Below are positions 1 to 64,000 of a stretch of DNA of 64,000 bases, piece after piece. Where the stretch lies: positions 24,162-88,161 of the forward strand of contig CANGKZ010000008.1 of the NCBI GenBank assembly GCA_947454705.1. Reading direction: 5' to 3'. Numbering within the stretch: the stretch's first letter is position 1; each line of letters starts with the position of its first letter. The stretch is from Verrucomicrobiota bacterium (lineage in GTDB: Bacteria > Verrucomicrobiota > Verrucomicrobiia > Limisphaerales > UBA9464). The notes beneath the pieces were generated by a model that was not told the DNA's origin, ran no database searches, and saw only the letters and a program-made list of their open reading frames with translations. The translations under genes and the position numbers were made by a program.

Positions 1-378
1 TATCTGCTGATCAGCGAAGCCACCTTGGAGGATCTCAATCGACGGATTCCCGGAGGAGGTTCGCTGTTGATGAACCGGTTTCGGCCCAACTTGGTCGTCT
101 CCGGTTGCGACGCGGGTGCCGAGGATCTTCTCCCGGAGATCAGCGATGTGTCGGACGAGGTGCAGTTCCTGGCGGTGAAACCGTGTACGCGTTGCAGCAT
201 CACCAATACCGATCAGTCCACCGCCGTCGTCGGAGTTGAGCCGTTGAAGACGCTGGCGGGGTATCGTCGGGATCCACGCTTCAAAGCCCCGGTTTTGGGG
301 CAAAATCTGATCCTGCTGAAGGGCGCCGGGAATCGATTGCGACGCGGGCAGGAATTTGAGCTCGGGCGTGCCGACTGA
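1..378 (+). CDS. MOSC domain-containing protein, C-terminal part (5' end outside window)
   Basis: The frame is open to the window edge (YLLISEATLEDLN...). Motifs FRPNLVVSG and KPCTRCSITNTDQ match the MOSC beta-barrel with its conserved Cys (YcbX-like), recalled from memory. Confidence 0.75.
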   Translation, partial: YLLISEATLEDLNRRIPGGGSLLMNRFRPNLVVSGCDAGAEDLLPEISDVSDEVQFLAVKPCTRCSITNTDQSTAVVGVEPLKTLAGYRRDPRFKAPVLGQNLILLKGAGNRLRRGQEFELGRAD

Positions 379-418
379 AGTTTGCCAGCAGTTCCGATTT
401 CCGCTTCATTGGGCGGCC

Positions 419-2368
419 ATGCGCTCGCGCAGTTTTCTCTTTCTGAATCCGCTTGCCCCCATCGCCTTCGGTACGTCGCTCGTTGCGGCTTCCGTACTGA
501 CCGCCCGTGCCGAGGCCCCCATGCAGGCCCCGCCGCCTTCGTTCTCGATCGAGCCCTATTTCCAAACCGATGCGCGGTCCAAGGTGGATCAGGCCGAGGC
601 CGACATCCGCTCGCCGCGCGTGGGCATCGACCTGACCGGCATCTGGCTGCTGCCGCCGCGCTGGCGTATCAGCGTTGGAGCAGGGATCGAGCACGACCAC
701 TACCGCTTGTTCAATTTTGGTCTTCTGATTCCCGGCGCTTCAGAGCCGATTCGCGACGCGTTTCGGGTTCGGGTCGCTCCGGTGATCAGCTACGTGGTGG
801 ATGAACGTTGGGCGGTGGTCGGAGGACTCACGCCGGAATGGAGTGGCGATCCAGATGCTGACATCGCGCGTTCCATGGCCTTCGGCGGATTCGTCGGGGC
901 CCGTCGTCAGTTTACGCCGCGTTTTGCGATGACCTTCGGCGGAATGGCATCCACGCGATTGGCCGACACTCCGCGATTCCTGCCGCTGGTGGGAGTGGAA
1001 TGGCAGATTTCAGAGCGCTGGCGGCTTGGCACCCAGGGCGCAGGCGGTCGGTTGAGCTACGACTGGCGCACGGCCAAGGAGGGCAAACCGCTGACGGCGT
1101 ATCTTCGGATGTCGTATGAAAGCCGTGAGTTCCGCTTTTCCGAGGATTCCTCGATTCCGGATGGCGTGTTGCGCGATCAGGCGTTCCCGGTCGGGCTTGG
1201 ACTCGAATGGCAGGCCACGCCGGTGGCGGCGGTGACGTTGGAACTCGGATCCACCATGTCGGGCTCGATCCGCATTCGCGATCGAGACGATCGCACGGTG
1301 CTCGACCGCGATCTGAAGTCGGGAAGTTATCTTCGCGTTGGCGTGCGCATGCCGGTGGGCTCGACCCCGGCGGCCGATTCCGCAACTTCCTCCAGCATCA
1401 CCCAGGGTACCACTGGCGAAGAGGCCAAGCTGTCGGGACACGTGTTCTCCGCGTGGGAGGAGAACGATTCGATGACCGGCACGGATGCGAACTATTCGCA
1501 GGGCCTGCAGTTCTCGTACCTCGCGCCTGAATCCGAATGGGGTTCGATGTCCAAATCGATCGCGTGGTTCGGCGAAGGCATTCCTGCACTCGGCTATCAA
1601 GTGGAGCGCGGACGCTTTGCCTTTTCGACGGGGCAGGTGATGTACACGCCAGTCGACATTCACACCAACACGCTTCAGACGTTGGATCGTCCCTACGCGG
1701 GATGGATTTTCTTCGCACCTGCGGTTCAACGCCGCGGGCAAACCTCCTCGGGCAATGCGGTGCTCGAAGAGCTAAAGCTGAATCTCGGTTGGATGGGTCC
1801 AGGCGCGCTTGCGGGGGAATCGCAGAACTTCATTCATCGCAACTTTGCCATCGGTCTCGCCGAGGGCTGGACGCATCAGCTCCACAACGAACCGACCGGC
1901 GACCTCACGCTCGCGCGCGCGTGGCGTCACACGCTCGCCGGCGACCGCGATGGCGGATGTGTGGAGTTCATCGGACACGGAGCGTTCACCGGAGGCACGC
2001 CACGAACCGAGGGGATGCTCGGTGGATTGATCCGGATCGGTGTGAATCTGCCGGATGATTTCGGTCAGCCCACGATTCTGTCCTCGCTGCCGCACACGGC
2101 CGGGGTGCCTCGTTCCTTTGGTGTTCACCTCTTTGCCGGGATCGAGGGACGCGCCACGGCTTACGACAGTTTTGTCGATGGAAACATTTGGCGCTCGAGC
2201 CACAGCGTGGCCGGTCGACCGGTGGGATTGGAAAGCCGGGTGGGCGTTGCGGTGACGTGGCACTCGGTGGATCTCGGATTCACCTACGCGCGTCAGAGCC
2301 CTGATTTCAAAGGGCAGCCCGGTGGGAATCACGATTACGGGTCCCTCTGGATGAATTGGAGGATTTGA
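419..2368 (+). CDS. Outer-membrane beta-barrel-like protein with LpxR/DUF2219-like (lipid A 3-O-deacylase family) C-terminal half
   Basis: Internal ATG at 419 gives a signal-peptide-like start (MRSRSFLFLNPLAPIAFGTSLVAASVLTARAEA). The track start at 356 would overlap the upstream gene. The N-half is rich in alternating beta-strand patterns. The C-half from SAWEENDSMTGTDANYSQGLQFSY onward resembles the DUF2219/LpxR family from memory. Confidence 0.6.
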   Translation: MRSRSFLFLNPLAPIAFGTSLVAASVLTARAEAPMQAPPPSFSIEPYFQTDARSKVDQAEADIRSPRVGIDLTGIWLLPPRWRISVGAGIEHDHYRLFNFGLLIPGASEPIRDAFRVRVAPVISYVVDERWAVVGGLTPEWSGDPDADIARSMAFGGFVGARRQFTPRFAMTFGGMASTRLADTPRFLPLVGVEWQISERWRLGTQGAGGRLSYDWRTAKEGKPLTAYLRMSYESREFRFSEDSSIPDGVLRDQAFPVGLGLEWQATPVAAVTLELGSTMSGSIRIRDRDDRTVLDRDLKSGSYLRVGVRMPVGSTPAADSATSSSITQGTTGEEAKLSGHVFSAWEENDSMTGTDANYSQGLQFSYLAPESEWGSMSKSIAWFGEGIPALGYQVERGRFAFSTGQVMYTPVDIHTNTLQTLDRPYAGWIFFAPAVQRRGQTSSGNAVLEELKLNLGWMGPGALAGESQNFIHRNFAIGLAEGWTHQLHNEPTGDLTLARAWRHTLAGDRDGGCVEFIGHGAFTGGTPRTEGMLGGLIRIGVNLPDDFGQPTILSSLPHTAGVPRSFGVHLFAGIEGRATAYDSFVDGNIWRSSHSVAGRPVGLESRVGVAVTWHSVDLGFTYARQSPDFKGQPGGNHDYGSLWMNWRI

Positions 2369-2382
2369 GCCTGCCGGCAGAA

Positions 2383-2626
2383 GTTGAAGGGTTAAAAAGT
2401 TGAAGCGTTGAAGGGGAATCCGAGACTGCGGCGAGGGTTTTCTCATTCGTTTGGAGTCCCATCTTCAGACGGTTAGGGGAGGCGTGTTTCGAGGCGTCCC
2501 GGCGGTTGATTTCCAACCTTTCGATGGCCCCTTGTCCAACAGCAAAGCCGCGTAAACGCGGTACTCCGAACATGTGAGGAGCTCCGTCTTTCCCCCTTCA
2601 ACCCTTCAGCGCTTTAACCCTTCAAC
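2383..2626. repeat. MITE-like intergenic element, family A (TTGAAGGGTTGAA-type inverted arms plus TTTGGAGTCCC...GGTACTCCGAA core)
   Basis: Left arm is gttgaagggttaaaaagttgaagcgttgaagggg and right arm is ccccttcaacccttcagcgctttaacccttcaac (inverted). The core is homologous to 34722..34967 and, reversed, to 37734..37853. It starts 15 nt after the stop at 2368. Confidence 0.8.
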
Positions 2627-2639
2627 TTGCCCCGCAAAC

Positions 2640-3857
2640 TCAAGCCTCCCCGAGAACAATGGCCCGGTCGTGGTCTTGGACCTTCACGCGTCCGGCCAGC
2701 CAGATGCTCAAGAGGCTGGCGGCCACGGCCGCCCAACCAAGCCAGGCGTATCCCGTGATGCGATGATCGGGGCCGGTCTGCACCACCCAACCACCCACGC
2801 CCGAGGCGACACCCGCAGTGATGTCGCGAACGCAACTCACCAGGCTCATGAACGAGCCACGATGACTCCGTGGAACGGCGAGGGAAACGATGGCCTGTCC
2901 GGGCACGAAGCGTCCGCTTGCGAATCCGAAGAACAGCGCAGCCATCACCAGCACGGCCCACAGCGGAAGCGGTCCGGCGTGGGTGAGCCAAAGCGTCACC
3001 GCGCAGGCCACGAACACCAGGAGCCCAAATGTGCGGTGCCGGCCGAACCGATCGGCGAGTGTACCAATCTTGGGCGACACGATCACCGTCACCACGCCAC
3101 CCACAAAATACACGAGAAACAGATGCCGCTCGGGAAGCCCGACGTTCCCCACCAAATAAGGCGACAGAAACGGGATGACTGTGAAGTGACCAAAGATCAT
3201 GGCCGACATGAACAGCAGCGCGCGTCCGGCATTGGCATCGCGCAGCAGGTCGCGGAACGGGTGCAGTTTTTCCCCGGTCTTCGTTCGCAAATGTTCACGA
3301 ACCGACGGAAGTGCCTTCCACAGGACGATCCACATGATCGCCGACAGCGCTGCGAGGAGGAAAAACGGAGCCTCCCAATCAAAGCGCTGGGCGAGCCAGA
3401 GTCCGGCCGGGATTCCGATGGCTGCGGCCACCGAGAACGCAGTCATGACGATTCCGAGCCCGTGCGCACGGCGTTCGGGCGGAACGATGTCGCTGACGAT
3501 GGCCATGACCAGCGAACCGGAAACTCCGCCGAATGCCCCGCAGATCACGCGGGAGAGCATGAGCGTATTCGCGCTGTGGGACATCGCGCAGGCGAGCGTG
3601 CCGAGGGCAAAGCCGGCGTAGGTGATCAACAGCAGCGGGCGGCGATCATACCGGTCCACAAATGTGGCAGCCACGAGCCCGATGATTCCCGCACTGAGCG
3701 TGTAGGCCGAGACCAGCGCGCTGAAGGTGGATGGGCCCACGGCCAGATCGCGCATCAACTGCGGTCCAAGCGGCATCATGATCATGAAGTCCATGATGTG
3801 CGTGAACTGAACCGCCGCGAGGAGCAGCAGCAGGGCACTTTCAGGCCGGCGGTTCAT
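2640..3857 (-). CDS. MFS transporter
   Basis: 405-aa polytopic protein with an MFS-like N-terminus (FTHIMDFMIMMPLGPQL) and loop motif VDRYDRRPLL. It lies 35 bp downstream of the RND pump on the same strand. Confidence 0.85.
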   Translation of the reverse strand: MNRRPESALLLLLAAVQFTHIMDFMIMMPLGPQLMRDLAVGPSTFSALVSAYTLSAGIIGLVAATFVDRYDRRPLLLITYAGFALGTLACAMSHSANTLMLSRVICGAFGGVSGSLVMAIVSDIVPPERRAHGLGIVMTAFSVAAAIGIPAGLWLAQRFDWEAPFFLLAALSAIMWIVLWKALPSVREHLRTKTGEKLHPFRDLLRDANAGRALLFMSAMIFGHFTVIPFLSPYLVGNVGLPERHLFLVYFVGGVVTVIVSPKIGTLADRFGRHRTFGLLVFVACAVTLWLTHAGPLPLWAVLVMAALFFGFASGRFVPGQAIVSLAVPRSHRGSFMSLVSCVRDITAGVASGVGGWVVQTGPDHRITGYAWLGWAAVAASLLSIWLAGRVKVQDHDRAIVLGEA

Positions 3858-3892
3858 GGAGTCGGATCAAACTGGATACAGCTCGCGGGGAA

Positions 3893-6800
3893 TCAATGTT
3901 GGGTCGTGGATGCAGGTGCCGGTGCGGGAGTCGGAGTTTTCGCACTGCGTGGACCGAACCGCGCGGCGAGCTTCATGATGACGGTGTAGAAGACCGGAGT
4001 CAGGAACAAACCGAAGATTGTGACGCCGATCATGCCGGCAAACACCGCCACGCCCATGGCCTGACGCATCTCGGCGCCCGCGCCGTGGGATTTCACCAGC
4101 GGGAATACGCCGGCGATGAAGGCGATCGACGTCATCAAAATCGGACGCAACCGGAGCCGGCAGGCTTCCAGTGCGGATTCCACGATGCCCTTGCCGCTGT
4201 CCTGGGCCGACCGCGCGAATTCCACGATGAGGATCGCGTTCTTGCAGGCAAGGCCGACCAGCACGATGAGGCCGATCTGGGTGAAGATGTTGTTGTCACC
4301 GCCCTGGATCAGCACGCCGATCATCGCGCTGAGCAGACACATCGGAACGATCAGGATGATGGCGATCGGCAGCGTGAGGCTCTCGTACTGCGCCGCGAGG
4401 ACCAGGAAGACAAGCAGGATGCACAGCGGGAACACCAGCAGGCCGGTGTTGCCGGCGAGCCGCTGCTGGTAGGCGAGCTCGGTCCATTCCATGGCCATGC
4501 CGGGAGGGAGTCCCTGCCGAACCAGCGTCTCGATGAAGGCCTCGGCCTGGCCCGAGCTGAATCCGGGTGCCGGAGCGCCGTTGATTTCCGCCGCAGGATA
4601 GCCGTTGTAACGCATCACGCGGTCGGGTCCGTAGGATTCCTTCACGTTGACCAGCGTTCCGAGCGGCACCATCTGGCCGCGGTCGTTGCGGGTCTTGAGG
4701 CGGGCAAGGTCATCCGGTCGCGCCCGGAACGGTGCATCCGCCTGAGCCACCACCTTGAAGGTCCGGCCAAAACGGTTGAAATCGTTCACGTACAGCGAGC
4801 CGAGATAAATCTGGAGGCTCTCAAACAGGTTCTGCAACGGCACTCCCTGCGACTTGGCTTTTTCGCGATCCACGGCGGCATCGATCTGCGGGACGTTGAT
4901 CTGATAGGTGGAATAAACGCCCTGCAACACGTTGGTCTGATAGCACTGACCGATGATTCCCCACGTGGTGCCGTAGAGGGCATCGCCGCCGAGGTTCTGT
5001 CGATCTTCCAGGAACAACTTGAATCCGCCTCCGGTGCTCAGACCGTTCACGGGCGGAGCGTTGATGACGATGGTTCGCGCCTCCTGGATGGTGGAGAACG
5101 CCTCGATCAATTTGGCGCGAATCCCGTTGGCGGAGAGTTCGTGCGACTGGCGTTCCTCGAACGGAGCGAGGGTGATGAAGGTGATCCCTGAATTGGGGCT
5201 CGCGGTGAATCCGTTGGGCGAGAGACCCGGGAAGGCGACCGATGCCTTCACGCCGGGGACCTTCAAGGCCAGCTCGGTCATGCGGCGGACGACAGCGTCG
5301 GTGCGATCGAGCGACGCGGCATCAGGCAGCTGCGCCACGCAGATGAGGTACTGCTTGTCCTGCTCGGGAATGAATCCCGCGGGAACCGCCTGGAACACCT
5401 TGCCGGTGAGGAAGAGAAGTCCGCCGTAGATCAGCAGGCACACCAGGCTCTTGCGGATCACGCTGGCGACGCCGCGTGCGTAGGCCGAAGAAGCCCTCTC
5501 GAAGAAGTGATTGAACGGACGGAAGAGCCAGCCGAACAGGGCGCTGATGATTCGCGAAACGCGGTCGGGCTTTTCATGATGGCTGCGGAGAAGCACCGCG
5601 GAAAGGGCGGGGGACAGCGTGAGGGAGTTGAAGGCCGAGATCACCGTCGAGATCGCGATGGTGATGGCGAACTGTTTGTAGAACTGGCCGCTCAATCCGC
5701 TAATGAACGCCGTGGGGATGAATACCGCGCAGAGCACCAGCGCCGTGGCCACAATGGGACCGGTCACTTCATCCATGGCCCGCCGCGTCGCGTCGTAAGG
5801 GGAGAATCCGAGCGCGATGTTTCGCTCCACGTTTTCAACGACCACGATGGCATCATCCACCACAATGCCGATGGCCAGCACGAGACCGAACAATGAAAGC
5901 GCATTGATCGAGAACCCGAGCGCGGACATCACCGCAAAGGTTCCCACAAGCGAAACCGGCACCGCCACGAGCGGGATGATCGAGGCCCGCCAGGTTTGCA
6001 GGAATAGCAGCACCACGATTACCACCAGGATGATGGCTTCGAACAACGTGTGAACCACGGCGTCGATCGACTTCGAGACGAAGACCGTCGGGTCGTACTC
6101 CACCACGTAGTCCATTCCGGCGGGGAAGTTCTTCTTCAGCTCCGCCATGGTCTTGCGGACGTTCGCGGACAGCTCGAGGGCGTTGCTCCCGGGCTGTTGG
6201 AAGATGGGAAGGGCGACGGCGGACCTGTTGTTCACCAGGGAACGCAGCGCGAACTCCCCTGCACCCAATTCGATACGCGCCACATCGCGCAGCCGGACGG
6301 TTTCTCCATGGGTCCCGGATTTGAGGATGATGGCGCCAAATTCTTCCTCGGTGATGAGGCGGCCCTGGGTGTTGATCTGAAGCTCAAAGCCGACCGGACT
6401 GGTGACCGGCTGCTGGCCCACCGCGCCGGCGGCGACCTGCACGTTTTGCTCGCGGATGGCGTTTACCACATCGCTCGCCGTGAGACCGCGCGAGGCGACC
6501 TTGTCCGGATCCAACCAAACGCGCATGGCGTAGTCGCCGGAACCGAAGATCTGCACCTGTCCCACGCCCGGGATGCGTGCGAGCACGTCCTTCACCTGCA
6601 GTGCGGCGTAGTTGCGGACGAAGATGTCATCATAGGTGCCATCGGAAGTCAGATGCACGACCATGGTGAGGTCGGGCGTGGACTTGATGGTGAGCACGCC
6701 GAGACGTCGAACATCCTCGGGCAGCTTCGGCAGCGCCTGCGACACGCGGTTTTGCACCAGCACCTGGGCCTGGTCGATGTCGGTCCCGAGTTTGAAGGTG

Positions 6801-7081
6801 ACCGTGAGGGTCATCACGCCGTCGCTGGTGGCCTGGGAGAAGATGTAGAGCGAGTTCTCCACGCCGTTGAGCTGCTGTTCGAGCGGAACGGCGACGGTTT
6901 CAGAAATGGTCTTGGGATTTGCGCCGGGATAAACGGCGCGAACCACGATCTGGGGAGGGGTGACCTCGGGGTATTCGCTGATCGGAAGCCGGAAGAGGCT
7001 GATCAGACCGACGACGAAGATCAGCACCGAGAGAACGGCGGCGAAGATCGGACGTCGGATGAAGAAATGGGAAAAGTTCAT
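3893..7081 (-). CDS. RND efflux pump inner-membrane permease (AcrB/HAE1 type)
   Basis: 1062 aa with the canonical start MNFSHFFIRRPIFAAVLSVLIFVVGL. Size and 12-TM organisation are typical of AcrB-family pumps. Confidence 0.95.
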   Translation of the reverse strand: MNFSHFFIRRPIFAAVLSVLIFVVGLISLFRLPISEYPEVTPPQIVVRAVYPGANPKTISETVAVPLEQQLNGVENSLYIFSQATSDGVMTLTVTFKLGTDIDQAQVLVQNRVSQALPKLPEDVRRLGVLTIKSTPDLTMVVHLTSDGTYDDIFVRNYAALQVKDVLARIPGVGQVQIFGSGDYAMRVWLDPDKVASRGLTASDVVNAIREQNVQVAAGAVGQQPVTSPVGFELQINTQGRLITEEEFGAIILKSGTHGETVRLRDVARIELGAGEFALRSLVNNRSAVALPIFQQPGSNALELSANVRKTMAELKKNFPAGMDYVVEYDPTVFVSKSIDAVVHTLFEAIILVVIVVLLFLQTWRASIIPLVAVPVSLVGTFAVMSALGFSINALSLFGLVLAIGIVVDDAIVVVENVERNIALGFSPYDATRRAMDEVTGPIVATALVLCAVFIPTAFISGLSGQFYKQFAITIAISTVISAFNSLTLSPALSAVLLRSHHEKPDRVSRIISALFGWLFRPFNHFFERASSAYARGVASVIRKSLVCLLIYGGLLFLTGKVFQAVPAGFIPEQDKQYLICVAQLPDAASLDRTDAVVRRMTELALKVPGVKASVAFPGLSPNGFTASPNSGITFITLAPFEERQSHELSANGIRAKLIEAFSTIQEARTIVINAPPVNGLSTGGGFKLFLEDRQNLGGDALYGTTWGIIGQCYQTNVLQGVYSTYQINVPQIDAAVDREKAKSQGVPLQNLFESLQIYLGSLYVNDFNRFGRTFKVVAQADAPFRARPDDLARLKTRNDRGQMVPLGTLVNVKESYGPDRVMRYNGYPAAEINGAPAPGFSSGQAEAFIETLVRQGLPPGMAMEWTELAYQQRLAGNTGLLVFPLCILLVFLVLAAQYESLTLPIAIILIVPMCLLSAMIGVLIQGGDNNIFTQIGLIVLVGLACKNAILIVEFARSAQDSGKGIVESALEACRLRLRPILMTSIAFIAGVFPLVKSHGAGAEMRQAMGVAVFAGMIGVTIFGLFLTPVFYTVIMKLAARFGPRSAKTPTPAPAPASTTQH

Positions 7082-7115
7082 GCGTCGGGGGCCGGCCGCG
7101 AAGCCGGGCGGACTT

Positions 7116-8282
7116 TCAATGCGTCGGCGCGACGGCGGCGACGTGGTTGGTGGCGGACGCGGTGACCGGCTTCACGGGCATGCCGGGGAACATGATCCGC
7201 TGGAGGCCATTCACCACCACGCGGTCGGAAGGAGTCAGCCCGGTGCGAATCACCCGGCGTGTGCCGTCGAATCCCCCGAGACTCACGATCCGCTTCTCGA
7301 CCAAATTTGAGGCATTCACCGTGTAAACAAACTTCAAGCTTTGCTCGGTGAGCAGGGCTACTTCGGGAATCAGCAGTACGTTCTCCCGTGCGCTCGTGGG
7401 CACGCGCACGCGGGCGAAGAGCCCCGGCACCAGGCGGCCATCGGCGTTGGGAATTTCCGCGCGGAGCAGAATGCTTCCGGTGGCCGGATCGACCCGGTTG
7501 TCGAAGTGTTCAATCACTCCCTGGAACGGATGCTCCTTGGAATCCGCGAGGCCCATCTCGACGGCAATTCGACCGTCCTTGTCGTGGGTGAGTTTTCCAT
7601 CCCGTTCCAGCGCCTGGATGCGGAGGTAGGAGGCTTCATCGACATCCACGTAGGCATGGATCGGATCGCTCTTCACGACCACCGCGAGAAGGGTGGTGAA
7701 TCCGTCCACGCCCGACACGTTGTTGCCCACCGTGACGATGGCGCGTCCGATGCGTCCGGCGATGGGCGACTTCACCTGGCAGTATCCCAGCTCGATCTTG
7801 GCGGTGTTGACCGCCGCTTCAGCGGCTGCAAGCGCGGCCGCGGCATCGCGGGCCTTCCACTGGCGGGTGTCGGCCTCCTCTGGCGACAGCGTGTTACTCG
7901 CGATGAGTTTGGCTCCGCGGGCGGCCTCGCGCTGGGCGATTTCAAGGCCCACGCGGGCGCGTTCCAAGTCCGCCTCGGCGTGCTTGAGTGCGGTTTCCTT
8001 GGGACGCGGATTGATGACAAAGAGGACCTCGTCCTTGGCCACGAGCTGGCCGGGCTTGAATCGCACTTCGGTCAGAAACCCGGACACGCGCGGACGAATC
8101 TCCACCGTCTCGGAGGCGTCGAGCCGTGCGGTGAACTCCGTGGTTTCGGTTCGCGCCTGCTGATCCGGCAGGGCCACGGTGACCTCCTGAATCGGAGGCA
8201 TTCCGCCGCCGGTGGGGTGCGGTCGGCACCCGGAAATCAGAACGGCCAGAACAGTCGGGACGAGAAATTGGAGCGGACGCAT
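7116..8282 (-). CDS. RND efflux periplasmic adaptor (membrane fusion protein), probable lipoprotein
   Basis: Internal ATG at 8282 gives MRPLQFLVPTVLAVLISGC, a lipobox-like signal. The body has HlyD/AcrA-like coiled-coil and beta-barrel segments. It ends 34 bp upstream of the pump gene. Confidence 0.9.
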   Translation of the reverse strand: MRPLQFLVPTVLAVLISGCRPHPTGGGMPPIQEVTVALPDQQARTETTEFTARLDASETVEIRPRVSGFLTEVRFKPGQLVAKDEVLFVINPRPKETALKHAEADLERARVGLEIAQREAARGAKLIASNTLSPEEADTRQWKARDAAAALAAAEAAVNTAKIELGYCQVKSPIAGRIGRAIVTVGNNVSGVDGFTTLLAVVVKSDPIHAYVDVDEASYLRIQALERDGKLTHDKDGRIAVEMGLADSKEHPFQGVIEHFDNRVDPATGSILLRAEIPNADGRLVPGLFARVRVPTSARENVLLIPEVALLTEQSLKFVYTVNASNLVEKRIVSLGGFDGTRRVIRTGLTPSDRVVVNGLQRIMFPGMPVKPVTASATNHVAAVAPTH

Positions 8283-8385
8283 GGGCTTGAAATCGAGTCT
8301 GTGTCGGACGGGATGCAACGAACCGCGGGTCACCTGAAAAGAAAACCGTGGAAACCGGGAAAACCGAAACCGCCCCGGAAGGCGG

Positions 8386-8721
8386 TCATTCGGCGAGGCT
8401 GAGAATGGAGCGATCCAAGATCTGCTTCTGGCGACGGTGCCAGCCGACGGAGGAAAGAATCCGCTCCTCGGCGAGAAGGGGAAGCACCAAAAGTGGTTCC
8501 TCGGTTTCGAGGGCCATGGCCTCCGCCTGGCGGACGGCGGCACGGATCTCGCGGTGCGGAAGCAGCCCGTCGTATTCAAAGGCCAGGCCGACCACGGTGC
8601 GCCGGGAAAGTTCGGAAAAGGACGCCTGGGACTGCCCCAGGTTTGATCCATGCTGCGCCAACCCAAGCGCCAAAAAAGGACGCAATGAACGGTTCTTGTT
8701 GTGGGAAACCACCTCTCTCAT
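8386..8721 (-). CDS. Hypothetical protein (111 aa)
   Basis: ATG at 8721 (the track uses GTG at 8730). Third codon positions look GC-rich by eye. A small hairpin plus T-rich tract follows the stop on the minus strand (accgcc-ttccgg-ggcggt then ttcggtttt, about 8360..8386). No family was recognised. Confidence 0.35.
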   Translation of the reverse strand: MREVVSHNKNRSLRPFLALGLAQHGSNLGQSQASFSELSRRTVVGLAFEYDGLLPHREIRAAVRQAEAMALETEEPLLVLPLLAEERILSSVGWHRRQKQILDRSILSLAE

Positions 8722-8750
8722 GAGCGCCACTTTCGCTTAGTTTACCGATC

Positions 8751-8763
8751 GGTCAAGTTGACC
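8751..8763. promoter_or_regulatory. Perfect 13-bp palindrome GGTCAAgTTGACC (candidate operator or -35-like element)
   Basis: Read directly from the sequence. It lies between the TetR-family gene and the small ORF/RND operon. The functional assignment is speculative. Confidence 0.3.
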
Positions 8764-8797
8764 TCGGTGACAATTTTTTGGGGAAGGCCGGAGCGGC

Positions 8798-9065
8798 AGT
8801 TGAAGGGTTGAAAAATGGAAGGGTTGAAGGGGAATCCGACGCTGCCACGAGGCTCCGTCAAAAGCGGTAGAGGACTACCGCAGTCCAAGACCTGGCGGAT
8901 TTCGACGCACGCGGAATGGAGTCGCGATAGCGTCGTGGAGTGCGCGAGTCCTCTGGCGCTTTGGGATGCACGAGGCGCGTTCGATCCTACTCGTGTGCGC
9001 CTTCTCGCCGATGCGCTTTGCATCCGCTCTCCCCTTCAACCCTTCAACTTTTTTAACCCTTCAAC
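8798..9065. repeat. MITE-like element with family-A arms around a different (family C) core
   Basis: The arms gttgaagggttgaaaaatggaagggttgaagggg / ccccttcaacccttcaacttttttaacccttcaac match family A. The interior is unrelated to the 2383 and 34722 cores. It contains gtcgcgatagcgtcgtggagtgcgcgagtcctctggcgctttgg, which recurs inverted at 61114..61174. Confidence 0.8.
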
Positions 9066-9113
9066 TGCCGGATTCAGGCTCAACCGTTCAACTGCTGCTG
9101 CTTCCCGTCCCGG

Positions 9114-9728
9114 CTAGGCGGCGACGGCGGTCGGCACGTTCGCACGGAGGAGACGGAAGATGGCCGGCTCGAGCTGCAGGAGGATGTCGGGATCGTTGAG
9201 GATCTTGGACTGGAGCAATGTGCCGAGGAAGCAGGAGTACACCTGCTGCGCCGCGGACCGCGGATCCACCACTTCGGCGAGGCCGAGGGCGACTGCATCA
9301 CGAATGGTACGCTCGAGGTAGTCCATCCAGCGGTCCCGCATTTCCTGGGCCTTGGCGCGGATCTTGGGATCCTGGGTGGCCAGTTCAGATCCGGCGTTGG
9401 CGTAGGGGCATCCGACCACGAAGCCGTACTCGGCGAACTTCATCTTCTGCGCGTCATACAGGCGCGCACAGCATTGATGCAGGCGATCGAGCGGGTCGGT
9501 GTCGGGGGAAAAAATCTGGTTCAAGCCCGGCTGGGTCGACTGCCAGTGGGCCTCGTAGGCCGCCACGGCGAGATCGGATTTGCTGGGAAAGAAATGGTAG
9601 AAGCTGCCCTTGTTGACGTCGGCACGGGCGCAGATGTCATCGACGCTGACGCCGCCGTAGCTGCTGGTCCAAATGAGGTCGAGCGCCGCGTTGAGCAGCT
9701 TTTCTCGAGCATCACTTGTGCGTCCCAT
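9114..9728 (-). CDS. TetR/AcrR family transcriptional regulator
   Basis: The N-terminal HTH region LLNAALDLIWTSSYGGVSVDDICARADVNKGSFYHFFPSKSDL is typical of TetR_N. Confidence 0.9.
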   Translation of the reverse strand: MGRTSDAREKLLNAALDLIWTSSYGGVSVDDICARADVNKGSFYHFFPSKSDLAVAAYEAHWQSTQPGLNQIFSPDTDPLDRLHQCCARLYDAQKMKFAEYGFVVGCPYANAGSELATQDPKIRAKAQEMRDRWMDYLERTIRDAVALGLAEVVDPRSAAQQVYSCFLGTLLQSKILNDPDILLQLEPAIFRLLRANVPTAVAA

Positions 9729-9827
9729 GGGGTTCCGAATAACGGGCGATCGTCCCCGGCGGCAAGCAGAAACAGAAACGGGCTGCTGCCGCGCAGCAGG
9801 ATCTCGCCGATGGGTTTCGACCGAATC

Positions 9828-10184
9828 TCAGTCGAGAAACGAGTTCAACTTGGCCACGATGGCCTTCTTCGAAGTGGCGCCGATCAGTTGCCCAACCACG
9901 CGGCCTTCCTTGAAGAAGAGCAGGGTGGGGAGGCTGGCGATTCCGAAGCGGCCGGCGGTGGCCGGGTTTTCATCAACGTTCAATTTGGCCACCCGGGCGC
10001 GGCCCGCGAATTCGCGTCCGACTTCCTCGAGTGCCGGTGCAATCATGCGGCACGGCCCGCACCAGGGGGCCCAGAAATCCACCAACACGGGTTGGCTGGA
10101 TTCCAGGACGTCCTGGGAAAATGTCAGATCCGAGGTGGCGATTGCGACGCCCGTCTCGGGTTCCTGAAGTGTAGTCATGGTCAT
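9828..10184 (-). CDS. trxA: Thioredoxin
   Basis: VLVDFWAPWCGPCRMIAP active-site motif; 118 aa. Confidence 0.93.
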   Translation of the reverse strand: MTMTTLQEPETGVAIATSDLTFSQDVLESSQPVLVDFWAPWCGPCRMIAPALEEVGREFAGRARVAKLNVDENPATAGRFGIASLPTLLFFKEGRVVGQLIGATSKKAIVAKLNSFLD

Positions 10185-10294
10185 TCCTTCTCTTTATCGG
10201 AGAAACCCTCGTCCAAATTAAGCCGGGGTCAAACGACCGCCCGGAGGCCACCCTTGGAAGCCTCCGGACGCAGGACCGTAAAGCCCAGCCCAGC

Positions 10295-12445
10295 CTACTT
10301 GGTCAGGTAGTACTTGTTGGTGTACTCCTGCACCATGCGCCAGGTGCTGTACTGCGGCGCAAGGGTGGCCATGGTGTGGCGGATGCGCTGCAGCCACTGA
10401 CGCGGAATGCCGGCAGCGTCGCGGTTGAAGAACATCGGCACGACCTGCTCGGTGAGCGTGCGATACAGATTCGCGCTGTCTTCGCGGTCCTGTTCATGGA
10501 CATCGGCGGAGTGCGCATCGGGTCCGATGGCGAACCCGTTGTTGGCGTCGTAGCCCTCGCGCCACCAGCCGTCCATAATGCTCAGGTTCATGCCGCCGTG
10601 CGGGGTGGTCTTCATGCCGCTGGTGCCCGAGGCTTCGAGCGGGCGACGCGGGTTGTTCAGCCAGATGTCGCATCCGGCCACCATCTGGCGGCACACGTGG
10701 ATGTCGTAGTTCTCGATGAACACCAGGTGTCCCTTGAGTTCGCTGAACTTGCTGAGGTGAATGATTTTCTGGATGAAGGCCTTGCCGGCGTCGTCGCGCG
10801 GATGGGCCTTGCCGGAGAAGATAAACTGAACCGGGCGCGCGGAGTCCTCGGCGAGTTTCACGATGTTCTCGAACTGATCGAAAATCAGCGGCGCGCGCTT
10901 GTAGGTAGCGAAGCGACGGGCGAATCCGATGGTGAGCGCGTCCGGATTCAGGAATCCGTCGAAGGTGATGAAATCGCCCTGCGAGAAGGTGCGCCCCTGG
11001 AGCAGCAGCCGGCGGCGGGTGAACTCGATCAACTCGCGGCGCAGCTTGTAGCGCATGGCCCAGAGTTCCTCGTCGGAAAGGATCGAGGGATCGGTGACCT
11101 TGTTCCAGAATTCCTGCGTGTTGGCCTCGGTGACGAAGGCCGATTCCGGACGTCCGAGCGCGGCAAACTTGCGGCGCCACACGCGACGCGCCGGGCCCTT
11201 CATCCAACCCACGAGATGGATGCCGTTGGTGATGTGTCCGATGGGCACCTGGTTCGGATCCTTGGTGCCGTAGAGCTCGCACCACATCTCACGGCTGACA
11301 GCGCCGTGCAGCTCGCTCACGCCATTCGCGGCGCGGGAAAGCTTGAGCGCGAGGACCGTCATGCAGAAGGGCTCCTCGGCATCGTTCGGACGAACGCGGC
11401 CGAGGTTCATCAGCTCCTCGTGGGTGATCTTGAGCGTGGAGATGAACTTCTGTCCCGCGTAGCCCATGAGATCGCTGCTGAAGCGATCATGTCCGGCTTC
11501 CACCGGCGTGTGGGTGGTGAAGAGGCATTCGGCACGCGTGAGCTTCTGGGCCTCTTCGAAGGAACTTCCGGCGGCCAATTTTTCGCGAACGAGTTCCAGA
11601 GTGAGGAACGCGGCGTGGCCCTCGTTCATGTGGAACGTGGAGGGTTGAATCCCCAGCGCGCGCAGCAGGCGGACGCCGCCGACTCCGAGAAGAATTTCCT
11701 GGAGGATGCGCGTGGTCGAATCGCCGCCGTACACGCGGTTGGTCAGGTCGCGATGATGCGGTTCGTTTTCCGGGCGGTTGGCATCGAGGAGGTAAACCGG
11801 GACACGTCCGACATTCACCCGCCAGGCGTGGAATCGAATGGTGCTGCCGGCCAGACGGACGCTGCACACCAGCGGTTCGCCCTTGGGATCGAGAACCGGT
11901 TCCAGCGGCAGGTTTCGCGGATTGAGCAGCGTGTAGGATTCCTGCTGCCAGTTGTCGTGGTTGATCGATTGTTGGAAATAGCCTTCGCGGTAAAAGAGGC
12001 TGATGCCGACGAATCCAATGCCGAGGTCACTCGCGGACTTGGCGTGGTCGCCGGCCAGGGCGCCGAGACCGCCTGCTGCGATGGGAAGGGTTTCGTGGAA
12101 GGCAAACTCCGCGGAGAAATAGGCGACCGGATTGGCCTTGAGCGCCGGGGCGTTTTTGGCTCCCCAGGTTTCCGTGTCGTTCAGGTAGGCATCGAAGTTC
12201 TCCAGCACCTTGCGAACGCGATCCGCGAGGCCGGGCTCCTGCAGTCGGATGCGGAGTTCGTAATCGGAAACCTCACGCAGAATCGCCACGGCGTTGTGGT
12301 AGAGATTCTGCCATCCGCGCGGGGAAAGCTCCTGGAACACCTCCTGCGCATCCTGGTCCCAGCTCCACCAGATGTTGCGTGCGAGGCGGTGCAGACCCGC
12401 GGTCAAAGAAGTGAGTTCCGCAGAGGACAAGGGATGAGTAGTCAT
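10295..12445 (-). CDS. glgP: Alpha-glucan (glycogen/maltodextrin) phosphorylase, GT35 alpha-glucan family
   Basis: 716 aa with N-terminus LARNIWWSWDQDAQEVFQELSP and segments GGLGALAGDH and EASGTSGMK (pyridoxal-phosphate Lys region), typical of this family. Confidence 0.9.
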   Translation of the reverse strand: MTTHPLSSAELTSLTAGLHRLARNIWWSWDQDAQEVFQELSPRGWQNLYHNAVAILREVSDYELRIRLQEPGLADRVRKVLENFDAYLNDTETWGAKNAPALKANPVAYFSAEFAFHETLPIAAGGLGALAGDHAKSASDLGIGFVGISLFYREGYFQQSINHDNWQQESYTLLNPRNLPLEPVLDPKGEPLVCSVRLAGSTIRFHAWRVNVGRVPVYLLDANRPENEPHHRDLTNRVYGGDSTTRILQEILLGVGGVRLLRALGIQPSTFHMNEGHAAFLTLELVREKLAAGSSFEEAQKLTRAECLFTTHTPVEAGHDRFSSDLMGYAGQKFISTLKITHEELMNLGRVRPNDAEEPFCMTVLALKLSRAANGVSELHGAVSREMWCELYGTKDPNQVPIGHITNGIHLVGWMKGPARRVWRRKFAALGRPESAFVTEANTQEFWNKVTDPSILSDEELWAMRYKLRRELIEFTRRRLLLQGRTFSQGDFITFDGFLNPDALTIGFARRFATYKRAPLIFDQFENIVKLAEDSARPVQFIFSGKAHPRDDAGKAFIQKIIHLSKFSELKGHLVFIENYDIHVCRQMVAGCDIWLNNPRRPLEASGTSGMKTTPHGGMNLSIMDGWWREGYDANNGFAIGPDAHSADVHEQDREDSANLYRTLTEQVVPMFFNRDAAGIPRQWLQRIRHTMATLAPQYSTWRMVQEYTNKYYLTK

Positions 12446-12530
12446 GAATCGACGCAGTTCGACTGTGTGTTGACGGCGTGTTTGGGATTCGCCATCGACA
12501 ACTAGGAACTACTCGCGTGGAGGACGGACA

Positions 12531-12566
12531 GTAAACAAAAAACCACCCGCGGTGATGCGGGTGGTT
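12531..12566 (-). terminator. Rho-independent terminator after the DUF5679-like gene
   Basis: Perfect 10-bp stem aaccacccgc/gcgggtggtt with a 6-nt loop. On the minus strand it is followed by TTTTGTTT. Confidence 0.7.
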
Positions 12567-12650
12567 TGTCGTTTCGAAGTCTTTTCCGTCGGCGAATCGA
12601 TCGCTGGCGCACCTCCTGGGTGGTGACTTGCGAGGAAGCCACCGGCCGAT

Positions 12651-12848
12651 TCAAGCGGCAGGAGCCACCGGCGCGGGATCCGTCGTGGCGGAGGCTGCGG
12701 CAGCTTTTCCACCCAGAATCTTGAACATCACTGCGCCGCAGGTCGGGCATTTACCCTTCACTGCCTTGCGACCATTTTTCATGGTCTCTTCCACACCATC
12801 CACGATCGGCTTCTTCGCCTTGCATTTCACACAATATCCTTCGGCCAT
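12651..12848 (-). CDS. Small zinc-ribbon protein (DUF5679-like)
   Basis: MAEGYCVKCKAKKPIVDGVEETMKNGRKAVKGKCPTCGAVMFKILG carries two CxxC pairs. The ATG at 12848 is preceded by ggaaaggaa on the coding strand. The track ORF extends to 12887. Confidence 0.65.
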   Translation of the reverse strand: MAEGYCVKCKAKKPIVDGVEETMKNGRKAVKGKCPTCGAVMFKILGGKAAAASATTDPAPVAPAA

Positions 12849-12957
12849 GGCGATTCCTTTCCGTTGCGGCTTGTAAGCCGGATTCACAAAATCTGAAGCG
12901 GAAGGTAGGGGGCGCGGTCGAGAAGTGTCAACCTGCGGGCCGGTTGGACCCAGGGTT

Positions 12958-13815
12958 TCAGCGACGGAAGTTCCACGACTCCAACGCGTAACGAGATGCC
13001 ACCAGAGCCTCCACCGAGGCCGAATCCGGGGGCAGACCCGGGGCCAAAGCCTCCCATTCCCGCTTCCAAGCGTCGGTCAAGGCAGAGGCCGTGGAGGGAA
13101 TCGTCGACACGAAATCGGCATGCGAACGACTGCCCCGATACTCCGGCTGCAGCGAGGGAAAACGGAGCAGGTTCAGGCTGGATTCACCACCGAGGGATTC
13201 GAGCGAGTAGAGGAGGGTACCGTGAAACAACAACGCGGATTTACGCCTCCGCTGGGCGTTGCCGGACACCTTGCGCTCCACGCCATCGGCACTCCGCAGT
13301 GCCAGATCGGTGTGTCCACGGACCGATGCCACCGCTGCGGTGCCGAGCACTGATTGGAGTGCGCGGCGATTCCGTTCCATGATCCAGCGATTCGATTCTC
13401 CCACCGTGCCCAGGGCAGGGTGGGTGTCCTGCCGGAGAATGAGCGCATAATTCAGGCAACCGGGCCCCTGCACCACTGCGCCGCCGCCCGAATGACGTCT
13501 CAAAATTGGGACATTCGCAGCACGGCAGGCCGGAAGGTCCACCTCGCGTTCGACCGATTGACCGAACCCAACCGCCACAAACGGCCGTGCCGATTCCCAA
13601 AAACAGAGGACTTCGGGGCCGCCGGATTCTGTTGCATCGAGCAACGCCTCCTCGCTGGCGAGAAACGCCGCGGGCGTCAGGCTGGAATCCAGGTTCACGC
13701 AAATCACCGGCCTTGCCTGTGGAAGTTTTGCATCGGGTGCAAGGGGATTCCTCCGAGGAGTGCAAGCAGGACGTCGCTCGACTGCATATTTTTGCACACT
13801 CAGCAGACTTGGCAT
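12958..13815 (-). CDS. Biotin/lipoate A/B protein ligase family protein (LplA/LipM-like)
   Basis: LCFWESARPFVAVGFGQSVEREVDLPACRAANVPILRRHSGGGAVVQGPGCLNYALIL resembles lipoate-protein ligase / octanoyltransferase cores. The start is taken at ATG 13815 because the track start at 13881 would overlap aceE. Confidence 0.7.
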   Translation of the reverse strand: MPSLLSVQKYAVERRPACTPRRNPLAPDAKLPQARPVICVNLDSSLTPAAFLASEEALLDATESGGPEVLCFWESARPFVAVGFGQSVEREVDLPACRAANVPILRRHSGGGAVVQGPGCLNYALILRQDTHPALGTVGESNRWIMERNRRALQSVLGTAAVASVRGHTDLALRSADGVERKVSGNAQRRRKSALLFHGTLLYSLESLGGESSLNLLRFPSLQPEYRGSRSHADFVSTIPSTASALTDAWKREWEALAPGLPPDSASVEALVASRYALESWNFRR

Positions 13816-13844
13816 GACGACGGTTTCGCGTACTTTCGACGCCT

Positions 13845-16544
13845 GTGTTGACTGCTCCAGCCACCGCCAAAACGTCGTCACCCCGCTCCGGGGCCGACCT
13901 CATCCGCCACAGCGAAGCACTGGCCGATCTCGCCTCGCTCGCCCTGGCCGGAAAATCTCCGGAACAACAGAAGCTGATCATCAGCGAGTTCGTCGAAGAA
14001 CTCCGCCGGACCGGTCATCCGATTCCCACCGTCACCAGCACACCGTATCTCAACACCATCTCGGTGGACGATCAGCCCGAGTATCCGGGCGATCTCGAAA
14101 TGGAGCGCCTGATTCGCGCCCACGTTCGTTGGAACGCCATGGCCATGGTGGCCAAGGCGAACAAGACCACCAACGTTGGCGGTCACATTGCGACCTTTGC
14201 GTCGCTGGCGACTTTGTACGAAGTGGGCTTCAACCACTTCTTCCGCGGCGACGAGGACGGCAGCACGGCCGACATGATTTACTTCCAGGGACACGCCTCC
14301 CCGGGAAACTACGCCCGTGCCTATCTCGAAGGCCGGCTGAACGACGAGCACCTCAACAATTTCCGCCAGGAACTTCAGGCGCACCCCGGCCTGAGCAGCT
14401 ATCCGCATCCGTACCTGATGCCGGAATTCTGGCTGTTCCCGACGGTGTCGATGGGCCTCGGTCCCATTCATTCCATTTACCAAGCCCGCTTCAGCCGCTA
14501 TTTGCAGGCCCGCGGTCTGGCCAAGGGCGATCCGTTTGTCTGGGCGTTCATCGGCGACGGTGAATCCGACGAGCCGGAAACCCACGGTGCCATCGGCATG
14601 GCGGGACGCGAGGGGCTCGACAACCTCATCTGGGTCATCAACTGCAACCTGCAGCGCCTCGACGGCCCGGTCCGCGGTAACGGCAAGGTCATCCAGGACC
14701 TCGAAGGCCAGTTCCGCGGCGCAGGATGGAATGTCATCAAGGTCGTGTGGGGCTCCGATTGGGATGCACTCCTGGCCAAGGACAAGACCGGCCTGCTGGC
14801 GCGTCGCATGGAAGAAGTCGTGGACGGCGAGTACCAGAAGTACATCGTCGAAAGCGGTTCCTACATCCGGAAGAATTTCTTCGGCAAGTACCCCGAGCTG
14901 CTCGAACTGGTGAACCACCTGAGCGACGACCAGCTCAAGCGTCTCACCCGCGGCGGACACGATCCCCGCAAGGTGTACGCGGCCTACAAGAAGGCCAGCG
15001 AGCGCAACGGACGTCCGACCGTGATCCTCGCCAAAACCGTCAAGGGCTACGGCACCGGCGAAGCAGGCGAAGGCAAGAACCCGACGCACGGCCTCAAGAA
15101 GCTCGCCGAACGCGACATCCGCCACTTCCGCGAACGGTTCTCCATTCCGCTCGACGACGACGTCATTGCCGACCTGCCGTTCTACCGTCCGCCGCAGGAC
15201 AGCGATGAGATGAAGTACCTGCACGCCCGTCGCGCGGCGCTGAACGGCTACAACCCGCGCCGCCGCGTGCGCACGCAGAAGCTGGAGACGCCGTCCTACA
15301 CGCAGTTCACTTCGCTGCTGAATGCCGCGGTGCTGCAAAACGCCTCCACCACCAAGGCCTACAACGTCCTGCTCAGCGCACTGCTTCGCGACAAGAACAT
15401 CGGCAAGTTCATCGTGCCAATCGTTCCCGACGAAGCCCGTACCTTCGGCATGGAAGGTCTCTTCGGCCAGGTCGGCATCTACAGCTCCAAGGGACAGCTC
15501 TACAACCCGGCTCCGAAAACCGAGGACAACGCCAACACGCCGTACATTGAGAAGAAGGACGGCCAGCTGCTCGAGGAAGGCATCAATGAAGCCGGCTCCA
15601 TGGCCGACTTCATCGCCGCCGGTACCGCGCACGTCACCTACGGCGTGCCCACGATCCCGTTCTACATCTACTACTCGATGTTCGGGTTCCAGCGCGTGGG
15701 CGACCAGATCTGGCTCGCGGGCGACAGTCGCTGCCGGGGCTTCATGGTCGGCGCCACCTCGGGCCGCACCACGCTCAACGGCGAGGGCCTGCAGCATCAG
15801 GACGCGCACAGCCACCTGATCGCGGCATCTGTACCGAATTTGATGAGCTACGAGCCGGCCTTTGGCTATGAGCTCGCGGTGATCGTCTGCGACGGTCTCA
15901 AGCGCATGTACGCCGAGGGTGAGGACGTGTTCTACTACGTCTCCGTCCACAACGAGGACTACACGCACGCCCCGATGCCGGAAACCCCGGGCGTGGTGGA
16001 AGGCATCCTCAACGGCATGTACAAGTTCAAGCCGGGCAAGGAAGGCCTGAAGCACAAGGCTCAGTTGATCGGCTCCGGATCCATCCTGCTCTCCGCCCTC
16101 AAGGCTCAGGAGATCCTGGAGAAGTACGGCGTGAGCGCCGATGTGTGGAGCACGACCAGCTTCAAGCGCCTTCGCAGCGAAGCCCAGGCGGCCAAGCGCT
16201 GGAACATGCTTCACCCGACCGAAAAGCCGCGGAAGAGCTACCTCGAAACCATCGTGGAACCCGAAAAGGGCGTCTGGGTGGCGGTGAGCGACAACCTCAA
16301 GCTGGTGGCCGATCAGATTGCCCCTTGGATCCCGGGCGGGCTGATGACGCTCGGCTGCGATGGTTTCGGCCGCAGCGAAGTTCGCCCGGCCTTGCGCCGA
16401 TTCTTCGAAGTCGATGGCGAATGCACCGCGGTGGCCACGCTCTACAAGCTGAGCCAGACCGGTGCTGTTGCGCCGGAAACGGTCGCCCAAGCGATCCGGG
16501 ACCTCGGGGTTGACCCGGAGAAGGCCTACGGCATCTGCCTCTAA
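13845..16544 (+). CDS. aceE: Pyruvate dehydrogenase E1 component, homodimeric type
   Basis: 899 aa. YLNTISVDDQPEYPGDLEMERLIRAHVRWNAMAMV aligns with the E. coli AceE N-region from memory. The start is GTG. Confidence 0.95.
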   Translation: MLTAPATAKTSSPRSGADLIRHSEALADLASLALAGKSPEQQKLIISEFVEELRRTGHPIPTVTSTPYLNTISVDDQPEYPGDLEMERLIRAHVRWNAMAMVAKANKTTNVGGHIATFASLATLYEVGFNHFFRGDEDGSTADMIYFQGHASPGNYARAYLEGRLNDEHLNNFRQELQAHPGLSSYPHPYLMPEFWLFPTVSMGLGPIHSIYQARFSRYLQARGLAKGDPFVWAFIGDGESDEPETHGAIGMAGREGLDNLIWVINCNLQRLDGPVRGNGKVIQDLEGQFRGAGWNVIKVVWGSDWDALLAKDKTGLLARRMEEVVDGEYQKYIVESGSYIRKNFFGKYPELLELVNHLSDDQLKRLTRGGHDPRKVYAAYKKASERNGRPTVILAKTVKGYGTGEAGEGKNPTHGLKKLAERDIRHFRERFSIPLDDDVIADLPFYRPPQDSDEMKYLHARRAALNGYNPRRRVRTQKLETPSYTQFTSLLNAAVLQNASTTKAYNVLLSALLRDKNIGKFIVPIVPDEARTFGMEGLFGQVGIYSSKGQLYNPAPKTEDNANTPYIEKKDGQLLEEGINEAGSMADFIAAGTAHVTYGVPTIPFYIYYSMFGFQRVGDQIWLAGDSRCRGFMVGATSGRTTLNGEGLQHQDAHSHLIAASVPNLMSYEPAFGYELAVIVCDGLKRMYAEGEDVFYYVSVHNEDYTHAPMPETPGVVEGILNGMYKFKPGKEGLKHKAQLIGSGSILLSALKAQEILEKYGVSADVWSTTSFKRLRSEAQAAKRWNMLHPTEKPRKSYLETIVEPEKGVWVAVSDNLKLVADQIAPWIPGGLMTLGCDGFGRSEVRPALRRFFEVDGECTAVATLYKLSQTGAVAPETVAQAIRDLGVDPEKAYGICL

Positions 16545-16586
16545 TTTGAGGCACCCGGCCCGCAGGGACGGGAACAGCGGTTTTCA

Positions 16587-16616
16587 AACGCCCGGTTCAC
16601 CACCGGGCGTTTTTCA
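16587..16616 (+). terminator. Rho-independent terminator after aceE
   Basis: Perfect 10-bp stem aacgcccggt/accgggcgtt with a 5-nt loop, followed by TTTTT. Confidence 0.7.
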
Positions 16617-16700
16617 TTTCTGGGGCGTCGTGTAGGGAAAAGGCGCGGATGATTCCCCGACGCAAAAACCAGAGTCTGCCGGGGCAAGGCACTCCTTGGA

Positions 16701-17189
16701 ATGTGGTCTCATCGAGCCTACCCTATCTCTGCAAATGGTCTTTGTTCTGAAACTCTTCCTCGCGATCGGCTCCGGATTTGTGCTTTGGGCACTGCTGTGA
16801 GGCGGTTCCGATATTTCCGCGACGAATTGTTTCTCGCCGCCGCGACCGCCTACGGACTGAACCGCTGGCTGATCAAGCCGGTCGTGGCCTCGCCCTTCCT
16901 GCGTGGGCAGTTCAACGATCTGCTCCTCATTCCCGCCGCACTTCCGCTCATCCTCTGGGTGCAACGGCAAACCCGCCTTCGAGCCGCGGATGAGGTTCCC
17001 TCGTGGTCTGAGATCGGCCTCCACTTTGGAGTCTGGTCGATCATTTGCGAATGGATCGGTCCGCGCTGGTTGCACCACGGAACTGCCGATCCCTGGGATG
17101 TGCTTGCCTACGCCGTCGGCGGCCTGCTGGCGGGCCTCTGGTGGCATCGCAGGGCAGGGACGTACTCCGGATCGAAGGTCGAACCGTGA
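16701..17189 (+). CDS. Hypothetical integral membrane protein
   Basis: Hydrophobic segments (LLLIPAALPLILWV, GLHFGVWSIICEWIG, VLAYAVGGLLAGLWW). The start is uncertain; an in-frame GTG at 16797 gives VRRFRYFRDE. The stop overlaps the next gene's GTG (GTGA). Confidence 0.5.
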   Translation: MWSHRAYPISANGLCSETLPRDRLRICALGTAVRRFRYFRDELFLAAATAYGLNRWLIKPVVASPFLRGQFNDLLLIPAALPLILWVQRQTRLRAADEVPSWSEIGLHFGVWSIICEWIGPRWLHHGTADPWDVLAYAVGGLLAGLWWHRRAGTYSGSKVEP

Positions 17190-17842
17190 GCTTCGACACG
17201 CTGGCTCCGGTGTATCGTCCGATGGAGGCGGTCCTCGCGGGTGGGTTGCTTCAGCGCTGCCGGACGGCGCATCTGAACCAGGTCTGCGCTCTCCCGTGCC
17301 GGCGCGCCCTGGTGCTCGGAGAAGGTCCGGGCCGCTTCCTCGTCGAATTGCTCCGACAGCTGCCCGACATCGAGATCGATTGCGTGGAACAGAGCCCGGC
17401 GATGATTCGTCAGGCACAACGGCGCATCGAGCGTTCGGGAGGCGATGTGAGCCGGGTCAGGTTTCTTGCCGTCGACGCGTTGGACTGGGTTCCGCAACCT
17501 CAACAATTCGACCTGATTGCGACCCACTTCTTCCTGGATTGTTTTCCTCCGGATGAGCTCGGCCGGTTGATCTCAGGCATCGCATTGGGTGCCGACGCAG
17601 GGACGCGCTGGCTGGTCAGCGATTTCTGCATTCCGGACCACGGGTGGCGACGCCTCCGCGCCCGTGCGATCCATGGGTTGATGTATCGGTTTTTTCGCAT
17701 TGCGACGGGGCTTCGAGCCCGTCGATGGACGCCGCCGGACGCGTTTCTCCAAGCCGCCGGGTTTGAACTCGAACGCCGGGTCACTTTCAGCTCCGGCCTT
17801 CTTCACTCGGACCTGTGGGTTCGCGGCAACTGTGGAGGTTGA
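17186..17842 (+). CDS. Class I SAM-dependent methyltransferase
   Basis: LVLGEGPGRFLVELL is a glycine-rich SAM motif I, and the protein has a methyltransferase-sized body. The start is taken at GTG 17186, overlapping the upstream TGA. The track ORF from 17045 overlaps the upstream gene. Confidence 0.8.
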   Translation: MSFDTLAPVYRPMEAVLAGGLLQRCRTAHLNQVCALPCRRALVLGEGPGRFLVELLRQLPDIEIDCVEQSPAMIRQAQRRIERSGGDVSRVRFLAVDALDWVPQPQQFDLIATHFFLDCFPPDELGRLISGIALGADAGTRWLVSDFCIPDHGWRRLRARAIHGLMYRFFRIATGLRARRWTPPDAFLQAAGFELERRVTFSSGLLHSDLWVRGNCGG

Positions 17843-17883
17843 TGGGTTGAACCTGGAGCCCGCAGTTGAAGGGTTGAAGGGGA
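17838..17883. repeat. Solo family-A arm (gttgatgggttgaa...gttgaagggttgaagggg)
   Basis: Left-type arm only. It begins inside the stop codon of the methyltransferase gene. No matching right arm was seen before the tRNA. Confidence 0.6.
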
Positions 17884-18183
17884 AATCGGCCCCGCGGCGT
17901 GGCAACGCCTCCGTTTCGTGGGTCGGTCGGGCGGCGTTGTGCAACGCCGAAACTCCAAAAACGACCAGCAACAGCGCCGTCGTTTTCAAATTGGAAACTG
18001 GGCGTCAGAAGGTGAAGACCCCTCGGGATTCAGCCAGCAGGTGAATCTAGCGAGGAAATACCTTTGAGAGGGGGACTGCGGACCAAGTTCCGCTTGGGTT
18101 CCAAGGTTCAGCGGCCGATCAAATCAAGCTCGCTCAAACCGTTCTAGAACCAACCTCTCCTTAAACCAACGAAGCGCTTCGGA

Positions 18184-18259
18184 TGGTGGAGCCGACAGGA
18201 TTCGAACCTGCGACCCTCACAATGCCATTGTGATGCTCTACCAACTGAGCTACGACCCC
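18184..18259 (-). tRNA. tRNA-Ala (anticodon GGC)
   Basis: The reverse complement is GGGGTCGTAGCTCAGTTGGTAGAGCATCACAATGGCATTGTGAGGGTCGCAGGTTCGAATCCTGTCGGCTCCACCA. It folds as a cloverleaf with a G3:U70 pair, anticodon loop AUGGCAU, a GGTTCGAATCC T-arm and an encoded CCA. Confidence 0.9.
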
Positions 18260-18302
18260 ACAGCCGAAAGCGGGCGCGACGTTAGAAACTTACAGGAAAG
18301 AG

Positions 18303-18764
18303 TCAAAGGCTTTTCGGAGAAATCTTATCAAAAAGTTTCGAGAGGCTCAGTTGCTCCAGAATTTCGCGGTCCGCGGCCGGAAACTCATGGGCTCCAAGGG
18401 AGTCGCGATCGACCCACGTCAGCTCGGAACATCCGATCGCTTGCGGAATTCCGCTCACGAGACGGCAGACAAAAAAGCGCAGATGAACGGTTTTCTCGGG
18501 GTAGGCATGGGTTACCTCGCAAAACAGCGGACCGACTTCCACCTCAATGGCCAGCTCCTCGCGCAATTCGCGCTGCAATCCCGCTTCCCAAGATTCACCG
18601 GCCTCCAGCTTGCCACCGGGAAACTCCCAGAGACCGGCAAGGTGCGTTCCTTCAGGCCGGCGGGTGATGAGCAGTCGGTGTTCGTGAAAAACCAGCGCTG
18701 CGGCGACCGGGATCGCGGGGCGGGGTGCGGCAGGAGTTGAGGAGGGGGGCCGATGTGCGCTCAT
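18303..18764 (-). CDS. mutT: NUDIX hydrolase, MutT-like (deoxy)nucleoside triphosphate pyrophosphohydrolase
   Basis: Nudix box GLWEFPGGKLEAGESWEAGLQRELREELAIEV. Confidence 0.85.
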   Translation of the reverse strand: MSAHRPPSSTPAAPRPAIPVAAALVFHEHRLLITRRPEGTHLAGLWEFPGGKLEAGESWEAGLQRELREELAIEVEVGPLFCEVTHAYPEKTVHLRFFVCRLVSGIPQAIGCSELTWVDRDSLGAHEFPAADREILEQLSLSKLFDKISPKSL

Positions 18765-18849
18765 GCTGGGATTCCCTTGAAGCTCAAAAACGAAAAAGCG
18801 GGCCGCGGGATTCGGATCGAACCCGGGCCCGCTTGGATCGGCGGTGGAG

Positions 18850-20148
18850 TTATCGGCCCACGCTCTGATAGATGAAGCCGAGGCGTTTCATTTCGATCGG
18901 GTCGAAGAGATTCCGTCCATCGAAGAAAATCGGGGTCGTCATCGTTTTGCGGGCCCGTTCGAGGTCGAGCTCGGTGAACTGCGGCCATTCGGTCGCAATT
19001 ACGAGGGCGTCACACCCATCGGCGACGGCGTTCATGTCGTCCACGTAGGTGGTCGAAGCATCCTCGGGAAGCAGGCCCCGCGCCTTGTCCATGCCTTGGG
19101 GATCATACACACGCAACCGTGCGCCCTCCTTGATCAGGCGTTTGCAAAGATCGATCGCGGGGGAGGATCGGACGTCATCGGTGTTCTGCTTGAAGGCGAG
19201 TCCGAGCACCGCGATTTTCTTGTCCTTCAGCACCCAGAGCGTGTCCTGGATCTTCTTCACGAAGCGGACCATTTGATCCGCATTGATCTGCTGCACTTCG
19301 CGCAGGAGTCGGAAATCGTATCCGAGCTGTGCGGAAATGCTGATGAAGGCCGAAAGATCCTTGGGGAAGCACGATCCACCGAATCCGAGCCCGGCCTGGA
19401 GGAATCGGGGGCCAATGCGGGAGTCGAGTCCCATGCCGCGGGTGACTTCCTGGACGTTGGCGCCGGCGGCTTCGCAGATGACGGCAAGCGCGTTGGCGTA
19501 GGAAATCTTGAGCGCGAGGAACGAGTTGGCCGCGTGCTTGATGAGTTCGGCGGAGTTGGTGTCGGTGACGATGATCGGCGCTCCGAACGGGGCGTAGATC
19601 TCCTTCATGGCCGCGACCGGACGTTGACTGCTGACGCCCACGACCACGCGGTCGGGCTTCATGAGGTCATCGACGGCGAAGCCTTCGCGGAGGAATTCCG
19701 GATTGCTGACCACATCGAAGGCAATGCCGCTGCGGCAGTATCGTTTGATGGTTTCGGCAACCTTTTCGCCGGTTTTGACCGGGACCGTGCTCTTGTCGAC
19801 GATGATCCGATAGCTCTCGAGCGACGCAGCGATCTCGCGGGCGACGCCTTCGATGAAGCTCATATCCACACTGCCGTCGGGCTGCGGCGGAGTGGGGACG
19901 GCGATAAAGATCACCTGCGAGCGGGCGATGCCTTCGGCGGTGGATTGGGTGAACGACAGCCGACCCGCTTGAACGTTCTTCTTTACCAATTCTTCGAGGC
20001 CCGGCTCGTAGATGGGAATTCCGCCAGCTTGCAGGAGGGCAACCTTGTTGGCGTCGGAGTCGACACAAACCACGGTGTGGCCGACTTCTGCGAAACACGC
20101 TCCGGTCACGAGGCCCACGTAGCCTGTCCCGATGATGGCAATGGTCAT
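18850..20148 (-). CDS. ugd: UDP-glucose 6-dehydrogenase
   Basis: MTIAIIGTGYVGLVTGACFAEVGHTVVCVD Rossmann start at ATG 20148, plus GFGGSCFPKD catalytic Cys region. Confidence 0.93.
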   Translation of the reverse strand: MTIAIIGTGYVGLVTGACFAEVGHTVVCVDSDANKVALLQAGGIPIYEPGLEELVKKNVQAGRLSFTQSTAEGIARSQVIFIAVPTPPQPDGSVDMSFIEGVAREIAASLESYRIIVDKSTVPVKTGEKVAETIKRYCRSGIAFDVVSNPEFLREGFAVDDLMKPDRVVVGVSSQRPVAAMKEIYAPFGAPIIVTDTNSAELIKHAANSFLALKISYANALAVICEAAGANVQEVTRGMGLDSRIGPRFLQAGLGFGGSCFPKDLSAFISISAQLGYDFRLLREVQQINADQMVRFVKKIQDTLWVLKDKKIAVLGLAFKQNTDDVRSSPAIDLCKRLIKEGARLRVYDPQGMDKARGLLPEDASTTYVDDMNAVADGCDALVIATEWPQFTELDLERARKTMTTPIFFDGRNLFDPIEMKRLGFIYQSVGR

Positions 20149-20243
20149 GGCAAAATAACGAACGCTACTCTGAAAACCAAAGGAACGACAGGGCACGGTC
20201 CAGCGACCGAAGATGCCCCGAAAACTCTTTCAGGGCCCGGTGC

Positions 20244-20993
20244 TTACTTGGCGGGAGTCGCGGCCTTCACCGAGTTGGTTGACGAAGATTTGTCCAGCTC
20301 CGGATGCTTCTGGAGAATGCGGGCGCGAGCCTGGAAAGCGGACTGCGTGGCGGTGCCGCCGGACGGGTCGCGAATGATTTCGTCGTAGAGCCCGAGCGCC
20401 TGCTCGAACTGTCCAGCCGCTTCGTGGAGGCGGGCCTTGGCTGTGCGGGCACGGAGGGCGTTGGCATCCGTGGGGAAGCTGGCGATCACGCGCTGGTAGG
20501 CGGCCACGGCGTCCTGGGTCTTGCCTTCAGCACTGAGGCATCCGGCAACTCCGAGCAGTGCGGTCGGAACCGTCGGGCTGTTGGGGAAGTCGGACACGAT
20601 GCGGTCAAACAGCGCACGCGATTCGGCAAACTTGCCCTCGGTGAACAGCTGGGATGCGGCAAGCAGGTTGGCGCGTTCCGCGGCGCGGGTGCCGGAGTGC
20701 GCCCGGGCCACTTCAAGGTATGCGGCACTGGTGGCAGGAGCGGTGCCGCCGGAAACGGCGATCAGCGCTTTGTTCGCCTCCGCTTCAGCGGCGTCCTTGC
20801 GATAACGAAGGAACATGGACGCCACCACCGCGACGATCACGATCGTCAGCAGAAGGGACAGCATCTTCTTGTTCACCTCAAACCACGTCAGAAAATCGAA
20901 CTCCGGACCTTGGGGTTCAGCGGTTTCAGGGGCCACGGCAGGGCTGGGCAGACTCATAATTTTGGAGGCCGGATCTTTCGGCGTGGTCGCCAA
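20244..20993 (-). CDS. Membrane-anchored tetratricopeptide-repeat protein
   Basis: One TM (MLSLLLTIVIVAVVASMFL) followed by Ala-rich TPR-like helices (YfgM/YbgF-like appearance). Confidence 0.7.
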   Translation of the reverse strand: MATTPKDPASKIMSLPSPAVAPETAEPQGPEFDFLTWFEVNKKMLSLLLTIVIVAVVASMFLRYRKDAAEAEANKALIAVSGGTAPATSAAYLEVARAHSGTRAAERANLLAASQLFTEGKFAESRALFDRIVSDFPNSPTVPTALLGVAGCLSAEGKTQDAVAAYQRVIASFPTDANALRARTAKARLHEAAGQFEQALGLYDEIIRDPSGGTATQSAFQARARILQKHPELDKSSSTNSVKAATPAK

Positions 20994-21109
20994 AAAACAA
21001 GCCTCATTTCAACGGCGGATGCGGATTCTGAGGGCTCGACCCGTGGTTTTCCCCGTCCTTTTCAGAATTCAGTCGGGGAAAACCGGGCAGCCCGGGAGAG
21101 CGAATCGGG

Positions 21110-24100
21110 TCACTTGGCCCGGATCCGGAAGAAACGAATCCGGTCCGAAGAGGAGGGCAGGGTGACCTGCGCGTCCGTGTCGGTTCCATTGCCGCTGGCA
21201 TTGCCGACCTCCTGCCAGATCCCGTCCACGGTGGCCGAGGCTTCAACCGCATGGGCGCGACCCTTTTCGCCGCGGAAAACAATCTTGAACCCTCCTGCGC
21301 TGGCAACCAGCGATGCCACCGGGGGAACGGTGGGTTTGGTGAGGATGTTGATGTTCAAGGTCGCTTGGGCGGCCTGATAAACCGCATTCCCGGCTTGGGA
21401 CGCGGTGACGACCACGGCTCCGGCAGATTTCGGAGTGAGTTGATCCCCGGAGATCACGGCAAGGGCGTTGTTCACCGAGAACGTGACCGGAAGTCCCGAG
21501 CTGGCCGTGGCCGTGAGCTTCACCGAAGGATCGCCCTCGGTCAGCGAGACGATCGGTAAGAACGAAATCGTCTGGGTGGCCTTGGTGACCACGAACGAAC
21601 GGCTGACCGCGGTCGCGGACTCGTAGTTGGAGTCGCCCGACTGGGTGGCGTTGACGGTCACCGTTCCAACCCCGGTGTTAAGCAGGATCAGATTCGATCC
21701 CTGAACCTGGGCGGCACCGGCGGTGACGCTGAAGCTGACCGGCAGTTTGGCCGACGAGCTGGCCACCAGCGGGATGGCGTTGGTTTTCCAGGCCGTGTCG
21801 GCAAGCGCAGCAAACGTGAGAGTCTGCTTCGCCTTTGCGACCGTGAACTCGCGGGTCTCGGAGATCGCTTCATACAACGCGCTACCCGCCTGCGTTGCTT
21901 TCAGGTTGGCAACGCCGGCCGAGGTAATCGTGACGGTCGTTCCCGACACGGTGAGTGCGGTGCCGAGAGGGGTGGTGGCAAGGGTTACCGGCAAACCGGA
22001 GGACGAGGTCACCTTGAGTTGTACCGGCGCTCCGCCGTAGGTGAGCGCAGGGACAGCGGGCCAGGTGAGTTTCTGCAACGCCTTCTTCACGGTCAGCGTG
22101 AAGGTTGCATCGGCGGGTTGGAATTCCGCCGAACCAGCCTGGGTCGCAGTGAGAACCACGGTGCCCACACCCGTGGCGGTCAGGGTATTTCCGGTCAGCG
22201 TGGCGGGCCCCGAAGAGAGCTTCAGCAGCACGGGAAGACCGCTGCTCGCCGAGGGATTCAGAACCGCAGTGTCCCCATAACTCAGGGTGGGAAGGGTACC
22301 CGGATTGATGGTTTGGGGCACAAGAACGCCCAGGACGGTTCCAGCATTGGTCACACTTCCGGCCGCATTGGAGACCACCACCCGATAGAGCCCACGGCTC
22401 GCGGCGGTCAGCTGGGTGAGATTCAACGTGGGGCTGGCAGTGCCCGTGACGGTCGCTGAATCCTTCAAGGGCAGGGAATCCTTTTGCCATTGGAACGAGA
22501 GGCCGGTCCCGGTGGCTACCACGGTGAGCGAGGTGCTGGCGCCCTGATTCTTCACCACAGAGGCTGGAGGCTGACTGGTGATCGCAGGCGGGACCAGGCC
22601 GCTGGAAATGGAGAAGCTCTTGAAGAGGTTCAATGCAACCGGAGGCGTGATGTCTCCACCAAGAGGGCCGACAACCACATCCTGGACCCCTTTCCGCGTG
22701 GCAGCGTCAAAGGTGGCCCCACTCGAAAGATCCCACGCCCGGAAGGTCAGCGTCACCGTATCGTTCAGCGCAGTCCCCGGCACCGCCACGGTTCCGAGGA
22801 TGAACACGCCGTCCTGGATCAACACTCCGCTCTTGATCACGCTGCCCTTGTACACGATGTCAATGGCACCGATCGACGCCGCAAGGGGTGCGCCCTGGGC
22901 ATTGAGGATGTACCGGCGCTCGGTTCCGATCAGATTCTTGGCGGAGAAGGTTCCGCCCACCACTGGAGGAATTCCCGTCAGTTGGAACGATGCAAAATTG
23001 TTCATCGCCACCGGAGGCGTGATGCTGCCGCCGAGAGGACCGACCTGAATCGTGACACTTCCGCGGGTCGAGGCGGTGTCGTAGGAATTCCCGGTCGATT
23101 TATCCCAAGCCCGGACGGTAACCGGCGCGGTGGATCCCTCCGCAAACCCGGGGACCGTCACAGCCCCAAGCACGAACACGCCATCCTCGACCAGTCCACC
23201 GGATGCGATGACGGCATTGTTCACCAGGAGTTCCACTGCGCCCACGGCGGTCGCCAGAGGTTTTCCGCTCGGATCCAGGATCGAGCGCTTTTCCGTCCCG
23301 ATGAGGTTTTTGGCCGAGAAGGTTCCCGGACTGGTCGAACTCGAGCCCTGCAGCTGCAGAGGCTGAAAATTACTGAGCGGAACGGGAGGAATCAGGTTTC
23401 CGCCCAGCGGTCCAACTTGGAGCGTCTCACTTCCGCGAACCGTAGCCGTGTCGTAGGTGGATCCGGTGGTCTTGTCCCAAGCTCGAACCGTGATCGTGGC
23501 TATGTTTCCCACCGTGGTGCCGGGAACCGAGGCCACCCCGAGCGCGAACACACCGTCTTCCACCAACCACCCCGACAGGAACACCGTGCCTCCGACCAGA
23601 AACTCCACGGCACCGGATGCCGCGGGCAAGGGGGTCCCATTCGGGGCGAGAATTGGCACGGCCTTTCCATCGATGAGATTTTTCGCGGAGAACACGCCCT
23701 GGGTTGCAGTGTTCACGGCCGCCAGCTGGAAACTCGCGAAATTGGTCATTTCGATCGGGGGAACCGTCCCACCTCCAAGAGGGCCCACCTGAACCGACTG
23801 GGCTCCCCGGACTCCCGCCGTATCGTAAGTTGCACCCGTGGATGTGTCCCAAGCCCTGACGGTCACCGTGGTAAAATCTCCGGGAGCGGTGCCGTCCACA
23901 TTGATGACTCCGAACAAAAAAGTTCCATCCAAGGTGAGCGAGCCGGACGCAAGGACAGTCCCGTTTCTCACGATCTCGACCCGGCCCACCGCGACCTTCA
24001 GAGCTGCGCCGTCTTTGTTGAGGATGAGGCGTTTGGCTCCGCCGATGATATTCTTGGCGGAGAAGGTGCCCGGGAACGACTGAGCCATGGCAGATGGACT

Positions 24101-24235
24101 CGCTCCCATCAGCATCCACATCAACAGCCCGATCCACGCAGCAGACCACCGCAATCCAAACCGCCCCACTCCAGGTTCGACAAAACGTCTGAAGCCATTG
24201 GGAAAGCCCGGAAAAGCGAAGTTATTTTGATTCAT
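21110..24235 (-). CDS. Large secreted repeat protein (4 x 124-aa novel repeats, Ig I-set-like domain, about 5 Ig-like ~80-aa repeats, C-terminal ...RIRFFRIRAK)
   Basis: Start taken at ATG 24235 (MNQNNFAF...WIGLLMWMLMGASPSAMAQ, a signal-like sequence). The segment PPAITSQPPASVVKNQGASTSLTVVATGTGLSFQWQKDSLPL looks like an I-set Ig domain. Repeats of the form Q.L.F...YG..P..L.A..SSGLPV... follow. Confidence 0.8.
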   Translation of the reverse strand: MNQNNFAFPGFPNGFRRFVEPGVGRFGLRWSAAWIGLLMWMLMGASPSAMAQSFPGTFSAKNIIGGAKRLILNKDGAALKVAVGRVEIVRNGTVLASGSLTLDGTFLFGVINVDGTAPGDFTTVTVRAWDTSTGATYDTAGVRGAQSVQVGPLGGGTVPPIEMTNFASFQLAAVNTATQGVFSAKNLIDGKAVPILAPNGTPLPAASGAVEFLVGGTVFLSGWLVEDGVFALGVASVPGTTVGNIATITVRAWDKTTGSTYDTATVRGSETLQVGPLGGNLIPPVPLSNFQPLQLQGSSSTSPGTFSAKNLIGTEKRSILDPSGKPLATAVGAVELLVNNAVIASGGLVEDGVFVLGAVTVPGFAEGSTAPVTVRAWDKSTGNSYDTASTRGSVTIQVGPLGGSITPPVAMNNFASFQLTGIPPVVGGTFSAKNLIGTERRYILNAQGAPLAASIGAIDIVYKGSVIKSGVLIQDGVFILGTVAVPGTALNDTVTLTFRAWDLSSGATFDAATRKGVQDVVVGPLGGDITPPVALNLFKSFSISSGLVPPAITSQPPASVVKNQGASTSLTVVATGTGLSFQWQKDSLPLKDSATVTGTASPTLNLTQLTAASRGLYRVVVSNAAGSVTNAGTVLGVLVPQTINPGTLPTLSYGDTAVLNPSASSGLPVLLKLSSGPATLTGNTLTATGVGTVVLTATQAGSAEFQPADATFTLTVKKALQKLTWPAVPALTYGGAPVQLKVTSSSGLPVTLATTPLGTALTVSGTTVTITSAGVANLKATQAGSALYEAISETREFTVAKAKQTLTFAALADTAWKTNAIPLVASSSAKLPVSFSVTAGAAQVQGSNLILLNTGVGTVTVNATQSGDSNYESATAVSRSFVVTKATQTISFLPIVSLTEGDPSVKLTATASSGLPVTFSVNNALAVISGDQLTPKSAGAVVVTASQAGNAVYQAAQATLNINILTKPTVPPVASLVASAGGFKIVFRGEKGRAHAVEASATVDGIWQEVGNASGNGTDTDAQVTLPSSSDRIRFFRIRAK
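22589..24076 (-). repeat. Four tandem in-frame copies of a 124-aa (372-nt) module inside the 21110..24235 CDS
   Basis: The G[TV]FSAKN motif recurs at track residues 83, 207, 331 and 455, an exact 124-aa period. Each unit ends ...VRAWD.STG..YD.A..RG...VQVGPLGG...PP....F.SFQL. Confidence 0.8.
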
Positions 24236-24443
24236 CAGCCTGTGGTCGTGAATGGTGGACTCCCTAGGTGAAAGCGACGGTTGAGACGCCATCCTCATCG
24301 GGTACAACCCCCACAAGCAGGAGGGGGGCCATTCTTTTTTTTGGGAAATGCAGTGGGAAGCCTAGCAACGAAGGAACGGGTGCCGCTTGTGGATCGCAAG
24401 CCACTTCCATCATACGGGCTCGGCGGTCCCCAAAAAAAACGGT

Positions 24444-26225
24444 TCACCGGGCGATGGAGGTGGTCGGCAGCCAGGGAAGAATCAGTTCAACCTCGGAGGG
24501 GCTAAGCCGGGTCACATCCAGTTCGCGCGCCAGCTCCCGGGCGCGGGTCCGTTGGAAGCCGCGTCCGAGGGCGGCAACCTGAACCACCCGCCAAACCGGA
24601 GGGGCGTTGCTCCAAACGATGTTTGTGCGACTGACCCAATCGACCGCCGCTTCCGGAGATCCAAAACGCAGGGCCGCAAGTGCAGATGCGATACAAAAAC
24701 TCGGTTCACTTTGCGAACTTGGTTCCAACTCCTTGAGCGTGGCTCGGGCCTGGTCGATTTCCTGTTCCTCCATGAGCTGGGAAAGTGCGAGTTGGATGCG
24801 GAATCGTGGCTCCTGCGGATACAACTGGATCACCCGTTTCAAAGCCACGATGGTTGCCGGAAGGTCGTTCCAAATCGCCCCCAGGCGCAGCAATTCGCGG
24901 GCGGCTTGCGAGGTCTTGAGCGGATCGCGCAGCAGCTGCTCCCAAGCGGCAATGGCGGTTTCAGGGGAGCCCCAGGCCTCCGCCCTCACGGCCAACAGCT
25001 CCAAGAATCGCGAATTCCCGGAACCTGCCCCCATGGCCAGTTGCCACAGGCGCGGTGCCTCCTTCTGCAATCCGGCCGACTGGGCGACCCCCGCCTTGAA
25101 GAGCGCACGAAGGGGAATTGAAATGGGAAGATCCGGAGTCGAAAGCAGCTGCTCCATTTCCTCCCACTGACCGGTTCCAGCCAGAGCCCCAAGACGGAGC
25201 AGGGCGAGCGAACGGTCGCGATCCGCTCCAACCTTGGGCACCAATTCCAAAACCGCCGGATACATTCCCAATTCTCCCAGCAGCTGAGCCGCCTCGACAA
25301 TCACCTCATGAGTTCGAGGACTCGGCATGAATTCCTCCAAAACCGGGCGGATCGGCTGGGGATTTTTTCTCAACTCCACCGCCAAGCGGATCAATTGCTC
25401 CCCCACGGAATTGGTGCTGTGGTTCGACTTATCGAGAAGACTAGTGAGCAATCGATCCTCAGACGGACTGAGCTTCCCTTCGAGCAACAGCTGACGAGCG
25501 ATCGGACTCCGATCCTCCTTGATATGGCTGATCAGCGCGAAAAGTCGGCGCTTGCCACTCGTTCGGACCGCCTCGGTCCTGCCCCTCAGCTCGAACTGGC
25601 CGAGGCGAAATTCGTAGGCCTGATTGCCCGGATCACGGGTTAGAGCGTCCTGCATGGCGCTGACTGCCTGATCCATGTCCCCCGAAAGAAAAAAGGTCTC
25701 GGCAACCAGGGAGAGAATCTCGGCGTCCTTCGGATCTGCCACATGCAACGGCTTCAACACCCGCCGGGCAATGTCGGTCCGCAGGCAGTCGAGCGCGAGC
25801 CGGGTGAAGGCCAGCTTGTCGGCCCGGCTCGCCTTTCCGGTGTCATCCCACCGCCTCCAACAGATCAACCCCTGCGGATTCTTGAAGTGGGAGTGAAACA
25901 GCGCTTGGGCGCGCAGCAGGGCGAGGCAGTCCCGGGAAAGTCCCGACGCCTGCTCCAGCTCGTTGGCGGCCGCATTGTAGTCGCCCCGGTTCATCCAGAC
26001 CTCGGCCGTCGCCGCGAGTTTTTCCGCGCGCCAGTAGTCGATCTTGGGCCGCACCCATCGGTAGGTGAGGAAACTCGGATACCCGATGAGAAGAATCAGA
26101 AGGTGCGCCAGGAAAACGTGAAAGAGCCACCCCTTGTCCTCCCGGTTGGCCTGCGACTCCTCACCCATGCCCTCCGGAAACACCAAGGAGTAATTCCCCT
26201 TGGGTTCACGGTCGGGTGTTTTCAT
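24444..26225 (-). CDS. Membrane-anchored TPR/helical-repeat protein (593 aa)
   Basis: One TM (WLFHVFLAHLLILLIGYPSFL) followed by long TPR-like helical repeats (RGDYNAAANELEQA etc.). No catalytic motif was recognised. Confidence 0.7.
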   Translation of the reverse strand: MKTPDREPKGNYSLVFPEGMGEESQANREDKGWLFHVFLAHLLILLIGYPSFLTYRWVRPKIDYWRAEKLAATAEVWMNRGDYNAAANELEQASGLSRDCLALLRAQALFHSHFKNPQGLICWRRWDDTGKASRADKLAFTRLALDCLRTDIARRVLKPLHVADPKDAEILSLVAETFFLSGDMDQAVSAMQDALTRDPGNQAYEFRLGQFELRGRTEAVRTSGKRRLFALISHIKEDRSPIARQLLLEGKLSPSEDRLLTSLLDKSNHSTNSVGEQLIRLAVELRKNPQPIRPVLEEFMPSPRTHEVIVEAAQLLGELGMYPAVLELVPKVGADRDRSLALLRLGALAGTGQWEEMEQLLSTPDLPISIPLRALFKAGVAQSAGLQKEAPRLWQLAMGAGSGNSRFLELLAVRAEAWGSPETAIAAWEQLLRDPLKTSQAARELLRLGAIWNDLPATIVALKRVIQLYPQEPRFRIQLALSQLMEEQEIDQARATLKELEPSSQSEPSFCIASALAALRFGSPEAAVDWVSRTNIVWSNAPPVWRVVQVAALGRGFQRTRARELARELDVTRLSPSEVELILPWLPTTSIAR

Positions 26226-26486
26226 TCAGGAGAATCCTAGTTGGAAACCAATCCAAATCCAAGACGTCGCTTGGGCACGATCCGAGAAAACTGAAAAATC
26301 CTATTCTCGCCCGCCTGAGCCGGAGCCGGGAATCTCCTTAAGGATGTAACCTTGTGCGAAACAAGGCGTTAAGAAATTTGGACAGAGAATATTTGCCTAG
26401 GAATCCCAAAATCTGGTACTAGGGAGCCGTCAGTTTTATTCGTAAATAGCTCAATTCAAACCAGCAAGTCGCCGATTGACTCACTA

Positions 26487-27530
26487 ATGGGCTACGCCCG
26501 ACCGGCATTTATCAGATCTGCAAACACTGAAGTGGTTCCTAGGGAATACTTTGGCCGTGCCACCCCCTGCGTTGGGTTCCGAGCGGCTCACGGCGGTTCG
26601 AAGCTGGTTTCTTCCCGATCGCTTCTCGGGGTGGCAGTCCTCATGGCCCTAGGGGTCACGGCAATGCCGGAAGTTGCCGTCGGGCAGACGCTTTACGACC
26701 TGACCCAAACCGGATCCCTCTTGGTGGATCAAACCTACTTCTTTGCAGGCACCCCGTCTGCGGTGGCTGGCAGTGGTTCGTTTGGGCCGATGGTCCGCCT
26801 TCAAAACAACGGATCCGAGCAGGGCTACAATTCCGGTGGATCTCCGGTGATGGCGGACGTTAAAAACGGCATCAATTTTCACTTCGCTAATTTCCGGGTT
26901 CCCGCGAATCCCGGCGGAACGGTGAATGGAGTGGCCTACTACTCCTTCGCCCTCGACATCAACGAGGGCAGTGGCGGCGATAACCCTTACGTATCGCTCG
27001 ACAAGCTTCAGTTCTACGTTCGTTCGACTGATTTCAGCGGCACTGGCGGTGACACGCCGAACTCGCTCGCCAATTTGTCGAGCACTGCGACCAAGGTGTA
27101 CGACCTCGATGCGAGTGGAGACAAATCACTGCTTTTCGACGGATCCCTCGTTGGCGGTGGGAGCAGCTCGGTCGATGTGGTCATGCTGATCCCTCAATCC
27201 GTATTCGCTCCGTACGCCAGCAGCGCGAACAATGTCTTCATGTACTTCCAGATGGGCGCGCTCGGAACCTCCGGCGGCCGCAGTTGGAGTTCCGATGGCG
27301 GCTTCGAGGAATGGAACGCGGTCAGTGGTCTTACCTTCACGATTCCCCAGCCGGTTCCTGAACCAGGAACTGTGGGAGCTGCGGCAGCGGTGATCGCGGT
27401 CTCCGGCTGGAGCTGGTACTCGCGCAAGAGCAAGCGCAAGACGGGATGCGCGAGCCCGAATCCATCGACAACGGAGAACGAGGTCGGCGCTCCGGCTTCT
27501 GAATCGCTGATTGAGTCGACTCAGGCGTAA
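26487..27530 (+). CDS. PEP-CTERM sorting-domain protein
   Basis: The C-terminal region is VPEPGTVGAAAAVIAVSGWSWYSRKSKRK (PEP motif, TM, basic cluster). It is followed by a further 27 residues. The sequence has a signal-like LLGVAVLMALGVTAMPEVAVGQ. The exact start is uncertain. Confidence 0.75.
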   Translation: MGYARPAFIRSANTEVVPREYFGRATPCVGFRAAHGGSKLVSSRSLLGVAVLMALGVTAMPEVAVGQTLYDLTQTGSLLVDQTYFFAGTPSAVAGSGSFGPMVRLQNNGSEQGYNSGGSPVMADVKNGINFHFANFRVPANPGGTVNGVAYYSFALDINEGSGGDNPYVSLDKLQFYVRSTDFSGTGGDTPNSLANLSSTATKVYDLDASGDKSLLFDGSLVGGGSSSVDVVMLIPQSVFAPYASSANNVFMYFQMGALGTSGGRSWSSDGGFEEWNAVSGLTFTIPQPVPEPGTVGAAAAVIAVSGWSWYSRKSKRKTGCASPNPSTTENEVGAPASESLIESTQA

Positions 27531-27611
27531 CCGCTTCAGGTCGCCTTTGTCTTTGACGGCGTCCCTCGGACCGCCCTTCCTAGTCATTCCGGTGTTCCGC
27601 CGGTCGATGCC

Positions 27612-28502
27612 GTGCGCGCTTATCTTCGATTCTTCTTCCTGGTCTTGATCGCTGCGTTTGCCGTCAGCGAGGCGATTGCGCAGGGCGGCGGACGCGGCTT
27701 CGGCGGAGGGGGCGGAGGCCGCGGCGGTCGAACCCGATTTCGTGCGGGCACCGATACCATTGATCGTGGAGCCGTTCCCACCTGGCCCATGGACTCGCGG
27801 TTTGCGTACGATCACTTCACGTTCACCCGAATCAAGTACGCCTCCACCGGATGGGAACGAAGCAGCTATGCTTGGTTTACGGATTTCCCGGGTGCGGATC
27901 TCAATCTCTCGTTCCGACTCCAGCAATTGACCGCGATTCGCGTAAATCCGGATCCCATCGTGCTCGAGCTCTCGGATCCGCGACTGTCCAACTATCCGTG
28001 GTGCATTATGAGCGGCCCGGGGAACATGGTCCTGACTGATGGTGAAGCCGCACGTCTCGGAGCCTATTTGCGCAACGGTGGCTTTCTGATGGTCGATGAT
28101 TTTTGGGGCCAGGCCGAATGGGACGGCGTGATGCGCAACATCAACCGCGCGCTTCCCGGATGCGAAGTGGTGGATCTGCCGCGGAGCCACCCCATTTTTC
28201 ACTGCGTGTGCGATATTCCGGATTCCCTCTCGCTCCAAACCCCCAACATCGGCTGGGCGAGCCGGAACCGGAACAGCGGAATCACGTGGGAAGACGACCA
28301 CGTGGGCGGCAATACGCGGGATCCTCATTTCCGCGCGATCCATGACGACAAGGGGCGCATCATGGTTTTTCTCTGCCACAACACCGACAACGGCGACGGC
28401 TGGGAGGAAGAAAGCACCGATCCCTGGTTCTTCAGCGCCTACTCCGAAAAGAAGAACTACCCGCTCGCGATCAACGTCATTTATTACGTGATGACCCATT
28501 GA
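27612..28502 (+). CDS. DUF4159 domain-containing protein
   Basis: Signal peptide, then a Gly/Arg tract. The segment FTFTRIKY...WFTDFPGADLNLSFRLQQLT...YPWCIMSGPGNMVLTDGEAARLGAYLRNGGFLMVDDFWG matches DUF4159 from memory. Confidence 0.85.
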   Translation: MRAYLRFFFLVLIAAFAVSEAIAQGGGRGFGGGGGGRGGRTRFRAGTDTIDRGAVPTWPMDSRFAYDHFTFTRIKYASTGWERSSYAWFTDFPGADLNLSFRLQQLTAIRVNPDPIVLELSDPRLSNYPWCIMSGPGNMVLTDGEAARLGAYLRNGGFLMVDDFWGQAEWDGVMRNINRALPGCEVVDLPRSHPIFHCVCDIPDSLSLQTPNIGWASRNRNSGITWEDDHVGGNTRDPHFRAIHDDKGRIMVFLCHNTDNGDGWEEESTDPWFFSAYSEKKNYPLAINVIYYVMTH

Positions 28503-28535
28503 TCCGAAGCCCGTGACCCGGGAGGATCTTCCGCG

Positions 28536-29267
28536 GTGATTGGAACAGCACTCAACGTTGCGGGAATCGTCGTCGGTGGCGTGGTCGGACTGACTCTGGC
28601 CCGGGGACTTTCCCCGCGCGTTCAGTTCCGGATTCGCGGCGGACTCGCCGCGCTCGTTGTTTACGCCGGCGCGGGAATGGTTTGGGAAGGCTTGCGAGCT
28701 CCGCTCACCCACACGCTCAAACAATTCGCCATCGCCCTGGTCGCGCTCTCGCTGGGGAGTTTCACCGGGTGGTTGCTCGGATTGCAGAAGAGCATGAACC
28801 GCTCGGGGGAATGGATTCGAAATCGCCTGAAATCCGCGGAAACCGCGGAAGGGGACACGACGTCCCGCAAGGCGTCCGAAGGGTTCGTCACCTGCACTCT
28901 GTTGTTCTGCGTTGGCCCCATGGCCATTCTCGGATCCGTGCAGGACGGTGTGGATGGCCAATGGAAAACTCTCGCGATCAAGGGGGTGCTCGACGGGTTG
29001 GCCACGATGGGATTTGTCACCACGTTTGGGTGGAGCCCGATTCTCGCCGCGATTCCGGTGCTGCTTTATCAGGGAGCACTGACGCTCGCCGCGGGAACCA
29101 TTGCCCCGTGGATTCAGGCTCAGGACCTCAAGGACAGCCTCAACGTGGTGGGAGGAATCATCGTCTGCACCATCGCCCTCGTGGTGCTCGGCATCCGCAA
29201 GGTGCCGCTCGCGAACTACCTTCCCGCGCTGATTTACGGTCCTCTGTTTACGCGGCTGATTTTCTAA
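28536..29267 (+). CDS. DUF554 family membrane protein (YdfK/YqgA-like)
   Basis: GTG start. MIGTALNVAGIVVGGVVGL plus multi-TM content is typical of DUF554 from memory. Confidence 0.8.
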   Translation: MIGTALNVAGIVVGGVVGLTLARGLSPRVQFRIRGGLAALVVYAGAGMVWEGLRAPLTHTLKQFAIALVALSLGSFTGWLLGLQKSMNRSGEWIRNRLKSAETAEGDTTSRKASEGFVTCTLLFCVGPMAILGSVQDGVDGQWKTLAIKGVLDGLATMGFVTTFGWSPILAAIPVLLYQGALTLAAGTIAPWIQAQDLKDSLNVVGGIIVCTIALVVLGIRKVPLANYLPALIYGPLFTRLIF

Positions 29268-29304
29268 AGCCTTTAGCCGAAGCACGGACGCCGAAGAAAA
29301 GTTC

Positions 29305-29446
29305 AACCACAGATGAACACGGATGGACACAGATCCAGAAACGCGCGGCCGCTTGAGCCAGAAATCACCGAGCCAAAGAGGAGACGGATATTCAGGATGT
29401 TTCCGTTTCCCCAACCATCTGTGTGAATCTGTGTCTATCTTTGGTT
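29305..29446. repeat. MITE-like element, family B (CAGATGAACRCGGATG-type terminal inverted repeats)
   Basis: aaccacagatgaacacggatggacacagat ... atctgtgtgaatctgtgtctatctttggtt gives about 30-nt inverted arms (24/30 by eye). It is 142 bp long and lies 38 nt after the stop at 29267. It has the same architecture as 51560..51700. Confidence 0.8.
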
Positions 29447-29485
29447 TAACTTGAGTGTTTCGGTTCCACCCAGTCCACGATTCGC

Positions 29486-30067
29486 ATGGCCAAACCGGAT
29501 CCCGTCGCATTCGCAACCGCCGCCATGTTTCGCGCGTGGTTGGAAAAGAATCACACCACTGAAACCGCACTCTCCGTTCGCATCTTCAAAACCCACGCGG
29601 CGGAGCACGGGGTGACTTACTCGGAGGCATTGGATGAAGCCCTGTGCTTCGGTTGGATCGATGGAGTGAGGCATCGACTCGATGACGAAAGTTTCTCCAT
29701 CCGCTTCACCCCGCGAAAGCGCGGCAGCATCTGGAGTCTGGTCAACGTCCGGCACGTGGAGCGCCTGATTCAATCCAAGCGCATGCACCCGGCGGGAATG
29801 AAGGCCTTCGAGGCCCGCACCCCGGATAAAACCGGCGTCTATTCGTTTGAACGCGCCGCTGCAAAGCTCACGCCGGAGTTCGAGAAACTCCTGAAGGCGA
29901 ATCCCGCGGCGCACCAGTATTTCTCCAACGAAGCCCCGTGGTATCGACGCACCTCGACGCATTGGGTGATGAATGCGAAGCGCGAGGAGACCCGCGCGAA
30001 ACGCATGGGAATCCTGATCGACTGCTCGGCGCAGGGAGTTCGAATCGGTCCGTTGAGGCGGGACTGA
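29486..30067 (+). CDS. YdeI/OmpD-associated family protein
   Basis: FRAWLEKNH...EALDEALCFGWIDGVRHRLDDESFSIRFTPRKRGSIWSLVNVRHVERLI is the typical YdeI/DUF1801-like signature from memory. Confidence 0.8.
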   Translation: MAKPDPVAFATAAMFRAWLEKNHTTETALSVRIFKTHAAEHGVTYSEALDEALCFGWIDGVRHRLDDESFSIRFTPRKRGSIWSLVNVRHVERLIQSKRMHPAGMKAFEARTPDKTGVYSFERAAAKLTPEFEKLLKANPAAHQYFSNEAPWYRRTSTHWVMNAKREETRAKRMGILIDCSAQGVRIGPLRRD

Positions 30068-30186
30068 ACACTTCGGCGCACGCCGGGATTTTTGCCTGGT
30101 GTGTTCGAGGGAGGCGCCGAAACACCTCGAAGCCGGTTGCGGCTTCCCAGTTGGACTCCGACTCCGGAACCCGGCATGCTCGGCGC

Positions 30187-32526
30187 ATGGCTTACCAGGT
30201 TCCACAACGCGCGGGCGACCGTCTGCGCCGGGCCATTCCATTCGGCCTCGGCGACACCAAGCCGACCCATTTTCGGGACATGCTGCGCGTGGTCTGGAAG
30301 AACCGCGACAACCTCCCGTACGCCTGGAAGGTGCTGTCCCGCGGGGTGTGTGATGGATGCGCCCTCGGCGTGGCCGGGCTTCACGATTGGACCATTCCTG
30401 GAATCCACTTGTGCATGACGCGGCTGAATCTGCTGCGCTTGAACACCATGCCGGCGTTCGATCCGAAGATTCTTTCGAACGTCGAGGCCCTCGCGCGGCA
30501 GGTGGCCATTCCGCCGAATCCGAAGTCACGCACCAGCAGCCCGCCGTCGGCCTCTCCTGCGTTGCGGATGGACAACACACGGCTGCGCGAGCTGGGACGC
30601 CTCGCGTATCCGATGTTGCGGCGGCGCGGAGATCCGGGCTTCACGCGCATCTCGTGGGATGAAGCCAACGCGTTGTTGGGGGAACGAATTCGCGCCACCG
30701 ATCCGGCGCGGCTCGCCTTTTTCGTGACGGCCCGCGGCGTGACCAACGAGGTCTATTACGTGGCCCAGAAAACCGCGCGATTCCTCGGCACCAACCACGT
30801 GGACAACGCCGCCCGGCTGTGTCACGCGCCCAGCACCGGCGCGATGAAGCACGCCATCGGGTACGCGGCCTCCACCTGCAGTTATCGGGATTGGTACGGC
30901 ACCGATCTCATCGTCTTCTGGGGCGCCAATCCGGCCAACGATCAACCGGTCACCACCAAATACCTCCACGAGGCCAAGGAGCTCGGAACCAAGGTCGCCC
31001 TGGTGAACCCGTACTTGGAACCCGGAATGCGCCGTTACTGGGTTCCCAGTTCCACTTCCAGCGCGCTGTTCGGAACCGACATCGCCGATTGGTGGTATCC
31101 GGTGAGTCAGGGCGGCGACATCGCGTTCATCTACGGCGTGCTCAAGGTCCTGGTCGAGGAAGGTGGAGTGAATCGGGAGTTTATCGAGCAGCACACCAGC
31201 GGATGGGAGGAGCTCCGCACGCACGTGGGCACGTTGGAGTTCGCCGCGCTCGAGACGCAGAGCGGACTTCCGCGCGCCGCCATGCAGGAATTCGCGCAAA
31301 TGCTGCGCGGGGCGAAGAACGCCGTGTTCGTCTGGAGCATGGGCATCACGCAACACGCGTATGGCGGCGATGCCGTGAGCGCGGTGCTCAATCTGGGACT
31401 GGCCATGGGCTATGTCGGACGCGAGAAGACCGGCCTCATGCCCATCCGCGGCCACAGCTCCGTGCAGGGCGGGGCGGAGATGGGATGCTACTCGACCGCG
31501 CTGCCCGGCGGAAAACCGCTGACCCCGGAAAACTGCGCGGCGCTTTCCCGCGAGTATGGATTCGAAGTCCCGCAATCGGCGGGCATGACCTCCGTGGACA
31601 TGGTCGAAGCCGGACTGAAGGGCGGGCTCGATGTCCTGTGGTGCCTGGGTGGAAATTTCCTGCGCACGCTGCCCGAGCCGGATCACGTGGCGCGCGCGCT
31701 CGAAGCGATTCCGTTCCGCGTTCATCAGGACATCATTCTCAACGACCAGATGTTCCTCGAACCCGGCGAAACCGTTTTGTTGCTGCCCGCCCAAACCCGA
31801 TACGAACAAAGCAGCGGCGGCATCGAAACCACGACCGAGCGTCGAATCGCCTTCACCCCGGAGATCCCGCGCGTGGTGGGCGAAGCCCGCGCGGAATGGC
31901 GGATCCTGCGCGATGCCGCGGCCGCCGCGCATCCGGAACGCGCGCATTTGCTCGGCTGCACCACTGGCGAGGAAATCCGAAACGAGATCGCCCGGGTGGT
32001 TCCGTTCTATGCCGGATGCGAAACGCTCAAGACCACGGGCGATGCCATTCAGTACGGCGGACCGCGTCTGTGCGACGGCGGCCGGTTTGCAACGCCCGAT
32101 GGACGCGCGCACTTCAAGGTGATTGGCATCCCTGGAATCGCAGCTCCGGCCGATCCGGTGAATCCGGAAGAAACCGCACCGCCGCGTCCGCAATTCATGC
32201 TCTCCACCCGGCGGGGCAAACAGTTCAACACGCTCATCTACGCCGAGGTGGATCCACTCACCGGTGCGGGACGCGATGCCATCTTCATCGCCCCCGAGGA
32301 CGCCCTCGCGCTCGGACTCAAGGCGGGGGATCGTGCCGTTGCGGCGAATCAGCTCGGGCGCTACGAGGGCACCATCTTCCCGGCACCGATTGCGCGGGGA
32401 AATCTCCAGGTGCACTGGCCCGAGGGGAATGTGCTCCTCCGTCATGGCATCACCGACCCCGTGGCCGGCGTGCCGGAATACAACGCCATGGTCACGATTG
32501 AGCCTGTACCGAAGTTGAAACGCTGA
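30187..32526 (+). CDS. FdhF/YdeP family molybdopterin oxidoreductase
   Basis: ATG at 30187 (MAYQVPQRAG...). VLSRGVCDGCALGVAGLHDW is the N-terminal Cys cluster. The protein is 779 aa and is followed by fdhD. Confidence 0.9.
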   Translation: MAYQVPQRAGDRLRRAIPFGLGDTKPTHFRDMLRVVWKNRDNLPYAWKVLSRGVCDGCALGVAGLHDWTIPGIHLCMTRLNLLRLNTMPAFDPKILSNVEALARQVAIPPNPKSRTSSPPSASPALRMDNTRLRELGRLAYPMLRRRGDPGFTRISWDEANALLGERIRATDPARLAFFVTARGVTNEVYYVAQKTARFLGTNHVDNAARLCHAPSTGAMKHAIGYAASTCSYRDWYGTDLIVFWGANPANDQPVTTKYLHEAKELGTKVALVNPYLEPGMRRYWVPSSTSSALFGTDIADWWYPVSQGGDIAFIYGVLKVLVEEGGVNREFIEQHTSGWEELRTHVGTLEFAALETQSGLPRAAMQEFAQMLRGAKNAVFVWSMGITQHAYGGDAVSAVLNLGLAMGYVGREKTGLMPIRGHSSVQGGAEMGCYSTALPGGKPLTPENCAALSREYGFEVPQSAGMTSVDMVEAGLKGGLDVLWCLGGNFLRTLPEPDHVARALEAIPFRVHQDIILNDQMFLEPGETVLLLPAQTRYEQSSGGIETTTERRIAFTPEIPRVVGEARAEWRILRDAAAAAHPERAHLLGCTTGEEIRNEIARVVPFYAGCETLKTTGDAIQYGGPRLCDGGRFATPDGRAHFKVIGIPGIAAPADPVNPEETAPPRPQFMLSTRRGKQFNTLIYAEVDPLTGAGRDAIFIAPEDALALGLKAGDRAVAANQLGRYEGTIFPAPIARGNLQVHWPEGNVLLRHGITDPVAGVPEYNAMVTIEPVPKLKR

Positions 32527-32576
32527 GCGGGTTTTCCTCTCCGGGTTTCAATTCCTCCTTCGACACGGACACCGAC

Positions 32577-33380
32577 ATGGCCCAGGTCATTCGATGGGAA
32601 TCGCCGCACTCGCAGAAGCGGGTGAGCGATCCGCTGGCGGTGGAAGAACCGCTCGAATTGCGCGTCGATACCCAGGCGGTGACCGTGACCATGCGCACGC
32701 CCGGCCATGACGAGGAACTGGCGATGGGGTTCCTTCTCGCCGAGGGATGGATTCGATCCTCCTCCGACGTGCTTGGAGTTCGGCATTCCCCGCGGAATCG
32801 CGACGGGAACGTGCTGGAGGTGGTTCTCGCGGATTCTGTTCCGGCGCACCCGACCGGAAAGCTTCGACAGGGGATCACCAGTTCGAGCTGCGGGCTTTGC
32901 GGGACGACCAGCATTGGTGCACTGCGTCGCCGGTTCCCGCCGATTCGCAGCGCGTTGAAGATCGATGCCGACACCCTCCTCGCGCTCCCGCGGGCGATGC
33001 GCGCGGGACAGGCCCATTTCGAAGCTACGGGCGGACTTCACGCGGCGGCGCTGTTTGACCGGGCAGGGAACCTTCTGGTGCTGCGCGAAGACATTGGCCG
33101 GCACAACGCCGTGGACAAGGTGGTGGGCTGGGCCTTGAAGGAAGGCCGCCTTCCGCTCTCGGAAAACGTCCTTTTGGTGAGCGGGCGAACGTCGTTTGAA
33201 ATCCTCCAGAAAGCGCTCGCGGCGGGGCTTCCCTTGGTTGCCTCAGTCTCGGCACCGTCGTCCCTCGCAGTCGAATTCGCCCGGAAGAATCGGCAGACCC
33301 TGGTGGGATTCCTCCGCGACGGCCGGTTCAACGTGTATTCCGTTCCGTCCCGGATTCGATTCCCACGGCGCGCCGCCTGA
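32577..33380 (+). CDS. fdhD: Formate dehydrogenase accessory sulfurtransferase FdhD
   Basis: Motifs GHDEELAMGFLLAEGWI, SSCGLCGTTSI and REDIGRHNAVDKVVG. Confidence 0.92.
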   Translation: MAQVIRWESPHSQKRVSDPLAVEEPLELRVDTQAVTVTMRTPGHDEELAMGFLLAEGWIRSSSDVLGVRHSPRNRDGNVLEVVLADSVPAHPTGKLRQGITSSSCGLCGTTSIGALRRRFPPIRSALKIDADTLLALPRAMRAGQAHFEATGGLHAAALFDRAGNLLVLREDIGRHNAVDKVVGWALKEGRLPLSENVLLVSGRTSFEILQKALAAGLPLVASVSAPSSLAVEFARKNRQTLVGFLRDGRFNVYSVPSRIRFPRRAA

Positions 33381-33448
33381 TCGGATTTGGCGACAAAACC
33401 TGTGGTCCCGCGGACAGAGTTTCTGGTTCACTGGGTGGCGTTCCACTC

Positions 33449-34714
33449 ATGAGTTCCGCTCCTGCACCCAGCGCGCGCCTGCGCGACTTGTCGCCGACCC
33501 AATGGAAGTCGGGCCTGGCCGCATGGCTGGGATGGCTGTTCGACGGCCTCGACATGCACCTCTACACGCTGGTGGCCACACCGATGGTGGCCGCACTGCT
33601 GAGTGTGAAGGCGAGCGATCCGATCGTGGGCAAAAAGGGCGCGCTGATTCAGGCCGCGTTCCTCGTGGGATGGGCCCTCGGTGGTGCATTCTTCGGGCGA
33701 CTCGGCGATGTGCTCGGGCGCTCCCGGGCCTTGTCGCTTACCATTCTCACCTACGCCGGCTGCACCGGTCTGAGCTACTTCGCCGAGGAATGGTGGCACC
33801 TGCTGATCTTCCGCTTCCTCGCCGCTCTGGGAATCGGCGGTGAATGGGCGGTCGGCGCTTCGCTGCTTTCGGAAACGTGGCCGAAGTCGTGGCGACCCTG
33901 GATCGCGGCAACGCTACAGACCGCCGTGAATCTGGGCGTGGTCATGGCGTGTTTCTTCGGATGGGTCCTGGAGAGTCAGCCTCCCCGCATGATCTTCCTC
34001 GTCGGCATCCTGCCTGCCTTGCTGGTGCTCTGGATCCGCCACGCTGTGCCCGAACCGGAGGAATGGCATGCCGCGCGGAAATCCCCCAGCGGACCCGCTC
34101 CCGGAGTGATGGATCTATTCCGCGGCGAGGTCGCAGGCGTGACCTGGCGCGTGCTGCTCATTTGCGCGGTTTCGCTCACCGCGCATTGGACCTTCATGTT
34201 CTGGCAGCAGTCGCACGTGCGAAACCTTCCCGAAGTGGTGGGACTCTCCGCGGCCGAAAAGAACCGCTACGCCACCACCGCACTTTTTTTGGTCATGGTG
34301 GGATCGGTGGTGGGGAATTTCGTCGCCGGCGGACTCGCAAAACTCTTTGGCTACCGACACGCCATCGCCGGCATGCTCGCGGCCTACGCCGTGGCCATGG
34401 CTGCGACCTATTGGACCCAGCCCACTTGGTCGGTGCTTCGATACGGACTGGTGATCATCGGCCTCTGCCAGGGCGTGTTCGGCCTGTTCACGATGTGTTT
34501 GCCGCCGATGTTCCCGGTTCTGTTGCGCACCACCGGGGCCGGGTTCTGCTACAATTTCGGCCGCATCATCTCGGCTGCTGGAGTCGTGTTCTTCGGCATG
34601 ATGAACACCGTGGGCGACGTCCGGGCGGCCTTGTTCTACGCGGGTCTTCTGTTCTGGCCCGCAGCGTTGATCGCGATGCTGCTGCCGGAGGAGAAGGCGG
34701 AGACAGCCGCTTGA
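33449..34714 (+). CDS. MFS transporter
   Basis: 421 aa and polytopic, with MFS loop motif GRLGDVLGRSRAL. Confidence 0.85.
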   Translation: MSSAPAPSARLRDLSPTQWKSGLAAWLGWLFDGLDMHLYTLVATPMVAALLSVKASDPIVGKKGALIQAAFLVGWALGGAFFGRLGDVLGRSRALSLTILTYAGCTGLSYFAEEWWHLLIFRFLAALGIGGEWAVGASLLSETWPKSWRPWIAATLQTAVNLGVVMACFFGWVLESQPPRMIFLVGILPALLVLWIRHAVPEPEEWHAARKSPSGPAPGVMDLFRGEVAGVTWRVLLICAVSLTAHWTFMFWQQSHVRNLPEVVGLSAAEKNRYATTALFLVMVGSVVGNFVAGGLAKLFGYRHAIAGMLAAYAVAMAATYWTQPTWSVLRYGLVIIGLCQGVFGLFTMCLPPMFPVLLRTTGAGFCYNFGRIISAAGVVFFGMMNTVGDVRAALFYAGLLFWPAALIAMLLPEEKAETAA

Positions 34715-34721
34715 GGCGGCG

Positions 34722-34967
34722 GTTGAAGGGTTGAAAAGTTGAAGCGTTGAAGGGGAAAGCGGCGTTTTTCGCGAGCGCGTTTTCTTTCGTTTGGAGTCCC
34801 GCCTTCAGTCGGTTCGGGGAGGTGGGTGGAATGGCACTCGAGTCGATGCGTTTTCCCCCCGTTGAACTGCTCCGCCCAACAGCAGAGCCGCGTAAACGCG
34901 GTACTCCAAACGAGTGAAAAGAACCCCTTCGGTCTCTTCAACGCTTCAACATTTTTAACCCTTCAAC
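34722..34967. repeat. MITE-like element, family A (second full copy)
   Basis: The arms are gttgaagggttgaaaagttgaagcgttgaagggg and ctcttcaacgcttcaacatttttaacccttcaac. The core cgtttggagtcccgccttcagtcgg...gccgcgtaaacgcggtactccaaacg is homologous to 2383..2626. It starts 8 nt after the stop at 34714. Confidence 0.8.
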
Positions 34968-34977
34968 CTCGTCCAAC

Positions 34978-35610
34978 TCACCGCCCCTGAACCGCGTTGG
35001 TACTCGCCGCCGCACGGAGCAGGGGAAGAATCACCCGGTCGAGTTCGGCCCGATTCAAGGCTCCCAGATAGTGCGCGATGTAGCGTCCGTCTCTCGCGAC
35101 GACGTACGTGGTCGGCAACGGCAGTCCGCCGGGCATCATCGGATTCGAAGGAAGGGCTCCGAAGAGACCTTGAACTGAATCGTCCGCGAGCAGCACCGGA
35201 TAGGCGATCTTTCGGCGTCGAACAAACTCGGCCACTGTCTTGCCCTCGGTGCTCTCCACCGAGGCTCCAACGATCACGAATCCTTCGGCGGCGTGGTCTT
35301 GGTAGAACTGATTCAGGTCCGGAATTTCCCGAACGCACGGCGGACACCAAGTCGCCCAAAAATTGAGCAACAGCACCTTGCCTTCATATTGTTTGGAAGA
35401 GACCGGCCGTCCTTCTAGGTCCGGCATCGTCCACTGGGGCATTTTTCCACCGCCGACCGGGACGCGCTGAAACGCGGCTTCTCCCGTTTTTGGTACAGCC
35501 ATCCAGGCCACGAATCCCACGCACAGAATGGGAATGGCCCAGCGCATGACCCAGCCGGCGAAGCTCGGTGGAGGCGGAGTTCCGGATCGTGGAGGCGTGG
35601 TCGGATTCAT
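34978..35610 (-). CDS. TlpA-family thiol:disulfide oxidoreductase (redoxin)
   Basis: LLNFWATWCPPCVREIPDL active site with an N-terminal membrane anchor. Its ATG overlaps the upstream stop (ATGA). Confidence 0.85.
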   Translation of the reverse strand: MNPTTPPRSGTPPPPSFAGWVMRWAIPILCVGFVAWMAVPKTGEAAFQRVPVGGGKMPQWTMPDLEGRPVSSKQYEGKVLLLNFWATWCPPCVREIPDLNQFYQDHAAEGFVIVGASVESTEGKTVAEFVRRRKIAYPVLLADDSVQGLFGALPSNPMMPGGLPLPTTYVVARDGRYIAHYLGALNRAELDRVILPLLRAAASTNAVQGR

Positions 35611-36317
35611 CGAATCGGGACGGTGGATTCTGGAAGGATTCGGTCAAGAACCGGCGAGATGAGTTCCCGCCAAAGGGCGTATCCCTTGGCGTTCATGTGG
35701 AGAAAATCCTCGCGGAACAGTTCGCGTCGGGGATTTCCATCGGCATCCACCAGCGGACGAAAGGTGTCGATGAAATGGATGTCCGGCGTCGTGGACGCCA
35801 GCTGCTGCAAACGATGGTCGAGATCGCGCTGACTTCCGAGGAGCGGCGTGCGCGAGGGACTGGGCTTCGCGGCCAGCAGCAGCACGGGGGTTCCGGGCAG
35901 ATCGGTGCGAACGCGTTTCAAGAACTGCAGGTAGTCGGCGTACACGGCATCGACGCTCTTTCCCGCGGCAAGATCGTTGTCGCCTTCATACACCACGATC
36001 AGCGAGGGCCGATACGGCTTCACGATCCGATCGAAATAGAAATTCAGGTCGCTCATGTGGGACCCGCCGAATCCTCGGTTAAGGACGCGGTGTTTCGGAA
36101 AATCGTTCGAGAGGGTGTTCCACAGTCGGACGCTGGAACTTCCCGTGAACAGCACCGGTCGCTGCGGGGGCGGGGTGCGCTGATCCACGACCTCAAACTT
36201 CCGGATTTCGGGCTCGAATCGCTTGGGATCCACCTCGGCGGGAGAATTCGTGGCGCTGAAAATGGGAACCATGAAGAGCAGGAACGCGGCGGACAGAACT
36301 GAAACCCATCGGAACAT
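35607..36317 (-). CDS. SGNH/GDSL family hydrolase
   Basis: Blocks FTGSSSV, GFGGS, YEGDNDL and DFLHMN. Start taken at ATG 36317 (MFRWVSVLSAAFLLFMVPIFSA, a signal sequence). Confidence 0.8.
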   Translation of the reverse strand: MFRWVSVLSAAFLLFMVPIFSATNSPAEVDPKRFEPEIRKFEVVDQRTPPPQRPVLFTGSSSVRLWNTLSNDFPKHRVLNRGFGGSHMSDLNFYFDRIVKPYRPSLIVVYEGDNDLAAGKSVDAVYADYLQFLKRVRTDLPGTPVLLLAAKPSPSRTPLLGSQRDLDHRLQQLASTTPDIHFIDTFRPLVDADGNPRRELFREDFLHMNAKGYALWRELISPVLDRILPESTVPIR

Positions 36318-36394
36318 TGACCTCACTCTGGCAAATCGCGGCCCAGACCGCAAAACCGTTTAGCTTTTGAGGGCGGCCGACTAGGTTTCCTCGA

Positions 36395-37669
36395 ATGGCT
36401 TCCGTTCACTCCGCCGATGCCTCGATTCCGACGCCGAAGCGTCTGCCCATCTTTTACGGATGGGTGGTTCTCTCGGTGGCCGCGCTGGCGATGGTGGCCA
36501 CGCTCCCGGGACGAACGCAGGGACTCGGATTGATCACCGAACCGCTTCTGCGCGACCTGCAGATCAATCGCACCACCTACGCCACGATCAATCTCGTGGC
36601 CACGCTGGCAGGTTCCGTGGCCTGTATCGGATTTGGGCGGCTGATTGACCGGTTCGGGGTGCGCTGGGTGATGACGTTGGTTGCTGCGGCCCTCGGACTC
36701 GTGGTGGTCGCAATGGGACATTCCACCGGCGTCGCGGCCCTGGGCATCGGCATCACGTTGAGCCGGGCTCTGGGTCAGAGTGCGTTGTCGGTCGCGAGCC
36801 TCTCCGTGGTTCCGCTGTGGTTTCATCGACGCCAGCCGATGGCGATGGCGACGTACAGCGTCGTGTTGAGCGTCGGATTCATGATCGCGTTTCCGTGCGT
36901 GGGTTCGGTGGTGTCGCACGACGGATGGCGTCCCGCCTGGAACGCCGTTGGATGGGCCCTGCTGTTGGGAATGGCGCCGATCGCCGCGCTGATGATGCGC
37001 AACCGTCCCTCGGCGTGCGGACTGCAAATCGACGGGGATTCGATCGCGGGGCCGGCGTCGGTTGAATCCACTGACGATGCCGCAACGGGCGACACCTGGC
37101 GGACCGCGATTCGGAAGTCTCATTTCTGGGTGTTTGCCCTGGGATCCACACTCTACGGATTCGTGGCCGCGGGAATGGGGTTGTTTAACGAATCGATCCT
37201 CGCCGAACTCGGATTCGCATCCGGTGTGTATCACAACAGCCTGGTGGTGACGGCGCTGACCGGACTGATCGGAAACTTCCTCGGCGGTTGGCTCCTGCTG
37301 CGGCGTTCGCCGACCCGGTTGATGGCCCTTGCGATGGCTTTGTTGGCGTGCGGACTTTGGGCGCTGCCGCATTTGCGCACGGTCCCCGCGGTGCTGACAC
37401 AAGCGGCGGTCACCGGATTGGCCGGAGGGTTGGTGACGGTGTTGTTCTTCTCGATCTGGAGCCGCTATTTCGGCCGTCTCCACCTCGCCACCATTCAAGG
37501 CGCAGCCCAAACCCTGACCGTGATCGGGTCGGCACTCGGGCCGCTGTGGCTGGCCAAAGTCGTGGAGTGGACCGGATCCTATGCGATTGGATTCACAGTA
37601 GTAGGCGTGGCCGTGGCCGCCGTCGGAATCGCCGCAGCGCTGATTGGTGAACCTGCGAAAACCCGCTAA
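36395..37669 (+). CDS. MFS transporter
   Basis: 424 aa and polytopic. FGRLIDRFGVRWVM is a loop 2-3-like motif. Confidence 0.85.
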   Translation: MASVHSADASIPTPKRLPIFYGWVVLSVAALAMVATLPGRTQGLGLITEPLLRDLQINRTTYATINLVATLAGSVACIGFGRLIDRFGVRWVMTLVAAALGLVVVAMGHSTGVAALGIGITLSRALGQSALSVASLSVVPLWFHRRQPMAMATYSVVLSVGFMIAFPCVGSVVSHDGWRPAWNAVGWALLLGMAPIAALMMRNRPSACGLQIDGDSIAGPASVESTDDAATGDTWRTAIRKSHFWVFALGSTLYGFVAAGMGLFNESILAELGFASGVYHNSLVVTALTGLIGNFLGGWLLLRRSPTRLMALAMALLACGLWALPHLRTVPAVLTQAAVTGLAGGLVTVLFFSIWSRYFGRLHLATIQGAAQTLTVIGSALGPLWLAKVVEWTGSYAIGFTVVGVAVAAVGIAAALIGEPAKTR

Positions 37670-37733
37670 ACCGATCCGCCTCGAAGGAAGCCCAATTACG
37701 AGGGGAGGGGGGCTGCTTCTTCGTATGGAGTAC

Positions 37734-37853
37734 CGCGTTTACGCGGCTCCGCTGTTGGACGAGGAATCCCTCGATGGGGTGAAAAGCTACGCTTAGCGAG
37801 CCTCACACACGCCCACCGGAACCGTCTGAAGACGGGACTCCAAACGTGTGAGG
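37734..37853. repeat. Family-A core only, inverted orientation, without TTGAAGGG arms
   Basis: tatggagtaccgcgtttacgcggctccgctgttgg ... ccgtctgaagacgggactccaaacg is the reverse complement of the core ends in 2383..2626 and 34722..34967. It lies between convergent genes. Confidence 0.7.
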
Positions 37854-37865
37854 CCGCCCTTGGCC

Positions 37866-39026
37866 CTAGCGCCGGAACGACTGGGCGAAATCGTCGGTCG
37901 TGACCTCGCGCACCGTTTTCTCGAATCGCGAATCGCGGATCCGGCGCTGCAACTCGGCTTCCCATGCGGCGCCATCGAGGGGCATCTGGATCGATTGTCC
38001 AAGAATGGACGAATACACCATGGAATTGGCGAGCTCGACTGAATGCATGCCGTCGGCTCCCGGTGCGATCAATGGGGCACCATCGAGAACGGCAGCAACA
38101 AAGTTGTCCATCAAGGCCGCATGCGGCGCGGGGTGATTTTCAAACGGAAGATCGTGCTCGGTGACCGCGGGTTTGCTGAATCCCACGGTTGCGGTGCGGC
38201 TCCATTCCAAGGCATCCGTCTCGTTTTCGAGGAAGGTGAGCTTGTTGTTCTCCAGCACGAGCCGGCCCTTGGAACCGGCCAGTTCGAGTCGATTCGTCCC
38301 CGGGGCTTCGCCGGTGCTGGTGATGAAGACGCCGGTGGCTCCGTGTGACCATTCCAGGTACGCGGTGACCTGATCCTCGACCTCAATGTTGTGCCATCGA
38401 CCCAGTTGGGCAAAACCGCGAACGGACGACGGCATGCCGAGGATCCAGGACAAGACATCGAGATTGTGCAGGCACTGGTTCAACAACACCCCGCCGCCTT
38501 CGCCGCGCCAGGTCGCGCGCCATCCGCCGCTGGAATAGTAGGCATCGGTCCGGAACCAATCGGTGATCAGCCAGCTCACACGTTGCAGCTTTCCGAGCCG
38601 TCCGCTCTCCAGCAGCTCGCGGATGCGGGTGTATCGGGGTTCCACCCGGAGCTGAAACATTCCGGCGAGGATTTGCTTCGGATGCTGCGCGGCACACTTC
38701 AGCAGTCGCTCCGCGTCGGCCTTGTGGGCGGAAATTGGTTTTTCCACCATGACGTGAAGGCCGGCTTCAAGCGCTTCAATGCCGAGGCTGGTGTGTTGGT
38801 AATGAGGGGTTGCGATCAACACGGCGTCGATCGTACCGGACCGCATCATCGCCCCGGCGTCGGTCCACACCGCGAGACCGCGTTCCTTCCACGGCTCGAG
38901 TTTGACGGGATTGGGGGCGCAAACCGCCCGGAGCTCGCATCGGCCCACCTTGCCCGCGAGCAGGTATTCGGCATGGTGCCGACCAATGTTGCCAATGCCG
39001 ATCAATCCGAGGCGCAGCGTGGACAT
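37866..39026 (-). CDS. Gfo/Idh/MocA family oxidoreductase
   Basis: ATG at 39026 gives MSTLRLGLIGIGNIGRHHAEYL, a Rossmann start. The protein has a typical C-terminal dimerisation region. Confidence 0.9.
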   Translation of the reverse strand: MSTLRLGLIGIGNIGRHHAEYLLAGKVGRCELRAVCAPNPVKLEPWKERGLAVWTDAGAMMRSGTIDAVLIATPHYQHTSLGIEALEAGLHVMVEKPISAHKADAERLLKCAAQHPKQILAGMFQLRVEPRYTRIRELLESGRLGKLQRVSWLITDWFRTDAYYSSGGWRATWRGEGGGVLLNQCLHNLDVLSWILGMPSSVRGFAQLGRWHNIEVEDQVTAYLEWSHGATGVFITSTGEAPGTNRLELAGSKGRLVLENNKLTFLENETDALEWSRTATVGFSKPAVTEHDLPFENHPAPHAALMDNFVAAVLDGAPLIAPGADGMHSVELANSMVYSSILGQSIQMPLDGAAWEAELQRRIRDSRFEKTVREVTTDDFAQSFRR

Positions 39027-39158
39027 GCCTTCAGTGTGTGCGGGCGGCGGGGGCCGCATCAAGCCAAGGCGTTTAGCGAAACCGGGAAATGGTTCGGCCG
39101 ACTGCGATGAAGTGACTCGCCCGAATCACACGCCGTGTGCGAGCGAACATCGCCGGCC

Positions 39159-39334
39159 TTTTGGAGTGCGGCGGGAAGCGCAGCGCCACGCCGCTTTGGT
39201 CCGCAGCGGGTGGGGCGCGAATGGAAGGTGGATTGGACTCCGACGCTGGGGCTCCAAGGGGGAACGGTCGGTTTAGTTCCGCATCCGGTTTCGAAAGCGG
39301 TGTCGATGCTCCGCTCTGCCACCGCACTCCAGAA
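39159..39334. repeat. Hairpin-type intergenic repeat, family D (TTGGAGTGCGGCGG ... CCACCGCACTCCAGAA inverted ends)
   Basis: The inverted termini were read directly. The interior contains gcgccacgccgctttgg. There is a single copy in the window. This type is familiar from PVC-group intergenic regions (from memory, unverified). Confidence 0.65.
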
Positions 39335-39391
39335 GTAGCGCCGCGAAGTCCAAGAACAGGTCGGAGTTGAGGTTGAGGCTGCCATTCCAGG

Positions 39392-39964
39392 GTGTACGCT
39401 CTCGGCGTCATGAACGTCCGCCAATTCGCCGCCTGTCTCACCGCCGGAGTCCTGGCGCTGAAGGCGGTGTTCAGCGCGCGATCCGAGGAGTCGGCCGCGC
39501 AGGGAATGGACTCGATGAAGAAACTGGTCCGGAGCCGCTTTCCCTCGGTTCGCCAGTTGTCCACGGCATCGCTCGCCGCCTGGTTGTCCGAAACCAACCG
39601 ACCCAAGCCGATCTTGATCGATGTCCGGACCGATACGGAATATCAGGTCAGCCATCTTCCCGGTGCGGTTCGACTCGATCCGGGAGCTGACACGCTCCCC
39701 AAGGCGTGGGCCACCTCCAAGACGGCCCCAGCCGTTTTGTACTGCTCGGTGGGCTACCGTTCTTCGCAAATGGCCGAGCGTCTCGCAAAAGCGGGCTGGA
39801 CCAATGTGTTCAATTTGGAGGGTTCCATTTTTGATTGGGCCAATGAGGGCCGCGCGATCGAGGCCGGCGGAAAACCCGCGCGCGTGGTTCATCCGTACAA
39901 CACCACCTTCGGCAAGCTGCTCAAACCGGAACTGATGCCTCCCGCAGTCAAACCGCTGCCGTGA
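39392..39964 (+). CDS. Rhodanese-like domain protein (secreted or periplasmic)
   Basis: ILIDVRTDTEYQVSHLPGAVRL and the active-site loop YCSVGYRSS, with a signal-like N-terminus. Confidence 0.85.
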   Translation: MYALGVMNVRQFAACLTAGVLALKAVFSARSEESAAQGMDSMKKLVRSRFPSVRQLSTASLAAWLSETNRPKPILIDVRTDTEYQVSHLPGAVRLDPGADTLPKAWATSKTAPAVLYCSVGYRSSQMAERLAKAGWTNVFNLEGSIFDWANEGRAIEAGGKPARVVHPYNTTFGKLLKPELMPPAVKPLP

Positions 39965-39984
39965 GCCCAACAGGATGATTTTCA

Positions 39985-40015
39985 AACCGCAGATCAACGC
40001 GGATGAACGCGGATA
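39985..40015. repeat. Family-B left-type arm (aaaccgcagatcaacgcggatgaacgcggat)
   Basis: Lies 21 nt after the rhodanese stop. It matches the reverse complement of 41011..41041 at about 28/34 positions by eye. Confidence 0.6.
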
Positions 40016-40050
40016 CCGAAGCTTTTGGCACTCGCGCCGCGGCGCCGTCC

Positions 40051-40085
40051 CCACCCTTCAACCCTTCAACATTTTAACCCTTCAA
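40051..40085. repeat. Solo family-A right-type arm (cacccttcaacccttcaacattttaacccttcaac)
   Basis: Read directly from the sequence. It sits immediately upstream of the desaturase-family gene start. Confidence 0.6.
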
Positions 40086-40099
40086 CCGCCTCCTGCGGA

Positions 40100-40915
40100 A
40101 TGATCGACCCGGCTCCAATTCTGCACTGGCGTCCGACATTGAGCCTCGGATGGCTCATCGCGCTGCTGGTCTGGGAGAATTGGCGACCGTGCTTCGCCCT
40201 GTTCGGCTGCAGTGAGGAACGGGGACGCCACGGGCTTCGCAATGTTGCGCTCTCGTTGATCAATGTGCTGATGGTCAGCCTCCTGTTTGCGGGCGCGTGG
40301 TCCAGCATCGCTGCCTGGTCTGCAAATCACTCCATCGGCGTGCTGCACTGGCTTCCGCTGGGTGGTTTTCTCCACGCGGTCTTCGCCCTCCTGGCATTGG
40401 ATTTTTGGACCTACGCCTGGCACCGGATTTGTCACCAAGTGCCGATGCTCTGGAAATTCCACGCCGTGCACCACGCGGATCGATGCATGGATGTCACCAC
40501 CTCGAACCGATTTCACATGGTGGAGATTTTTCTGTCGTCGCTGTTGCGAATCCCGCTGATCGCGCTGGTGGGAGTGCACTTTGGCGAACTGGTCCTTTAC
40601 GAAACGGTCCTCCAAGTCTGCGTGCAGTGGCAGCACGCAAACATCCGCATTCCCGCGGATTGGGAGCGTCGGATCTCAGCCGTGTTGATCACTCCCGGTC
40701 TTCACAAAGTGCATCACTCCAATCTCCAGCCGGAGACCGATTCCAACTACTCGTCGCTGCTCTCGATCTGGGACCGGTGGATGGGAACGCGCTGCGTGAG
40801 AGAGGATCTGGAACGCATCCAATTCGGGATCGACGGCGAGCCTGAGTCTGCTCCGAATGCGGAGACGCTATCAGGATTGATACGACGCCCGTTTGGGGCC
40901 AAAGCGGCGGAATGA
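40100..40915 (+). CDS. Sterol desaturase / fatty acid hydroxylase family protein
   Basis: Histidine boxes HRICH, HAVHH and HKVHH in a polytopic protein. ATG at 40100 (MIDPAPIL...). Confidence 0.85.
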   Translation: MIDPAPILHWRPTLSLGWLIALLVWENWRPCFALFGCSEERGRHGLRNVALSLINVLMVSLLFAGAWSSIAAWSANHSIGVLHWLPLGGFLHAVFALLALDFWTYAWHRICHQVPMLWKFHAVHHADRCMDVTTSNRFHMVEIFLSSLLRIPLIALVGVHFGELVLYETVLQVCVQWQHANIRIPADWERRISAVLITPGLHKVHHSNLQPETDSNYSSLLSIWDRWMGTRCVREDLERIQFGIDGEPESAPNAETLSGLIRRPFGAKAAE

Positions 40916-41010
40916 ATTTGGAAGGCAGGAAAGCAGGAAGCTGAGAGAGCGCCGAGGTGATGGGATCGCTACCCGATCCAATCAGATCAGATCCGATCTT
41001 CATCCTCTGC

Positions 41011-41041
41011 ATCTGCGTTCATCTGAGTCCATCTGCGGTTT
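41011..41041. repeat. Family-B right-type arm (atctgcgttcatctgagtccatctgcggttt)
   Basis: Inverted partner of 39985..40015. It lies 96 nt after the desaturase-family stop. Confidence 0.6.
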
Positions 41042-41079
41042 AAATTTCCGCTTTTATGCCTTCGGATCCGACGAAGGAA

Positions 41080-42933
41080 TCACGGGGATTCCCGGACGAC
41101 GGTGAGGCGGTCGAGGGGTACGGAATCGAGCTTCTGGTGTTTTCCACCGGGCCAGGTGATTTCAATGGAGTCCACACGGTTGGTGGACCCGAGTCCGAAA
41201 GTGACCGGGAGTTCGCTCGAGCTAAGATAACTGCGGGTGCTGGTGACTTGGCGCCATTGTTTGGCACCGCCCGACACGAGTTCCACGGAGGCTCCGATGG
41301 CATCGCGGTTCGATTTGGAACCTTCGAGTTTCAATCGAACGAAATGATGTCCCGTCGTCTGTTCATTGCGCAGCAGCATCGGCGGTCCGCCCACCTGGGT
41401 GAGCACCACGTCGAGATCTCCGTCGCCGTCGATGTCGGCATACGCGCTTCCGCGGCCGACCCGGGATTGGAACAGGTCCGCACCGGCGCGTTCCGCCGTG
41501 GCGGAGACCAAGCCGCCATCGCCCGCATTCCAGAACAATTGGGCAGGCTGTCGATACGACTGACTGGCCTGGACCTTTGAGATTTCCTCCTCGAGGTGCC
41601 CGTTGCAGGTGAGCACGTCGAGACGCCCGTCGAGGTCATAGTCGAAGAAGAAGATTCCGAACTTCAGCAACAGACGGCTGGCCGGGCCGATTCCCCAGGC
41701 AATGGCATCGTCGGTGAAGAGCAGGGGATCTTCCTTGGCCACGTAGAACGCGGTCATCTCGTTGGCGAAATTGCCGATGGTAACGGCCATCTTGCCGTCG
41801 CCGGTGAAGCGCGCGGCATCAATGCCCATGGCGCCGCGGGTGTTTCCGGCGCCGTCGAAGGCGAGTCCGGTCAGGCCGCCGATCTCGCGGAACTTTCCAT
41901 CCTTGGTGTTTTCAAACACGAAGTTCTGAACCGTGTCATTGGCCACCACGAGGTCGGGGTATCCGTCGTGATTGAGATCCACCGCGGTCACGCCGAGTGA
42001 CTTCCCAGCCGGGACACCGGTGGCGGCATTGCGAACCTGAACTCCGGAGGTCGCTGAAACATCGGTGAAACGCCCTCCACCTTCGTTGTGATACAGGCGG
42101 GAATAGGCACCCTGGAAATTCATCGGCGGTCCGTAGGCGCGGTGCGTGCCGTCGATCTTGTATCCGACCTCGGCATCCAGCTCGCGGGACCAGCGAACGT
42201 AATTGGCCACGAACAAATCCAGGCGTCCGTCGTTGTCGTAATCAAACCACACGGCTGCGGTGCTCCAATCCTTGGCATCTCCGCCCACGCCGGCGAGGGC
42301 GGTGGTTTCGGAGAAATGGCCCGCTCCGTCATTGTGAAACAAGCGGGCGCCGCCGACGCCGGTGATCAGCACATCGGGCCGGCCATCGTTGTCGTAATCG
42401 CCAGTGGCCACACCCATTCCGAAGAAAGGAACGTCCAATCCAGATCCGCGGGTCACGTCGGAAAAGTGGACGACCCCATTTTTGGTTTCGTTGTGATACA
42501 GCGCGGCGGTCGTTTGCGCTCCGCCCGGGGTCCAGGGCCAGGACGTACTGTTGATGAACAGGAGGTCGGGCAGTCCGTCTCCGTCGTAATCGAAGAACGC
42601 CACGCCGCCGCCCATGGTTTCGGGCAGGAGCTTTTCTCCGGTGGCTCCGTTGAAGTGTTTGAAGGTGATGCCGGCCGACGCAGTGATGTCGGTGAACTTG
42701 ATCTGCGGAACCGCCGCGGCAGGGCGTTCGGCAACCTGGGGAGCGGCGAGGGCGGTGACTTTGGTGACCGGCTTCCGGACCCCGACGCGCAGCAGCAGCA
42801 CCACGCCGCCTCCCATCACCGCGAGGATCACCAGAAGCACCAGCGACATTTTCAATCCGCGGGTGATCGCAGCATCGTCCGAGACAATCGGTTCCTCGGA
42901 GTCAGGCGGGACGGGCGGTGGCGTGGACGGCAT
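41080..42933 (-). CDS. CRTAC1 family protein (FG-GAP/VCBS repeats plus ASPIC/UnbV C-terminal domain)
   Basis: Repeated FDYDGDGLPDL / DYDNDGRPD / DIDGDGDLD motifs. The C-terminus SNRDAIGASVELVSGGAKQWRQVTSTRSYLSSSELPVTFGLG...ITWPGG is typical of ASPIC/UnbV. It has an N-terminal TM anchor. Confidence 0.88.
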   Translation of the reverse strand: MPSTPPPVPPDSEEPIVSDDAAITRGLKMSLVLLVILAVMGGGVVLLLRVGVRKPVTKVTALAAPQVAERPAAAVPQIKFTDITASAGITFKHFNGATGEKLLPETMGGGVAFFDYDGDGLPDLLFINSTSWPWTPGGAQTTAALYHNETKNGVVHFSDVTRGSGLDVPFFGMGVATGDYDNDGRPDVLITGVGGARLFHNDGAGHFSETTALAGVGGDAKDWSTAAVWFDYDNDGRLDLFVANYVRWSRELDAEVGYKIDGTHRAYGPPMNFQGAYSRLYHNEGGGRFTDVSATSGVQVRNAATGVPAGKSLGVTAVDLNHDGYPDLVVANDTVQNFVFENTKDGKFREIGGLTGLAFDGAGNTRGAMGIDAARFTGDGKMAVTIGNFANEMTAFYVAKEDPLLFTDDAIAWGIGPASRLLLKFGIFFFDYDLDGRLDVLTCNGHLEEEISKVQASQSYRQPAQLFWNAGDGGLVSATAERAGADLFQSRVGRGSAYADIDGDGDLDVVLTQVGGPPMLLRNEQTTGHHFVRLKLEGSKSNRDAIGASVELVSGGAKQWRQVTSTRSYLSSSELPVTFGLGSTNRVDSIEITWPGGKHQKLDSVPLDRLTVVRESP

Positions 42934-42966
42934 GGGGGGATATCAAATCGGATACGAACCAAAAAC

Positions 42967-45864
42967 TCAACGCGCTGCGGTGCGGATTGCCGGTGGGATT
43001 CCGGCGTCAGTGCGGTGCAGGTCGTAGATGACGATCGTTTGCGCGGCATGGTCGGCGGCCGCGTTGCGACGCCGTGCAGCGGCTACGGCCCGGTCGCGGG
43101 CGTTGTCGTCCGGACGGTACTTCTCATGCAGCGCCCGGTGCGTGGCGGCCTTCTCCTTGTCGCCGAGCTGCGCGCGGATCAAGGCGAGGTTGTAATGCGC
43201 GGTCATGTTCTCGGTGTCGATGGCGAGGGTGTCCTCGAATCGCTTGGCCGCCATTTCCAGGAACTGACGCTGCCGCGCGGGATCTGCGCGTTCCATTTTC
43301 GCGCGTTCGAACAGGGTTTGTCCGAGCTCGTTGATCACTTCGTAATCGCGGCTGAAGTTCAGTCCGCGTTTTTCCAGTTCCGGATATCGATCGTCCAGAA
43401 TGGAGCTGAAATCGCGGATCGCGCGGTCGAGGTAGCCATTCTGCTTGTTCACCAGGCCGTTGAGCCAGGCCACAGTCCATCGATTGGCGGCGGGTTTAAA
43501 TCGGTTGGTGTCGTTGGCGCGATCCAACGCAGCGACGGCGTCATCGAGTCGGCCTTCCTTGAAGAACACACGAGCCAGATTGAGCGGTCCGTCGGCGCGG
43601 CCCAGTTTCTCCACCCGACTGAAGGCTTCGGTGGCCTGGATCAACTCGCCGCGTTCGCTGCCCTTGTCGCCCTTGTTGAAGAGCCCAATGCCGTAGTCGT
43701 TCCATCGCTGCCACTCGGGAATGTCACGTGTCTGCGATGCCACCGCACCGGGCAGGGGATCCCCGCCCTCGATCGGGAAGGTGATCTTGTCGGAGCACAT
43801 CACGGTGATCGGCAGCGGATTGGTCAGCTGCAGCGCCGAGTCGCGGGTGTAGCCCTTCGCAAAGGTGTAGTTGTAGTAAATGGTGTCGAACTTCCGGTAG
43901 TTCAACTTCAGCTCCACGGTCAGGGGGCCGGTTTGATTCTCCGGAACGGTCAGCTTGTAGTGAACCACCGAGGCTGCACCCGGCGGGATCTGGTTGTTGT
44001 AGAGCGGAACAAAGATGTCCTGCGCGTTGCGTCGATCGATTCGGTATCCGTCTCGGTCGAGCATGTACACGTTGACGAAGTGCGACCACGGATCGACTTC
44101 GTTGAACTTTCCGAGCCCGCCGCTGCGGCCGATTTGACGGCCCTTGGAATCGGTCACCGAGGCATCGACCCAAAGTTCGTTGGAATCCACGGTGCCCTGG
44201 GTGAGGGGGTGTCCGAGTTTCAACGTGCGAACCACGGCTTCGAGCAGGTACGTCTTGCCGGGCTTGAGCTTCGGCACCGAGGGACGCAGCGGGGCGATGA
44301 GCGGACTGTCGATCGTGGATCCATCCTTCAACCCAAACGCATCGATCCGCACCGTGTCCTTCATGAACTCCTGGTGCTTGCGAATGATCTCCGCCTTCAC
44401 CTCGGCCGGCTCATTGCGAACATAGGCCACGCCGGTGTTGGCGCTGGGATAGAGATGATTGTGGATCGCGGTGTAGGTGTTGGTCCCATAGACCTTGGCC
44501 GCGAAGTCGTCCGACTTCTGCAACGGCATGTGGCAATCGTTGCAATTGGCCTTGGCTTGGTCGGGGTAATAGAAGCTCCGCGCGTTCACGCCCGACACAC
44601 CGGAGAGCAGGAAGGTGTCGTAGTGGTTCTGCCCGCGCAGCCAGTCTTTGTAGCTGTTGACCGTTCGCGGGATGCTGACCTTGTGGCACGAGGAACAGAA
44701 CTCGGCCGATTTGTGGAAATCCTTGAGGAAGGTCTTTTTGTGGAACCCAGGCTTTCCCTTCACGAGCTGCTTGTTGATGAAGAACGCCAGCGAGTTCGTG
44801 GGCGTGCTGGCGAAGGGATAGTGGATCGGTTCCTCGATGGTGTAATTGCCGTTGCCGATCCGCCCGTGGTCCGCGCCTTCCAGGGAAGTGATGGAATGGC
44901 AGGTCACGCAGGTGATGCCGGCCAGCGCGGTGGGATGGCGCTCGAAATCAAAATTGGGATCATCGAACGCCCCGCTGAAGAACGGCACCGGATCGTGGCA
45001 GCCGGCGCACCAGCGCGACATCTGGACATTGCCGTCGCGCTTCATCGCCAGCTCGCGAGTGCCCTTGATGCTGGCCAGGTAGAACGGGTTGTTGAAGGAG
45101 CTGAACCGGTGGGCGGAATGGACCCAGCCGTCGTACACATCCTTGTGGCACTGGAGGCAGTACTCGTTGTCCATCAGCTTCTGCGCCGGGATGAAATTGC
45201 CCGAAGCGGTCCGGGCGCTGCTCGGTTGGAAGTAACGTTCGCCCTCCTTGGGGCCGCGGACGTTCCACACCCGGGGATCGTGCTTGTGCAGCGCGATCAT
45301 CGCCACCACCAGCGCCGCCACGGCGCCCGCCCAGCTCGCACCGAGCTTCCAACGAATCCGGGGCCCCGCCAGCCGGTGCAGGATGTAAAGCCAGATGCAG
45401 AGCAGGGGGGTGATGACATGCGCCCAGTAGGCGGTGGAACGCGAAGTCGCCCCGCGCACCTGCAGCCATTCCAGTCCCTCCACCCGCATCAGCACCACGC
45501 CCGATCCCAGCAGGACCAGCGAAATGGCGAGCAACACGTACCCCACCCAGACCGCTTTCCGATTAGGCCGGTTCCACGTGTTCCAGATGTGAATCCCGTT
45601 GAAGACCAAAAACGGTACAACGAACAGCAGCCCGAGGATCAGGTGGGCGAGGAACTGGATCTGGTAGAAATAATTTTGGTACGACACCCCCTTGGCCCGG
45701 TCGAGCCACTCCAGGAAGGTCACCGCGGCGAGGTAGACCGAGTTCACCCCAAGGATGGCGAGCAGGGCCCAGACCGTGTTCAACACCCAGGTCAGGCGGG
45801 GACCCACCGCCTTGACGTAGCGGCGGCGGGCGGGTTGGGGAGCTGGCGTTGGGGTGTCGGCCAT
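42967..45864 (-). CDS. Membrane-anchored multiheme c-type cytochrome fused to TPR repeats
   Basis: It has five predicted N-terminal TM helices, some carrying His. Five CxxCH motifs follow (CLQCH, CAGCH, CVTCH, CSSCH, CNDCH). The C-terminal third is TPR-like. The gene ends 33 bp upstream of the CRTAC1 gene. Confidence 0.85.
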   Translation of the reverse strand: MADTPTPAPQPARRRYVKAVGPRLTWVLNTVWALLAILGVNSVYLAAVTFLEWLDRAKGVSYQNYFYQIQFLAHLILGLLFVVPFLVFNGIHIWNTWNRPNRKAVWVGYVLLAISLVLLGSGVVLMRVEGLEWLQVRGATSRSTAYWAHVITPLLCIWLYILHRLAGPRIRWKLGASWAGAVAALVVAMIALHKHDPRVWNVRGPKEGERYFQPSSARTASGNFIPAQKLMDNEYCLQCHKDVYDGWVHSAHRFSSFNNPFYLASIKGTRELAMKRDGNVQMSRWCAGCHDPVPFFSGAFDDPNFDFERHPTALAGITCVTCHSITSLEGADHGRIGNGNYTIEEPIHYPFASTPTNSLAFFINKQLVKGKPGFHKKTFLKDFHKSAEFCSSCHKVSIPRTVNSYKDWLRGQNHYDTFLLSGVSGVNARSFYYPDQAKANCNDCHMPLQKSDDFAAKVYGTNTYTAIHNHLYPSANTGVAYVRNEPAEVKAEIIRKHQEFMKDTVRIDAFGLKDGSTIDSPLIAPLRPSVPKLKPGKTYLLEAVVRTLKLGHPLTQGTVDSNELWVDASVTDSKGRQIGRSGGLGKFNEVDPWSHFVNVYMLDRDGYRIDRRNAQDIFVPLYNNQIPPGAASVVHYKLTVPENQTGPLTVELKLNYRKFDTIYYNYTFAKGYTRDSALQLTNPLPITVMCSDKITFPIEGGDPLPGAVASQTRDIPEWQRWNDYGIGLFNKGDKGSERGELIQATEAFSRVEKLGRADGPLNLARVFFKEGRLDDAVAALDRANDTNRFKPAANRWTVAWLNGLVNKQNGYLDRAIRDFSSILDDRYPELEKRGLNFSRDYEVINELGQTLFERAKMERADPARQRQFLEMAAKRFEDTLAIDTENMTAHYNLALIRAQLGDKEKAATHRALHEKYRPDDNARDRAVAAARRRNAAADHAAQTIVIYDLHRTDAGIPPAIRTAAR

Positions 45865-46214
45865 GGGGAAACGCTATGGGAACCGCAGTTTGCAGCCAAG
45901 CCTGCCACAGGTTCCGATTCCGCAAACCCCGGCGGGGCGGAACGCTTAAAATCAGGGGCAAATCGCAATAAATCGGAACGTTTGATCGAAAAAGCGCCCA
46001 AAAATGCGATTCCGGGGATGTGTTCAACGTCTTCCGCGAAAGCTTCTTGTAACCCGCTTGCCCCCTGTCCGGTCTCCGCCAACGCAACTCCGCGTGATCC
46101 GGTAGCCCAGTTCGAACCAGCCAGCCAGTTAGTCATCAGTCCAACACGAGCCGACTTTCCATTCGCGTTGACCACGCCGTCCCGCCAATCTCCGCCCGTA
46201 CCCTGTTCGATCCC

Positions 46215-47744
46215 ATGTCAACCTCCTCGAAATCAAACCCAGTTCAATGGGTGATCGTGACCGCCGTCGTCGCCGGTGCGGCCTACGGCCTCTGGCAGTG
46301 GAAATCCAAGCCCGGTAGCGCAACCGGCCCCGTGGAGTTCCGGACCAATGTGGTGTCCCGCGGCGAGATCACCCAGGCGGTCACCGCGAACGGCGCCCTG
46401 AATCCGGTGCGCGTGGTTTCGGTGGGCAGCCAGGTGTCCGGCATCATCACCGAGATGAATGTCGATTTTAACTCCCCGGTGAAGGAGGGCGACGTGCTGG
46501 CCAAGATCGATCCTTCGACCTTCGAGCGCGACCTCGTTTCGGCGCAGGCGGAACTGGCCAACGCCAAGGCCTCGCTGGAACTCGCCCAGTTCAATGAGAA
46601 GCGGGCCCGCAGTCTGTTTGCCTCAAAATTGGTCTCCGAGTCCGATTTCCAGCAGGCCGTCGTCGCCCTGCACCAGGCTGAGGCGGTGGTCAAGACCCGC
46701 CAGGCGTCCGTCGAGCGCGCGCAGGTCAGTCTCGACAAGACCACCATCACCGCCCCGATCAGTGGCATCGTGATTTCCCGCAAGGTGGACGCCGGCCAAA
46801 CCGTCGCCGCCAGCTTCAACACGCCGGAAATGTTCACCATCGCCAACGACCTGCGCAAAATGCAGATCGAAACCATGGTCAGCGAAGCGGACGTGGGCGG
46901 GGTGGAAGAGGGGCAAAAGGTGAACTTCTCGGTGGACGCTTTCCCGCAGCGCCAGTTTTCCGGCAAGGTGAAGCAACTTCGGTACGCGGCCGTGACCAAT
47001 CAGAACGTGGTGACCTACACCGCCGTCGTCGAAGTGGACAACCGCGACATGAAGTTGCGCCCCGGTATGACCGCCAATCCGGTGTCGATCATTACCGCGA
47101 GCCGGACCAACGCGCTGCGGATTCCGAATGCCGCGCTGCGGTTCCGTCCCTCGGACATGAGTCTGGTGGTTTCCACCAACGACGCCGTGGCCAAGGCCGC
47201 CGGAACCAATGCAACGGCCGGAGCTGGTGGATCGCGCCGACCCGAAGGCATGCCGATTCCTCCCTGGGTGGCGGAAGGCCGTCGTCCAACCGACGACGAA
47301 CGCAAGGCCTTTGACGCCACGCTCACTCCTGAACAGCGCGAGCAGATGGCCAAGTTCCGCGCTCAAATGCAGGCGGCCCGTGCTGCAGGCGGGGGCGGTG
47401 GTGCTGGCGGTGGAATGGGAGGCGGCGGAGGCATGGGTGGATTCGGCGGCGGTATGCCCGGGATGGGCGGAATGGGCGGCGGTGGTGCCCGGAGCGCCAT
47501 GCCCGAAGGGCCGGCCATTCGTACGATCTACATCGTGGATCGCGAAAAATCCCAACCCGGCAAAATGTTGCTTTCTGCCGTGTCGGTGAAGACCGGCATC
47601 AGCGATGGTACCAACACGGAAATCTCCGAGGGACTCAAGGACGGCGATGTGGTGGTGACCGGCGTTGCCACTCCGACGACCGCGACCGCGGCCCCGGCCG
47701 GCCCGCTCGGTGGCAATCCGTTCGGTGGCGGACCGCGCCGTTAA
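46215..47744 (+). CDS. Efflux periplasmic adaptor (HlyD/MacA-like) with Gly/Met-rich insertion
   Basis: N-terminal TM, a coiled-coil hairpin (AQAELANAKASLELAQ ... ) and beta-barrel segments. A GGGGGAGGGMGGGGGMGGFGGGMPGMGGMGGGG tract lies near the C-terminus. Confidence 0.88.
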   Translation: MSTSSKSNPVQWVIVTAVVAGAAYGLWQWKSKPGSATGPVEFRTNVVSRGEITQAVTANGALNPVRVVSVGSQVSGIITEMNVDFNSPVKEGDVLAKIDPSTFERDLVSAQAELANAKASLELAQFNEKRARSLFASKLVSESDFQQAVVALHQAEAVVKTRQASVERAQVSLDKTTITAPISGIVISRKVDAGQTVAASFNTPEMFTIANDLRKMQIETMVSEADVGGVEEGQKVNFSVDAFPQRQFSGKVKQLRYAAVTNQNVVTYTAVVEVDNRDMKLRPGMTANPVSIITASRTNALRIPNAALRFRPSDMSLVVSTNDAVAKAAGTNATAGAGGSRRPEGMPIPPWVAEGRRPTDDERKAFDATLTPEQREQMAKFRAQMQAARAAGGGGGAGGGMGGGGGMGGFGGGMPGMGGMGGGGARSAMPEGPAIRTIYIVDREKSQPGKMLLSAVSVKTGISDGTNTEISEGLKDGDVVVTGVATPTTATAAPAGPLGGNPFGGGPRR

Positions 47745-47788
47745 GCCAAACCCGCGCTCCAACCACAGCCCCAAGCCCAATTCCCCCC

Positions 47789-48550
47789 GTGTCCGTTCCG
47801 GTCATCCAACTCGAGGACTTCCGCAAGACCTACATCACCGGCGAAGTCGAGGTGAAGGCGGTCCGAGGTGTCAGCCTGAGCATTCAACCCGGTGAGTTCG
47901 TTGCCATCATGGGCGCCAGCGGTTCTGGCAAGAGCACCATGATGAACACGCTCGGCTGCCTCGACCGGCCCACGAGCGGCAAGTTTTTGCTCGATGGCGT
48001 GAACGTGGGCGAGTTGAACCGCGATGAACTGGCGGACCTTCGAAATCGCAAAATCGGTTTCGTGTTCCAGGGCTTCAACCTGCTGGCTCGAACCAGTGCG
48101 GTGGAGAATGTCGAGTTGCCGATGCTCTACAGCCGGCCTCCGATCCCAGCCGCAGAGCAGCGTCAGCGGGCCATGGAATCGCTCGCACTGGTCGGCCTCG
48201 CCAAACGCTACGATCACACGCCGAGTCAGCTCTCCGGCGGTCAACAGCAGCGCGTGGCCATCGCCCGCGGACTGGTGAACCGTCCCAAGCTGCTGCTCGC
48301 CGACGAACCCACCGGGAATCTCGATTCGCGAACCAGCATCGAGATCATGGGCATTTTCCAGGAGCTCAACGACAAGGGCATCACCATCGTCATGGTGACC
48401 CACGAGCTCGACATCGCGCGGTACTGCCGCCGCGTGGTGGTCATGCGCGACGGCCTGGTCCGCAGTGACGAACTGGTCAAGGACCGCTTCCTGGCCAGCG
48501 AGGAACTCGCCAAGCTCGACGCGGAACAAAAGGCCGTCCAACTCACCTGA
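47789..48550 (+). CDS. ABC transporter ATP-binding protein (MacB/LolD-type)
   Basis: Walker A GASGSGKST, signature LSGGQQQRVAIARGL and Walker B LLLADEPTGNLD. The start is GTG. Confidence 0.93.
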   Translation: MSVPVIQLEDFRKTYITGEVEVKAVRGVSLSIQPGEFVAIMGASGSGKSTMMNTLGCLDRPTSGKFLLDGVNVGELNRDELADLRNRKIGFVFQGFNLLARTSAVENVELPMLYSRPPIPAAEQRQRAMESLALVGLAKRYDHTPSQLSGGQQQRVAIARGLVNRPKLLLADEPTGNLDSRTSIEIMGIFQELNDKGITIVMVTHELDIARYCRRVVVMRDGLVRSDELVKDRFLASEELAKLDAEQKAVQLT

Positions 48551-48553
48551 GCC

Positions 48554-49768
48554 ATGTTTGCCGTCCTACGCATCGCCCTTCGCGCCCTTCGACGCAACAT
48601 CCTGCGTTCCTTCCTCACCATGCTCGGAATCATCGTCGGCATCGCCGCGGTGATCGTCGGCGTCAGCATGGGCACCGGAGCCAAGGCCGAGGTGGACAAG
48701 CAGATCGCCGGCATGGGCCAGAACCTCCTCGTGGTCATGTCCGGCAACATGGCCCGCGGCGGCGTCCGCGGCGGATTCGGTGCCGCACCCAATATTTCGC
48801 CGGCGGACTATGAAGCGCTCCGACGCGAGATCCCCGGGGTTGTCGCGGTCAGCCCCGAAGTCCGCGCCAATGCTCAGATTGCCGCAGGAAATCAGAACAG
48901 TTTCGTTCAGGTCTCCGGTGTGAGTTCGGACTATGCCTCGGTCCGCTCATGGCAGTTCCGCAGCGGTGCCAATTTCACCGAAGGCGATGTTCGCAACGCC
49001 AACAAGGTCTGCCTCATCGGCACCACCACCGCCAAAACCCTCTTCGGCGAAGGCGTGGATCCGGTGGGGCAAATCGTCCGCATCAAGAACGCTCCGTTCA
49101 CCATCATGGGCTGGCTCGCACCGAAGGGCGTGAACAGCTTTGGTCAGGACCAGGACGACATCGTCATCATGCCCTACACCAGCGCGATGAAGCGGTTGTC
49201 GGGCGACACCATGTTCCGTTCCCTCTCGGTTCAGGCGGAAGGCCCTGCGATCATCGCCGATGTTCAGACCAACATCTACGAACTCCTCCGCCAGCGGCAC
49301 AAGATCCAGCCCGGACGCGACGATGACTTCATGGTTCGCAACCAGCAGGAGATGAGCGATTTCTTCAACGCGAACAACCGCATCATGACCATCCTGATCG
49401 GATTCTTCGCCGGCATTTCGTTGGTCGTCGGCGGCATCGGCATCATGAACATCATGCTCGTGTCGGTGACCGAACGAACCCGCGAAATCGGCATCCGTCT
49501 CGCGGTGGGTGCGCGCGGACGCGATGTGCTCAAGCAGTTCCTCACCGAGGCCGTGCTCCTCAGCATCGCCGGCGGCGGCATGGGCATTGCCACGGGATTC
49601 TGGCTCGCTCCGCTGCTCACCAAATATTTCCAATTCCCCACGCTCATCTCCAACGACTCCGTCATCATGGCCTTCACGGTCAGCGCCGTGATCGGAATCG
49701 TCTTCGGATTCTTCCCCGCGCTCAAAGCCGCGCGCCTGGATCCCATCGACGCGCTCCGCTTCGAATAA
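48554..49768 (+). CDS. ABC transporter permease (MacB/FtsX-type)
   Basis: 404 aa with an N-terminal TM, a large periplasmic domain and a C-terminal FtsX-like 3-TM bundle (TERTREIGIRLAVGAR). Confidence 0.9.
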   Translation: MFAVLRIALRALRRNILRSFLTMLGIIVGIAAVIVGVSMGTGAKAEVDKQIAGMGQNLLVVMSGNMARGGVRGGFGAAPNISPADYEALRREIPGVVAVSPEVRANAQIAAGNQNSFVQVSGVSSDYASVRSWQFRSGANFTEGDVRNANKVCLIGTTTAKTLFGEGVDPVGQIVRIKNAPFTIMGWLAPKGVNSFGQDQDDIVIMPYTSAMKRLSGDTMFRSLSVQAEGPAIIADVQTNIYELLRQRHKIQPGRDDDFMVRNQQEMSDFFNANNRIMTILIGFFAGISLVVGGIGIMNIMLVSVTERTREIGIRLAVGARGRDVLKQFLTEAVLLSIAGGGMGIATGFWLAPLLTKYFQFPTLISNDSVIMAFTVSAVIGIVFGFFPALKAARLDPIDALRFE

Positions 49769-49897
49769 GAGCGTGTCTAAAAACTCCGGGATAAAACCCG
49801 GCGTTCGACGCATATAAATAAATAAAATGCGTCGGCAGTCAGGGATCTAAATCCATTCGTAACCTTTCGTTTCAGGTCGCAGTCTTATCCTGCGATT

Positions 49898-50869
49898 ATG
49901 AAACGGGTTCACGCATTGATTCTCCTCGCCGTGCTGCTCGTTTCCGCCGGCGTCGGAAGGGCCGCGTGGCGGGCCCATCAGAACCTCGTCACGCTGGAGG
50001 TTCACAACATGCCCTTGCGTGACGTGGTAAAGAAACTCCGCTGGCAAACCTGGGAGAAAATCACCGTCCACAAGGATCTCGACGCCCGGATCACCTTGAA
50101 CGTGATCGACCAGCCGTTGAATGGAGTGCTGGGTTTGATCGCCGAACAATGCGAGGCCCGATGGAGCGTTGCCTATCCCCTCTACACCACGAAGGACCGC
50201 CTTCGCGCCGTCGAACAACTTGCACGCGGCGAAGTGGAGGCCCCGCTGACGGGATGGACCAACTGGAATGCGCGTCCCAATTTCGGTGCACTCGCGTCCA
50301 TGGCCCAACGCCTCGCCTCGGGCGACACCTCGGTGCAGACGAATCTGATGGCTGCCGCAGGAACCATGCGCTTTGGCGGCCCGGGCGGACCCGGCATGGG
50401 GAATGAAGGTCCCGTGATTCCCATGCCCGTTAGGTTGAATCTGCAATCCCAGCCGCTAGCCGAAGCCACCGCGATGCTGCGTCAATTCGGACGCGTGAAG
50501 GTGGTCGCGGAAGATGGAACGAGCCGCGATGTCACCCTGGATCTTCAGGACGTCCCGATGGACAAGGCCGTGGCCGCACTCGCCAAGTGGGAGGCCCGAC
50601 ACTGGGCCAAGTTCTATGCGCTCGAACCGCGCCGCGGGTTCCGTCCCTCCGCGCAGGAGCGCGAGCAGATGGCGGCCATTCCCCGGCCGGATGCGGAAAC
50701 CATGCGCGCCATGCGCCAATCCTTTCAGCCGACCGAGGAAATGCAGGCGCGCGTCACTCAACGGGTCCTCGACAACATCAAGAATTCCACCGCTGAACAG
50801 CGGGCCCAGCGGGCTCGCGATCGGGCCCAGCGCGGAGGCCGCGGAGGATTCGGCGGACCGGGTCGTTAG
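49898..50869 (+). CDS. Hypothetical secreted protein with Gly/Arg-rich tail
   Basis: Signal peptide [22 protein letters not shown]. Two internally similar ~65-aa segments. C-terminus [12 protein letters not shown]. No family was confidently recognised. Confidence 0.6.
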
Positions 50870-50898
50870 TTCCATTCTTGATTCAATTTTTGATCCCC

Positions 50899-51540
<642 letters not shown>

Positions 51541-51559
51541 AGAAGGATCAGCTTTTTTT

Positions 51560-51700
51560 ACCGCAGATGAACGCAGATGAACGCAGATCAGAACCTGTAA
51601 ACTCAACCGCCCGGATGAGGTTTGACGGGACGGATCCCGTCTCGGCATCTGCGCCGCTGATTCTCTTCTCCATCTGCGTCTATCCGCGTTTATCTGCGGT
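51560..51700. repeat. MITE-like element, family B (second full copy)
   Basis: accgcagatgaacgcagatgaacgcagat ... atctgcgtctatccgcgtttatctgcggt. It is 141 bp long and lies 20 nt after the stop at 51540. The interior is unrelated to 29305..29446. Confidence 0.8.
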
Positions 51701-51720
51701 GTAAACGGCTCCTTTCGGGC

Positions 51721-53136
51721 TCACTCCGATCGGCGAAAGCGCACCGCGAGCAGGCGTGCTCTTTTCTTCCCGGGCTCGGGTCTTAGTTTCGACGCAGGTT
51801 GCACCTTGAAGGCTTCGCCCGGCGGGAATCCCTCGACCCACGCCACGATGCCATCCTTCGTTTCCGCCAGCCACAGACGTCGCCGCTGGGCTGCGGGGAT
51901 TTTTCGGTTCACGAAGAGATTCTGGAGCCGCGACGCCCGATCCATGCCGAGCTGCTGAAACCGGTCCCCGGACCTCCAGTGACGCAGTCGAAGCGAATCT
52001 CCGATCGAATCCAGATCCAAGAATTCCTCTCCGGGACGCCGGACTGGTGGCCGCGTTTTGCCAGGAATCATTCTCCACTCGAACACTCCGTCGTCGGTGG
52101 CAACCACACCAGAGGTCCCGGTCAGCGTTACCAGAATTGATTCATCCCCGCCGGATGCGGATTCGGAGCCGTTCGTGGCAGGTGCCACCGGTTCCAGCGC
52201 TCCGCTGAGACAGCGCCGAAATCCGCTGCCCGGAGCGGTGGAGACCGTGGAAGTCCGGCTTCGCAGCTTCTCCACCAAATCAAACCCGCCTGCATGACCG
52301 AGCTCCCACAGTTCGAGTCGGATCACGGCACGCTGCACCGCCACGTGAAGCTTCTCAAAGGATCGCCGGCGACGCGCCGAGATCCACGCCCGAGCCGTAT
52401 CCTCCACGAACGCGGCTTCCTCGGAAACCACGTCTGCCGTTCGCCCGAGTACCTCGCGAATGCCTGCCTGATACTCGGACTCCAGCAGGGGCAGCAGCTG
52501 GTGACGGATCCGATTTCGCAGGATCGTCGGATCCTGATTGGAGGCGTCTTCGCGGAAGTGCCAGCTGCGTTCCCGGGCGATGGATTCGAGCTCGCGCTTG
52601 CTGAAATCGAGCAGGGGACGGAGCAGGGGAATCCTGGGATCGGCGGGCGAGGGGGATTCGCGTTTCATGCCGCCCAGCCCCGATCCGCCAGCGCCGCGGA
52701 GGAGCCGAATAAGCACCAACTCCGCCTGGTCATCGGCATGGTGCGCGAGGGCCACGGCATCGGCACCCCATTCCTGGGCGGTTCGCGCGAGAAAGGCATG
52801 ACGAAGCCGCCGGGCCTTCATTTCCAGGGATTCGCGGGAGGCGGTTCTTCCGGAGGGTGAATCCAAGTGCGCCGAACCCGTAAACGCCGCTAGACCCAGC
52901 TCGGCGGCCAGAGCTGAAACAAACGCCTGGTCGGCATCGGAGTCGGCTCCGCGGAGGTGGTGATTGAAATGGGCAACGGCGAGGTCCAAACCAAGCGCCG
53001 ACCTCAGCTCCCAGAGGCTTCGAAGCAGCACCACGGAATCCATCCCGCCGGAAACCGCGAGCAGCACGCGACGATGCGAGGACCCGCCCCAATGGCGTTT
53101 CCAGGATTCGAACACCCGCTGCGAGATTGCGTCCAC
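51721..53136 (-). CDS. tilS: tRNA(Ile)-lysidine synthetase
   Basis: The PP-loop VLLAVSGGMDSVVLL identifies the family. The start is proposed at GTG 53136 (VDAISQRVFESWKRHW...). The longer track ORF would run across the divergent lptD-like start, so the start is uncertain. Confidence 0.8.
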   Translation of the reverse strand: MDAISQRVFESWKRHWGGSSHRRVLLAVSGGMDSVVLLRSLWELRSALGLDLAVAHFNHHLRGADSDADQAFVSALAAELGLAAFTGSAHLDSPSGRTASRESLEMKARRLRHAFLARTAQEWGADAVALAHHADDQAELVLIRLLRGAGGSGLGGMKRESPSPADPRIPLLRPLLDFSKRELESIARERSWHFREDASNQDPTILRNRIRHQLLPLLESEYQAGIREVLGRTADVVSEEAAFVEDTARAWISARRRRSFEKLHVAVQRAVIRLELWELGHAGGFDLVEKLRSRTSTVSTAPGSGFRRCLSGALEPVAPATNGSESASGGDESILVTLTGTSGVVATDDGVFEWRMIPGKTRPPVRRPGEEFLDLDSIGDSLRLRHWRSGDRFQQLGMDRASRLQNLFVNRKIPAAQRRRLWLAETKDGIVAWVEGFPPGEAFKVQPASKLRPEPGKKRARLLAVRFRRSE

Positions 53137-53257
53137 CGGACCGAAGCCTAGCCCTAAACAGCACCGGGCTCCATGCCGGAAGCGGCGGCCGGGATCGAAT
53201 GCACTGGAACTTGGGCTTGGCCGACGGTCGCCGGGTTGGATAGCGTGGACGCGTTCG

Positions 53258-55459
53258 ATGAAGTTTACCCCGCTTGGTCTCGCCATCCTGGCCGCAGCCG
53301 CCGTGCTCGCCCGGGAAACCCCAGCCACCCCGGATCCCGAGCTGATCGTCCGGTCGTCCGGCAAGGGCAGTTCCTTTGAGTTCGACGGCGTCCACGCGGT
53401 GGCCAACGACGGCGTGATCGTCGAGTACGGATCCAGCACCGTCACCGCGCGCAAGATCACGCTCGATCGCGACCATCAGACGGTGTTTGCCGAGGGCGAC
53501 GTCCTGATTCAATTCCCGGACAAACAGGGCCGGATGCAGCTTTGGCGCGGCGAAGCGGTCTATTTCAATTACGAGACCAAGGCTCTTTCCGCCGACGATT
53601 TCCGCGTCGGACAGCCCCCGTTTTTCGCCAAGGGCAAGCAGCTGAAGGCCGGTAAGAATCGCGCCCAGCAGGTGGCGGAAGGCGCAGTGATTACCACGGA
53701 CGATCTCGCCGAACCCGGATATCACATTCGCGCCAAGCGACTGGTGTTCATTCCCGGGAAGATCATGACGGCCGAAGAGGCCACCTTCTACGTGGGCAAG
53801 ACGCCGGTGATGTATTTCCCCACTTACACGCGGAGCCTGGAGCGTCATCCGAACTTTTGGACCCTCACCCCCGGGTATCGCAGCCTGTACGGTCCGTTCG
53901 CGCTGACCGGGTATCACTATTTTTGGAACACCAATGTTGAAACGGTCCTGAACCTCGACTGGCGCCAGAAGCGCGGAATCGGCGTCGGACCGGAGATCAA
54001 CTACGATCTCGGCCAGGCCGGGAAGGGGACTGCGGAGTTTTACTACACCCGCGACGATGCGCCCGGATTGAACGGAGCGGGACTGCCCCTGCCCTCGAAT
54101 CGGCACCGCACCACCTTCACCCACGAGATGGAGCCCTGGGACGGGTTCAATGCAAAGGCCGTGGTGCGCGAGCAGGGCGATCCGCTGGTGGTGCACGACT
54201 TCTTCGAGAACGAGTTTCGCCGCGACACCCAGCCCAAGTCCTTCTTCGAGGCCAGCCAGTTCTGGCGCAACTTCAGCCTCGATGTGATGGCGCAGCCGCA
54301 GATCAACGACTTCTTCCGCACGGTGGAGCGTCTGCCCGACCTCAAGGTCACCGGGCTCCGCCAGCAGGTCTGGGACACGCCGGTGTATTACGAGACGGAA
54401 AGTTCCGTGGCGTATCTGCGGTATCGCGACGGTCTTCTCGGCAGCGGAGTCTCGACCAATTTCTCCGCGATGCGTACCGATACGTATCATCAGTTCGTGC
54501 TCCCGCAGACTTACTTCGGCTGGTTGAATTTCACGCCGAGGGCAGGGGGACGTTATACCTATTACGGGGATCCCGATGGACTTCCGGTTCCGGGCGGCGC
54601 GCGGGATCGCTGGGTGTTCAACACCGGCGCTGAACTCAGCTTCAAGGCATCGCGCGTGTGGCAAGGGATCCGCAATGAGACCCTCGATGTCACCGGGGTC
54701 CGCCACATCGTGGAGCCCTCGATCAACTACGTGTACGTGCCGCGCCCGGATCGCCAGCCCTACGAACTGCCGCAGTTCGACCAGGAGCTGCCGTCACACC
54801 GCCTGTTGCCGCTCGATTTCCCGGATTATAATTCGATCGATTCGGTGGACAGTCAGAACACGCTTCGGTTGGGTCTCCGCAACAAGGTTCAGACCAAGCG
54901 TACCGAGGGCGTGGAAAACGTCCTTAACTGGGCGCTGTACACCGACTGGCGTATGCGCCCGCGCACGGGACAGACCACGTTCCCGGATTTGTATTCCGAC
55001 CTCGATTTCAGCCCGCGCAGCTGGGCGGTGTTCAACTCGCAGCTTCGCTACGACATCAACGGCCGCGACTGGCGCGAATCGAATCATCGGCTGACCCTGC
55101 TCCCGAACGGCGACTGGAACTGGACCCTGGGTCACCGTTACTTGAAAGATGATCCAACTCCCGGAGGTTACGGACCGGGCAATAATCTGATTTCCAGCAG
55201 TCTTTATTATAAGATCAACGAGGACTGGGGATTCCGGTTCAGCCATTATTTCGAGGCCCGCGACGGCGTGCTTGAAGAGCAGTACTATACGCTGTATCGC
55301 GATCTAAGAAGCTGGACCGCGGCACTGACCGTGCGGCTTCGCGACAACCGTCAATCGACCGCCGACTGGGCGATTGTGTTGACGCTGCAGTTGAAGGCAT
55401 TCCCGCGGTTCGGTCTCGGCAAGGACACCGACCGCGCCGACTGGCTCCTCGGTCGCTAG
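53258..55459 (+). CDS. lptD: LPS-assembly outer-membrane protein LptD-like (OstA)
   Basis: ATG at 53258 gives the signal peptide MKFTPLGLAILAAAAVLA. An OstA-like N-domain follows (VTARKITLDRDHQTVFAEGDVLIQF). The C-terminal region is large and beta-rich, with an FYVGKTPVMYFPTY-type motif. Confidence 0.7.
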   Translation: MKFTPLGLAILAAAAVLARETPATPDPELIVRSSGKGSSFEFDGVHAVANDGVIVEYGSSTVTARKITLDRDHQTVFAEGDVLIQFPDKQGRMQLWRGEAVYFNYETKALSADDFRVGQPPFFAKGKQLKAGKNRAQQVAEGAVITTDDLAEPGYHIRAKRLVFIPGKIMTAEEATFYVGKTPVMYFPTYTRSLERHPNFWTLTPGYRSLYGPFALTGYHYFWNTNVETVLNLDWRQKRGIGVGPEINYDLGQAGKGTAEFYYTRDDAPGLNGAGLPLPSNRHRTTFTHEMEPWDGFNAKAVVREQGDPLVVHDFFENEFRRDTQPKSFFEASQFWRNFSLDVMAQPQINDFFRTVERLPDLKVTGLRQQVWDTPVYYETESSVAYLRYRDGLLGSGVSTNFSAMRTDTYHQFVLPQTYFGWLNFTPRAGGRYTYYGDPDGLPVPGGARDRWVFNTGAELSFKASRVWQGIRNETLDVTGVRHIVEPSINYVYVPRPDRQPYELPQFDQELPSHRLLPLDFPDYNSIDSVDSQNTLRLGLRNKVQTKRTEGVENVLNWALYTDWRMRPRTGQTTFPDLYSDLDFSPRSWAVFNSQLRYDINGRDWRESNHRLTLLPNGDWNWTLGHRYLKDDPTPGGYGPGNNLISSSLYYKINEDWGFRFSHYFEARDGVLEEQYYTLYRDLRSWTAALTVRLRDNRQSTADWAIVLTLQLKAFPRFGLGKDTDRADWLLGR

Positions 55460-56108
55460 GTTCGCCGCCGCGTTCCCCATCCTCTCTCGAGGCCTATACT
55501 GCCGTTTCCAAGTTCCAAGGCTGCTGGAACGCGAAGCGGTCGGTCGGATTCCCGCCGATTCCATGCTTGAGGTGCGCTTCACCGAGGTGAACCCGGCGGG
55601 TCAGATTCCGCCGCTCTCCCTGGGTTAGGTTCAGTTCATTTCCGAATCTCCGCCAGCCCGACTGGAACTCGAATACCGTCTGAACTTGGCATCTGGCGCA
55701 GGCACCAGCGCCACCACGGACTCGTTTCAAAAGGTGATCCTCACAAGTGCTGGCCTTTATTCCTCGGCGGTTCGCGCATCCTCAGATCCACTCGAAATTG
55801 AGCTGCAGTTGCTCAGGAACTGGGTGAAAACCGTTCGATCGTAGGAAAGGTTGTTCCCGCGCGACGCATCTTCAGAATCGGCAGCGCAACCAGCGCCTAA
55901 GTCCGAACACGTCCGGCGTGGCGAAGTTCGATGTCTCGCCCGGCTTTCCCTGTTTGTTTCCCACAAATCGCGGGGGATTTCTCCAAATCACTCCATCTTC
56001 TTGGACCCTTTCGTGCGCTGCGGAGGCTTGGTTCTCAGGTCGTTCAACCCATCGCGATTGGGCGCGGGGTCTCACCAAAGCGCGATTCTTTGAGGAGTGT
56101 ACCCCTCC

Positions 56109-56388
56109 CGCACGACCTGTGCGCTGAGTCGGAGTCCGCACAAACCAGCAAGAATAGACTGTGCGCAGACCACCCGCCTCTTGGGTGTGCACAAAGGGGT
56201 GTGCGGTATCTGTGCGCTCGCTTCTGATGTGTGCGGTGTTCGGGCTTCAAAATGTCCCGAATCGTTCGATAATTTGAGGATTTGAGTTGGGTTTAGATCT
56301 GCATTTCCCCCTGTGCGTACGGAGAGGATGGGCCTCGATTTCTGGGGTGTGCGAATTCTAGTGTGCGTATTATTTCATCAAGCGCACA
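56109..56388. promoter_or_regulatory. Array of TGTGCG/CGCACA hexamer repeats (candidate protein-binding array)
   Basis: Manual count. Exact TGTGCG starts at 56118, 56160, 56200, 56211, 56230, 56312, 56348 and 56362. Exact CGCACA starts at 56137 and 56383. TGTGCA occurs at 56186 and CGCAC at 56109. Weaker GTGCG copies occur at 56013, 56447 and 56613. Confidence 0.7.
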
Positions 56389-56640
56389 TCGGATAACATC
56401 CGATCTTATATAGGATCATAGAAACCTATTAAATTATTGGAATGGCGTGCGGCTTGGTCACAGTTGCAACGAATTTGGCACTGATCTTTGAGGTTCATTC
56501 CACGGCTAGTTTCCAAGACTCCAGGCGGGAAGTCCTAGTCTGATTTCAGCAGGCAATGATTTGACTGCACAAAAGAGGTTGGAGGCCGTTTTGAATCTTC
56601 GAGTTCACCTTGGTGCGAATCCCAAAACACAAAGACTCCT

Positions 56641-56808
56641 ATGATTCTCCAATTCCTGAACGCGAATTGTCCACAAGGTGTGGTTCGGTCCCTGATGACG
56701 ATGGTGGTGGTCTTGGAGGCAAGCATTGTGGTGGACGGCCGACTCGTGCTGGAGCTCCCGGCTGCTTCGAGCGCGGGAAACCGCTTCTTCCGGGTGATGG
56801 AGAAATAA
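56641..56808 (+). CDS. Possible small ORF (55 aa) ending ...GNRFFRVMEK
   Basis: Hand-translated as MILQFLNANCPQGVVRSLMTMVVVLEASIVVDGRLVLELPAASSAGNRFFRVMEK. It is below the track's length cut-off. No clear RBS was seen. It ends 46 nt before the giant gene. Confidence 0.25.
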   Translation: MILQFLNANCPQGVVRSLMTMVVVLEASIVVDGRLVLELPAASSAGNRFFRVMEK

Positions 56809-56854
56809 CTCAGCACCGCAATCACTCCTCAAATTGACCCCTTTTTCTCTTCTC

Positions 56855-59800
56855 ATGAAAACACTCCTGGATTCACGCCCACTGCTTCGCGGGCTGCGTG
56901 CGCGCCTCGGATTCCTCGCCGGATTGGTTGCTGCGTTGTTTCTTACGCTCGATGTGCGCGCCGTGGACCGCATCGGCTTCGGGCCGGATGCAAATGTGCA
57001 GTCAGCCGCGTTTGGGGCTGATGGAACGCTCTACTTCGGAGGACAGTTTACTAAGTTTGGACTTCAAACGGGTTCAGCGTTTCAAGTGGATCTTGGTACC
57101 GGGGGGATCGATCGGAGCTTTCCACCGATCAATGGGGTCGTGAGGGCGATCTGCCCGGACGGACAGGGAGGTTGGTACATCGGAGGGGCGTTCACGAGTG
57201 TGGGTGGCGTATTGCGAACCAACCTCGCGCACATCGACAGCACGGGGGCTGTGACCGCCTGGCAACCGAGGTCGCCCATTGACGACAGAGTGGATGGCAT
57301 CACCCTGGGTGGAAACCTCATCTACTTCTGGGGAGCAGTCTCAAAAGTCAATGGAGTCGCGCTCAGATTCGTGGCTGCGGTGGGAACCGATGGCGAATTG
57401 ACCTCGTGGCGTCCGCTTCTCTCCGGCGGAGGCGTCAACACAGTCGCCGTTTCCGGGAGTACGGTTTATGTCGGCGGATCGTCTCTTATACTCAGTGGAA
57501 GTGGAGCGAGTCCGCGCCATTTCATGGCATTCGGAACGGACGGGACGTTGCTGCCGTGGGATCCGAATCCTAGTGACGAAGTCAACGCGATCCAAATTGT
57601 CGGAAGTTCAATCTATTTTGGAGGAGCATTCGGTTTTATCGGAGGCCAATCCCGACCTTTTATCGCTGAACTCGGATTGGACGGAGTAGCAAAGAATTGG
57701 CCCTCCAAAAGACCGACTGCTCGTGTGAGGGCGATCAGTGTGGACGCGGACAATGTTTACGTGGTGGGCGATTTTGCCGCCTTTTCGGGTGGCGGCGGAA
57801 CTCGAAACAAAGCAGCGGCGATATCTCGGACCACGGGCCTCCCGACCTCCTTCGATCCTTTTGCGGCCACCGCAGGAACCTTGGAGGTGCGTTCGGTTCT
57901 CGCCACCAACAACCTGGTCTATTTGCCCGGCTTCTTCCAAAGCGTCAGTGGCGTTGCTCAAAATCACATGGCCGTGGTTGCGCCGGATGGTCAGCTCCAG
58001 AGTCTGGCTCCCGATCCCAGTTTTGGCCTTTGGGCGGTGGGGATTTGGGGTTCGAAGATGGTGGCAGGAGGGGATTGCAGGGTTTGCGGGGGCGTTGCGC
58101 GTTCCGGTCTGGCAGCGATCGGGCCCGACGGTGTCCTGACGAGCTGGGCACCGACCCTAACACCGGCTGGATCTTATCAAGTGTTCTCGATAGCGACTTC
58201 CGGCTCCTCCGTCTATTTTGCGGGAAGTTTCAACAGCGTCAATGGGACTCCCCGAACCGGGCTCGCTGCGGTGGATCAAGGAGGCACCCTTACTTCGTGG
58301 AATCCGACGCTCGGATACGTTCCGAGTAACATGACATTGAAGCTGTATAACAATGCAATTTATCTGGGAGGTGGCTTTACTCAGGTCAATGGAGTCGGGC
58401 GCTCCGGCCTGGCTGCGGTGGATATGTCTGGAAGTCTGCTTCCGTGGAATCCGGGATGCAGCGGAGTTCCCCTGGCGATGGAAGCGACGAATGGGGTGGT
58501 CTATATCGCTGGAAATATCGACAGCGTCGGAGGGCTGACCCGAAACGGTCTCGCAGCCGTTGATACCGATGGAAATGTCACTTCCTGGAACCCGAATCCC
58601 GGTAGCGGGACAATCCGATCGATTGTTCCGGTTGGAAACACCATCTATTTGGGAGGATCGTTTACCAGCATCGCGGGGGGGGCGCGGAAAGGATTCGCGG
58701 GAGTGGGCACGGACGGAACGCTAAGTCCAATCAATTTGAACCTGAATGCTTCAACGGTCTTTGGCGTTGGCGTGTTTGAGGATCGGTTGTACGTGGCGTC
58801 AACCATCGGTGCCTACAGTGGAAACCCAGCAGGGAGCGTCACCTGTGTGGGGCAGGACGGCACGGTGTTTGGTTGGAATGCGGATCCCGGAATCGGTGTC
58901 CAAGGCGTCTTTGGGACCGCGACCAACCTCCTGATTTATGGCAATTTTTCCAGCGCCCGCTCGCAGTTGATTGCGGGGCAGTCGGGAATGTATCTGGCCT
59001 ATTTCAATCCGGTGGATACGACGCTGCCCACTGTCACCAGTGTGACCAGCAGTTCGACTGCGGGGAGCTACGATGTCGGGTCGGTGATCCCCATTCAGGT
59101 GGTCTTCTCTGATCCAGTCACCGTGACGGGGACTCCCACACTCACCCTGCAAAATGGGGGCGCGGGCCGGGTGGTGAATTACAGCAGCGGTTCCGGAACG
59201 ACCACCTTGACCTTCAATTACACCGTCCAGGCCGGCGATACGAGTGCCGATCTGGACTACCTCAGCAGTTCAGCCCTGAGTCTAAATGGAGGAACCATTG
59301 TTGAAACCTCTTCCGCAAATACGGCGGTGTTGACGCTGCCGAATCCGGGTGCGGCCGGCTCGCTGGGTGCGAATCAGGGGATTCAGATCAATACCTCGGC
59401 GCCAACGGACATCAGCCTGAGCGCCACTGTGGTTGCGGAGAACTCGCCCTTGGGAACCACCATTGGATCCCTGAGCGCGATCGATGCGGATGCGGGCGAC
59501 ACATTAAGCTTCACTCTGGTGAGCGGCGCCGGGTCGGCTGACAACGCAGCCTTCTCAATCAGTGGATCCAGCCTTAAGACCGCCGCCGCGGTCGATTACG
59601 AGACCAAGAGCGCCTATGGCATTCGAATCCGTGTCACCGACTCCGTCGGTCATGTGTTCGAAAAAGTGTTCACCGTCAGTGTGACCGACATCAACGAGGC
59701 ACCCAGTTTCAGCGGTTACAGTCTTACCGTGAGTTCGGATGCTACCACGATCCTGCCGGTGGCCAAAATCCTCGGTCGCACCAGTGATCCAGAAAACACC

Positions 59801-60214
59801 GCACGAACCTTCTCACTATCCACCGGCACCTCGGCGCAGGGCGGGACGGTTCAACAAGTTGGCACGACACTTCGCTACACTCCGCCGGCCGGTTATTCGG
59901 GATCTGATTCGTTCGGAATTAATATCAGCGATGGAGTAAACTCCTTGCCGGGAACGATAAACATCACGGTGGGGACCCAGGGGGCAGGGAACGGGCTCGC
60001 TCTGATTTCCGTCACCACGGTCGGAAGCGATGTGGTGCTCAAATTCTCGGGGGCTGCAGGTGCCCGATACCAGATCCAACGTTCCGGGAACATCACTGCG
60101 CCGGCGACTTGGACGTCCCTCGCCACGGTGACCGCGGACTCCAGCGGGTTTGTCTCTTATACGGACGTCGCACCGCCCAGCCCCTCATTCTGGCGCACGC
60201 TGACCGCGCCGTAA
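56855..60214 (+). CDS. Giant secreted protein: about 14 beta-propeller-type blades, Ig-like adhesin domain, cadherin-like domains
   Basis: ATG at 56855 (MKTLLDSRPLLRGLRARLGFLAGLVAALFLTLDVRA). About 14 repeats of Y.GG.F..V.G..R..LAA.D..G.L..W.P were counted by eye. A cadherin signature is present (AENSPLGTTIGSLSAIDADAGDTLSF...VTDINEAP). Confidence 0.85.
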   Translation: MKTLLDSRPLLRGLRARLGFLAGLVAALFLTLDVRAVDRIGFGPDANVQSAAFGADGTLYFGGQFTKFGLQTGSAFQVDLGTGGIDRSFPPINGVVRAICPDGQGGWYIGGAFTSVGGVLRTNLAHIDSTGAVTAWQPRSPIDDRVDGITLGGNLIYFWGAVSKVNGVALRFVAAVGTDGELTSWRPLLSGGGVNTVAVSGSTVYVGGSSLILSGSGASPRHFMAFGTDGTLLPWDPNPSDEVNAIQIVGSSIYFGGAFGFIGGQSRPFIAELGLDGVAKNWPSKRPTARVRAISVDADNVYVVGDFAAFSGGGGTRNKAAAISRTTGLPTSFDPFAATAGTLEVRSVLATNNLVYLPGFFQSVSGVAQNHMAVVAPDGQLQSLAPDPSFGLWAVGIWGSKMVAGGDCRVCGGVARSGLAAIGPDGVLTSWAPTLTPAGSYQVFSIATSGSSVYFAGSFNSVNGTPRTGLAAVDQGGTLTSWNPTLGYVPSNMTLKLYNNAIYLGGGFTQVNGVGRSGLAAVDMSGSLLPWNPGCSGVPLAMEATNGVVYIAGNIDSVGGLTRNGLAAVDTDGNVTSWNPNPGSGTIRSIVPVGNTIYLGGSFTSIAGGARKGFAGVGTDGTLSPINLNLNASTVFGVGVFEDRLYVASTIGAYSGNPAGSVTCVGQDGTVFGWNADPGIGVQGVFGTATNLLIYGNFSSARSQLIAGQSGMYLAYFNPVDTTLPTVTSVTSSSTAGSYDVGSVIPIQVVFSDPVTVTGTPTLTLQNGGAGRVVNYSSGSGTTTLTFNYTVQAGDTSADLDYLSSSALSLNGGTIVETSSANTAVLTLPNPGAAGSLGANQGIQINTSAPTDISLSATVVAENSPLGTTIGSLSAIDADAGDTLSFTLVSGAGSADNAAFSISGSSLKTAAAVDYETKSAYGIRIRVTDSVGHVFEKVFTVSVTDINEAPSFSGYSLTVSSDATTILPVAKILGRTSDPENTARTFSLSTGTSAQGGTVQQVGTTLRYTPPAGYSGSDSFGINISDGVNSLPGTINITVGTQGAGNGLALISVTTVGSDVVLKFSGAAGARYQIQRSGNITAPATWTSLATVTADSSGFVSYTDVAPPSPSFWRTLTAP

Positions 60215-60261
60215 CAGAGCAGGGGATTCGTCGTCAACTTCATCACTCATTCCGAAAATCT

Positions 60262-60969
60262 ATGAAACGATTTCACCTCATCGCCCTGCCCCTTGCAGCC
60301 ATTCTCGCGGGTCCGGCGTCTGCCGCCGTTTTCATTGCCAGCGAAACGCTCAGTTCAAACAACGAAGTCGGAGATCCGCCTACCGCAGGATTGAGCCGGG
60401 TTCTGACCGTGACCACACCGGTCCAGTCGCTCGCGGACCTAACGGTCGTTTTAGATCTCGGCAGCGCTCCGGGAGACATCGCCTGGAGCGGCGATCTCTT
60501 CGTACAACTCACCAGTCCCCAGGGAACGTCGATCGTGCTGATCAACCGGCCGGGGCTCTCGCCGACCGATCCGGTCTCGGGCTACGGCGATGCTGGCTTT
60601 AGCGTTTCCATCTCCGAAGCGGCACCGCATGACATTCACCAATATCAAACCTTCGGCTACACCCTGAACGCGTCGCAACAATTGACCGGATTTTGGCAAC
60701 CGGATGGTCGCATTGATGCCACATCCTCGACCCGTTCCAATGGAATCAACCCCGTCTTTGGTGAGAACCCTAACGGGCAATGGACGCTGTTCGTCTCGGA
60801 CCTGGGATCCGGAAACACCGCGCGGTTAAACAGTTGGAGCATCACGGGTAGCGATGTTGCGGCGGTGCCGGAACCGGAGGAAACCGCGCTGGCGGCTGGT
60901 TTGGTGCTCGGCGCGGCGGCGATCTGGCTGCAGCAGCGAAAGCGCAAGGCGTCGTTGTCGCGGTGCTAG
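60262..60969 (+). CDS. PEP-CTERM protein with proprotein-convertase P-domain-like body
   Basis: ATG at 60262 with signal MKRFHLIALPLAAILAGPASA. The body carries WSGDLFVQLTSPQGTSIVLINRPG and NPNGQWTLFVSDLGSGNTARLNSWSITG, which look like a P-domain. The C-terminus is VPEPEETALAAGLVLGAAAIWLQQRKRKA. Confidence 0.8.
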   Translation: MKRFHLIALPLAAILAGPASAAVFIASETLSSNNEVGDPPTAGLSRVLTVTTPVQSLADLTVVLDLGSAPGDIAWSGDLFVQLTSPQGTSIVLINRPGLSPTDPVSGYGDAGFSVSISEAAPHDIHQYQTFGYTLNASQQLTGFWQPDGRIDATSSTRSNGINPVFGENPNGQWTLFVSDLGSGNTARLNSWSITGSDVAAVPEPEETALAAGLVLGAAAIWLQQRKRKASLSRC

Positions 60970-60983
60970 GCGACTGACTCTGA

Positions 60984-61025
60984 CACAGGGCAGGGGACTT
61001 TGCCGGGGAGGCGCCCTGCCCTGTG
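60984..61025 (+). other. 12-bp perfect stem hairpin just after the PEP-CTERM gene (possible terminator, no T-run)
   Basis: cacagggcaggg - 18 nt - ccctgccctgtg. Confidence 0.5.
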
Positions 61026-61113
61026 AATTGCGGGTGGAAGGTAGGACGGAGCGTGGTTGGTTGTGGGGCTGCGGAGAGCGCACCTTGCCCTGGATGAAGT
61101 TGAAGCTAGTTGT

Positions 61114-61174
61114 GCATCCGTACCCGGATTCCAAAGCGCCAGAGGCCTAGCGCACTCCATGACGCTGTCGCGAC
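61114..61174. repeat. Family C block (inverted copy of 8921..8969)
   Basis: The reverse complement gtcgcgacagcgtcatggagtgcgctaggcctctggcgctttgg matches 8921..8969 at roughly 42/47 positions by eye. Confidence 0.6.
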
Positions 61175-61262
61175 TTGGTTACCGGCGTGCTGAATCCACC
61201 GGGTCTCGGATTGATGTGGTTGGGCTACTGCCTTTGCGTCCTGATCTGGGCTGCAGCTGATA

Positions 61263-61494
61263 ATAGCCCCGGACTTGAGTCCGGGTCGGAGCCCTCAGCA
61301 CGGATCAAGTCCCGGAGGGACGGCAGGAGGAACCATCTGTCGTCCCTCCGGGAGTTTTGACGCCTACGCGTGATGAACCCAGGCCTGAAGGCCTGGGTTA
61401 TTCTCGTGATCAACTCGTTACCGACGATAGCCCCGGACTTGAGTCCGGGGTGGAGGCCTTGACACGGATCGAGTCCCGGAGGGACGACAGAAGG
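61263..61494 (+). repeat. Family E: two 68-nt direct repeats 164 nt apart, with embedded perfect hairpins
   Basis: Copies at 61263..61330 and 61427..61494 are about 59/68 identical by eye. Each begins atagCCCGGACTtgAGTCCGGG. A 13-bp stem hairpin lies at 61310..61353 and a 10-bp stem hairpin at 61376..61399. Confidence 0.75.
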
Positions 61495-61781
61495 TTCGTT
61501 CTCAACCGACTTCAGGGGATATGCGGCCGGTTTTTGCCTATTTCTGTATTGAATATAACATTTATTGTGCGTCTTTTTTGACCCTTGGGAAAGGAGGCCT
61601 TTGGGATCGGATGCTTTCGCAACAACGTGGGCGTCGTCTGATCGAGCCCGCGCCATGAAGTTCAGGCTGCGAACGAATGAGTCACTCGATCCGCATCCGG
61701 ACCCGAATTCAGATTCGAATCCGACGTTGGTCCCTGAGGATTGCTCTCCACCAACGTGCGCGAGTGATTCGCGCTTCCGAT

Positions 61782-62996
61782 TCAGCGGCGGCCCCAGCCC
61801 CAGCGTTCGGTGAACGGCCAGAAGACGAAGCACGACTTGCCGATGACGCGTTCCTGCGGAAAGTCCGGTTCGCCCCAGTACCGTGAGTCGGCGCTGTTCA
61901 TGGTGTTGTCACCAAAACAGACGTAATGCCCGGGCCGCACTTGGACCTCGGTTTTCTCATCCGGGAAATTCGCAGTCGGACCCCAGGCTCCGTCCCGGGC
62001 CCAGCGCCAGACGGTGCCGTTCACATGGCCCGAGTACACGTTGGGTTCCGGCTTCCGCTTGGGATCGAAGGCAAAGACGTGCTCGAATCCGTAGTCGTTG
62101 GTGGTCAGCGCGCGTCCGTTGACGTAGGTGTGCCGGTCGTCGCCAATCCGCAACCGTTCGCCGCCGAGTCCGACCAGACGCTTGATGTAGTGCGTGTGGG
62201 CGGTCATTCCGGGATGCTCCTCGGAACGGAACACAATCGTCTCACCGCGTTGAGGACGGCGGAAATTGTAGGTCACGCGCTCAACGAACAGATGGTCTCC
62301 GGAGCGCAGTTTTTCCCGGACGATCGGCTCGCCCTTTTTGAAACTCTTTTCGACCGGGTTCCATCGCATGTCGGTCAATCCGAACCGCGGACCGAAGTCA
62401 TCGGGCACGAACCACAGCGTCTGCGGAACTCCGCCGATCACCACGGTCGCCTTGTTGAAGAACGGAACGAACGGAATGACCATGCTCGGGCGGCCTACTG
62501 CGTTGAGTGGGCCCGAGGTTTCCGCATCGGCCCACAGATACGCATCGCCCTTGATGAACAGATCCCAGAGCCGACCTGGGAGCGCGGGAACGGCTTGGTC
62601 CTTGGTGCCCTTGAGGGTTTCGGTGGTGATGCCCCAGAGGGTCGGCTGGGCCGATCCGGTTGGGATCACCATGGGCTGAATGAGGAACGCGCGGCTGCCG
62701 AGAATCAGCACGGCGATCTCGAGAAACATCAGCACGTACTCGCGGACGTTCGCGCTGGGATACTGACGCAGCCAAGCATTGGCGGTGTCCTCGAGTTTGG
62801 TGGCTTGTTCCTCGATGGATTTCACCGGTGCGTCCGACCGGATGATCCGGCGGGTCTCGGCGAGCGCGGTCTCGATGCGCTGCACGTTGTCCGACGGAAG
62901 CACGTCGCGCTGGTGGTTGAGGATCTTCTCGACGGTGTCGATCAGTTCCGCGGTGCGACGAACGGTCTTCGACGTGAGCCAGCGCAGATAGTACAT
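61782..62996 (-). CDS. lepB: Signal peptidase I
   Basis: Boxes TGSAQPTL, GDHLFVERV, RGETIVF, YIKRLVGLGGE and GDNTMNSADSRYWG. ATG at 62996, 5 nt after the carbonic anhydrase stop. Confidence 0.88.
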   Translation of the reverse strand: MYYLRWLTSKTVRRTAELIDTVEKILNHQRDVLPSDNVQRIETALAETRRIIRSDAPVKSIEEQATKLEDTANAWLRQYPSANVREYVLMFLEIAVLILGSRAFLIQPMVIPTGSAQPTLWGITTETLKGTKDQAVPALPGRLWDLFIKGDAYLWADAETSGPLNAVGRPSMVIPFVPFFNKATVVIGGVPQTLWFVPDDFGPRFGLTDMRWNPVEKSFKKGEPIVREKLRSGDHLFVERVTYNFRRPQRGETIVFRSEEHPGMTAHTHYIKRLVGLGGERLRIGDDRHTYVNGRALTTNDYGFEHVFAFDPKRKPEPNVYSGHVNGTVWRWARDGAWGPTANFPDEKTEVQVRPGHYVCFGDNTMNSADSRYWGEPDFPQERVIGKSCFVFWPFTERWGWGRR

Positions 62997-63001
62997 GCGA
63001 T

Positions 63002-63634
63002 TCAGTTCGTGATTCCCTGCAACGCGTCGGCAGCGGCCTGGTTGGCCACATCGACCTTGAGGTCCCGGATGAGACCGTCCTTCAGCGAATAGATCCACCC
63101 ATGGACCACGAGTCCCCTGCCCTCGCGCCAGGCGGATTCGACCATGGTGGTTTGCGAAACGTGACGGACGCCGGCGATGACGTTTAACTCGCAGAGGCGG
63201 TCAATCCGCTGTTCCTCGTCGGCAATGGCGTCGAGTTCGGAACGATGGCGTTCCTGCAGATCGCGGATGTGGCGGAGCCAGTTGTCGATGAGGCCCAGAC
63301 GATTCCCGCCAAACGCGGTTCGCACGCCGCCGCAGCCGTAGTGGCCGCAGACGATGATGTGGCGGACCTTGAGCACGCTGACCGCGTACTCGATCACCGA
63401 GAGGCAGTTGAAATCGGTGTGGATGACGAGGTTCGCCACATTGCGGTGGACGAACAATTCGCCCGGAAGCAGGCCCACGATTTCATTCGCGGGCACGCGG
63501 CTGTCGGCGCAACCGATCCACAGGTATTCGGGTGCCTGCTGTTCGGAAAGCTGTGAAAAGAAACCGGGCTGGGCCTGGGAGATGGACTCCGCCCATTCCC
63601 GGTTTTGCTTAAACAGATGTTCCAGATCGCGCAT
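63002..63634 (-). CDS. can: Beta-class carbonic anhydrase
   Basis: LWIGCADSRVPANEIVGLLPGELFVHRNVANLV and IIVCGHYGCGGV. ATG at 63634 aligns with the E. coli Can N-terminus from memory. An alternative GTG at 63682 overlaps the lepA stop. Confidence 0.88.
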   Translation of the reverse strand: MRDLEHLFKQNREWAESISQAQPGFFSQLSEQQAPEYLWIGCADSRVPANEIVGLLPGELFVHRNVANLVIHTDFNCLSVIEYAVSVLKVRHIIVCGHYGCGGVRTAFGGNRLGLIDNWLRHIRDLQERHRSELDAIADEEQRIDRLCELNVIAGVRHVSQTTMVESAWREGRGLVVHGWIYSLKDGLIRDLKVDVANQAAADALQGITN

Positions 63635-63678
63635 CGACGAACGTGTCTCGTTTGAGGCGTTGCTTCCGCATCCGGCCG

Positions 63679-64000
63679 TCACGCCTTCAGCACTTCAATG
63701 AAGGCTTCCTGCGGGATGTTCACCGACCCGATGGACTTCATCCGCTTCTTACCTTCCTTCTGCTTCTCGAGCAGCTTGCGCTTACGGCTGATGTCGCCGC
63801 CGTAGCACTTCGCGGTGACGTCCTTGCGCATGGCGCTGACGGATTCGCGGGCGATGATCTTGCCGCCGATAGCAGCCTGGATGGCGACCACGAACTGCTG
63901 CTTCGGAATCACTTCCTTGAGCTTCGCCGCCAGGATGCGGCCGCGGCTCTCGGCCTTGCTGCGATGCACGATGCAGGAGAAGGCATCCATCGGCTCGCCG
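63679..64000 (-). CDS. lepA: Elongation factor 4 (LepA), C-terminal part (5' end outside window)
   Basis: [74 protein letters not shown] is near-identical in pattern to the LepA C-terminus. The frame stays open to the window edge. Confidence 0.93.

What the first reader, a model, noticed from the sequence alone, without database searches (positions are those of the whole stretch)
41080..45864. Operon of a 5-TM / five-heme / TPR fusion protein with a CRTAC1 (FG-GAP + ASPIC/UnbV) protein
Seen in sequence: a 965-aa protein has a positively charged N-terminus and five hydrophobic helices, several with His (for example WAHVITPLLCIWLYILHRL). Five CxxCH motifs then fall within about 200 residues, followed by a beta-rich region and C-terminal TPR-like repeats. 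It ends 33 bp before a membrane-anchored CRTAC1-family gene on the same strand. Established knowledge: CxxCH marks covalent heme c attachment, and an odd TM count with N-in topology places the hemes in the periplasm. CRTAC1/ASPIC proteins have no established bacterial function. Inference: this may be a dedicated periplasmic electron-transfer module, possibly with b-hemes in the membrane part, coupled to a calcium-binding beta-propeller protein. I know of no characterised system with this architecture.
Basis: partly seen in the sequence, partly recalled or inferred. Interest (0 to 1): 0.65.

Follow-up and report, generated by a model that had tools for sequence, protein, structure and literature searches.

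The report
Seven-haem membrane cytochrome and propeller partner
Two adjacent genes encode a membrane protein predicted to carry seven haems (two inside the membrane, five outside it) and a calcium-binding propeller protein; the pair stays together in hundreds of soil, freshwater and marine bacteria, nobody has studied it, and it is probably an unrecognised respiratory-type redox complex.

Summary
p1 (42967-45864, 965 aa) has 5 TM helices, five CxxCH motifs, a beta-sandwich and TPR repeats. After a 33-bp gap comes p2 (41080-42933, 617 aa), a membrane-anchored FG-GAP/UnbV_ASPIC (CRTAC1-family) protein.

- **Linkage.** A CRTAC1 homologue lies downstream on the same strand in 63 of 72 genome loci (Verrucomicrobiota, Planctomycetota, Acidobacteriota). 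The same holds in 65 of 66 metagenome loci of a subfamily only about 30% identical. No third gene is conserved.
- **Haem sites.** All five CxxCH motifs are invariant. Four TM histidines (H74/H92 in TM2, H149/H163 in TM4, at matched depths) and two TM3 glycines are also invariant, which points to two b-haems.
- **Fold.** The periplasmic part matches only the penta-haem cytochrome c552 of T. tepidum (5ZE8), the fold of the polysulfide reductase MccSep. Only four further histidines are invariant for five c-haems, so one haem is probably special.
- **TM domain.** It matches no Pfam or PDB family.

Best reading: a quinone-linked, periplasm-facing b2c5 oxidoreductase whose TPR arm docks the propeller. 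The substrate is unknown. This is a new variant of known kinds, and no description of it was found in the literature searched.

The parts
42967..45864 (-). p1: 965-aa fusion protein made of a 5-TM domain, a five-haem-c cap, an Ig-like beta-sandwich and a TPR domain
   Evidence: The AF2 model has pLDDT 93.1 and pTM 0.90. More than 6641 homologues were found, and 726 50%-identity clusters reach E<=1e-30.
45220..45864 (-). p1 residues 1-215: basic N-tail plus five TM helices, the putative di-haem-b domain (His74, His92, His149, His163; Gly108, Gly122)
   Evidence: The invariant columns of A7 (40 sequences, two subfamilies, 21-29% identity between them) are L45, H74, H92, G108, G122, H149, H163, R164 and P214. 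Helix limits come from the AF2 DSSP assignment. No Pfam or PDB match was found.
44356..45219 (-). p1 residues 216-503: alpha-helical cap carrying five CxxCH motifs. DNA coordinates of the motifs: 45145-45159, 44995-45009, 44896-44910, 44683-44697 and 44530-44544.
   Evidence: Motif positions are. All five motifs are invariant in 83 of 83 sequences. Pfam gives Cytochrome_C554 at residues 236-324 and NapC/NirT-like at 379-465. phmmer finds 5ZE8 at E 1.9e-6 and MccSep at E 0.005.
43720..44355 (-). p1 residues 504-715: Ig-like beta-sandwich with the invariant loop G551-H552-x-(F/L)-T-x-G-T-x-D-S-N-E-x-W
   Evidence: Beta strands are seen in the AF2 model. Foldseek aligns cap plus sandwich to 5ZE8 over 504 columns, with E 1.7e-13 and TM-score (target) 0.64. 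H552 is invariant in 83 of 83 sequences. The domain has no Pfam family.
42970..43719 (-). p1 residues 716-965: TPR solenoid, proposed here as the docking arm for p2
   Evidence: Pfam finds TPR hits at 755-908. Foldseek matches MamA and consensus TPR proteins at E about 1e-5. A profile search of the PDB also finds TPR proteins.
42934..42966 (-). 33-nt spacer between the p1 stop codon and the p2 start codon
   Evidence: In related loci most ORF-to-ORF gaps lie between -35 and about 80 nt.
41080..42933 (-). p2: 617-aa CRTAC1-family protein. It has an acidic N-tail, a TM anchor at residues about 29-48 (DNA 42790-42849), a linker, an FG-GAP beta-propeller at about 75-540 (DNA 41314-42711) and an UnbV_ASPIC domain at 545-610 (DNA 41104-41301).
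   Evidence: Domain hits are. Fifty-one orthologues share five DxDxDG-type Ca2+ motifs and about 90 invariant residues. They have no invariant Cys, and the only invariant His is H446. Public sources name the family 'CRTAC1 family protein' or 'enediyne biosynthesis protein E4'.
45865..46214 (.). 350-nt divergent intergenic region upstream of p1, the presumed promoter region
   Evidence: No sigma-70 consensus site was found, which is uninformative for this phylum.

Best explanation
p1 and p2 form a two-subunit complex that is anchored in the cytoplasmic membrane and faces the periplasm.

- **Membrane part of p1.** The five-helix domain holds two b-type haems stacked across the membrane. His74 and His149 bind the haem near the periplasmic face. 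His92 and His163 bind the haem near the cytoplasmic face.
- **Link to the periplasm.** TM5 carries the chain into the periplasm, where five c-type haems sit in a c552/MccSep-type cap backed by an Ig-like domain.
- **Electron path.** Electrons pass between the quinone pool, most likely through a quinone site at one b-haem, and the c-haem chain. That chain ends at one haem lacking a conserved histidine distal ligand, which is probably the site of catalysis or ligand binding. The invariant Ig-domain loop around His552 contributes to that site or lies next to it.
- **Role of p2.** The C-terminal TPR solenoid of p1 docks p2, a Ca2+-stabilised propeller with no predicted redox cofactor. p2 supplies substrate binding, a channel or a target surface.

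Shown here: the gene anatomy, the conservation, the fold assignment, the export of the partner and the gene linkage.

Inferred: haem-b binding, quinone coupling, the special haem, the TPR-p2 contact, the direction of electron flow and the substrate.
For: **Linkage**
- A CRTAC1 homologue lies downstream on the same strand in 63 of 72 genome loci across Verrucomicrobiota, Planctomycetota and Acidobacteriota.
- The same is true in 65 of 66 metagenome loci of a subfamily about 30% identical to p1.
- No other neighbouring gene is conserved.

**c-haems**
- All five CxxCH motifs are invariant in 83 sequences.

**b-haems**
- H74, H92, H149 and H163 are present in 79-82 of 83 sequences and are invariant in A7. 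G108 and G122, 14 residues apart in TM3, are invariant too.
- H74 and H149 lie 9 and 10 residues from the periplasmic helix ends. H92 and H163 lie 4 and 2 residues from the cytoplasmic ends.
- The spacings of 18 and 14 residues are identical in the divergent subfamily.

**Topology**
- The N-tail of p1 carries +4 and the even-numbered loops are basic.
- The partner is a lipoprotein in the sister subfamily.

**Fold**
- Foldseek returns one strong hit, 5ZE8, with E 1.7e-13.
- phmmer finds 5ZE8 and MccSep, and the CxxCHM motif at haem 5 is shared.

**Special haem**
- Only H252, H375, H470 and H552 are invariant outside the motifs.
- In MccSep, haems 1, 3, 4 and 5 are bis-His. Haem 2 is the active site and is served by a residue from the Ig-like domain (10.1101/2025.11.18.688581).
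- PHC-family cytochromes are classed as potentially catalytic, with penta-coordinate haem (PMC11976967).

**Precedents**
- Fusions of b-type and c-type cytochromes that act on quinol are known, for example CbcL (PMC6295460).
- CRTAC1 genes also sit inside HZS-like haem-c gene clusters (PMC12758564).
Against: - There is no experimental datum for any member of the family.
- The TM domain shows no detectable homology to NarI, FdnI, CybB or MsrQ. It has no Pfam or PDB match either, so haem-b binding rests on the residue pattern alone.
His-His distances, the position of H552 relative to haem 2 and the TPR-p2 interface could therefore not be measured.
- p2 has no redox-cofactor signature, and its role is a guess.
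- Nine of 72 genome loci lack the partner downstream, having LpxC, MFS, GntP and other genes instead.
- Many carriers appear to be aerobic heterotrophs, for which no obvious substrate suggests itself.
- By the positive-inside rule, the TM orientation of p2 in this subfamily is ambiguous.
Confidence: 0.55

Rival explanations
1. p1 is a pure electron conduit. In this reading it is a quinol dehydrogenase or quinone reductase of the CymA/CbcL/ImcH type, all seven haems are six-coordinate, and there is no catalytic site. It hands electrons to, or receives them from, soluble or outer-envelope partners. p2 and the TPR domain only scaffold that hand-over.
For: - Part of p1 matches NapC/NirT at 27.3 bits against a cutoff of 24.1, over residues 379-465.
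- The overall b-plus-c architecture resembles CbcL.
- H552 could simply be the fifth distal histidine.
- The c552 of T. tepidum has no assigned catalytic function.
Against: - No porin, outer-membrane cytochrome or other redox gene is conserved nearby.
- If H552 is a ligand, only four invariant non-motif histidines are available for five haems, so one haem still lacks one.
- The one characterised relative with this fold, MccSep, is an enzyme.
- The H552 loop and about 90 residues of p2 are extremely conserved, which suggests a specific site rather than a generic docking surface.
Confidence: 0.2
2. The five-helix domain is only a membrane anchor, or it has a non-haem role such as metal or ligand handling. 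The protein would then be a membrane-tethered penta-haem cytochrome that takes electrons from other periplasmic carriers and does not connect to quinone through b-haems.
For: - No homology to any known cytochrome b family was found.
- Relatives exist with a signal or lipoprotein-type N-terminus, or a shorter TM region, in place of the 5-TM domain, for example P0243 and P0191.
Against: - A mere anchor would not keep exactly four histidines and two glycines invariant at 21-29% identity. Nor would it keep them paired at matched depths with spacings of 18 and 14 residues in both subfamilies.
- A single helix is enough to anchor a protein, as in p2 itself.
Confidence: 0.12
3. The pair is a redox-sensing or envelope-structural device rather than an energy-metabolism enzyme. 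For example, a haem-based sensor could have its TPR/propeller part bind envelope or matrix components.
For: - TPR and FG-GAP/CRTAC1 domains are classic interaction modules. Human CRTAC1 is an extracellular matrix protein (PDB 9ETN).
- Several CRTAC1 paralogues often cluster around p1.
Against: - Neither protein nor any conserved neighbour carries a kinase, cyclase, DNA-binding or other output domain.
- Seven haems spanning the membrane are far more than a sensor needs.
Confidence: 0.06
4. The adjacency of the two genes is inherited synteny without functional coupling.
For: - Nine of 72 genome loci lack the partner downstream.
- CRTAC1 genes are numerous in these phyla.
Against: - The same order, the same strand and gaps mostly between -35 and 80 nt persist across at least three phyla. 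They also persist down to about 30% (p1) and about 40% (p2) identity, while every other neighbour changes.
Confidence: 0.03

Closest known systems
Low-potential penta-haem cytochrome c552 of Thermochromatium tepidum (PDB 5ZE8), the 'PHC' family that also includes Geobacter ExtKL and Gsu2801, cable-bacteria sPHC/lPHC and PtdA
   Same: - A five-CxxCH helical cap is followed by an Ig-like beta-sandwich.
- Foldseek gives E 1.7e-13 and TM-score (target) 0.64 over 504 columns.
- The sequence match over haems 1-3 has E 1.9e-6.
- The motifs CxxCHxDxxxxWxxSxH at haem 1 and CxxCHM at haem 5 are shared.
   Different: - c552 and the other PHC proteins are soluble or signal-peptide proteins of about 400-450 aa.
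- p1 adds an N-terminal 5-TM domain with four invariant histidines and a C-terminal TPR solenoid of about 250 aa, and it has an obligate CRTAC1 neighbour.
- Sequence identity is only about 15%.
MccSep (GSU2936), the multihaem selenoprotein polysulfide reductase (PDB 9WT8; bioRxiv 10.1101/2025.11.18.688581)
   Same: - The cap-plus-Ig-like fold is the same.
- In MccSep four haems are bis-His and haem 2 is the active site, completed by a loop from the Ig-like domain (D-G-U325-P).
- p1 has an invariant G551-H552-P553 loop at a similar distance from an aligned beta strand, 96 residues against 91 in MccSep.
   Different: - p1 has neither the haem-ligating Cys nor Sec/Cys in the loop. Outside the CxxCH motifs its only cysteines are C156 and C690, and neither is conserved.
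- It is therefore not a polysulfide reductase of that type.
- MccSep is a soluble homotetramer without TM or TPR domains.
CbcL/MtrH/MtoC, ImcH and NapC/NirT/CymA/NrfH quinol dehydrogenases
   Same: - These are cytoplasmic-membrane multihaem c-type cytochromes that exchange electrons with the quinone pool.
- CbcL fuses nine c-haem motifs to a di-haem b-type membrane domain (PMC6295460).
- p1 residues 379-465 give a partial NapC/NirT match.
   Different: - The domain order is reversed. In p1 the TM domain comes first, whereas in CbcL it comes last and is HydC/FdnI-like.
- The p1 TM domain shows no similarity to FdnI.
- The p1 haem domain has the PHC fold, and none of these proteins has a TPR arm or a CRTAC1 partner.
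Transmembrane di-haem cytochromes b (NarI, cytochrome b of bc1/b6f, FdnI/HydC, CybB)
   Same: - Two helices each carry two histidines, 14 and 18 residues apart, at matched depths. NarI TM5 also has an 18-residue spacing (H187 and H205).
- A third helix carries two glycines 14 residues apart. From recalled knowledge, cytochrome b helix C is built this way.
   Different: - No sequence or profile similarity survives testing. The local match of A5 to NarI TM5 vanished with the more diverse profile A7.
- There is no Pfam hit to PF00033, PF01292 or PF02665, and no PDB hit.
CRTAC1 / ASPIC / UnbV (enediyne cassette protein E4) family
   Same: - p2 has FG-GAP repeats with DxDxDG Ca2+ motifs and a C-terminal UnbV_ASPIC domain.
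- It matches human CRTAC1 (9ETN) at E 2.6e-15.
- Public sources give it the same family names.
   Different: - Human CRTAC1 is a secreted matrix protein, and UnbV belongs to polyketide gene clusters. Neither is linked to cytochromes.
- p2 is anchored in the membrane by a TM helix, or is a lipoprotein in the sister subfamily, and is genetically tied to p1.
Hydrazine-synthase-like gene clusters of non-anammox bacteria (PMC12758564)
   Same: - A CRTAC1-family FG-GAP gene is embedded between genes for haem-c proteins, some of which carry c554-type multihaem domains.
- In hydrazine synthase proper, a haem-less seven-bladed propeller (the beta subunit) serves catalytic c-haems.
   Different: - The haem proteins are of a different kind: HZS-alpha-like and cytochrome-c-peroxidase-like beta-gamma proteins.
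- Those clusters have no TM b-type domain and no TPR.
- The relation between their CRTAC1 genes and p2 was not tested here.

Membership tests
PHC / penta-haem c552 fold family (5ZE8, ExtKL/MccSep) | Five CxxCH motifs in one helical cap domain | tested here: met
   The motifs lie at residues 236, 286, 319, 390 and 441 and are invariant in 83 of 83 sequences.
PHC / penta-haem c552 fold family (5ZE8, ExtKL/MccSep) | The cap is followed by an Ig-like beta-sandwich, and the whole is structurally superposable on 5ZE8 | tested here: met
   The AF2 model of residues 1-715 (pLDDT 92.6) matches 5ZE8 in Foldseek with E 1.7e-13, probability 1.00 and TM-score (target) 0.64 over 504 columns. It is the only hit below E 1e-3.
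PHC / penta-haem c552 fold family (5ZE8, ExtKL/MccSep) | Detectable sequence homology, including the haem-1 CxxCH...W..S.H motif and the haem-5 CxxCHM motif | tested here: met
   phmmer gives E 1.9e-6 to 5ZE8 and 0.005 to MccSep. Both motifs are visible in the alignments.
MccSep polysulfide reductase subfamily | A distal Cys ligand on haem 2 (C239) and a catalytic Sec/Cys (U325) in the Ig-domain loop | tested here: not met
   p1 has no Cys outside the CxxCH motifs except C156 and C690, which are not conserved, and it has no in-frame TGA. The region equivalent to C239 is a conserved LSGVSG loop, and the loop residue is His552.
NapC/NirT/NrfH tetrahaem quinol dehydrogenases | A single N-terminal TM helix plus four haems matching the full family profile | tested here: not met
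   The Pfam Cytochrom_NNT match is only partial, covering profile positions 28-92 of 174 at 27.3 bits. The NrfH equivalog scores 19.9 bits against a cutoff of 134. The architecture is also different.
Known di-haem cytochrome b families (PF00033 cytochrome b, PF01292 Ni_hydr_CYTB/FdnI/CybB, PF02665 NarI) | Sequence or profile similarity to the family | tested here: not met
   None of 30 TM-domain sequences hits these Pfam families, even at E<=10. hhalign against E. coli NarI, FdnI, CybB and MsrQ gives probabilities of 5% or less, and below 1% with the diverse profile. No PDB sequence hit appears at E<=10.
Known di-haem cytochrome b families (functional class) | Four conserved axial histidines on two helices, paired at two membrane depths | tested here: met
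   H74 and H92 lie in TM2, and H149 and H163 lie in TM4. They are invariant in A7, and their depths are 9/10 and 4/2 residues from the helix ends.
Known di-haem cytochrome b families (functional class) | Actual binding of two haem b groups | not testable with these tools
   This needs haem analysis of the protein, or at least model coordinates and haem docking.
CRTAC1 / ASPIC-UnbV family (p2) | FG-GAP repeat beta-propeller with Ca2+-binding DxDxDG loops | tested here: met
   FG-GAP_3 scores E 4.6e-38 with six stretches, and FG-GAP scores E 2.4e-15. Five Asp-rich motifs are invariant in 51 orthologues.
CRTAC1 / ASPIC-UnbV family (p2) | C-terminal UnbV_ASPIC domain | tested here: met
   PF07593 matches at E 6.3e-21 over residues 545-610. 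This region matches human CRTAC1 (9ETN) at E 2.6e-15.
TPR proteins (C-terminus of p1) | Tandem helix-turn-helix TPR repeats forming a solenoid | tested here: met
   Several Pfam TPR families match residues 755-908, all below their own cutoffs. AF2 shows paired helices from 717 to 940. Foldseek finds MamA and CTPR proteins at E about 1e-5.

The most novel reading that the evidence does not exclude
The pair is the core of a previously unrecognised, widespread class of energy-conserving respiratory enzyme. It would be a b2c5 quinone-coupled periplasmic oxidoreductase whose membrane domain is a new cytochrome-b fold family. Its single open c-haem would be fed or gated by a haem-less CRTAC1 propeller, much as the beta propeller serves hydrazine synthase. 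That would give the first biochemical role to bacterial CRTAC1/UnbV proteins and reveal an unknown substrate turned over by abundant Verrucomicrobiota, Planctomycetota and Acidobacteriota.
Probability: 0.25. Interest if true: 0.8.

Novelty: new variant of a known kind. Interest (0 to 1): 0.62.

Why it matters
**Abundance.**
- More than 6600 sequences were found in the 5.8-billion-protein set.
- 726 clusters at 50% identity reach E<=1e-30.
- Relatives occur in at least 586 stretches of species-representative genomes.
- The family is present in freshwater, soil and marine metagenomes.
- Public sources label it only 'TPR repeat protein' or 'multiheme c-type cytochrome', and no curated NCBIfam or Pfam family covers the whole protein or its membrane domain.

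**If the reading is right, it would:**
- add a new quinone-linked complex to the respiratory repertoire of three environmentally dominant but poorly cultivated phyla;
- define a new membrane haem-b domain;
- extend the recently recognised PHC/MccSep enzyme fold to a membrane-bound form;
- give a testable first function for bacterial CRTAC1/UnbV proteins, which so far appear in the literature only as an unexplained gene inside hydrazine-synthase-like clusters and enediyne cassettes.

**Experimental access.** Cultured carriers exist, namely Rhodopirellula maiorica SM1 (L073) and Gimesia-related strains (L080), so the question can be tested experimentally.

Tried and rejected
1. **Full-length Foldseek search.** It returned only TPR proteins. 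A second model without the TPR domain was needed to reveal 5ZE8.
2. **NarI relationship.** hhalign of the 30-sequence TM profile aligned p1 H74 and H92 with the two haem-ligand histidines of NarI TM5 (E 0.008, probability 5%). With the 40-sequence, two-subfamily profile the match disappeared (probability 0.5%). It is rejected as non-robust, and only the identical 18-residue spacing remains as an analogy.
3. **FdnI, CybB and MsrQ.** No similarity was found.
4. **Weak Pfam leads for the TM domain.** DUF2231 matched 10 of 30 members (best E 0.009) and DUF7139 matched 12 of 30 (best E 3.5e-4). These were not followed up and are below any threshold.
5. **Search for a third conserved gene.** All-against-all ORF clustering in 160 loci found only shadow ORFs and lineage-specific housekeeping neighbours: LpxC, acetate kinase, an enolase-superfamily protein, BacA and an ABC ATPase.
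6. **Context of very distant or TM-less relatives.** The contigs for P0243, P0181 and P0258 were too short to be informative.
7. **Ig-like domain alone against PDB sequences.** Nothing was found, so the H552/Sec325 equivalence stays an inference.
8. **Promoter and terminator scan.** It was uninformative.
9. **Model coordinates.** They are not exposed to the scripting environment, so no haem-site geometry could be measured.
10. **Literature.** Six full-text searches found no description of this fusion or of its pairing with CRTAC1. The porin-multihaem system reported in freshwater Verrucomicrobia is a different, octahaem system.


Full report
**Observation.** The finding's coordinates hold two minus-strand ORFs. 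p1 lies at 42967-45864 (965 aa) and p2 at 41080-42933 (617 aa), separated by 33 nt.

In p1:
- The N-tail is basic, with net charge +4.
- Five helices are found by hydropathy and in the AlphaFold model, at 22-54, 65-96, 102-125, 139-165 and 172-193.
- Histidines 74 and 92 lie in TM2 and histidines 149 and 163 lie in TM4.
- CxxCH motifs sit at residues 236, 286, 319, 390 and 441.
- A beta-rich block covers about 504-700 and paired helices run from 717 to 940.

Pfam assigns Cytochrome_C554 to residues 236-324, a partial NapC/NirT match to 379-465, and TPR families to 755-908. For p2 it gives six FG-GAP_3 stretches (E 4.6e-38) and UnbV_ASPIC (E 6.3e-21) behind one TM segment.

Codon-position GC is 0.60/0.43/0.82 for p1 and 0.65/0.47/0.75 for p2, which fits real genes of a GC-rich genome. 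The 1388-aa antisense ORF at 42088-46254 shows the mirrored pattern and has no Pfam hit, so it is a shadow ORF.

The flanking genes are a divergent HlyD/ABC/FtsX exporter and a convergent fatty-acid hydroxylase. The pair is therefore a self-contained unit.

**Family size and conservation.** p1 has more than 6641 relatives in the 5.8-billion-protein collection, and the best 120 are all full length at 63-89% identity. Among 1.84 billion 50%-identity representatives, 726 reach E<=1e-30. The closest relatives come from Verrucomicrobiota MAGs.

In an alignment of 83 full-length homologues, down to 27% identity:
- All five CxxCH motifs are invariant.
- H74, H92, H149 and H163 are present in 82, 79, 82 and 80 sequences.
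- Exactly four further histidines are invariant: H252, H375, H470 and H552.

A separate subfamily, 30-34% identical and with a longer TM-to-haem linker, keeps the same set. It also keeps the same TM histidine spacings of 18 and 14 residues.

**Gene linkage.** In 80 loci from species-representative genomes, 72 have at least 500 nt downstream of the p1 homologue. These come from Verrucomicrobiota, Planctomycetota (including Rhodopirellula maiorica SM1 and a Gimesia MAG) and Acidobacteriota/Thermoanaerobaculia.
- In 55 loci a p2 homologue starts within 400 nt on the same strand.
- In 6 loci it starts within 1.5 kb, and in 2 it lies further away.
- 9 loci have none. In several of them the next gene was checked and is LpxC, an MFS transporter, GntP or a PSCyt2/PSD1 protein.
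- ORF-to-ORF gaps lie mostly between -35 and about 80 nt.

For the divergent subfamily, fetched from metagenomes, 65 of 66 loci with room carry a CRTAC1 homologue directly downstream, 38-46% identical to p2. All-against-all clustering of ORFs in both sets found no third conserved gene. The conserved unit is exactly these two genes. The conservation spans phyla and reaches down to about 30% identity, so inherited synteny cannot explain it.

**The periplasmic part of p1.** The full-length AlphaFold2 model, built from the 83-sequence alignment, is confident (pLDDT 93.1, pTM 0.90). Its Foldseek hits were swamped by TPR proteins.

A second model of residues 1-715 (pLDDT 92.6) gave a single strong PDB match. 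This is 5ZE8, the penta-haem low-potential cytochrome c552 of Thermochromatium tepidum, with E 1.7e-13 and TM-score 0.64 on the target over 504 aligned columns. Everything else scored E>4e-3.

Sequence searches agree. phmmer finds 5ZE8 at E 1.9e-6 and the Geobacter multihaem selenoprotein MccSep (9WT8/9WT9) at E 0.005. The motifs CxxCHxDxxxxWxxSxH at haem 1 and CxxCHM at haem 5 are shared.

The literature describes this fold as a five-haem helical cap on an Ig-like beta-sandwich. It groups c552, ExtKL, Gsu2801 and cable-bacteria cytochromes as a 'PHC family' with potentially penta-coordinate, catalytic haem (PMC11976967). PtdA is another relative (bioRxiv 10.1101/2023.11.21.568154).

In MccSep, the only functionally characterised member:
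- Haems 1, 3, 4 and 5 are bis-His.
- Haem 2 is the active site.
- Its distal ligand is Cys239, and the catalytic Sec325 reaches in from the Ig-like domain on a D-G-U-P loop (10.1101/2025.11.18.688581).

p1 has no cysteine or selenocysteine at these places, so it is not an MccSep-type polysulfide reductase. It does have only four invariant non-motif histidines for five c-haems. One of them, H552, sits in an invariant Ig-domain loop (G-H-P-L-T-Q-G-T-V-D-S-N-E-L-W). H552 lies 96 residues before a strand that aligns with MccSep, and Sec325 lies 91 residues before the same strand.

I infer two things, neither of which is shown:
- One c-haem is not ordinary bis-His.
- The H552 loop forms part of a functional site.

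**The membrane part of p1.** No Pfam family matches it, whether for the window sequence or for 30 orthologues scanned singly at E<=10. Only weak and inconsistent hits to DUF7139 and DUF2231 appeared. No PDB sequence matches a 40-sequence profile at E<=10. No TM-domain match appeared among the top Foldseek hits.

hhalign against E. coli NarI, FdnI, CybB and MsrQ was negative. A local match to NarI TM5 aligned both haem-ligand histidines, but it vanished with a more diverse profile, and I discard it.

The residue pattern is nevertheless the textbook signature of a transmembrane di-haem cytochrome b:
- Across both subfamilies, at 21-29% identity, the only invariant positions are L45, H74, H92, G108, G122, H149, H163, R164 and P214.
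- H74 and H149 lie 9 and 10 residues from the periplasmic ends of TM2 and TM4. H92 and H163 lie 4 and 2 residues from the cytoplasmic ends.
- The two TM3 glycines are 14 residues apart. From recalled knowledge, the haem-packing glycines of cytochrome b helix C are spaced the same way.

Loop charges put the N-terminus in the cytoplasm, and TM5 carries the chain to the periplasm. This is consistent with covalent c-haem attachment there.

**p2.** Fifty-one orthologues share five Asp-rich Ca2+ motifs and about 90 invariant residues. They have one invariant histidine (H446) and no invariant cysteine. I see no redox-cofactor signature.

Sources name the family 'CRTAC1 family protein' or 'enediyne biosynthesis protein E4' (= UnbV). 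The only solved relative is human CRTAC1, 9ETN.

In the window's subfamily p2 has three N-terminal features:
- a conserved acidic N-tail;
- a TM helix;
- a conserved linker motif, [VLI]-T-x-[LIM]-x-A-P.

By charge alone its orientation is ambiguous. In the divergent subfamily, however, the partner begins with a classical lipoprotein signal (…L-[AS]-[AG]-C) followed by a conserved P-x-Y…Y-A linker. The partner is therefore an exported, membrane-tethered periplasmic protein.

TPR domains typically bind short linear peptides or partner surfaces. The conserved linkers are thus candidate ligands for the TPR arm of p1. This is an inference.

Extra CRTAC1 paralogues flank the pair in about 10 of 80 genome loci and about 21 of 80 metagenome loci. 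This hints that the TPR arm may serve more than one propeller.

**Mechanism proposed.**
- p1 carries two b-haems across the membrane and five c-haems in the periplasm. This wires the quinone pool to a periplasmic site at a non-standard c-haem next to the H552 loop.
- Two stacked b-haems argue for charge transfer across the membrane. Examples are a quinone site on the cytoplasmic side, as in FdnI-type redox loops, or the reverse arrangement. A periplasmic-side quinol site alone would not need them.
- p2, docked by the TPR arm, provides substrate binding, a channel or a target.
- Direction and substrate are unknown.

A precedent for b-plus-c fusions acting on quinol is CbcL. It has nine c-haem motifs plus a HydC/FdnI-like di-haem domain, in the opposite domain order (PMC6295460). 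A parallel for CRTAC1 with haem proteins also exists. A CRTAC1-family gene lies between the alpha-like and beta-gamma-like haem genes of hydrazine-synthase-like clusters in non-anammox bacteria, and some of those proteins carry c554-type multihaem domains (PMC12758564). That is the only paper in the library containing the phrase 'CRTAC1 family protein'.

**Rivals.**
- Pure electron conduit without catalysis (0.2). This is possible if H552 is simply a distal ligand, but four histidines still cannot serve five haems, and no downstream redox partner is conserved.
- TM domain as a mere anchor (0.12). This is contradicted by the invariant 4-His/2-Gly pattern, although TM-less relatives exist.
- Sensor or structural device (0.06). 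No output domain is present.
- Coincidental adjacency (0.03). The linkage statistics contradict it.

**Novelty and verdict.** Every building block belongs to a known kind: the PHC penta-haem fold, TPR, the CRTAC1 propeller and the principle of a b/c quinol-linked cytochrome.

Three things are new:
- the combination of these parts;
- the orphan membrane haem-b-like domain;
- the obligate pairing with CRTAC1.

None is described in the searched literature or covered by curated protein families. I rate it a new variant of a known kind and of good interest (0.62). It is a widespread, well-defined and experimentally tractable candidate respiratory complex of unknown substrate in Verrucomicrobiota, Planctomycetota and Acidobacteriota.

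Noticed in passing
window 46215-49768 (+): A MacAB-like tripartite exporter cluster is transcribed divergently from p1. It comprises an HlyD-family adaptor (46215-47744), an ABC ATPase (47789-48550) and a MacB/FtsX permease (48554-49768). A similar ABC ATPase lies near the pair in only 8 of 81 loci, so it is probably not part of the system.
   Followed up: partly
window 42088-46254 (+): A 1388-aa ORF lies antisense to p1 and p2. It has no Pfam hit, and its codon-position GC (0.78/0.46/0.60) mirrors the true frame. It is a shadow ORF of a GC-rich region, not a gene.
   Followed up: yes
L019, L020, L037, L038, L048, L067, L072; L090, L110, L121, L130, L137, L140, L150, L160 and others: Additional CRTAC1-like paralogues, 25-64% identical to p2, lie immediately upstream of p1 or downstream of p2 in about 10 of 80 genome loci and about 21 of 80 metagenome loci. 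Some lack the TM-anchor region. One cytochrome may serve several propellers.
   Followed up: partly
L088-L167 (downstream genes), e.g. L160:8898-10685, L123:8979-10709: In the divergent subfamily the CRTAC1 partner is a lipoprotein (lipobox L-[AS]-[AG]-C) with a conserved P-x-Y...Y-A motif in its linker. In the window's subfamily it instead has a TM anchor, a conserved acidic N-tail (EE..DDAxIGR) and a [VLI]-T-x-[LIM]-x-A-P linker motif. The N-tail of p1 is conserved and basic (KYVRAVGPRLR), so a cytoplasmic acid-base contact between the two tails is conceivable.
   Followed up: partly
L077:13024-15306 (-), L078:12875-15157 (-): In two Planctomycetaceae loci that lack the CRTAC1 partner, the gene next to p1 encodes a PSCyt2/PSD1 ('planctomycete-specific cytochrome') protein and is convergent with p1.
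   Followed up: no
P0243, P0191, P0155 (relatives from the representative search): Some relatives of the haem + Ig + TPR core have a signal or lipoprotein-like N-terminus, or a shorter TM region of 3-4 helices, in place of the 5-TM domain. The membrane domain therefore behaves as a separable module. Their contigs were too short to show whether CRTAC1 follows.
   Followed up: partly
window 40025-40915 (+) and 37866-39062 (-): A fatty-acid hydroxylase family gene is convergent with p2, and a GFO/IDH/MocA oxidoreductase gene lies beyond it. Neither is conserved next to the pair in other loci.
   Followed up: partly
window 18184-18259 (-): A single tRNA-Ala (GGC) is the only tRNA and the only Rfam match in the 64-kb window.
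   Followed up: yes

What the first reader, a model, noticed from the sequence alone, without database searches (positions are those of the whole stretch)
56109..56388. Dense array of TGTGCG/CGCACA hexamers upstream of the giant surface-protein / PEP-CTERM gene pair
Seen in sequence (manual count): there are ten exact hexamers within 271 bp. Eight are TGTGCG, at 56118, 56160, 56200, 56211, 56230, 56312, 56348 and 56362. Two are CGCACA, at 56137 and 56383. There is also TGTGCA inside the palindrome GTGCAC at 56186, and CGCAC at 56109. Weaker GTGCG copies flank the array at 56013, 56447 and 56613.

Elsewhere in the 64 kb I noticed the hexamer only sporadically, roughly once per several kb. From base composition alone, less than one copy would be expected in 271 bp.

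The left sites alternate in orientation (CGCAC-GTGCG-CGCAC-GTGCG). The right sites are all forward. Extended variants recur in pairs: GTGTGCGGT x2, TGTGCGTA x2 and TGTGCGC x3.

Inference: the leading hypothesis is a multi-site binding array for a DNA-binding protein. This could be an upstream activating region for the downstream operon, a nucleoprotein switch, or iterons. A transcribed repeat RNA is an alternative. I know of no described element with this motif.
Basis: partly seen in the sequence, partly recalled or inferred. Interest (0 to 1): 0.75.

Follow-up and report, generated by a model that had tools for sequence, protein, structure and literature searches.

The report
Conserved TGTGCG binding-site array
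A 280-bp non-coding stretch upstream of a recently acquired surface-protein operon in an uncultured Verrucomicrobium holds eleven copies of the hexamer TGTGCG that stayed intact while the DNA between them changed freely, so it is most likely a multi-site docking platform for a still unidentified DNA-binding protein.

Summary
Ten exact TGTGCG/CGCACA copies plus one TGTGCA lie in 56118-56388, where 0.09 are expected (P~6e-18). No comparable cluster occurs in the rest of the window or in ~1 Mb of related loci.

The array sits in the 5' non-coding part of a ~6-kb lineage-specific insert. The insert carries a 1119-aa beta-propeller/cadherin protein and a P-domain PEP-CTERM protein, and lies between lptD and the chromosome's dif site, which I identify at 61548-61575.

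Five strain haplotypes (~93% identical) carry the array. Only 3 of 66 hexamer columns vary, against 50 of 215 spacer columns (P=2e-4), and spacing is preserved. This indicates selection on the hexamers themselves.

The best reading is a homotypic cluster of sites for a sequence-specific DNA-binding regulator of the downstream operon.

TGTGCG is the published half-site of DctD/KguR-type sigma-54 activators. However, no DctD-like dyads and no GG-N10-GC promoter are present.

The hexamer is also the inner core of the XerC arm of the nearby dif (chance ~0.007), but the flanks do not match that arm.

Iterons, an invertible switch and a structured RNA are unsupported or inconclusive. The binding protein is unknown. 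Interest is moderate.

The parts
56109..56114 (-). S0: partial site CGCACG. It is an exact CGCACA in haplotype L194.
56118..56123 (+). S1: TGTGCG, invariant in 5 haplotypes.
56137..56142 (-). S2: CGCACA, invariant. In 4 of 5 haplotypes it is part of an 11-bp inverted repeat with S5 (CCGCACACCCC / GGGGTGTGCGG).
56160..56165 (+). S3: TGTGCG, invariant.
56186..56193 (+). S4: TGTGCA within the palindrome TGTGCACA. This is the least constrained site. It is TGTGCG in the L190 group and TTTGCA in L196. In the L190 group it is shifted by 1 nt, with compensating indels that keep the S3-S5 distance at 40 bp.
56200..56205 (+). S5: TGTGCG, invariant. It lies 11 bp from S6.
56211..56216 (+). S6: TGTGCG, invariant.
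56230..56235 (+). S7: TGTGCG. It is TGTACG in the L190 group, the same haplotype in which S4 became consensus.
56236..56311 (.). Fast-evolving 76-bp gap between the two site clusters. Its sigma-70-like match (TTCAAA-16-GATAAT, 56246-56273) and its only GG-N10-GC match (56288) are both disrupted in some haplotypes.
56312..56317 (+). S8: TGTGCG, invariant.
56348..56353 (+). S9: TGTGCG, invariant.
56362..56367 (+). S10: TGTGCG, invariant. It forms TGTGCG-N15-CGCACA with S11.
56383..56388 (-). S11: CGCACA, invariant.
56365..56435 (.). AT-rich patch (about 37% G+C in a 61% G+C genome). It contains the small palindromes TCGGATAACATCCGA and GATCTTATATAGGATC.
56436..56506 (+). A 70-bp block that is almost invariant across haplotypes (2 variable columns). 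It contains the near-palindrome TTGCAACGAATTTGGCA and a TGGCAC hexamer. It is a candidate core promoter or operator. This is inferred, not shown.
56507..56854 (+). The remaining 5' region. The 55-codon ORF at 56641-56808 is truncated to 37 or 35 codons in other haplotypes. It is probably a relic of a C-terminal domain rather than a gene. The last ~150 bp are nearly invariant.
56855..60214 (+). Gene 1: a 1119-aa secreted protein with a signal peptide, DUF5122 beta-propeller repeats and cadherin/Big_9 domains. No ortholog was found outside this strain cluster.
60262..60969 (+). Gene 2: a 235-aa proprotein-convertase P-domain protein with a PEP-CTERM-like tail (VPEPEE..., a transmembrane helix, then RKRK).
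55505..61530 (.). Lineage-specific insert (approximate limits). In the closest relatives, lptD is followed within 45-260 bp by the dif element and then lepB. The insert has lower G+C and GC3. KOPS-like motifs inside it are unpolarised (2+ : 2-).
61548..61575 (-). Chromosomal dif site. Read on the - strand it is AAGACGCACAA-TAAATG-TTATATTCAAT (XerC arm, central region, XerD arm). The TGTGCG at 61566-61571 is the core of its XerC arm.

Best explanation
The array is a homotypic cluster of about eleven recognition sites (core TGTGCG) for one sequence-specific DNA-binding protein, encoded elsewhere in the genome. The sites form a distal cluster of 7-8 (56109-56235) and a proximal cluster of 4 (56312-56388). 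Both lie just upstream of an AT-rich patch and a highly conserved 70-bp block, in the control region of a recently acquired two-gene surface-protein operon.

The likely mechanism is that many copies of the protein load onto the array. The resulting nucleoprotein complex then sets transcription of the operon, either activating it or silencing it, from a promoter in or just after the conserved block.

Shown: the clustering, the non-coding location, selection on the hexamers, and preserved spacing.

Inferred: that the ligand is a protein acting on DNA, that the target is the downstream operon, and the sign of the regulation.
For: - Enrichment: 10 exact copies where 0.087 are expected, P~6e-18.
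- Non-coding location: there is no codon-position signal across 55650-56600. There is no Pfam or Rfam hit.
- Pairwise comparison of the window with L067: 24 substitutions fall in the 280-bp array (8.6%). This exceeds the rate at third codon positions of the flanking genes (4.5-5.1%). None of the 24 falls in the 66 hexamer positions (hypergeometric P=0.0011).
- Five haplotypes: 3 of 66 hexamer columns vary against 50 of 215 spacer columns (Fisher P=2e-4). For the ten exact sites it is 1 of 60 (P=1.2e-5).
- Positions immediately flanking the hexamers do vary, so the constrained unit is the 6-mer itself.
- Both orientations are conserved (S2, S11), which suits recognition of duplex DNA.
- Site-to-site distances are identical in all haplotypes. 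The single exception, S4, moved by 1 nt through paired indels that keep the S3-S5 distance.
- Site turnover within one haplotype: S7 was lost while S4 was improved to consensus. This is typical of binding-site clusters.
- Haft et al. report that PEP-CTERM genes typically have long upstream non-coding regions with regulator sites (PMC1569441).
- TGTGCG is a bona fide recognition half-site of bacterial helix-turn-helix regulators such as DctD and KguR (PMC11077940, PMC8716947).
Against: - No cognate regulator was identified. The window encodes only a TetR-family protein far away.
- No promoter could be assigned.
- The array lies 470-745 bp from the start codon, which is far for a classical operator.
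- There is no helical phasing among the sites (spacings 42, 26, 14, 11, 19, 82, 36, 14, 21).
- Homologous two-gene modules in other Verrucomicrobia lack any array. No second array was seen in 64 kb plus ~1 Mb of relatives. A regulon is therefore not demonstrated.
- All haplotypes are only ~6-7% diverged and share ancestry, so the selection test rests on a shallow tree.
Confidence: 0.5

Rival explanations
1. The array is specifically an upstream activating sequence for a DctD/KguR-like NtrC-family enhancer-binding protein. That protein would drive a sigma-54 promoter of the surface-protein operon.
For: - The hexamer is identical to the DctD half-site (R. meliloti 5'-TGTGCGgaaatCCGCACA-3') and to KguR sites.
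- Group I enhancer-binding proteins use multiple upstream sites far from the promoter (PMC11077940).
- PEP-CTERM genes of Proteobacteria are sigma-54/PrsR dependent and have long upstream regions.
- A perfect TGGCAC lies in the invariant block about 90 bp downstream of the array (56476).
Against: - No GG-N10-GC site exists on the + strand between the array and the start codon. The TGGCAC is followed by TTTGA, not TTGC.
- The only GG-N10-GC site (56288) is weak (7 of 12) and is destroyed in L194.
- No TGTGCG-N6-8-CGCACA dyad is present. The inverted pairs are N13 and N15, and most sites are direct repeats.
- No rpoN or Sigma54_activat gene lies in the window.
- Haft et al. found the sigma-54 motif only in Proteobacteria.
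Confidence: 0.1
2. The array is linked to Xer site-specific recombination. It would be a bank of XerC-arm core sequences on an island lying next to the chromosomal dif site. It would bind XerC (or another dif-binding protein) to promote, direct or restrain recombination of the island.
For: - The conserved 28-bp element at 61548-61575 is dif.
  - It is 21/28 identical to the predicted dif of Methylacidiphilum infernorum and 18/28 identical to E. coli dif.
  - Its arms are conserved and its central region is variable in 7 related genomes.
  - The best other match in the window is 16/28.
  - GGGNAGGG polarity flips there, from 39+:3- on the left to 5+:17- on the right (P=1.6e-8).
- Its XerC-arm core is CGCACA(A), the array's hexamer. 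The chance of this is about 0.007.
- The array and dif sit near opposite ends of a ~6-kb integrase-less insert.
- dif variants in relatives end in TGTGCA, as S4 does.
- Integrase-less elements that exploit Xer are known, namely IMEX elements and Acinetobacter dif modules (abstracts).
Against: - The array sites match only 6 of the 11 arm positions. The innermost A and the outer AAGA are not conserved at any site.
- No array site lies in a two-arm, 6-8-bp-spacer context, and no second dif-like site exists in the window.
- The 12 nt to the left of dif are homologous between insert-bearing and insert-free genomes. The insert is therefore beside dif, not in it.
- To my knowledge, no known Xer system uses arrays of half-site cores.
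Confidence: 0.12
3. The array acts at the RNA level. It would be part of a long 5' leader or a non-coding RNA in which repeated UGUGCG motifs pair with the two CGCACA copies, or bind an RNA-binding protein.
For: - Nine of eleven copies face the same way as the operon.
- The reverse copies can pair with forward ones (S2:S5 11 bp, S10:S11, S3:S4).
- The + strand folds somewhat better than shuffles (z=-1.9), while the - strand does not (z=-0.3).
- Two of the three substitutions in hexamers are G-U/A-U neutral.
Against: - There is no Rfam match.
- The covariation term is only -2.4 kcal/mol, with 2 compensatory pairs out of 124. The shuffle controls reach the observed values in 29-39 of 500 trials, which is within the tool's stated false-positive range.
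- No promoter upstream of the array was identified.
- The orientation bias is weak on its own (two-sided P~0.07, my calculation).
Confidence: 0.12
4. The array is a relic or working cis-site of a mobile element. Candidates are origin iterons, a partition centromere, or recombinase arm-type sites at the left end of the insert.
For: - In the short-form haplotypes the array starts only about 150 bp from the lptD stop, which is at the edge of the insert.
- An AT-rich patch adjoins it.
- Arrays of TGTGCG with variable spacers exist in mobile DNA. One is a gut-phage family with 5 copies at 11-bp period inside a lambda-O-like replication initiator gene. Others are CCGCACA arrays next to tyrosine recombinase genes (L115, L134).
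Against: - There is no rep, par, integrase or transposase gene in the insert.
- There are no terminal inverted repeats.
- The spacing is irregular, with no 11- or 22-bp period.
- Control scans with other hexamers gave 94 and 9 viral hits against 32 for TGTGCG. Such arrays are therefore generic and imply no homology.
- There is no similarity to any plasmid or phage record.
- Continued purifying selection in an element without its own machinery would need a host-encoded partner.
Confidence: 0.08
5. The array has no function. It would be a chance cluster or the residue of local duplications.
For: Some sites share slightly longer flanks. Examples are TCTKGGGTGTGCR-N8-GTGTGCG twice, 162 bp apart, and CTGTGCGC three times. 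This would fit old duplications.
Against: - The enrichment has P~6e-18.
- Substitutions avoid the hexamers (P=2e-4 to 1e-5) while the spacers evolve faster than synonymous sites.
Confidence: 0.03

Closest known systems
DctD upstream activating sequence at dctA (Rhizobium) and KguR/DctD sites in E. coli and Vibrio vulnificus
   Same: The recognition hexamer TGTGCG/CGCACA is identical. Multiple sites lie well upstream of the regulated gene. In V. vulnificus the targets are cell-surface (exopolysaccharide) loci (PMC11077940, PMC8716947).
   Different: Those sites are dyads (TGTGCG-N6-8-CGCACA), two per promoter, paired with a canonical sigma-54 -24/-12 promoter. Here eleven mostly direct copies occur at irregular spacing, there are no dyads, and there is no GG-N10-GC promoter.
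Homotypic arrays of short asymmetric sites for response regulators, such as NarL heptamers and Spo0A 0A boxes (my own knowledge, not tested here)
   Same: A 6-7-bp core. Many copies in both orientations at irregular spacing upstream of a promoter. Individual sites turn over while the cluster persists.
   Different: The motif and the phylum differ. Eleven sites in 280 bp is denser than typical examples. No regulator is known in Verrucomicrobia.
Origin iterons, for example lambda ori inside gene O, and the gut-phage family found here (L204 and relatives)
   Same: A short conserved core repeated with variable spacers. An AT-rich region lies nearby.
   Different: Phage iterons are strictly periodic (11 bp here) and lie in or next to the initiator gene. 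The window array is aperiodic, and no initiator gene is present.
Xer core sites, IMEX elements and dif modules
   Same: The hexamer is the core of the XerC arm of the genome's own dif. The array lies on an integrase-less insert directly beside dif.
   Different: There is no two-arm 28-bp architecture at any array site. The insert is not within dif and is not flanked by two dif-like sites.
[quoted passage not shown] 2006)
   Same: A long non-coding region upstream of a PEP-CTERM-associated operon, proposed to hold regulator sites.
   Different: The described motif (TTTACA-containing motif 1 plus a sigma-54 motif) is restricted to Proteobacteria and is not present here.

Membership tests
Homotypic transcription-factor binding-site cluster | A short motif statistically over-represented in a non-coding region upstream of a gene | tested here: met
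   10 copies where 0.087 are expected, P~6e-18. The region is non-coding.
Homotypic transcription-factor binding-site cluster | Motif positions under stronger constraint than the spacers | tested here: met
   3 of 66 hexamer columns vary against 50 of 215 spacer columns, P=2e-4. For the exact sites it is 1 of 60, P=1.2e-5.
Homotypic transcription-factor binding-site cluster | A cognate protein binds the sites and changes expression | not testable with these tools
   This needs EMSA, DAP-seq or reporter assays. No candidate regulator lies in the 64-kb window.
NtrC-family enhancer-binding-protein UAS with sigma-54 promoter (DctD/KguR type) | Half-site TGTGCG | tested here: met
   Identical to the published half-site.
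NtrC-family enhancer-binding-protein UAS with sigma-54 promoter (DctD/KguR type) | Half-sites arranged as dyads TGTGCG-N6-8-CGCACA | tested here: not met
   The only convergent pairs have N13 (S1/S2) and N15 (S10/S11). The remaining sites are direct repeats.
NtrC-family enhancer-binding-protein UAS with sigma-54 promoter (DctD/KguR type) | A -24 GG / -12 GC promoter (GG-N10-GC) downstream of the sites | tested here: not met
   No GG-N10-GC on the + strand in 56389-56860. The best partial match is TGGCACTGATCTTTGA.
NtrC-family enhancer-binding-protein UAS with sigma-54 promoter (DctD/KguR type) | rpoN and a cognate activator in the genome | not testable with these tools
   Only 64 kb of the genome is held, and neither gene is in the window.
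Plasmid/phage origin iterons | Direct repeats of about 17-22 bp (or a fixed helical period) next to an initiator gene | tested here: not met
   The core is 6 bp. Spacings are 11-82 bp and irregular. There is no rep gene in the insert.
Plasmid/phage origin iterons | An adjacent AT-rich unwinding region | tested here: met
   56350-56449 has 37% G+C against 61% for the genome. On its own this is not diagnostic.
Xer recombination core site / IMEX attachment site | Two 11-bp arms around a 6-8-bp central region | tested here: not met
   Met only by the dif at 61548-61575. No array site and no other place in the window scores above 14/20 against the local consensus.
Xer recombination core site / IMEX attachment site | The element is integrated within dif and flanked by two dif-like sites | tested here: not met
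   The 12 nt to the left of dif are shared with insert-free relatives, and there is no left-hand dif-like site.
Invertible promoter / phase-variation switch | Both orientations present in populations, with flanking inverted repeats and a recombinase | tested here: not met
   All 9 independent contigs that span the array, from 8 samples, show one orientation. There are no flanking inverted repeats and no recombinase gene.
Structured non-coding RNA | A match to a described family, or significant covariation | tested here: inconclusive
   There is no Rfam hit. The fold z-score is -1.9. There are 2 compensatory pairs out of 124, and shuffles reach the observed values in 29-39 of 500 trials.

The most novel reading that the evidence does not exclude
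The array is a bank of XerC-arm core sequences placed on an integrase-less island right beside the chromosome's dif site. It would recruit or titrate the host Xer recombinase (or another dif-binding factor) to control capture, retention or loss of the island. If so, it is a new way of exploiting the chromosome-dimer-resolution machinery, distinct from IMEX elements and dif modules.
Probability: 0.1. Interest if true: 0.8.

Novelty: new variant of a known kind. Interest (0 to 1): 0.5.

Why it matters
Almost nothing is known about transcriptional control in Verrucomicrobia, or about how their abundant PEP-CTERM and adhesin-like surface proteins are regulated. This array gives a concrete bait that carries evidence of selection: eleven conserved TGTGCG sites, with natural variants that gain or lose sites. 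It could be used to fish out the cognate protein and to test control of a strain-specific surface operon.

The work also locates the dif site and the KOPS polarity switch of this uncultured lineage. It shows a young island inserted beside dif whose upstream array shares its hexamer with the XerC arm. If that link is functional, it would reveal a new interplay between Xer recombination and island biology.

Tried and rejected
1. Replication origin (oriC) with DnaA-box-like sites. The GC-skew profile shows no origin-type switch at the array. The first three box positions are not conserved. The region is a lineage-specific insert.

2. Restriction-site or binding-site avoidance of TGTGCG genome-wide. 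The apparent depletion against dinucleotide shuffles disappears under an order-4 Markov model.

3. Orthologous upstream regions via lptD. None of the 64 loci carries the insert or any cluster.

4. Orthologs of the 1119-aa gene. None was found outside the 90% cluster. Progress came instead through the P-domain protein and cluster members.

5. Metagenome and viral pattern scans for other arrays. The hits were dominated by 11-bp tandem repeats, GT microsatellites and phage iterons. Control hexamers gave comparable numbers, so nothing can be inferred about relatives of this array.

6. KOPS-like role for TGTGCG. The strand skew seen in the window (14+:5-) is not reproduced in relatives.

7. A second dif-like site or a cryptic core site within the array. 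None was found. The 8/11 match to a XerD arm at 56406 is at chance level in AT-rich DNA.

8. Sigma-70 promoter in the S7-S8 gap. It is not conserved in the L190 group.

9. Transposon ends. There are no terminal inverted repeats.

10. Similarity to plasmids or phages. None was found.

11. GC skew across dif in short loci. This was uninformative. KOPS polarity was decisive instead.
Full report
**1. Observation**

- Eight TGTGCG lie on the + strand at 56118, 56160, 56200, 56211, 56230, 56312, 56348 and 56362.
- Two CGCACA lie at 56137 and 56383.
- TGTGCA sits inside the palindrome TGTGCACA at 56186, and CGCAC at 56109.

Only 20 further copies occur in the other ~63 kb. At that rate 0.087 copies are expected in 271 bp (P(>=10) ~ 6e-18). 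K-mer statistics single out CGCACA/TGTGCG, with no consistent longer word.

The apparent depletion elsewhere (30 found, 46 expected from dinucleotide shuffles) is explained by rare sub-words. An order-4 Markov model expects 17.3 and 20 are seen.

**2. Setting**

The organism is an uncultured member of the Verrucomicrobiota. All 64 lptD-linked loci come from such MAGs, several of them named Pedosphaera or Limisphaerales.

The array lies in a 1.4-kb gap between two genes.
- Upstream is an LptD-like gene (52964-55459).
- Downstream is a 1119-aa secreted protein with DUF5122 beta-propeller repeats and cadherin/Big_9 domains (56855-60214).
- After a 47-bp gap comes a 235-aa P-domain protein with a PEP-CTERM-like tail (60262-60969).

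The gap shows no codon-position signal across 55650-56600. It has no Rfam match, even at permissive thresholds.

The small ORF that gene callers place at 56641-56808 shrinks to 37 or 35 codons in other strains. It ends in ...RFFRV, like the C-terminal domains of local surface proteins. I regard it as a relic.

**3. The region is a young insert beside dif**

In the closest relatives (L012, 88% LptD identity; L003; L007), the lptD stop is followed within roughly 45-260 bp by a conserved AT-rich element. Then come lepB and a carbonic anhydrase gene. In the window these lie at 61.5-63.7 kb. About 6 kb (~55505-61530) is therefore lineage specific.
- Its G+C and GC3 are lower than in host genes.
- The 1119-aa gene has no ortholog among 5.8 billion proteins outside its own 90% cluster.

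The conserved element is the chromosomal dif site.
- Read on the minus strand, 61548-61575 is AAGACGCACAA-TAAATG-TTATATTCAAT.
- It matches 21 of 28 positions of the dif predicted for Methylacidiphilum infernorum. It matches 18 of 28 for Akkermansia and 18 of 28 for E. coli (Kono et al. 2011, PMC3025954 supplement).
- The next best match in the window scores 16.
- In seven related genomes the arms are conserved and the central hexamer varies.
- The FtsK-orienting motif GGGNAGGG points towards it from both sides. It is 39+:3- on the left and 5+:17- on the right (Fisher P=1.6e-8). AGCAGGG behaves the same way (32:5 against 0:8).
- Inside the insert the motif is unpolarised (2:2). This is further evidence that the insert is foreign DNA.

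**4. Comparative evidence on the array**

The P-domain protein has close relatives. Through these and through cluster members, I recovered ten further contigs from other metagenomes with the same lptD-array-operon layout. Seven of them, together with the window, give the eight sequences of alignment A2. These represent five distinct haplotypes, about 93% identical to the window.

Pairwise with L067:
- The array region carries 24 substitutions in 280 bp (8.6%).
- This exceeds third codon positions of the two downstream genes (4.5% and 5.1%).
- None of the 24 falls in the 66 hexamer positions (P=0.0011).

Across the five haplotypes:
- 3 of 66 hexamer columns vary against 50 of 215 spacer columns (Fisher one-sided P=2e-4).
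- For the ten exact sites it is 1 of 60 (P=1.2e-5).
- Bases directly flanking the hexamers vary freely.

The three changes within hexamers are informative.
- S4, the only non-consensus site, becomes TGTGCG in the L190 group and TTTGCA in L196.
- S7 becomes TGTACG in the same L190 group that improved S4.
- S0 becomes an exact CGCACA in L194.

Spacing is identical everywhere. The exception is a 1-nt deletion and a 1-nt insertion on either side of S4, which leave the S3-S5 distance at 40 bp.

Downstream features:
- A 70-bp block (56436-56506) follows the AT-rich patch and is almost invariant.
- The last ~150 bp before the start codon are almost invariant as well.

By contrast, the 76-bp gap between the two site clusters evolves fast.
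- Its sigma-70-like match is broken in one haplotype group.
- Its one GG-N10-GC match is broken in another haplotype.

**5. What it most likely is**

The evidence points to a set of recognition sites for a sequence-specific protein acting on duplex DNA.
- The clustering is extreme.
- The constraint is confined to a 6-bp core, in both orientations.
- The spacing is preserved.
- There is site turnover within a haplotype.

The location argues that it controls the downstream surface-protein operon. It lies upstream of an AT-rich patch and a conserved block, ahead of an operon of the PEP-CTERM class. Long regulatory upstream regions are known for that class (Haft et al. 2006). The ligand, the promoter and the sign of regulation are all inferred, not shown.

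**6. Comparison with known systems**

*(a) DctD/KguR-type enhancer-binding proteins.* The literature gives TGTGCG as their half-site. Two defining features fail, however.
- There are no TGTGCG-N6-8-CGCACA dyads.
- There is no GG-N10-GC promoter between the array and the gene. The conserved TGGCAC at 56476 is followed by TTTGA.

*(b) Iterons.*
- The pattern scans found many TGTGCG arrays in metagenomes and viral contigs.
- One is a gut-phage family with five copies at 11-bp period inside a lambda-O-like initiator gene.
- Others are CCGCACA arrays beside tyrosine recombinase genes.
- Control hexamers gave 94 and 9 viral hits against 32, so such arrays are generic.
- The window array differs from them. 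It is aperiodic and has no rep, par or int gene nearby.

*(c) Xer.* The array hexamer equals the inner core of the XerC arm of the adjacent dif (chance ~0.007). Set against this:
- The flanks of the array sites do not match the arm.
- No two-arm site exists in the array.
- The insert lies beside dif rather than within it.

I keep this as the most novel reading that is not excluded.

*(d) RNA.* The + strand folds slightly better than shuffles (z=-1.9). Covariation is within the false-positive range.

*(e) Inversion switch.* All 9 contigs that span the array (from 8 samples) have one orientation.

*(f) Module-linked feature.* The same two-gene module occurs in other Verrucomicrobia, in different genomic contexts, without any array. 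The array is therefore specific to this lineage's copy.

**7. Verdict**

- The 'binding array' interpretation is supported by evolutionary evidence.
- The more specific suggestions (iterons, switch) are not supported.
- It is a new variant of a known kind, a homotypic binding-site cluster or upstream regulatory region.
- An intriguing link to the neighbouring dif site remains unresolved.
- Interest is moderate (0.5).

Noticed in passing
window 61548-61575 (and L003:8050, L004:7867, L005:5834, L006:10563, L007:12546, L012:1551, L026:12340): This conserved 28-bp element between the convergent lptD and lepB genes is the chromosomal dif site. It is 21/28 identical to the predicted dif of Methylacidiphilum infernorum. 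Its arms are conserved and its central 6 bp are variable. KOPS-like GGGNAGGG and AGCAGGG motifs flip polarity exactly there (39+:3- on the left against 5+:17- on the right). The window therefore spans the replication terminus.
   Followed up: yes
window ~55505-61530: About 6 kb is absent from the closest relatives, where lptD is followed almost directly by dif and lepB. The segment has lower G+C and GC3, unpolarised KOPS motifs, no integrase and no terminal repeats. It is a young island beside dif.
   Followed up: yes
window 55505-56004; L194:1-118: The stretch between the lptD stop and the array is structurally unstable among strains. Six of the seven further contigs in A2 lack about 500 bp that are present in the window. 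L194 lacks a different 166 bp (55590-55755).
   Followed up: partly
window 56855-60214: Substitutions between the window and L067 in the 1119-aa surface-protein gene are almost equal at the three codon positions (39/34/50). This suggests relaxed or diversifying selection. The P-domain gene shows the usual excess at the third position (5/3/12).
   Followed up: partly
window 61263-61330 and 61427-61494: Two copies of a 68-nt REP-like element lie 164 bp apart just before dif. Each is built of GC-rich hairpins. L067 has only one copy, and the Logan contigs break here. Relatives carry other REP-like units at the same place.
   Followed up: partly
window 56436-56506: This 70-bp block is almost invariant across five haplotypes. 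It contains the near-palindrome TTGCAACGAATTTGGCA and overlapping imperfect sigma-54-like motifs (TGGCAC...TTTGA on the + strand, TGCCAA...TTGCA on the - strand). It may be a second operator or the core promoter.
   Followed up: partly
L069:6046-10684; L335-L337:4474-8717; gene tables: The pair 'large cadherin-domain secreted protein followed by a small P-domain PEP-CTERM protein' recurs as a two-gene module. It appears in unrelated genomic contexts in other Verrucomicrobia, with 360-835-bp upstream gaps.
   Followed up: partly
L201, L204, L207-L209, L212, L215, L217, L218, L220, L222, L224, L225, L227, L231 (also L083, L112, L150): A family of viral contigs (one copy is from a human-gut metagenome contig) carries five TGTGCG at an exact 11-bp period. 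The 5-nt spacers vary between contigs. The array lies inside a lambda-O-like / DnaD-like replication initiator gene (L204:5315-6382). These are presumably origin iterons.
   Followed up: partly
L115:1335-1398, L134:6268-6380, L137:4-67, L165:1888-1960, L100:3746-4700: These metagenome contigs carry arrays of CCGCACA/TGTGCGG with variable spacers. Pairs lie 11 bp apart and the pairs are about 29 bp apart. L100 has 27 copies. Several arrays lie next to tyrosine recombinase genes, and one lies next to an MmeI-type restriction-modification gene. L115 and L165 share homologous flanks.
   Followed up: partly
window and loci L003-L066 (genome-wide statistic): The palindromic hexamers CAGCTG, CTCGAG, GTCGAC, CCGCGG and CAATTG are strongly depleted relative to an order-4 Markov expectation (z as low as -26 over 1 Mb). 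This is the usual signature of restriction-site avoidance.
   Followed up: no
window 18187-18259 (-): This is the only Rfam hit at gathering threshold in the window, a tRNA gene.
   Followed up: no
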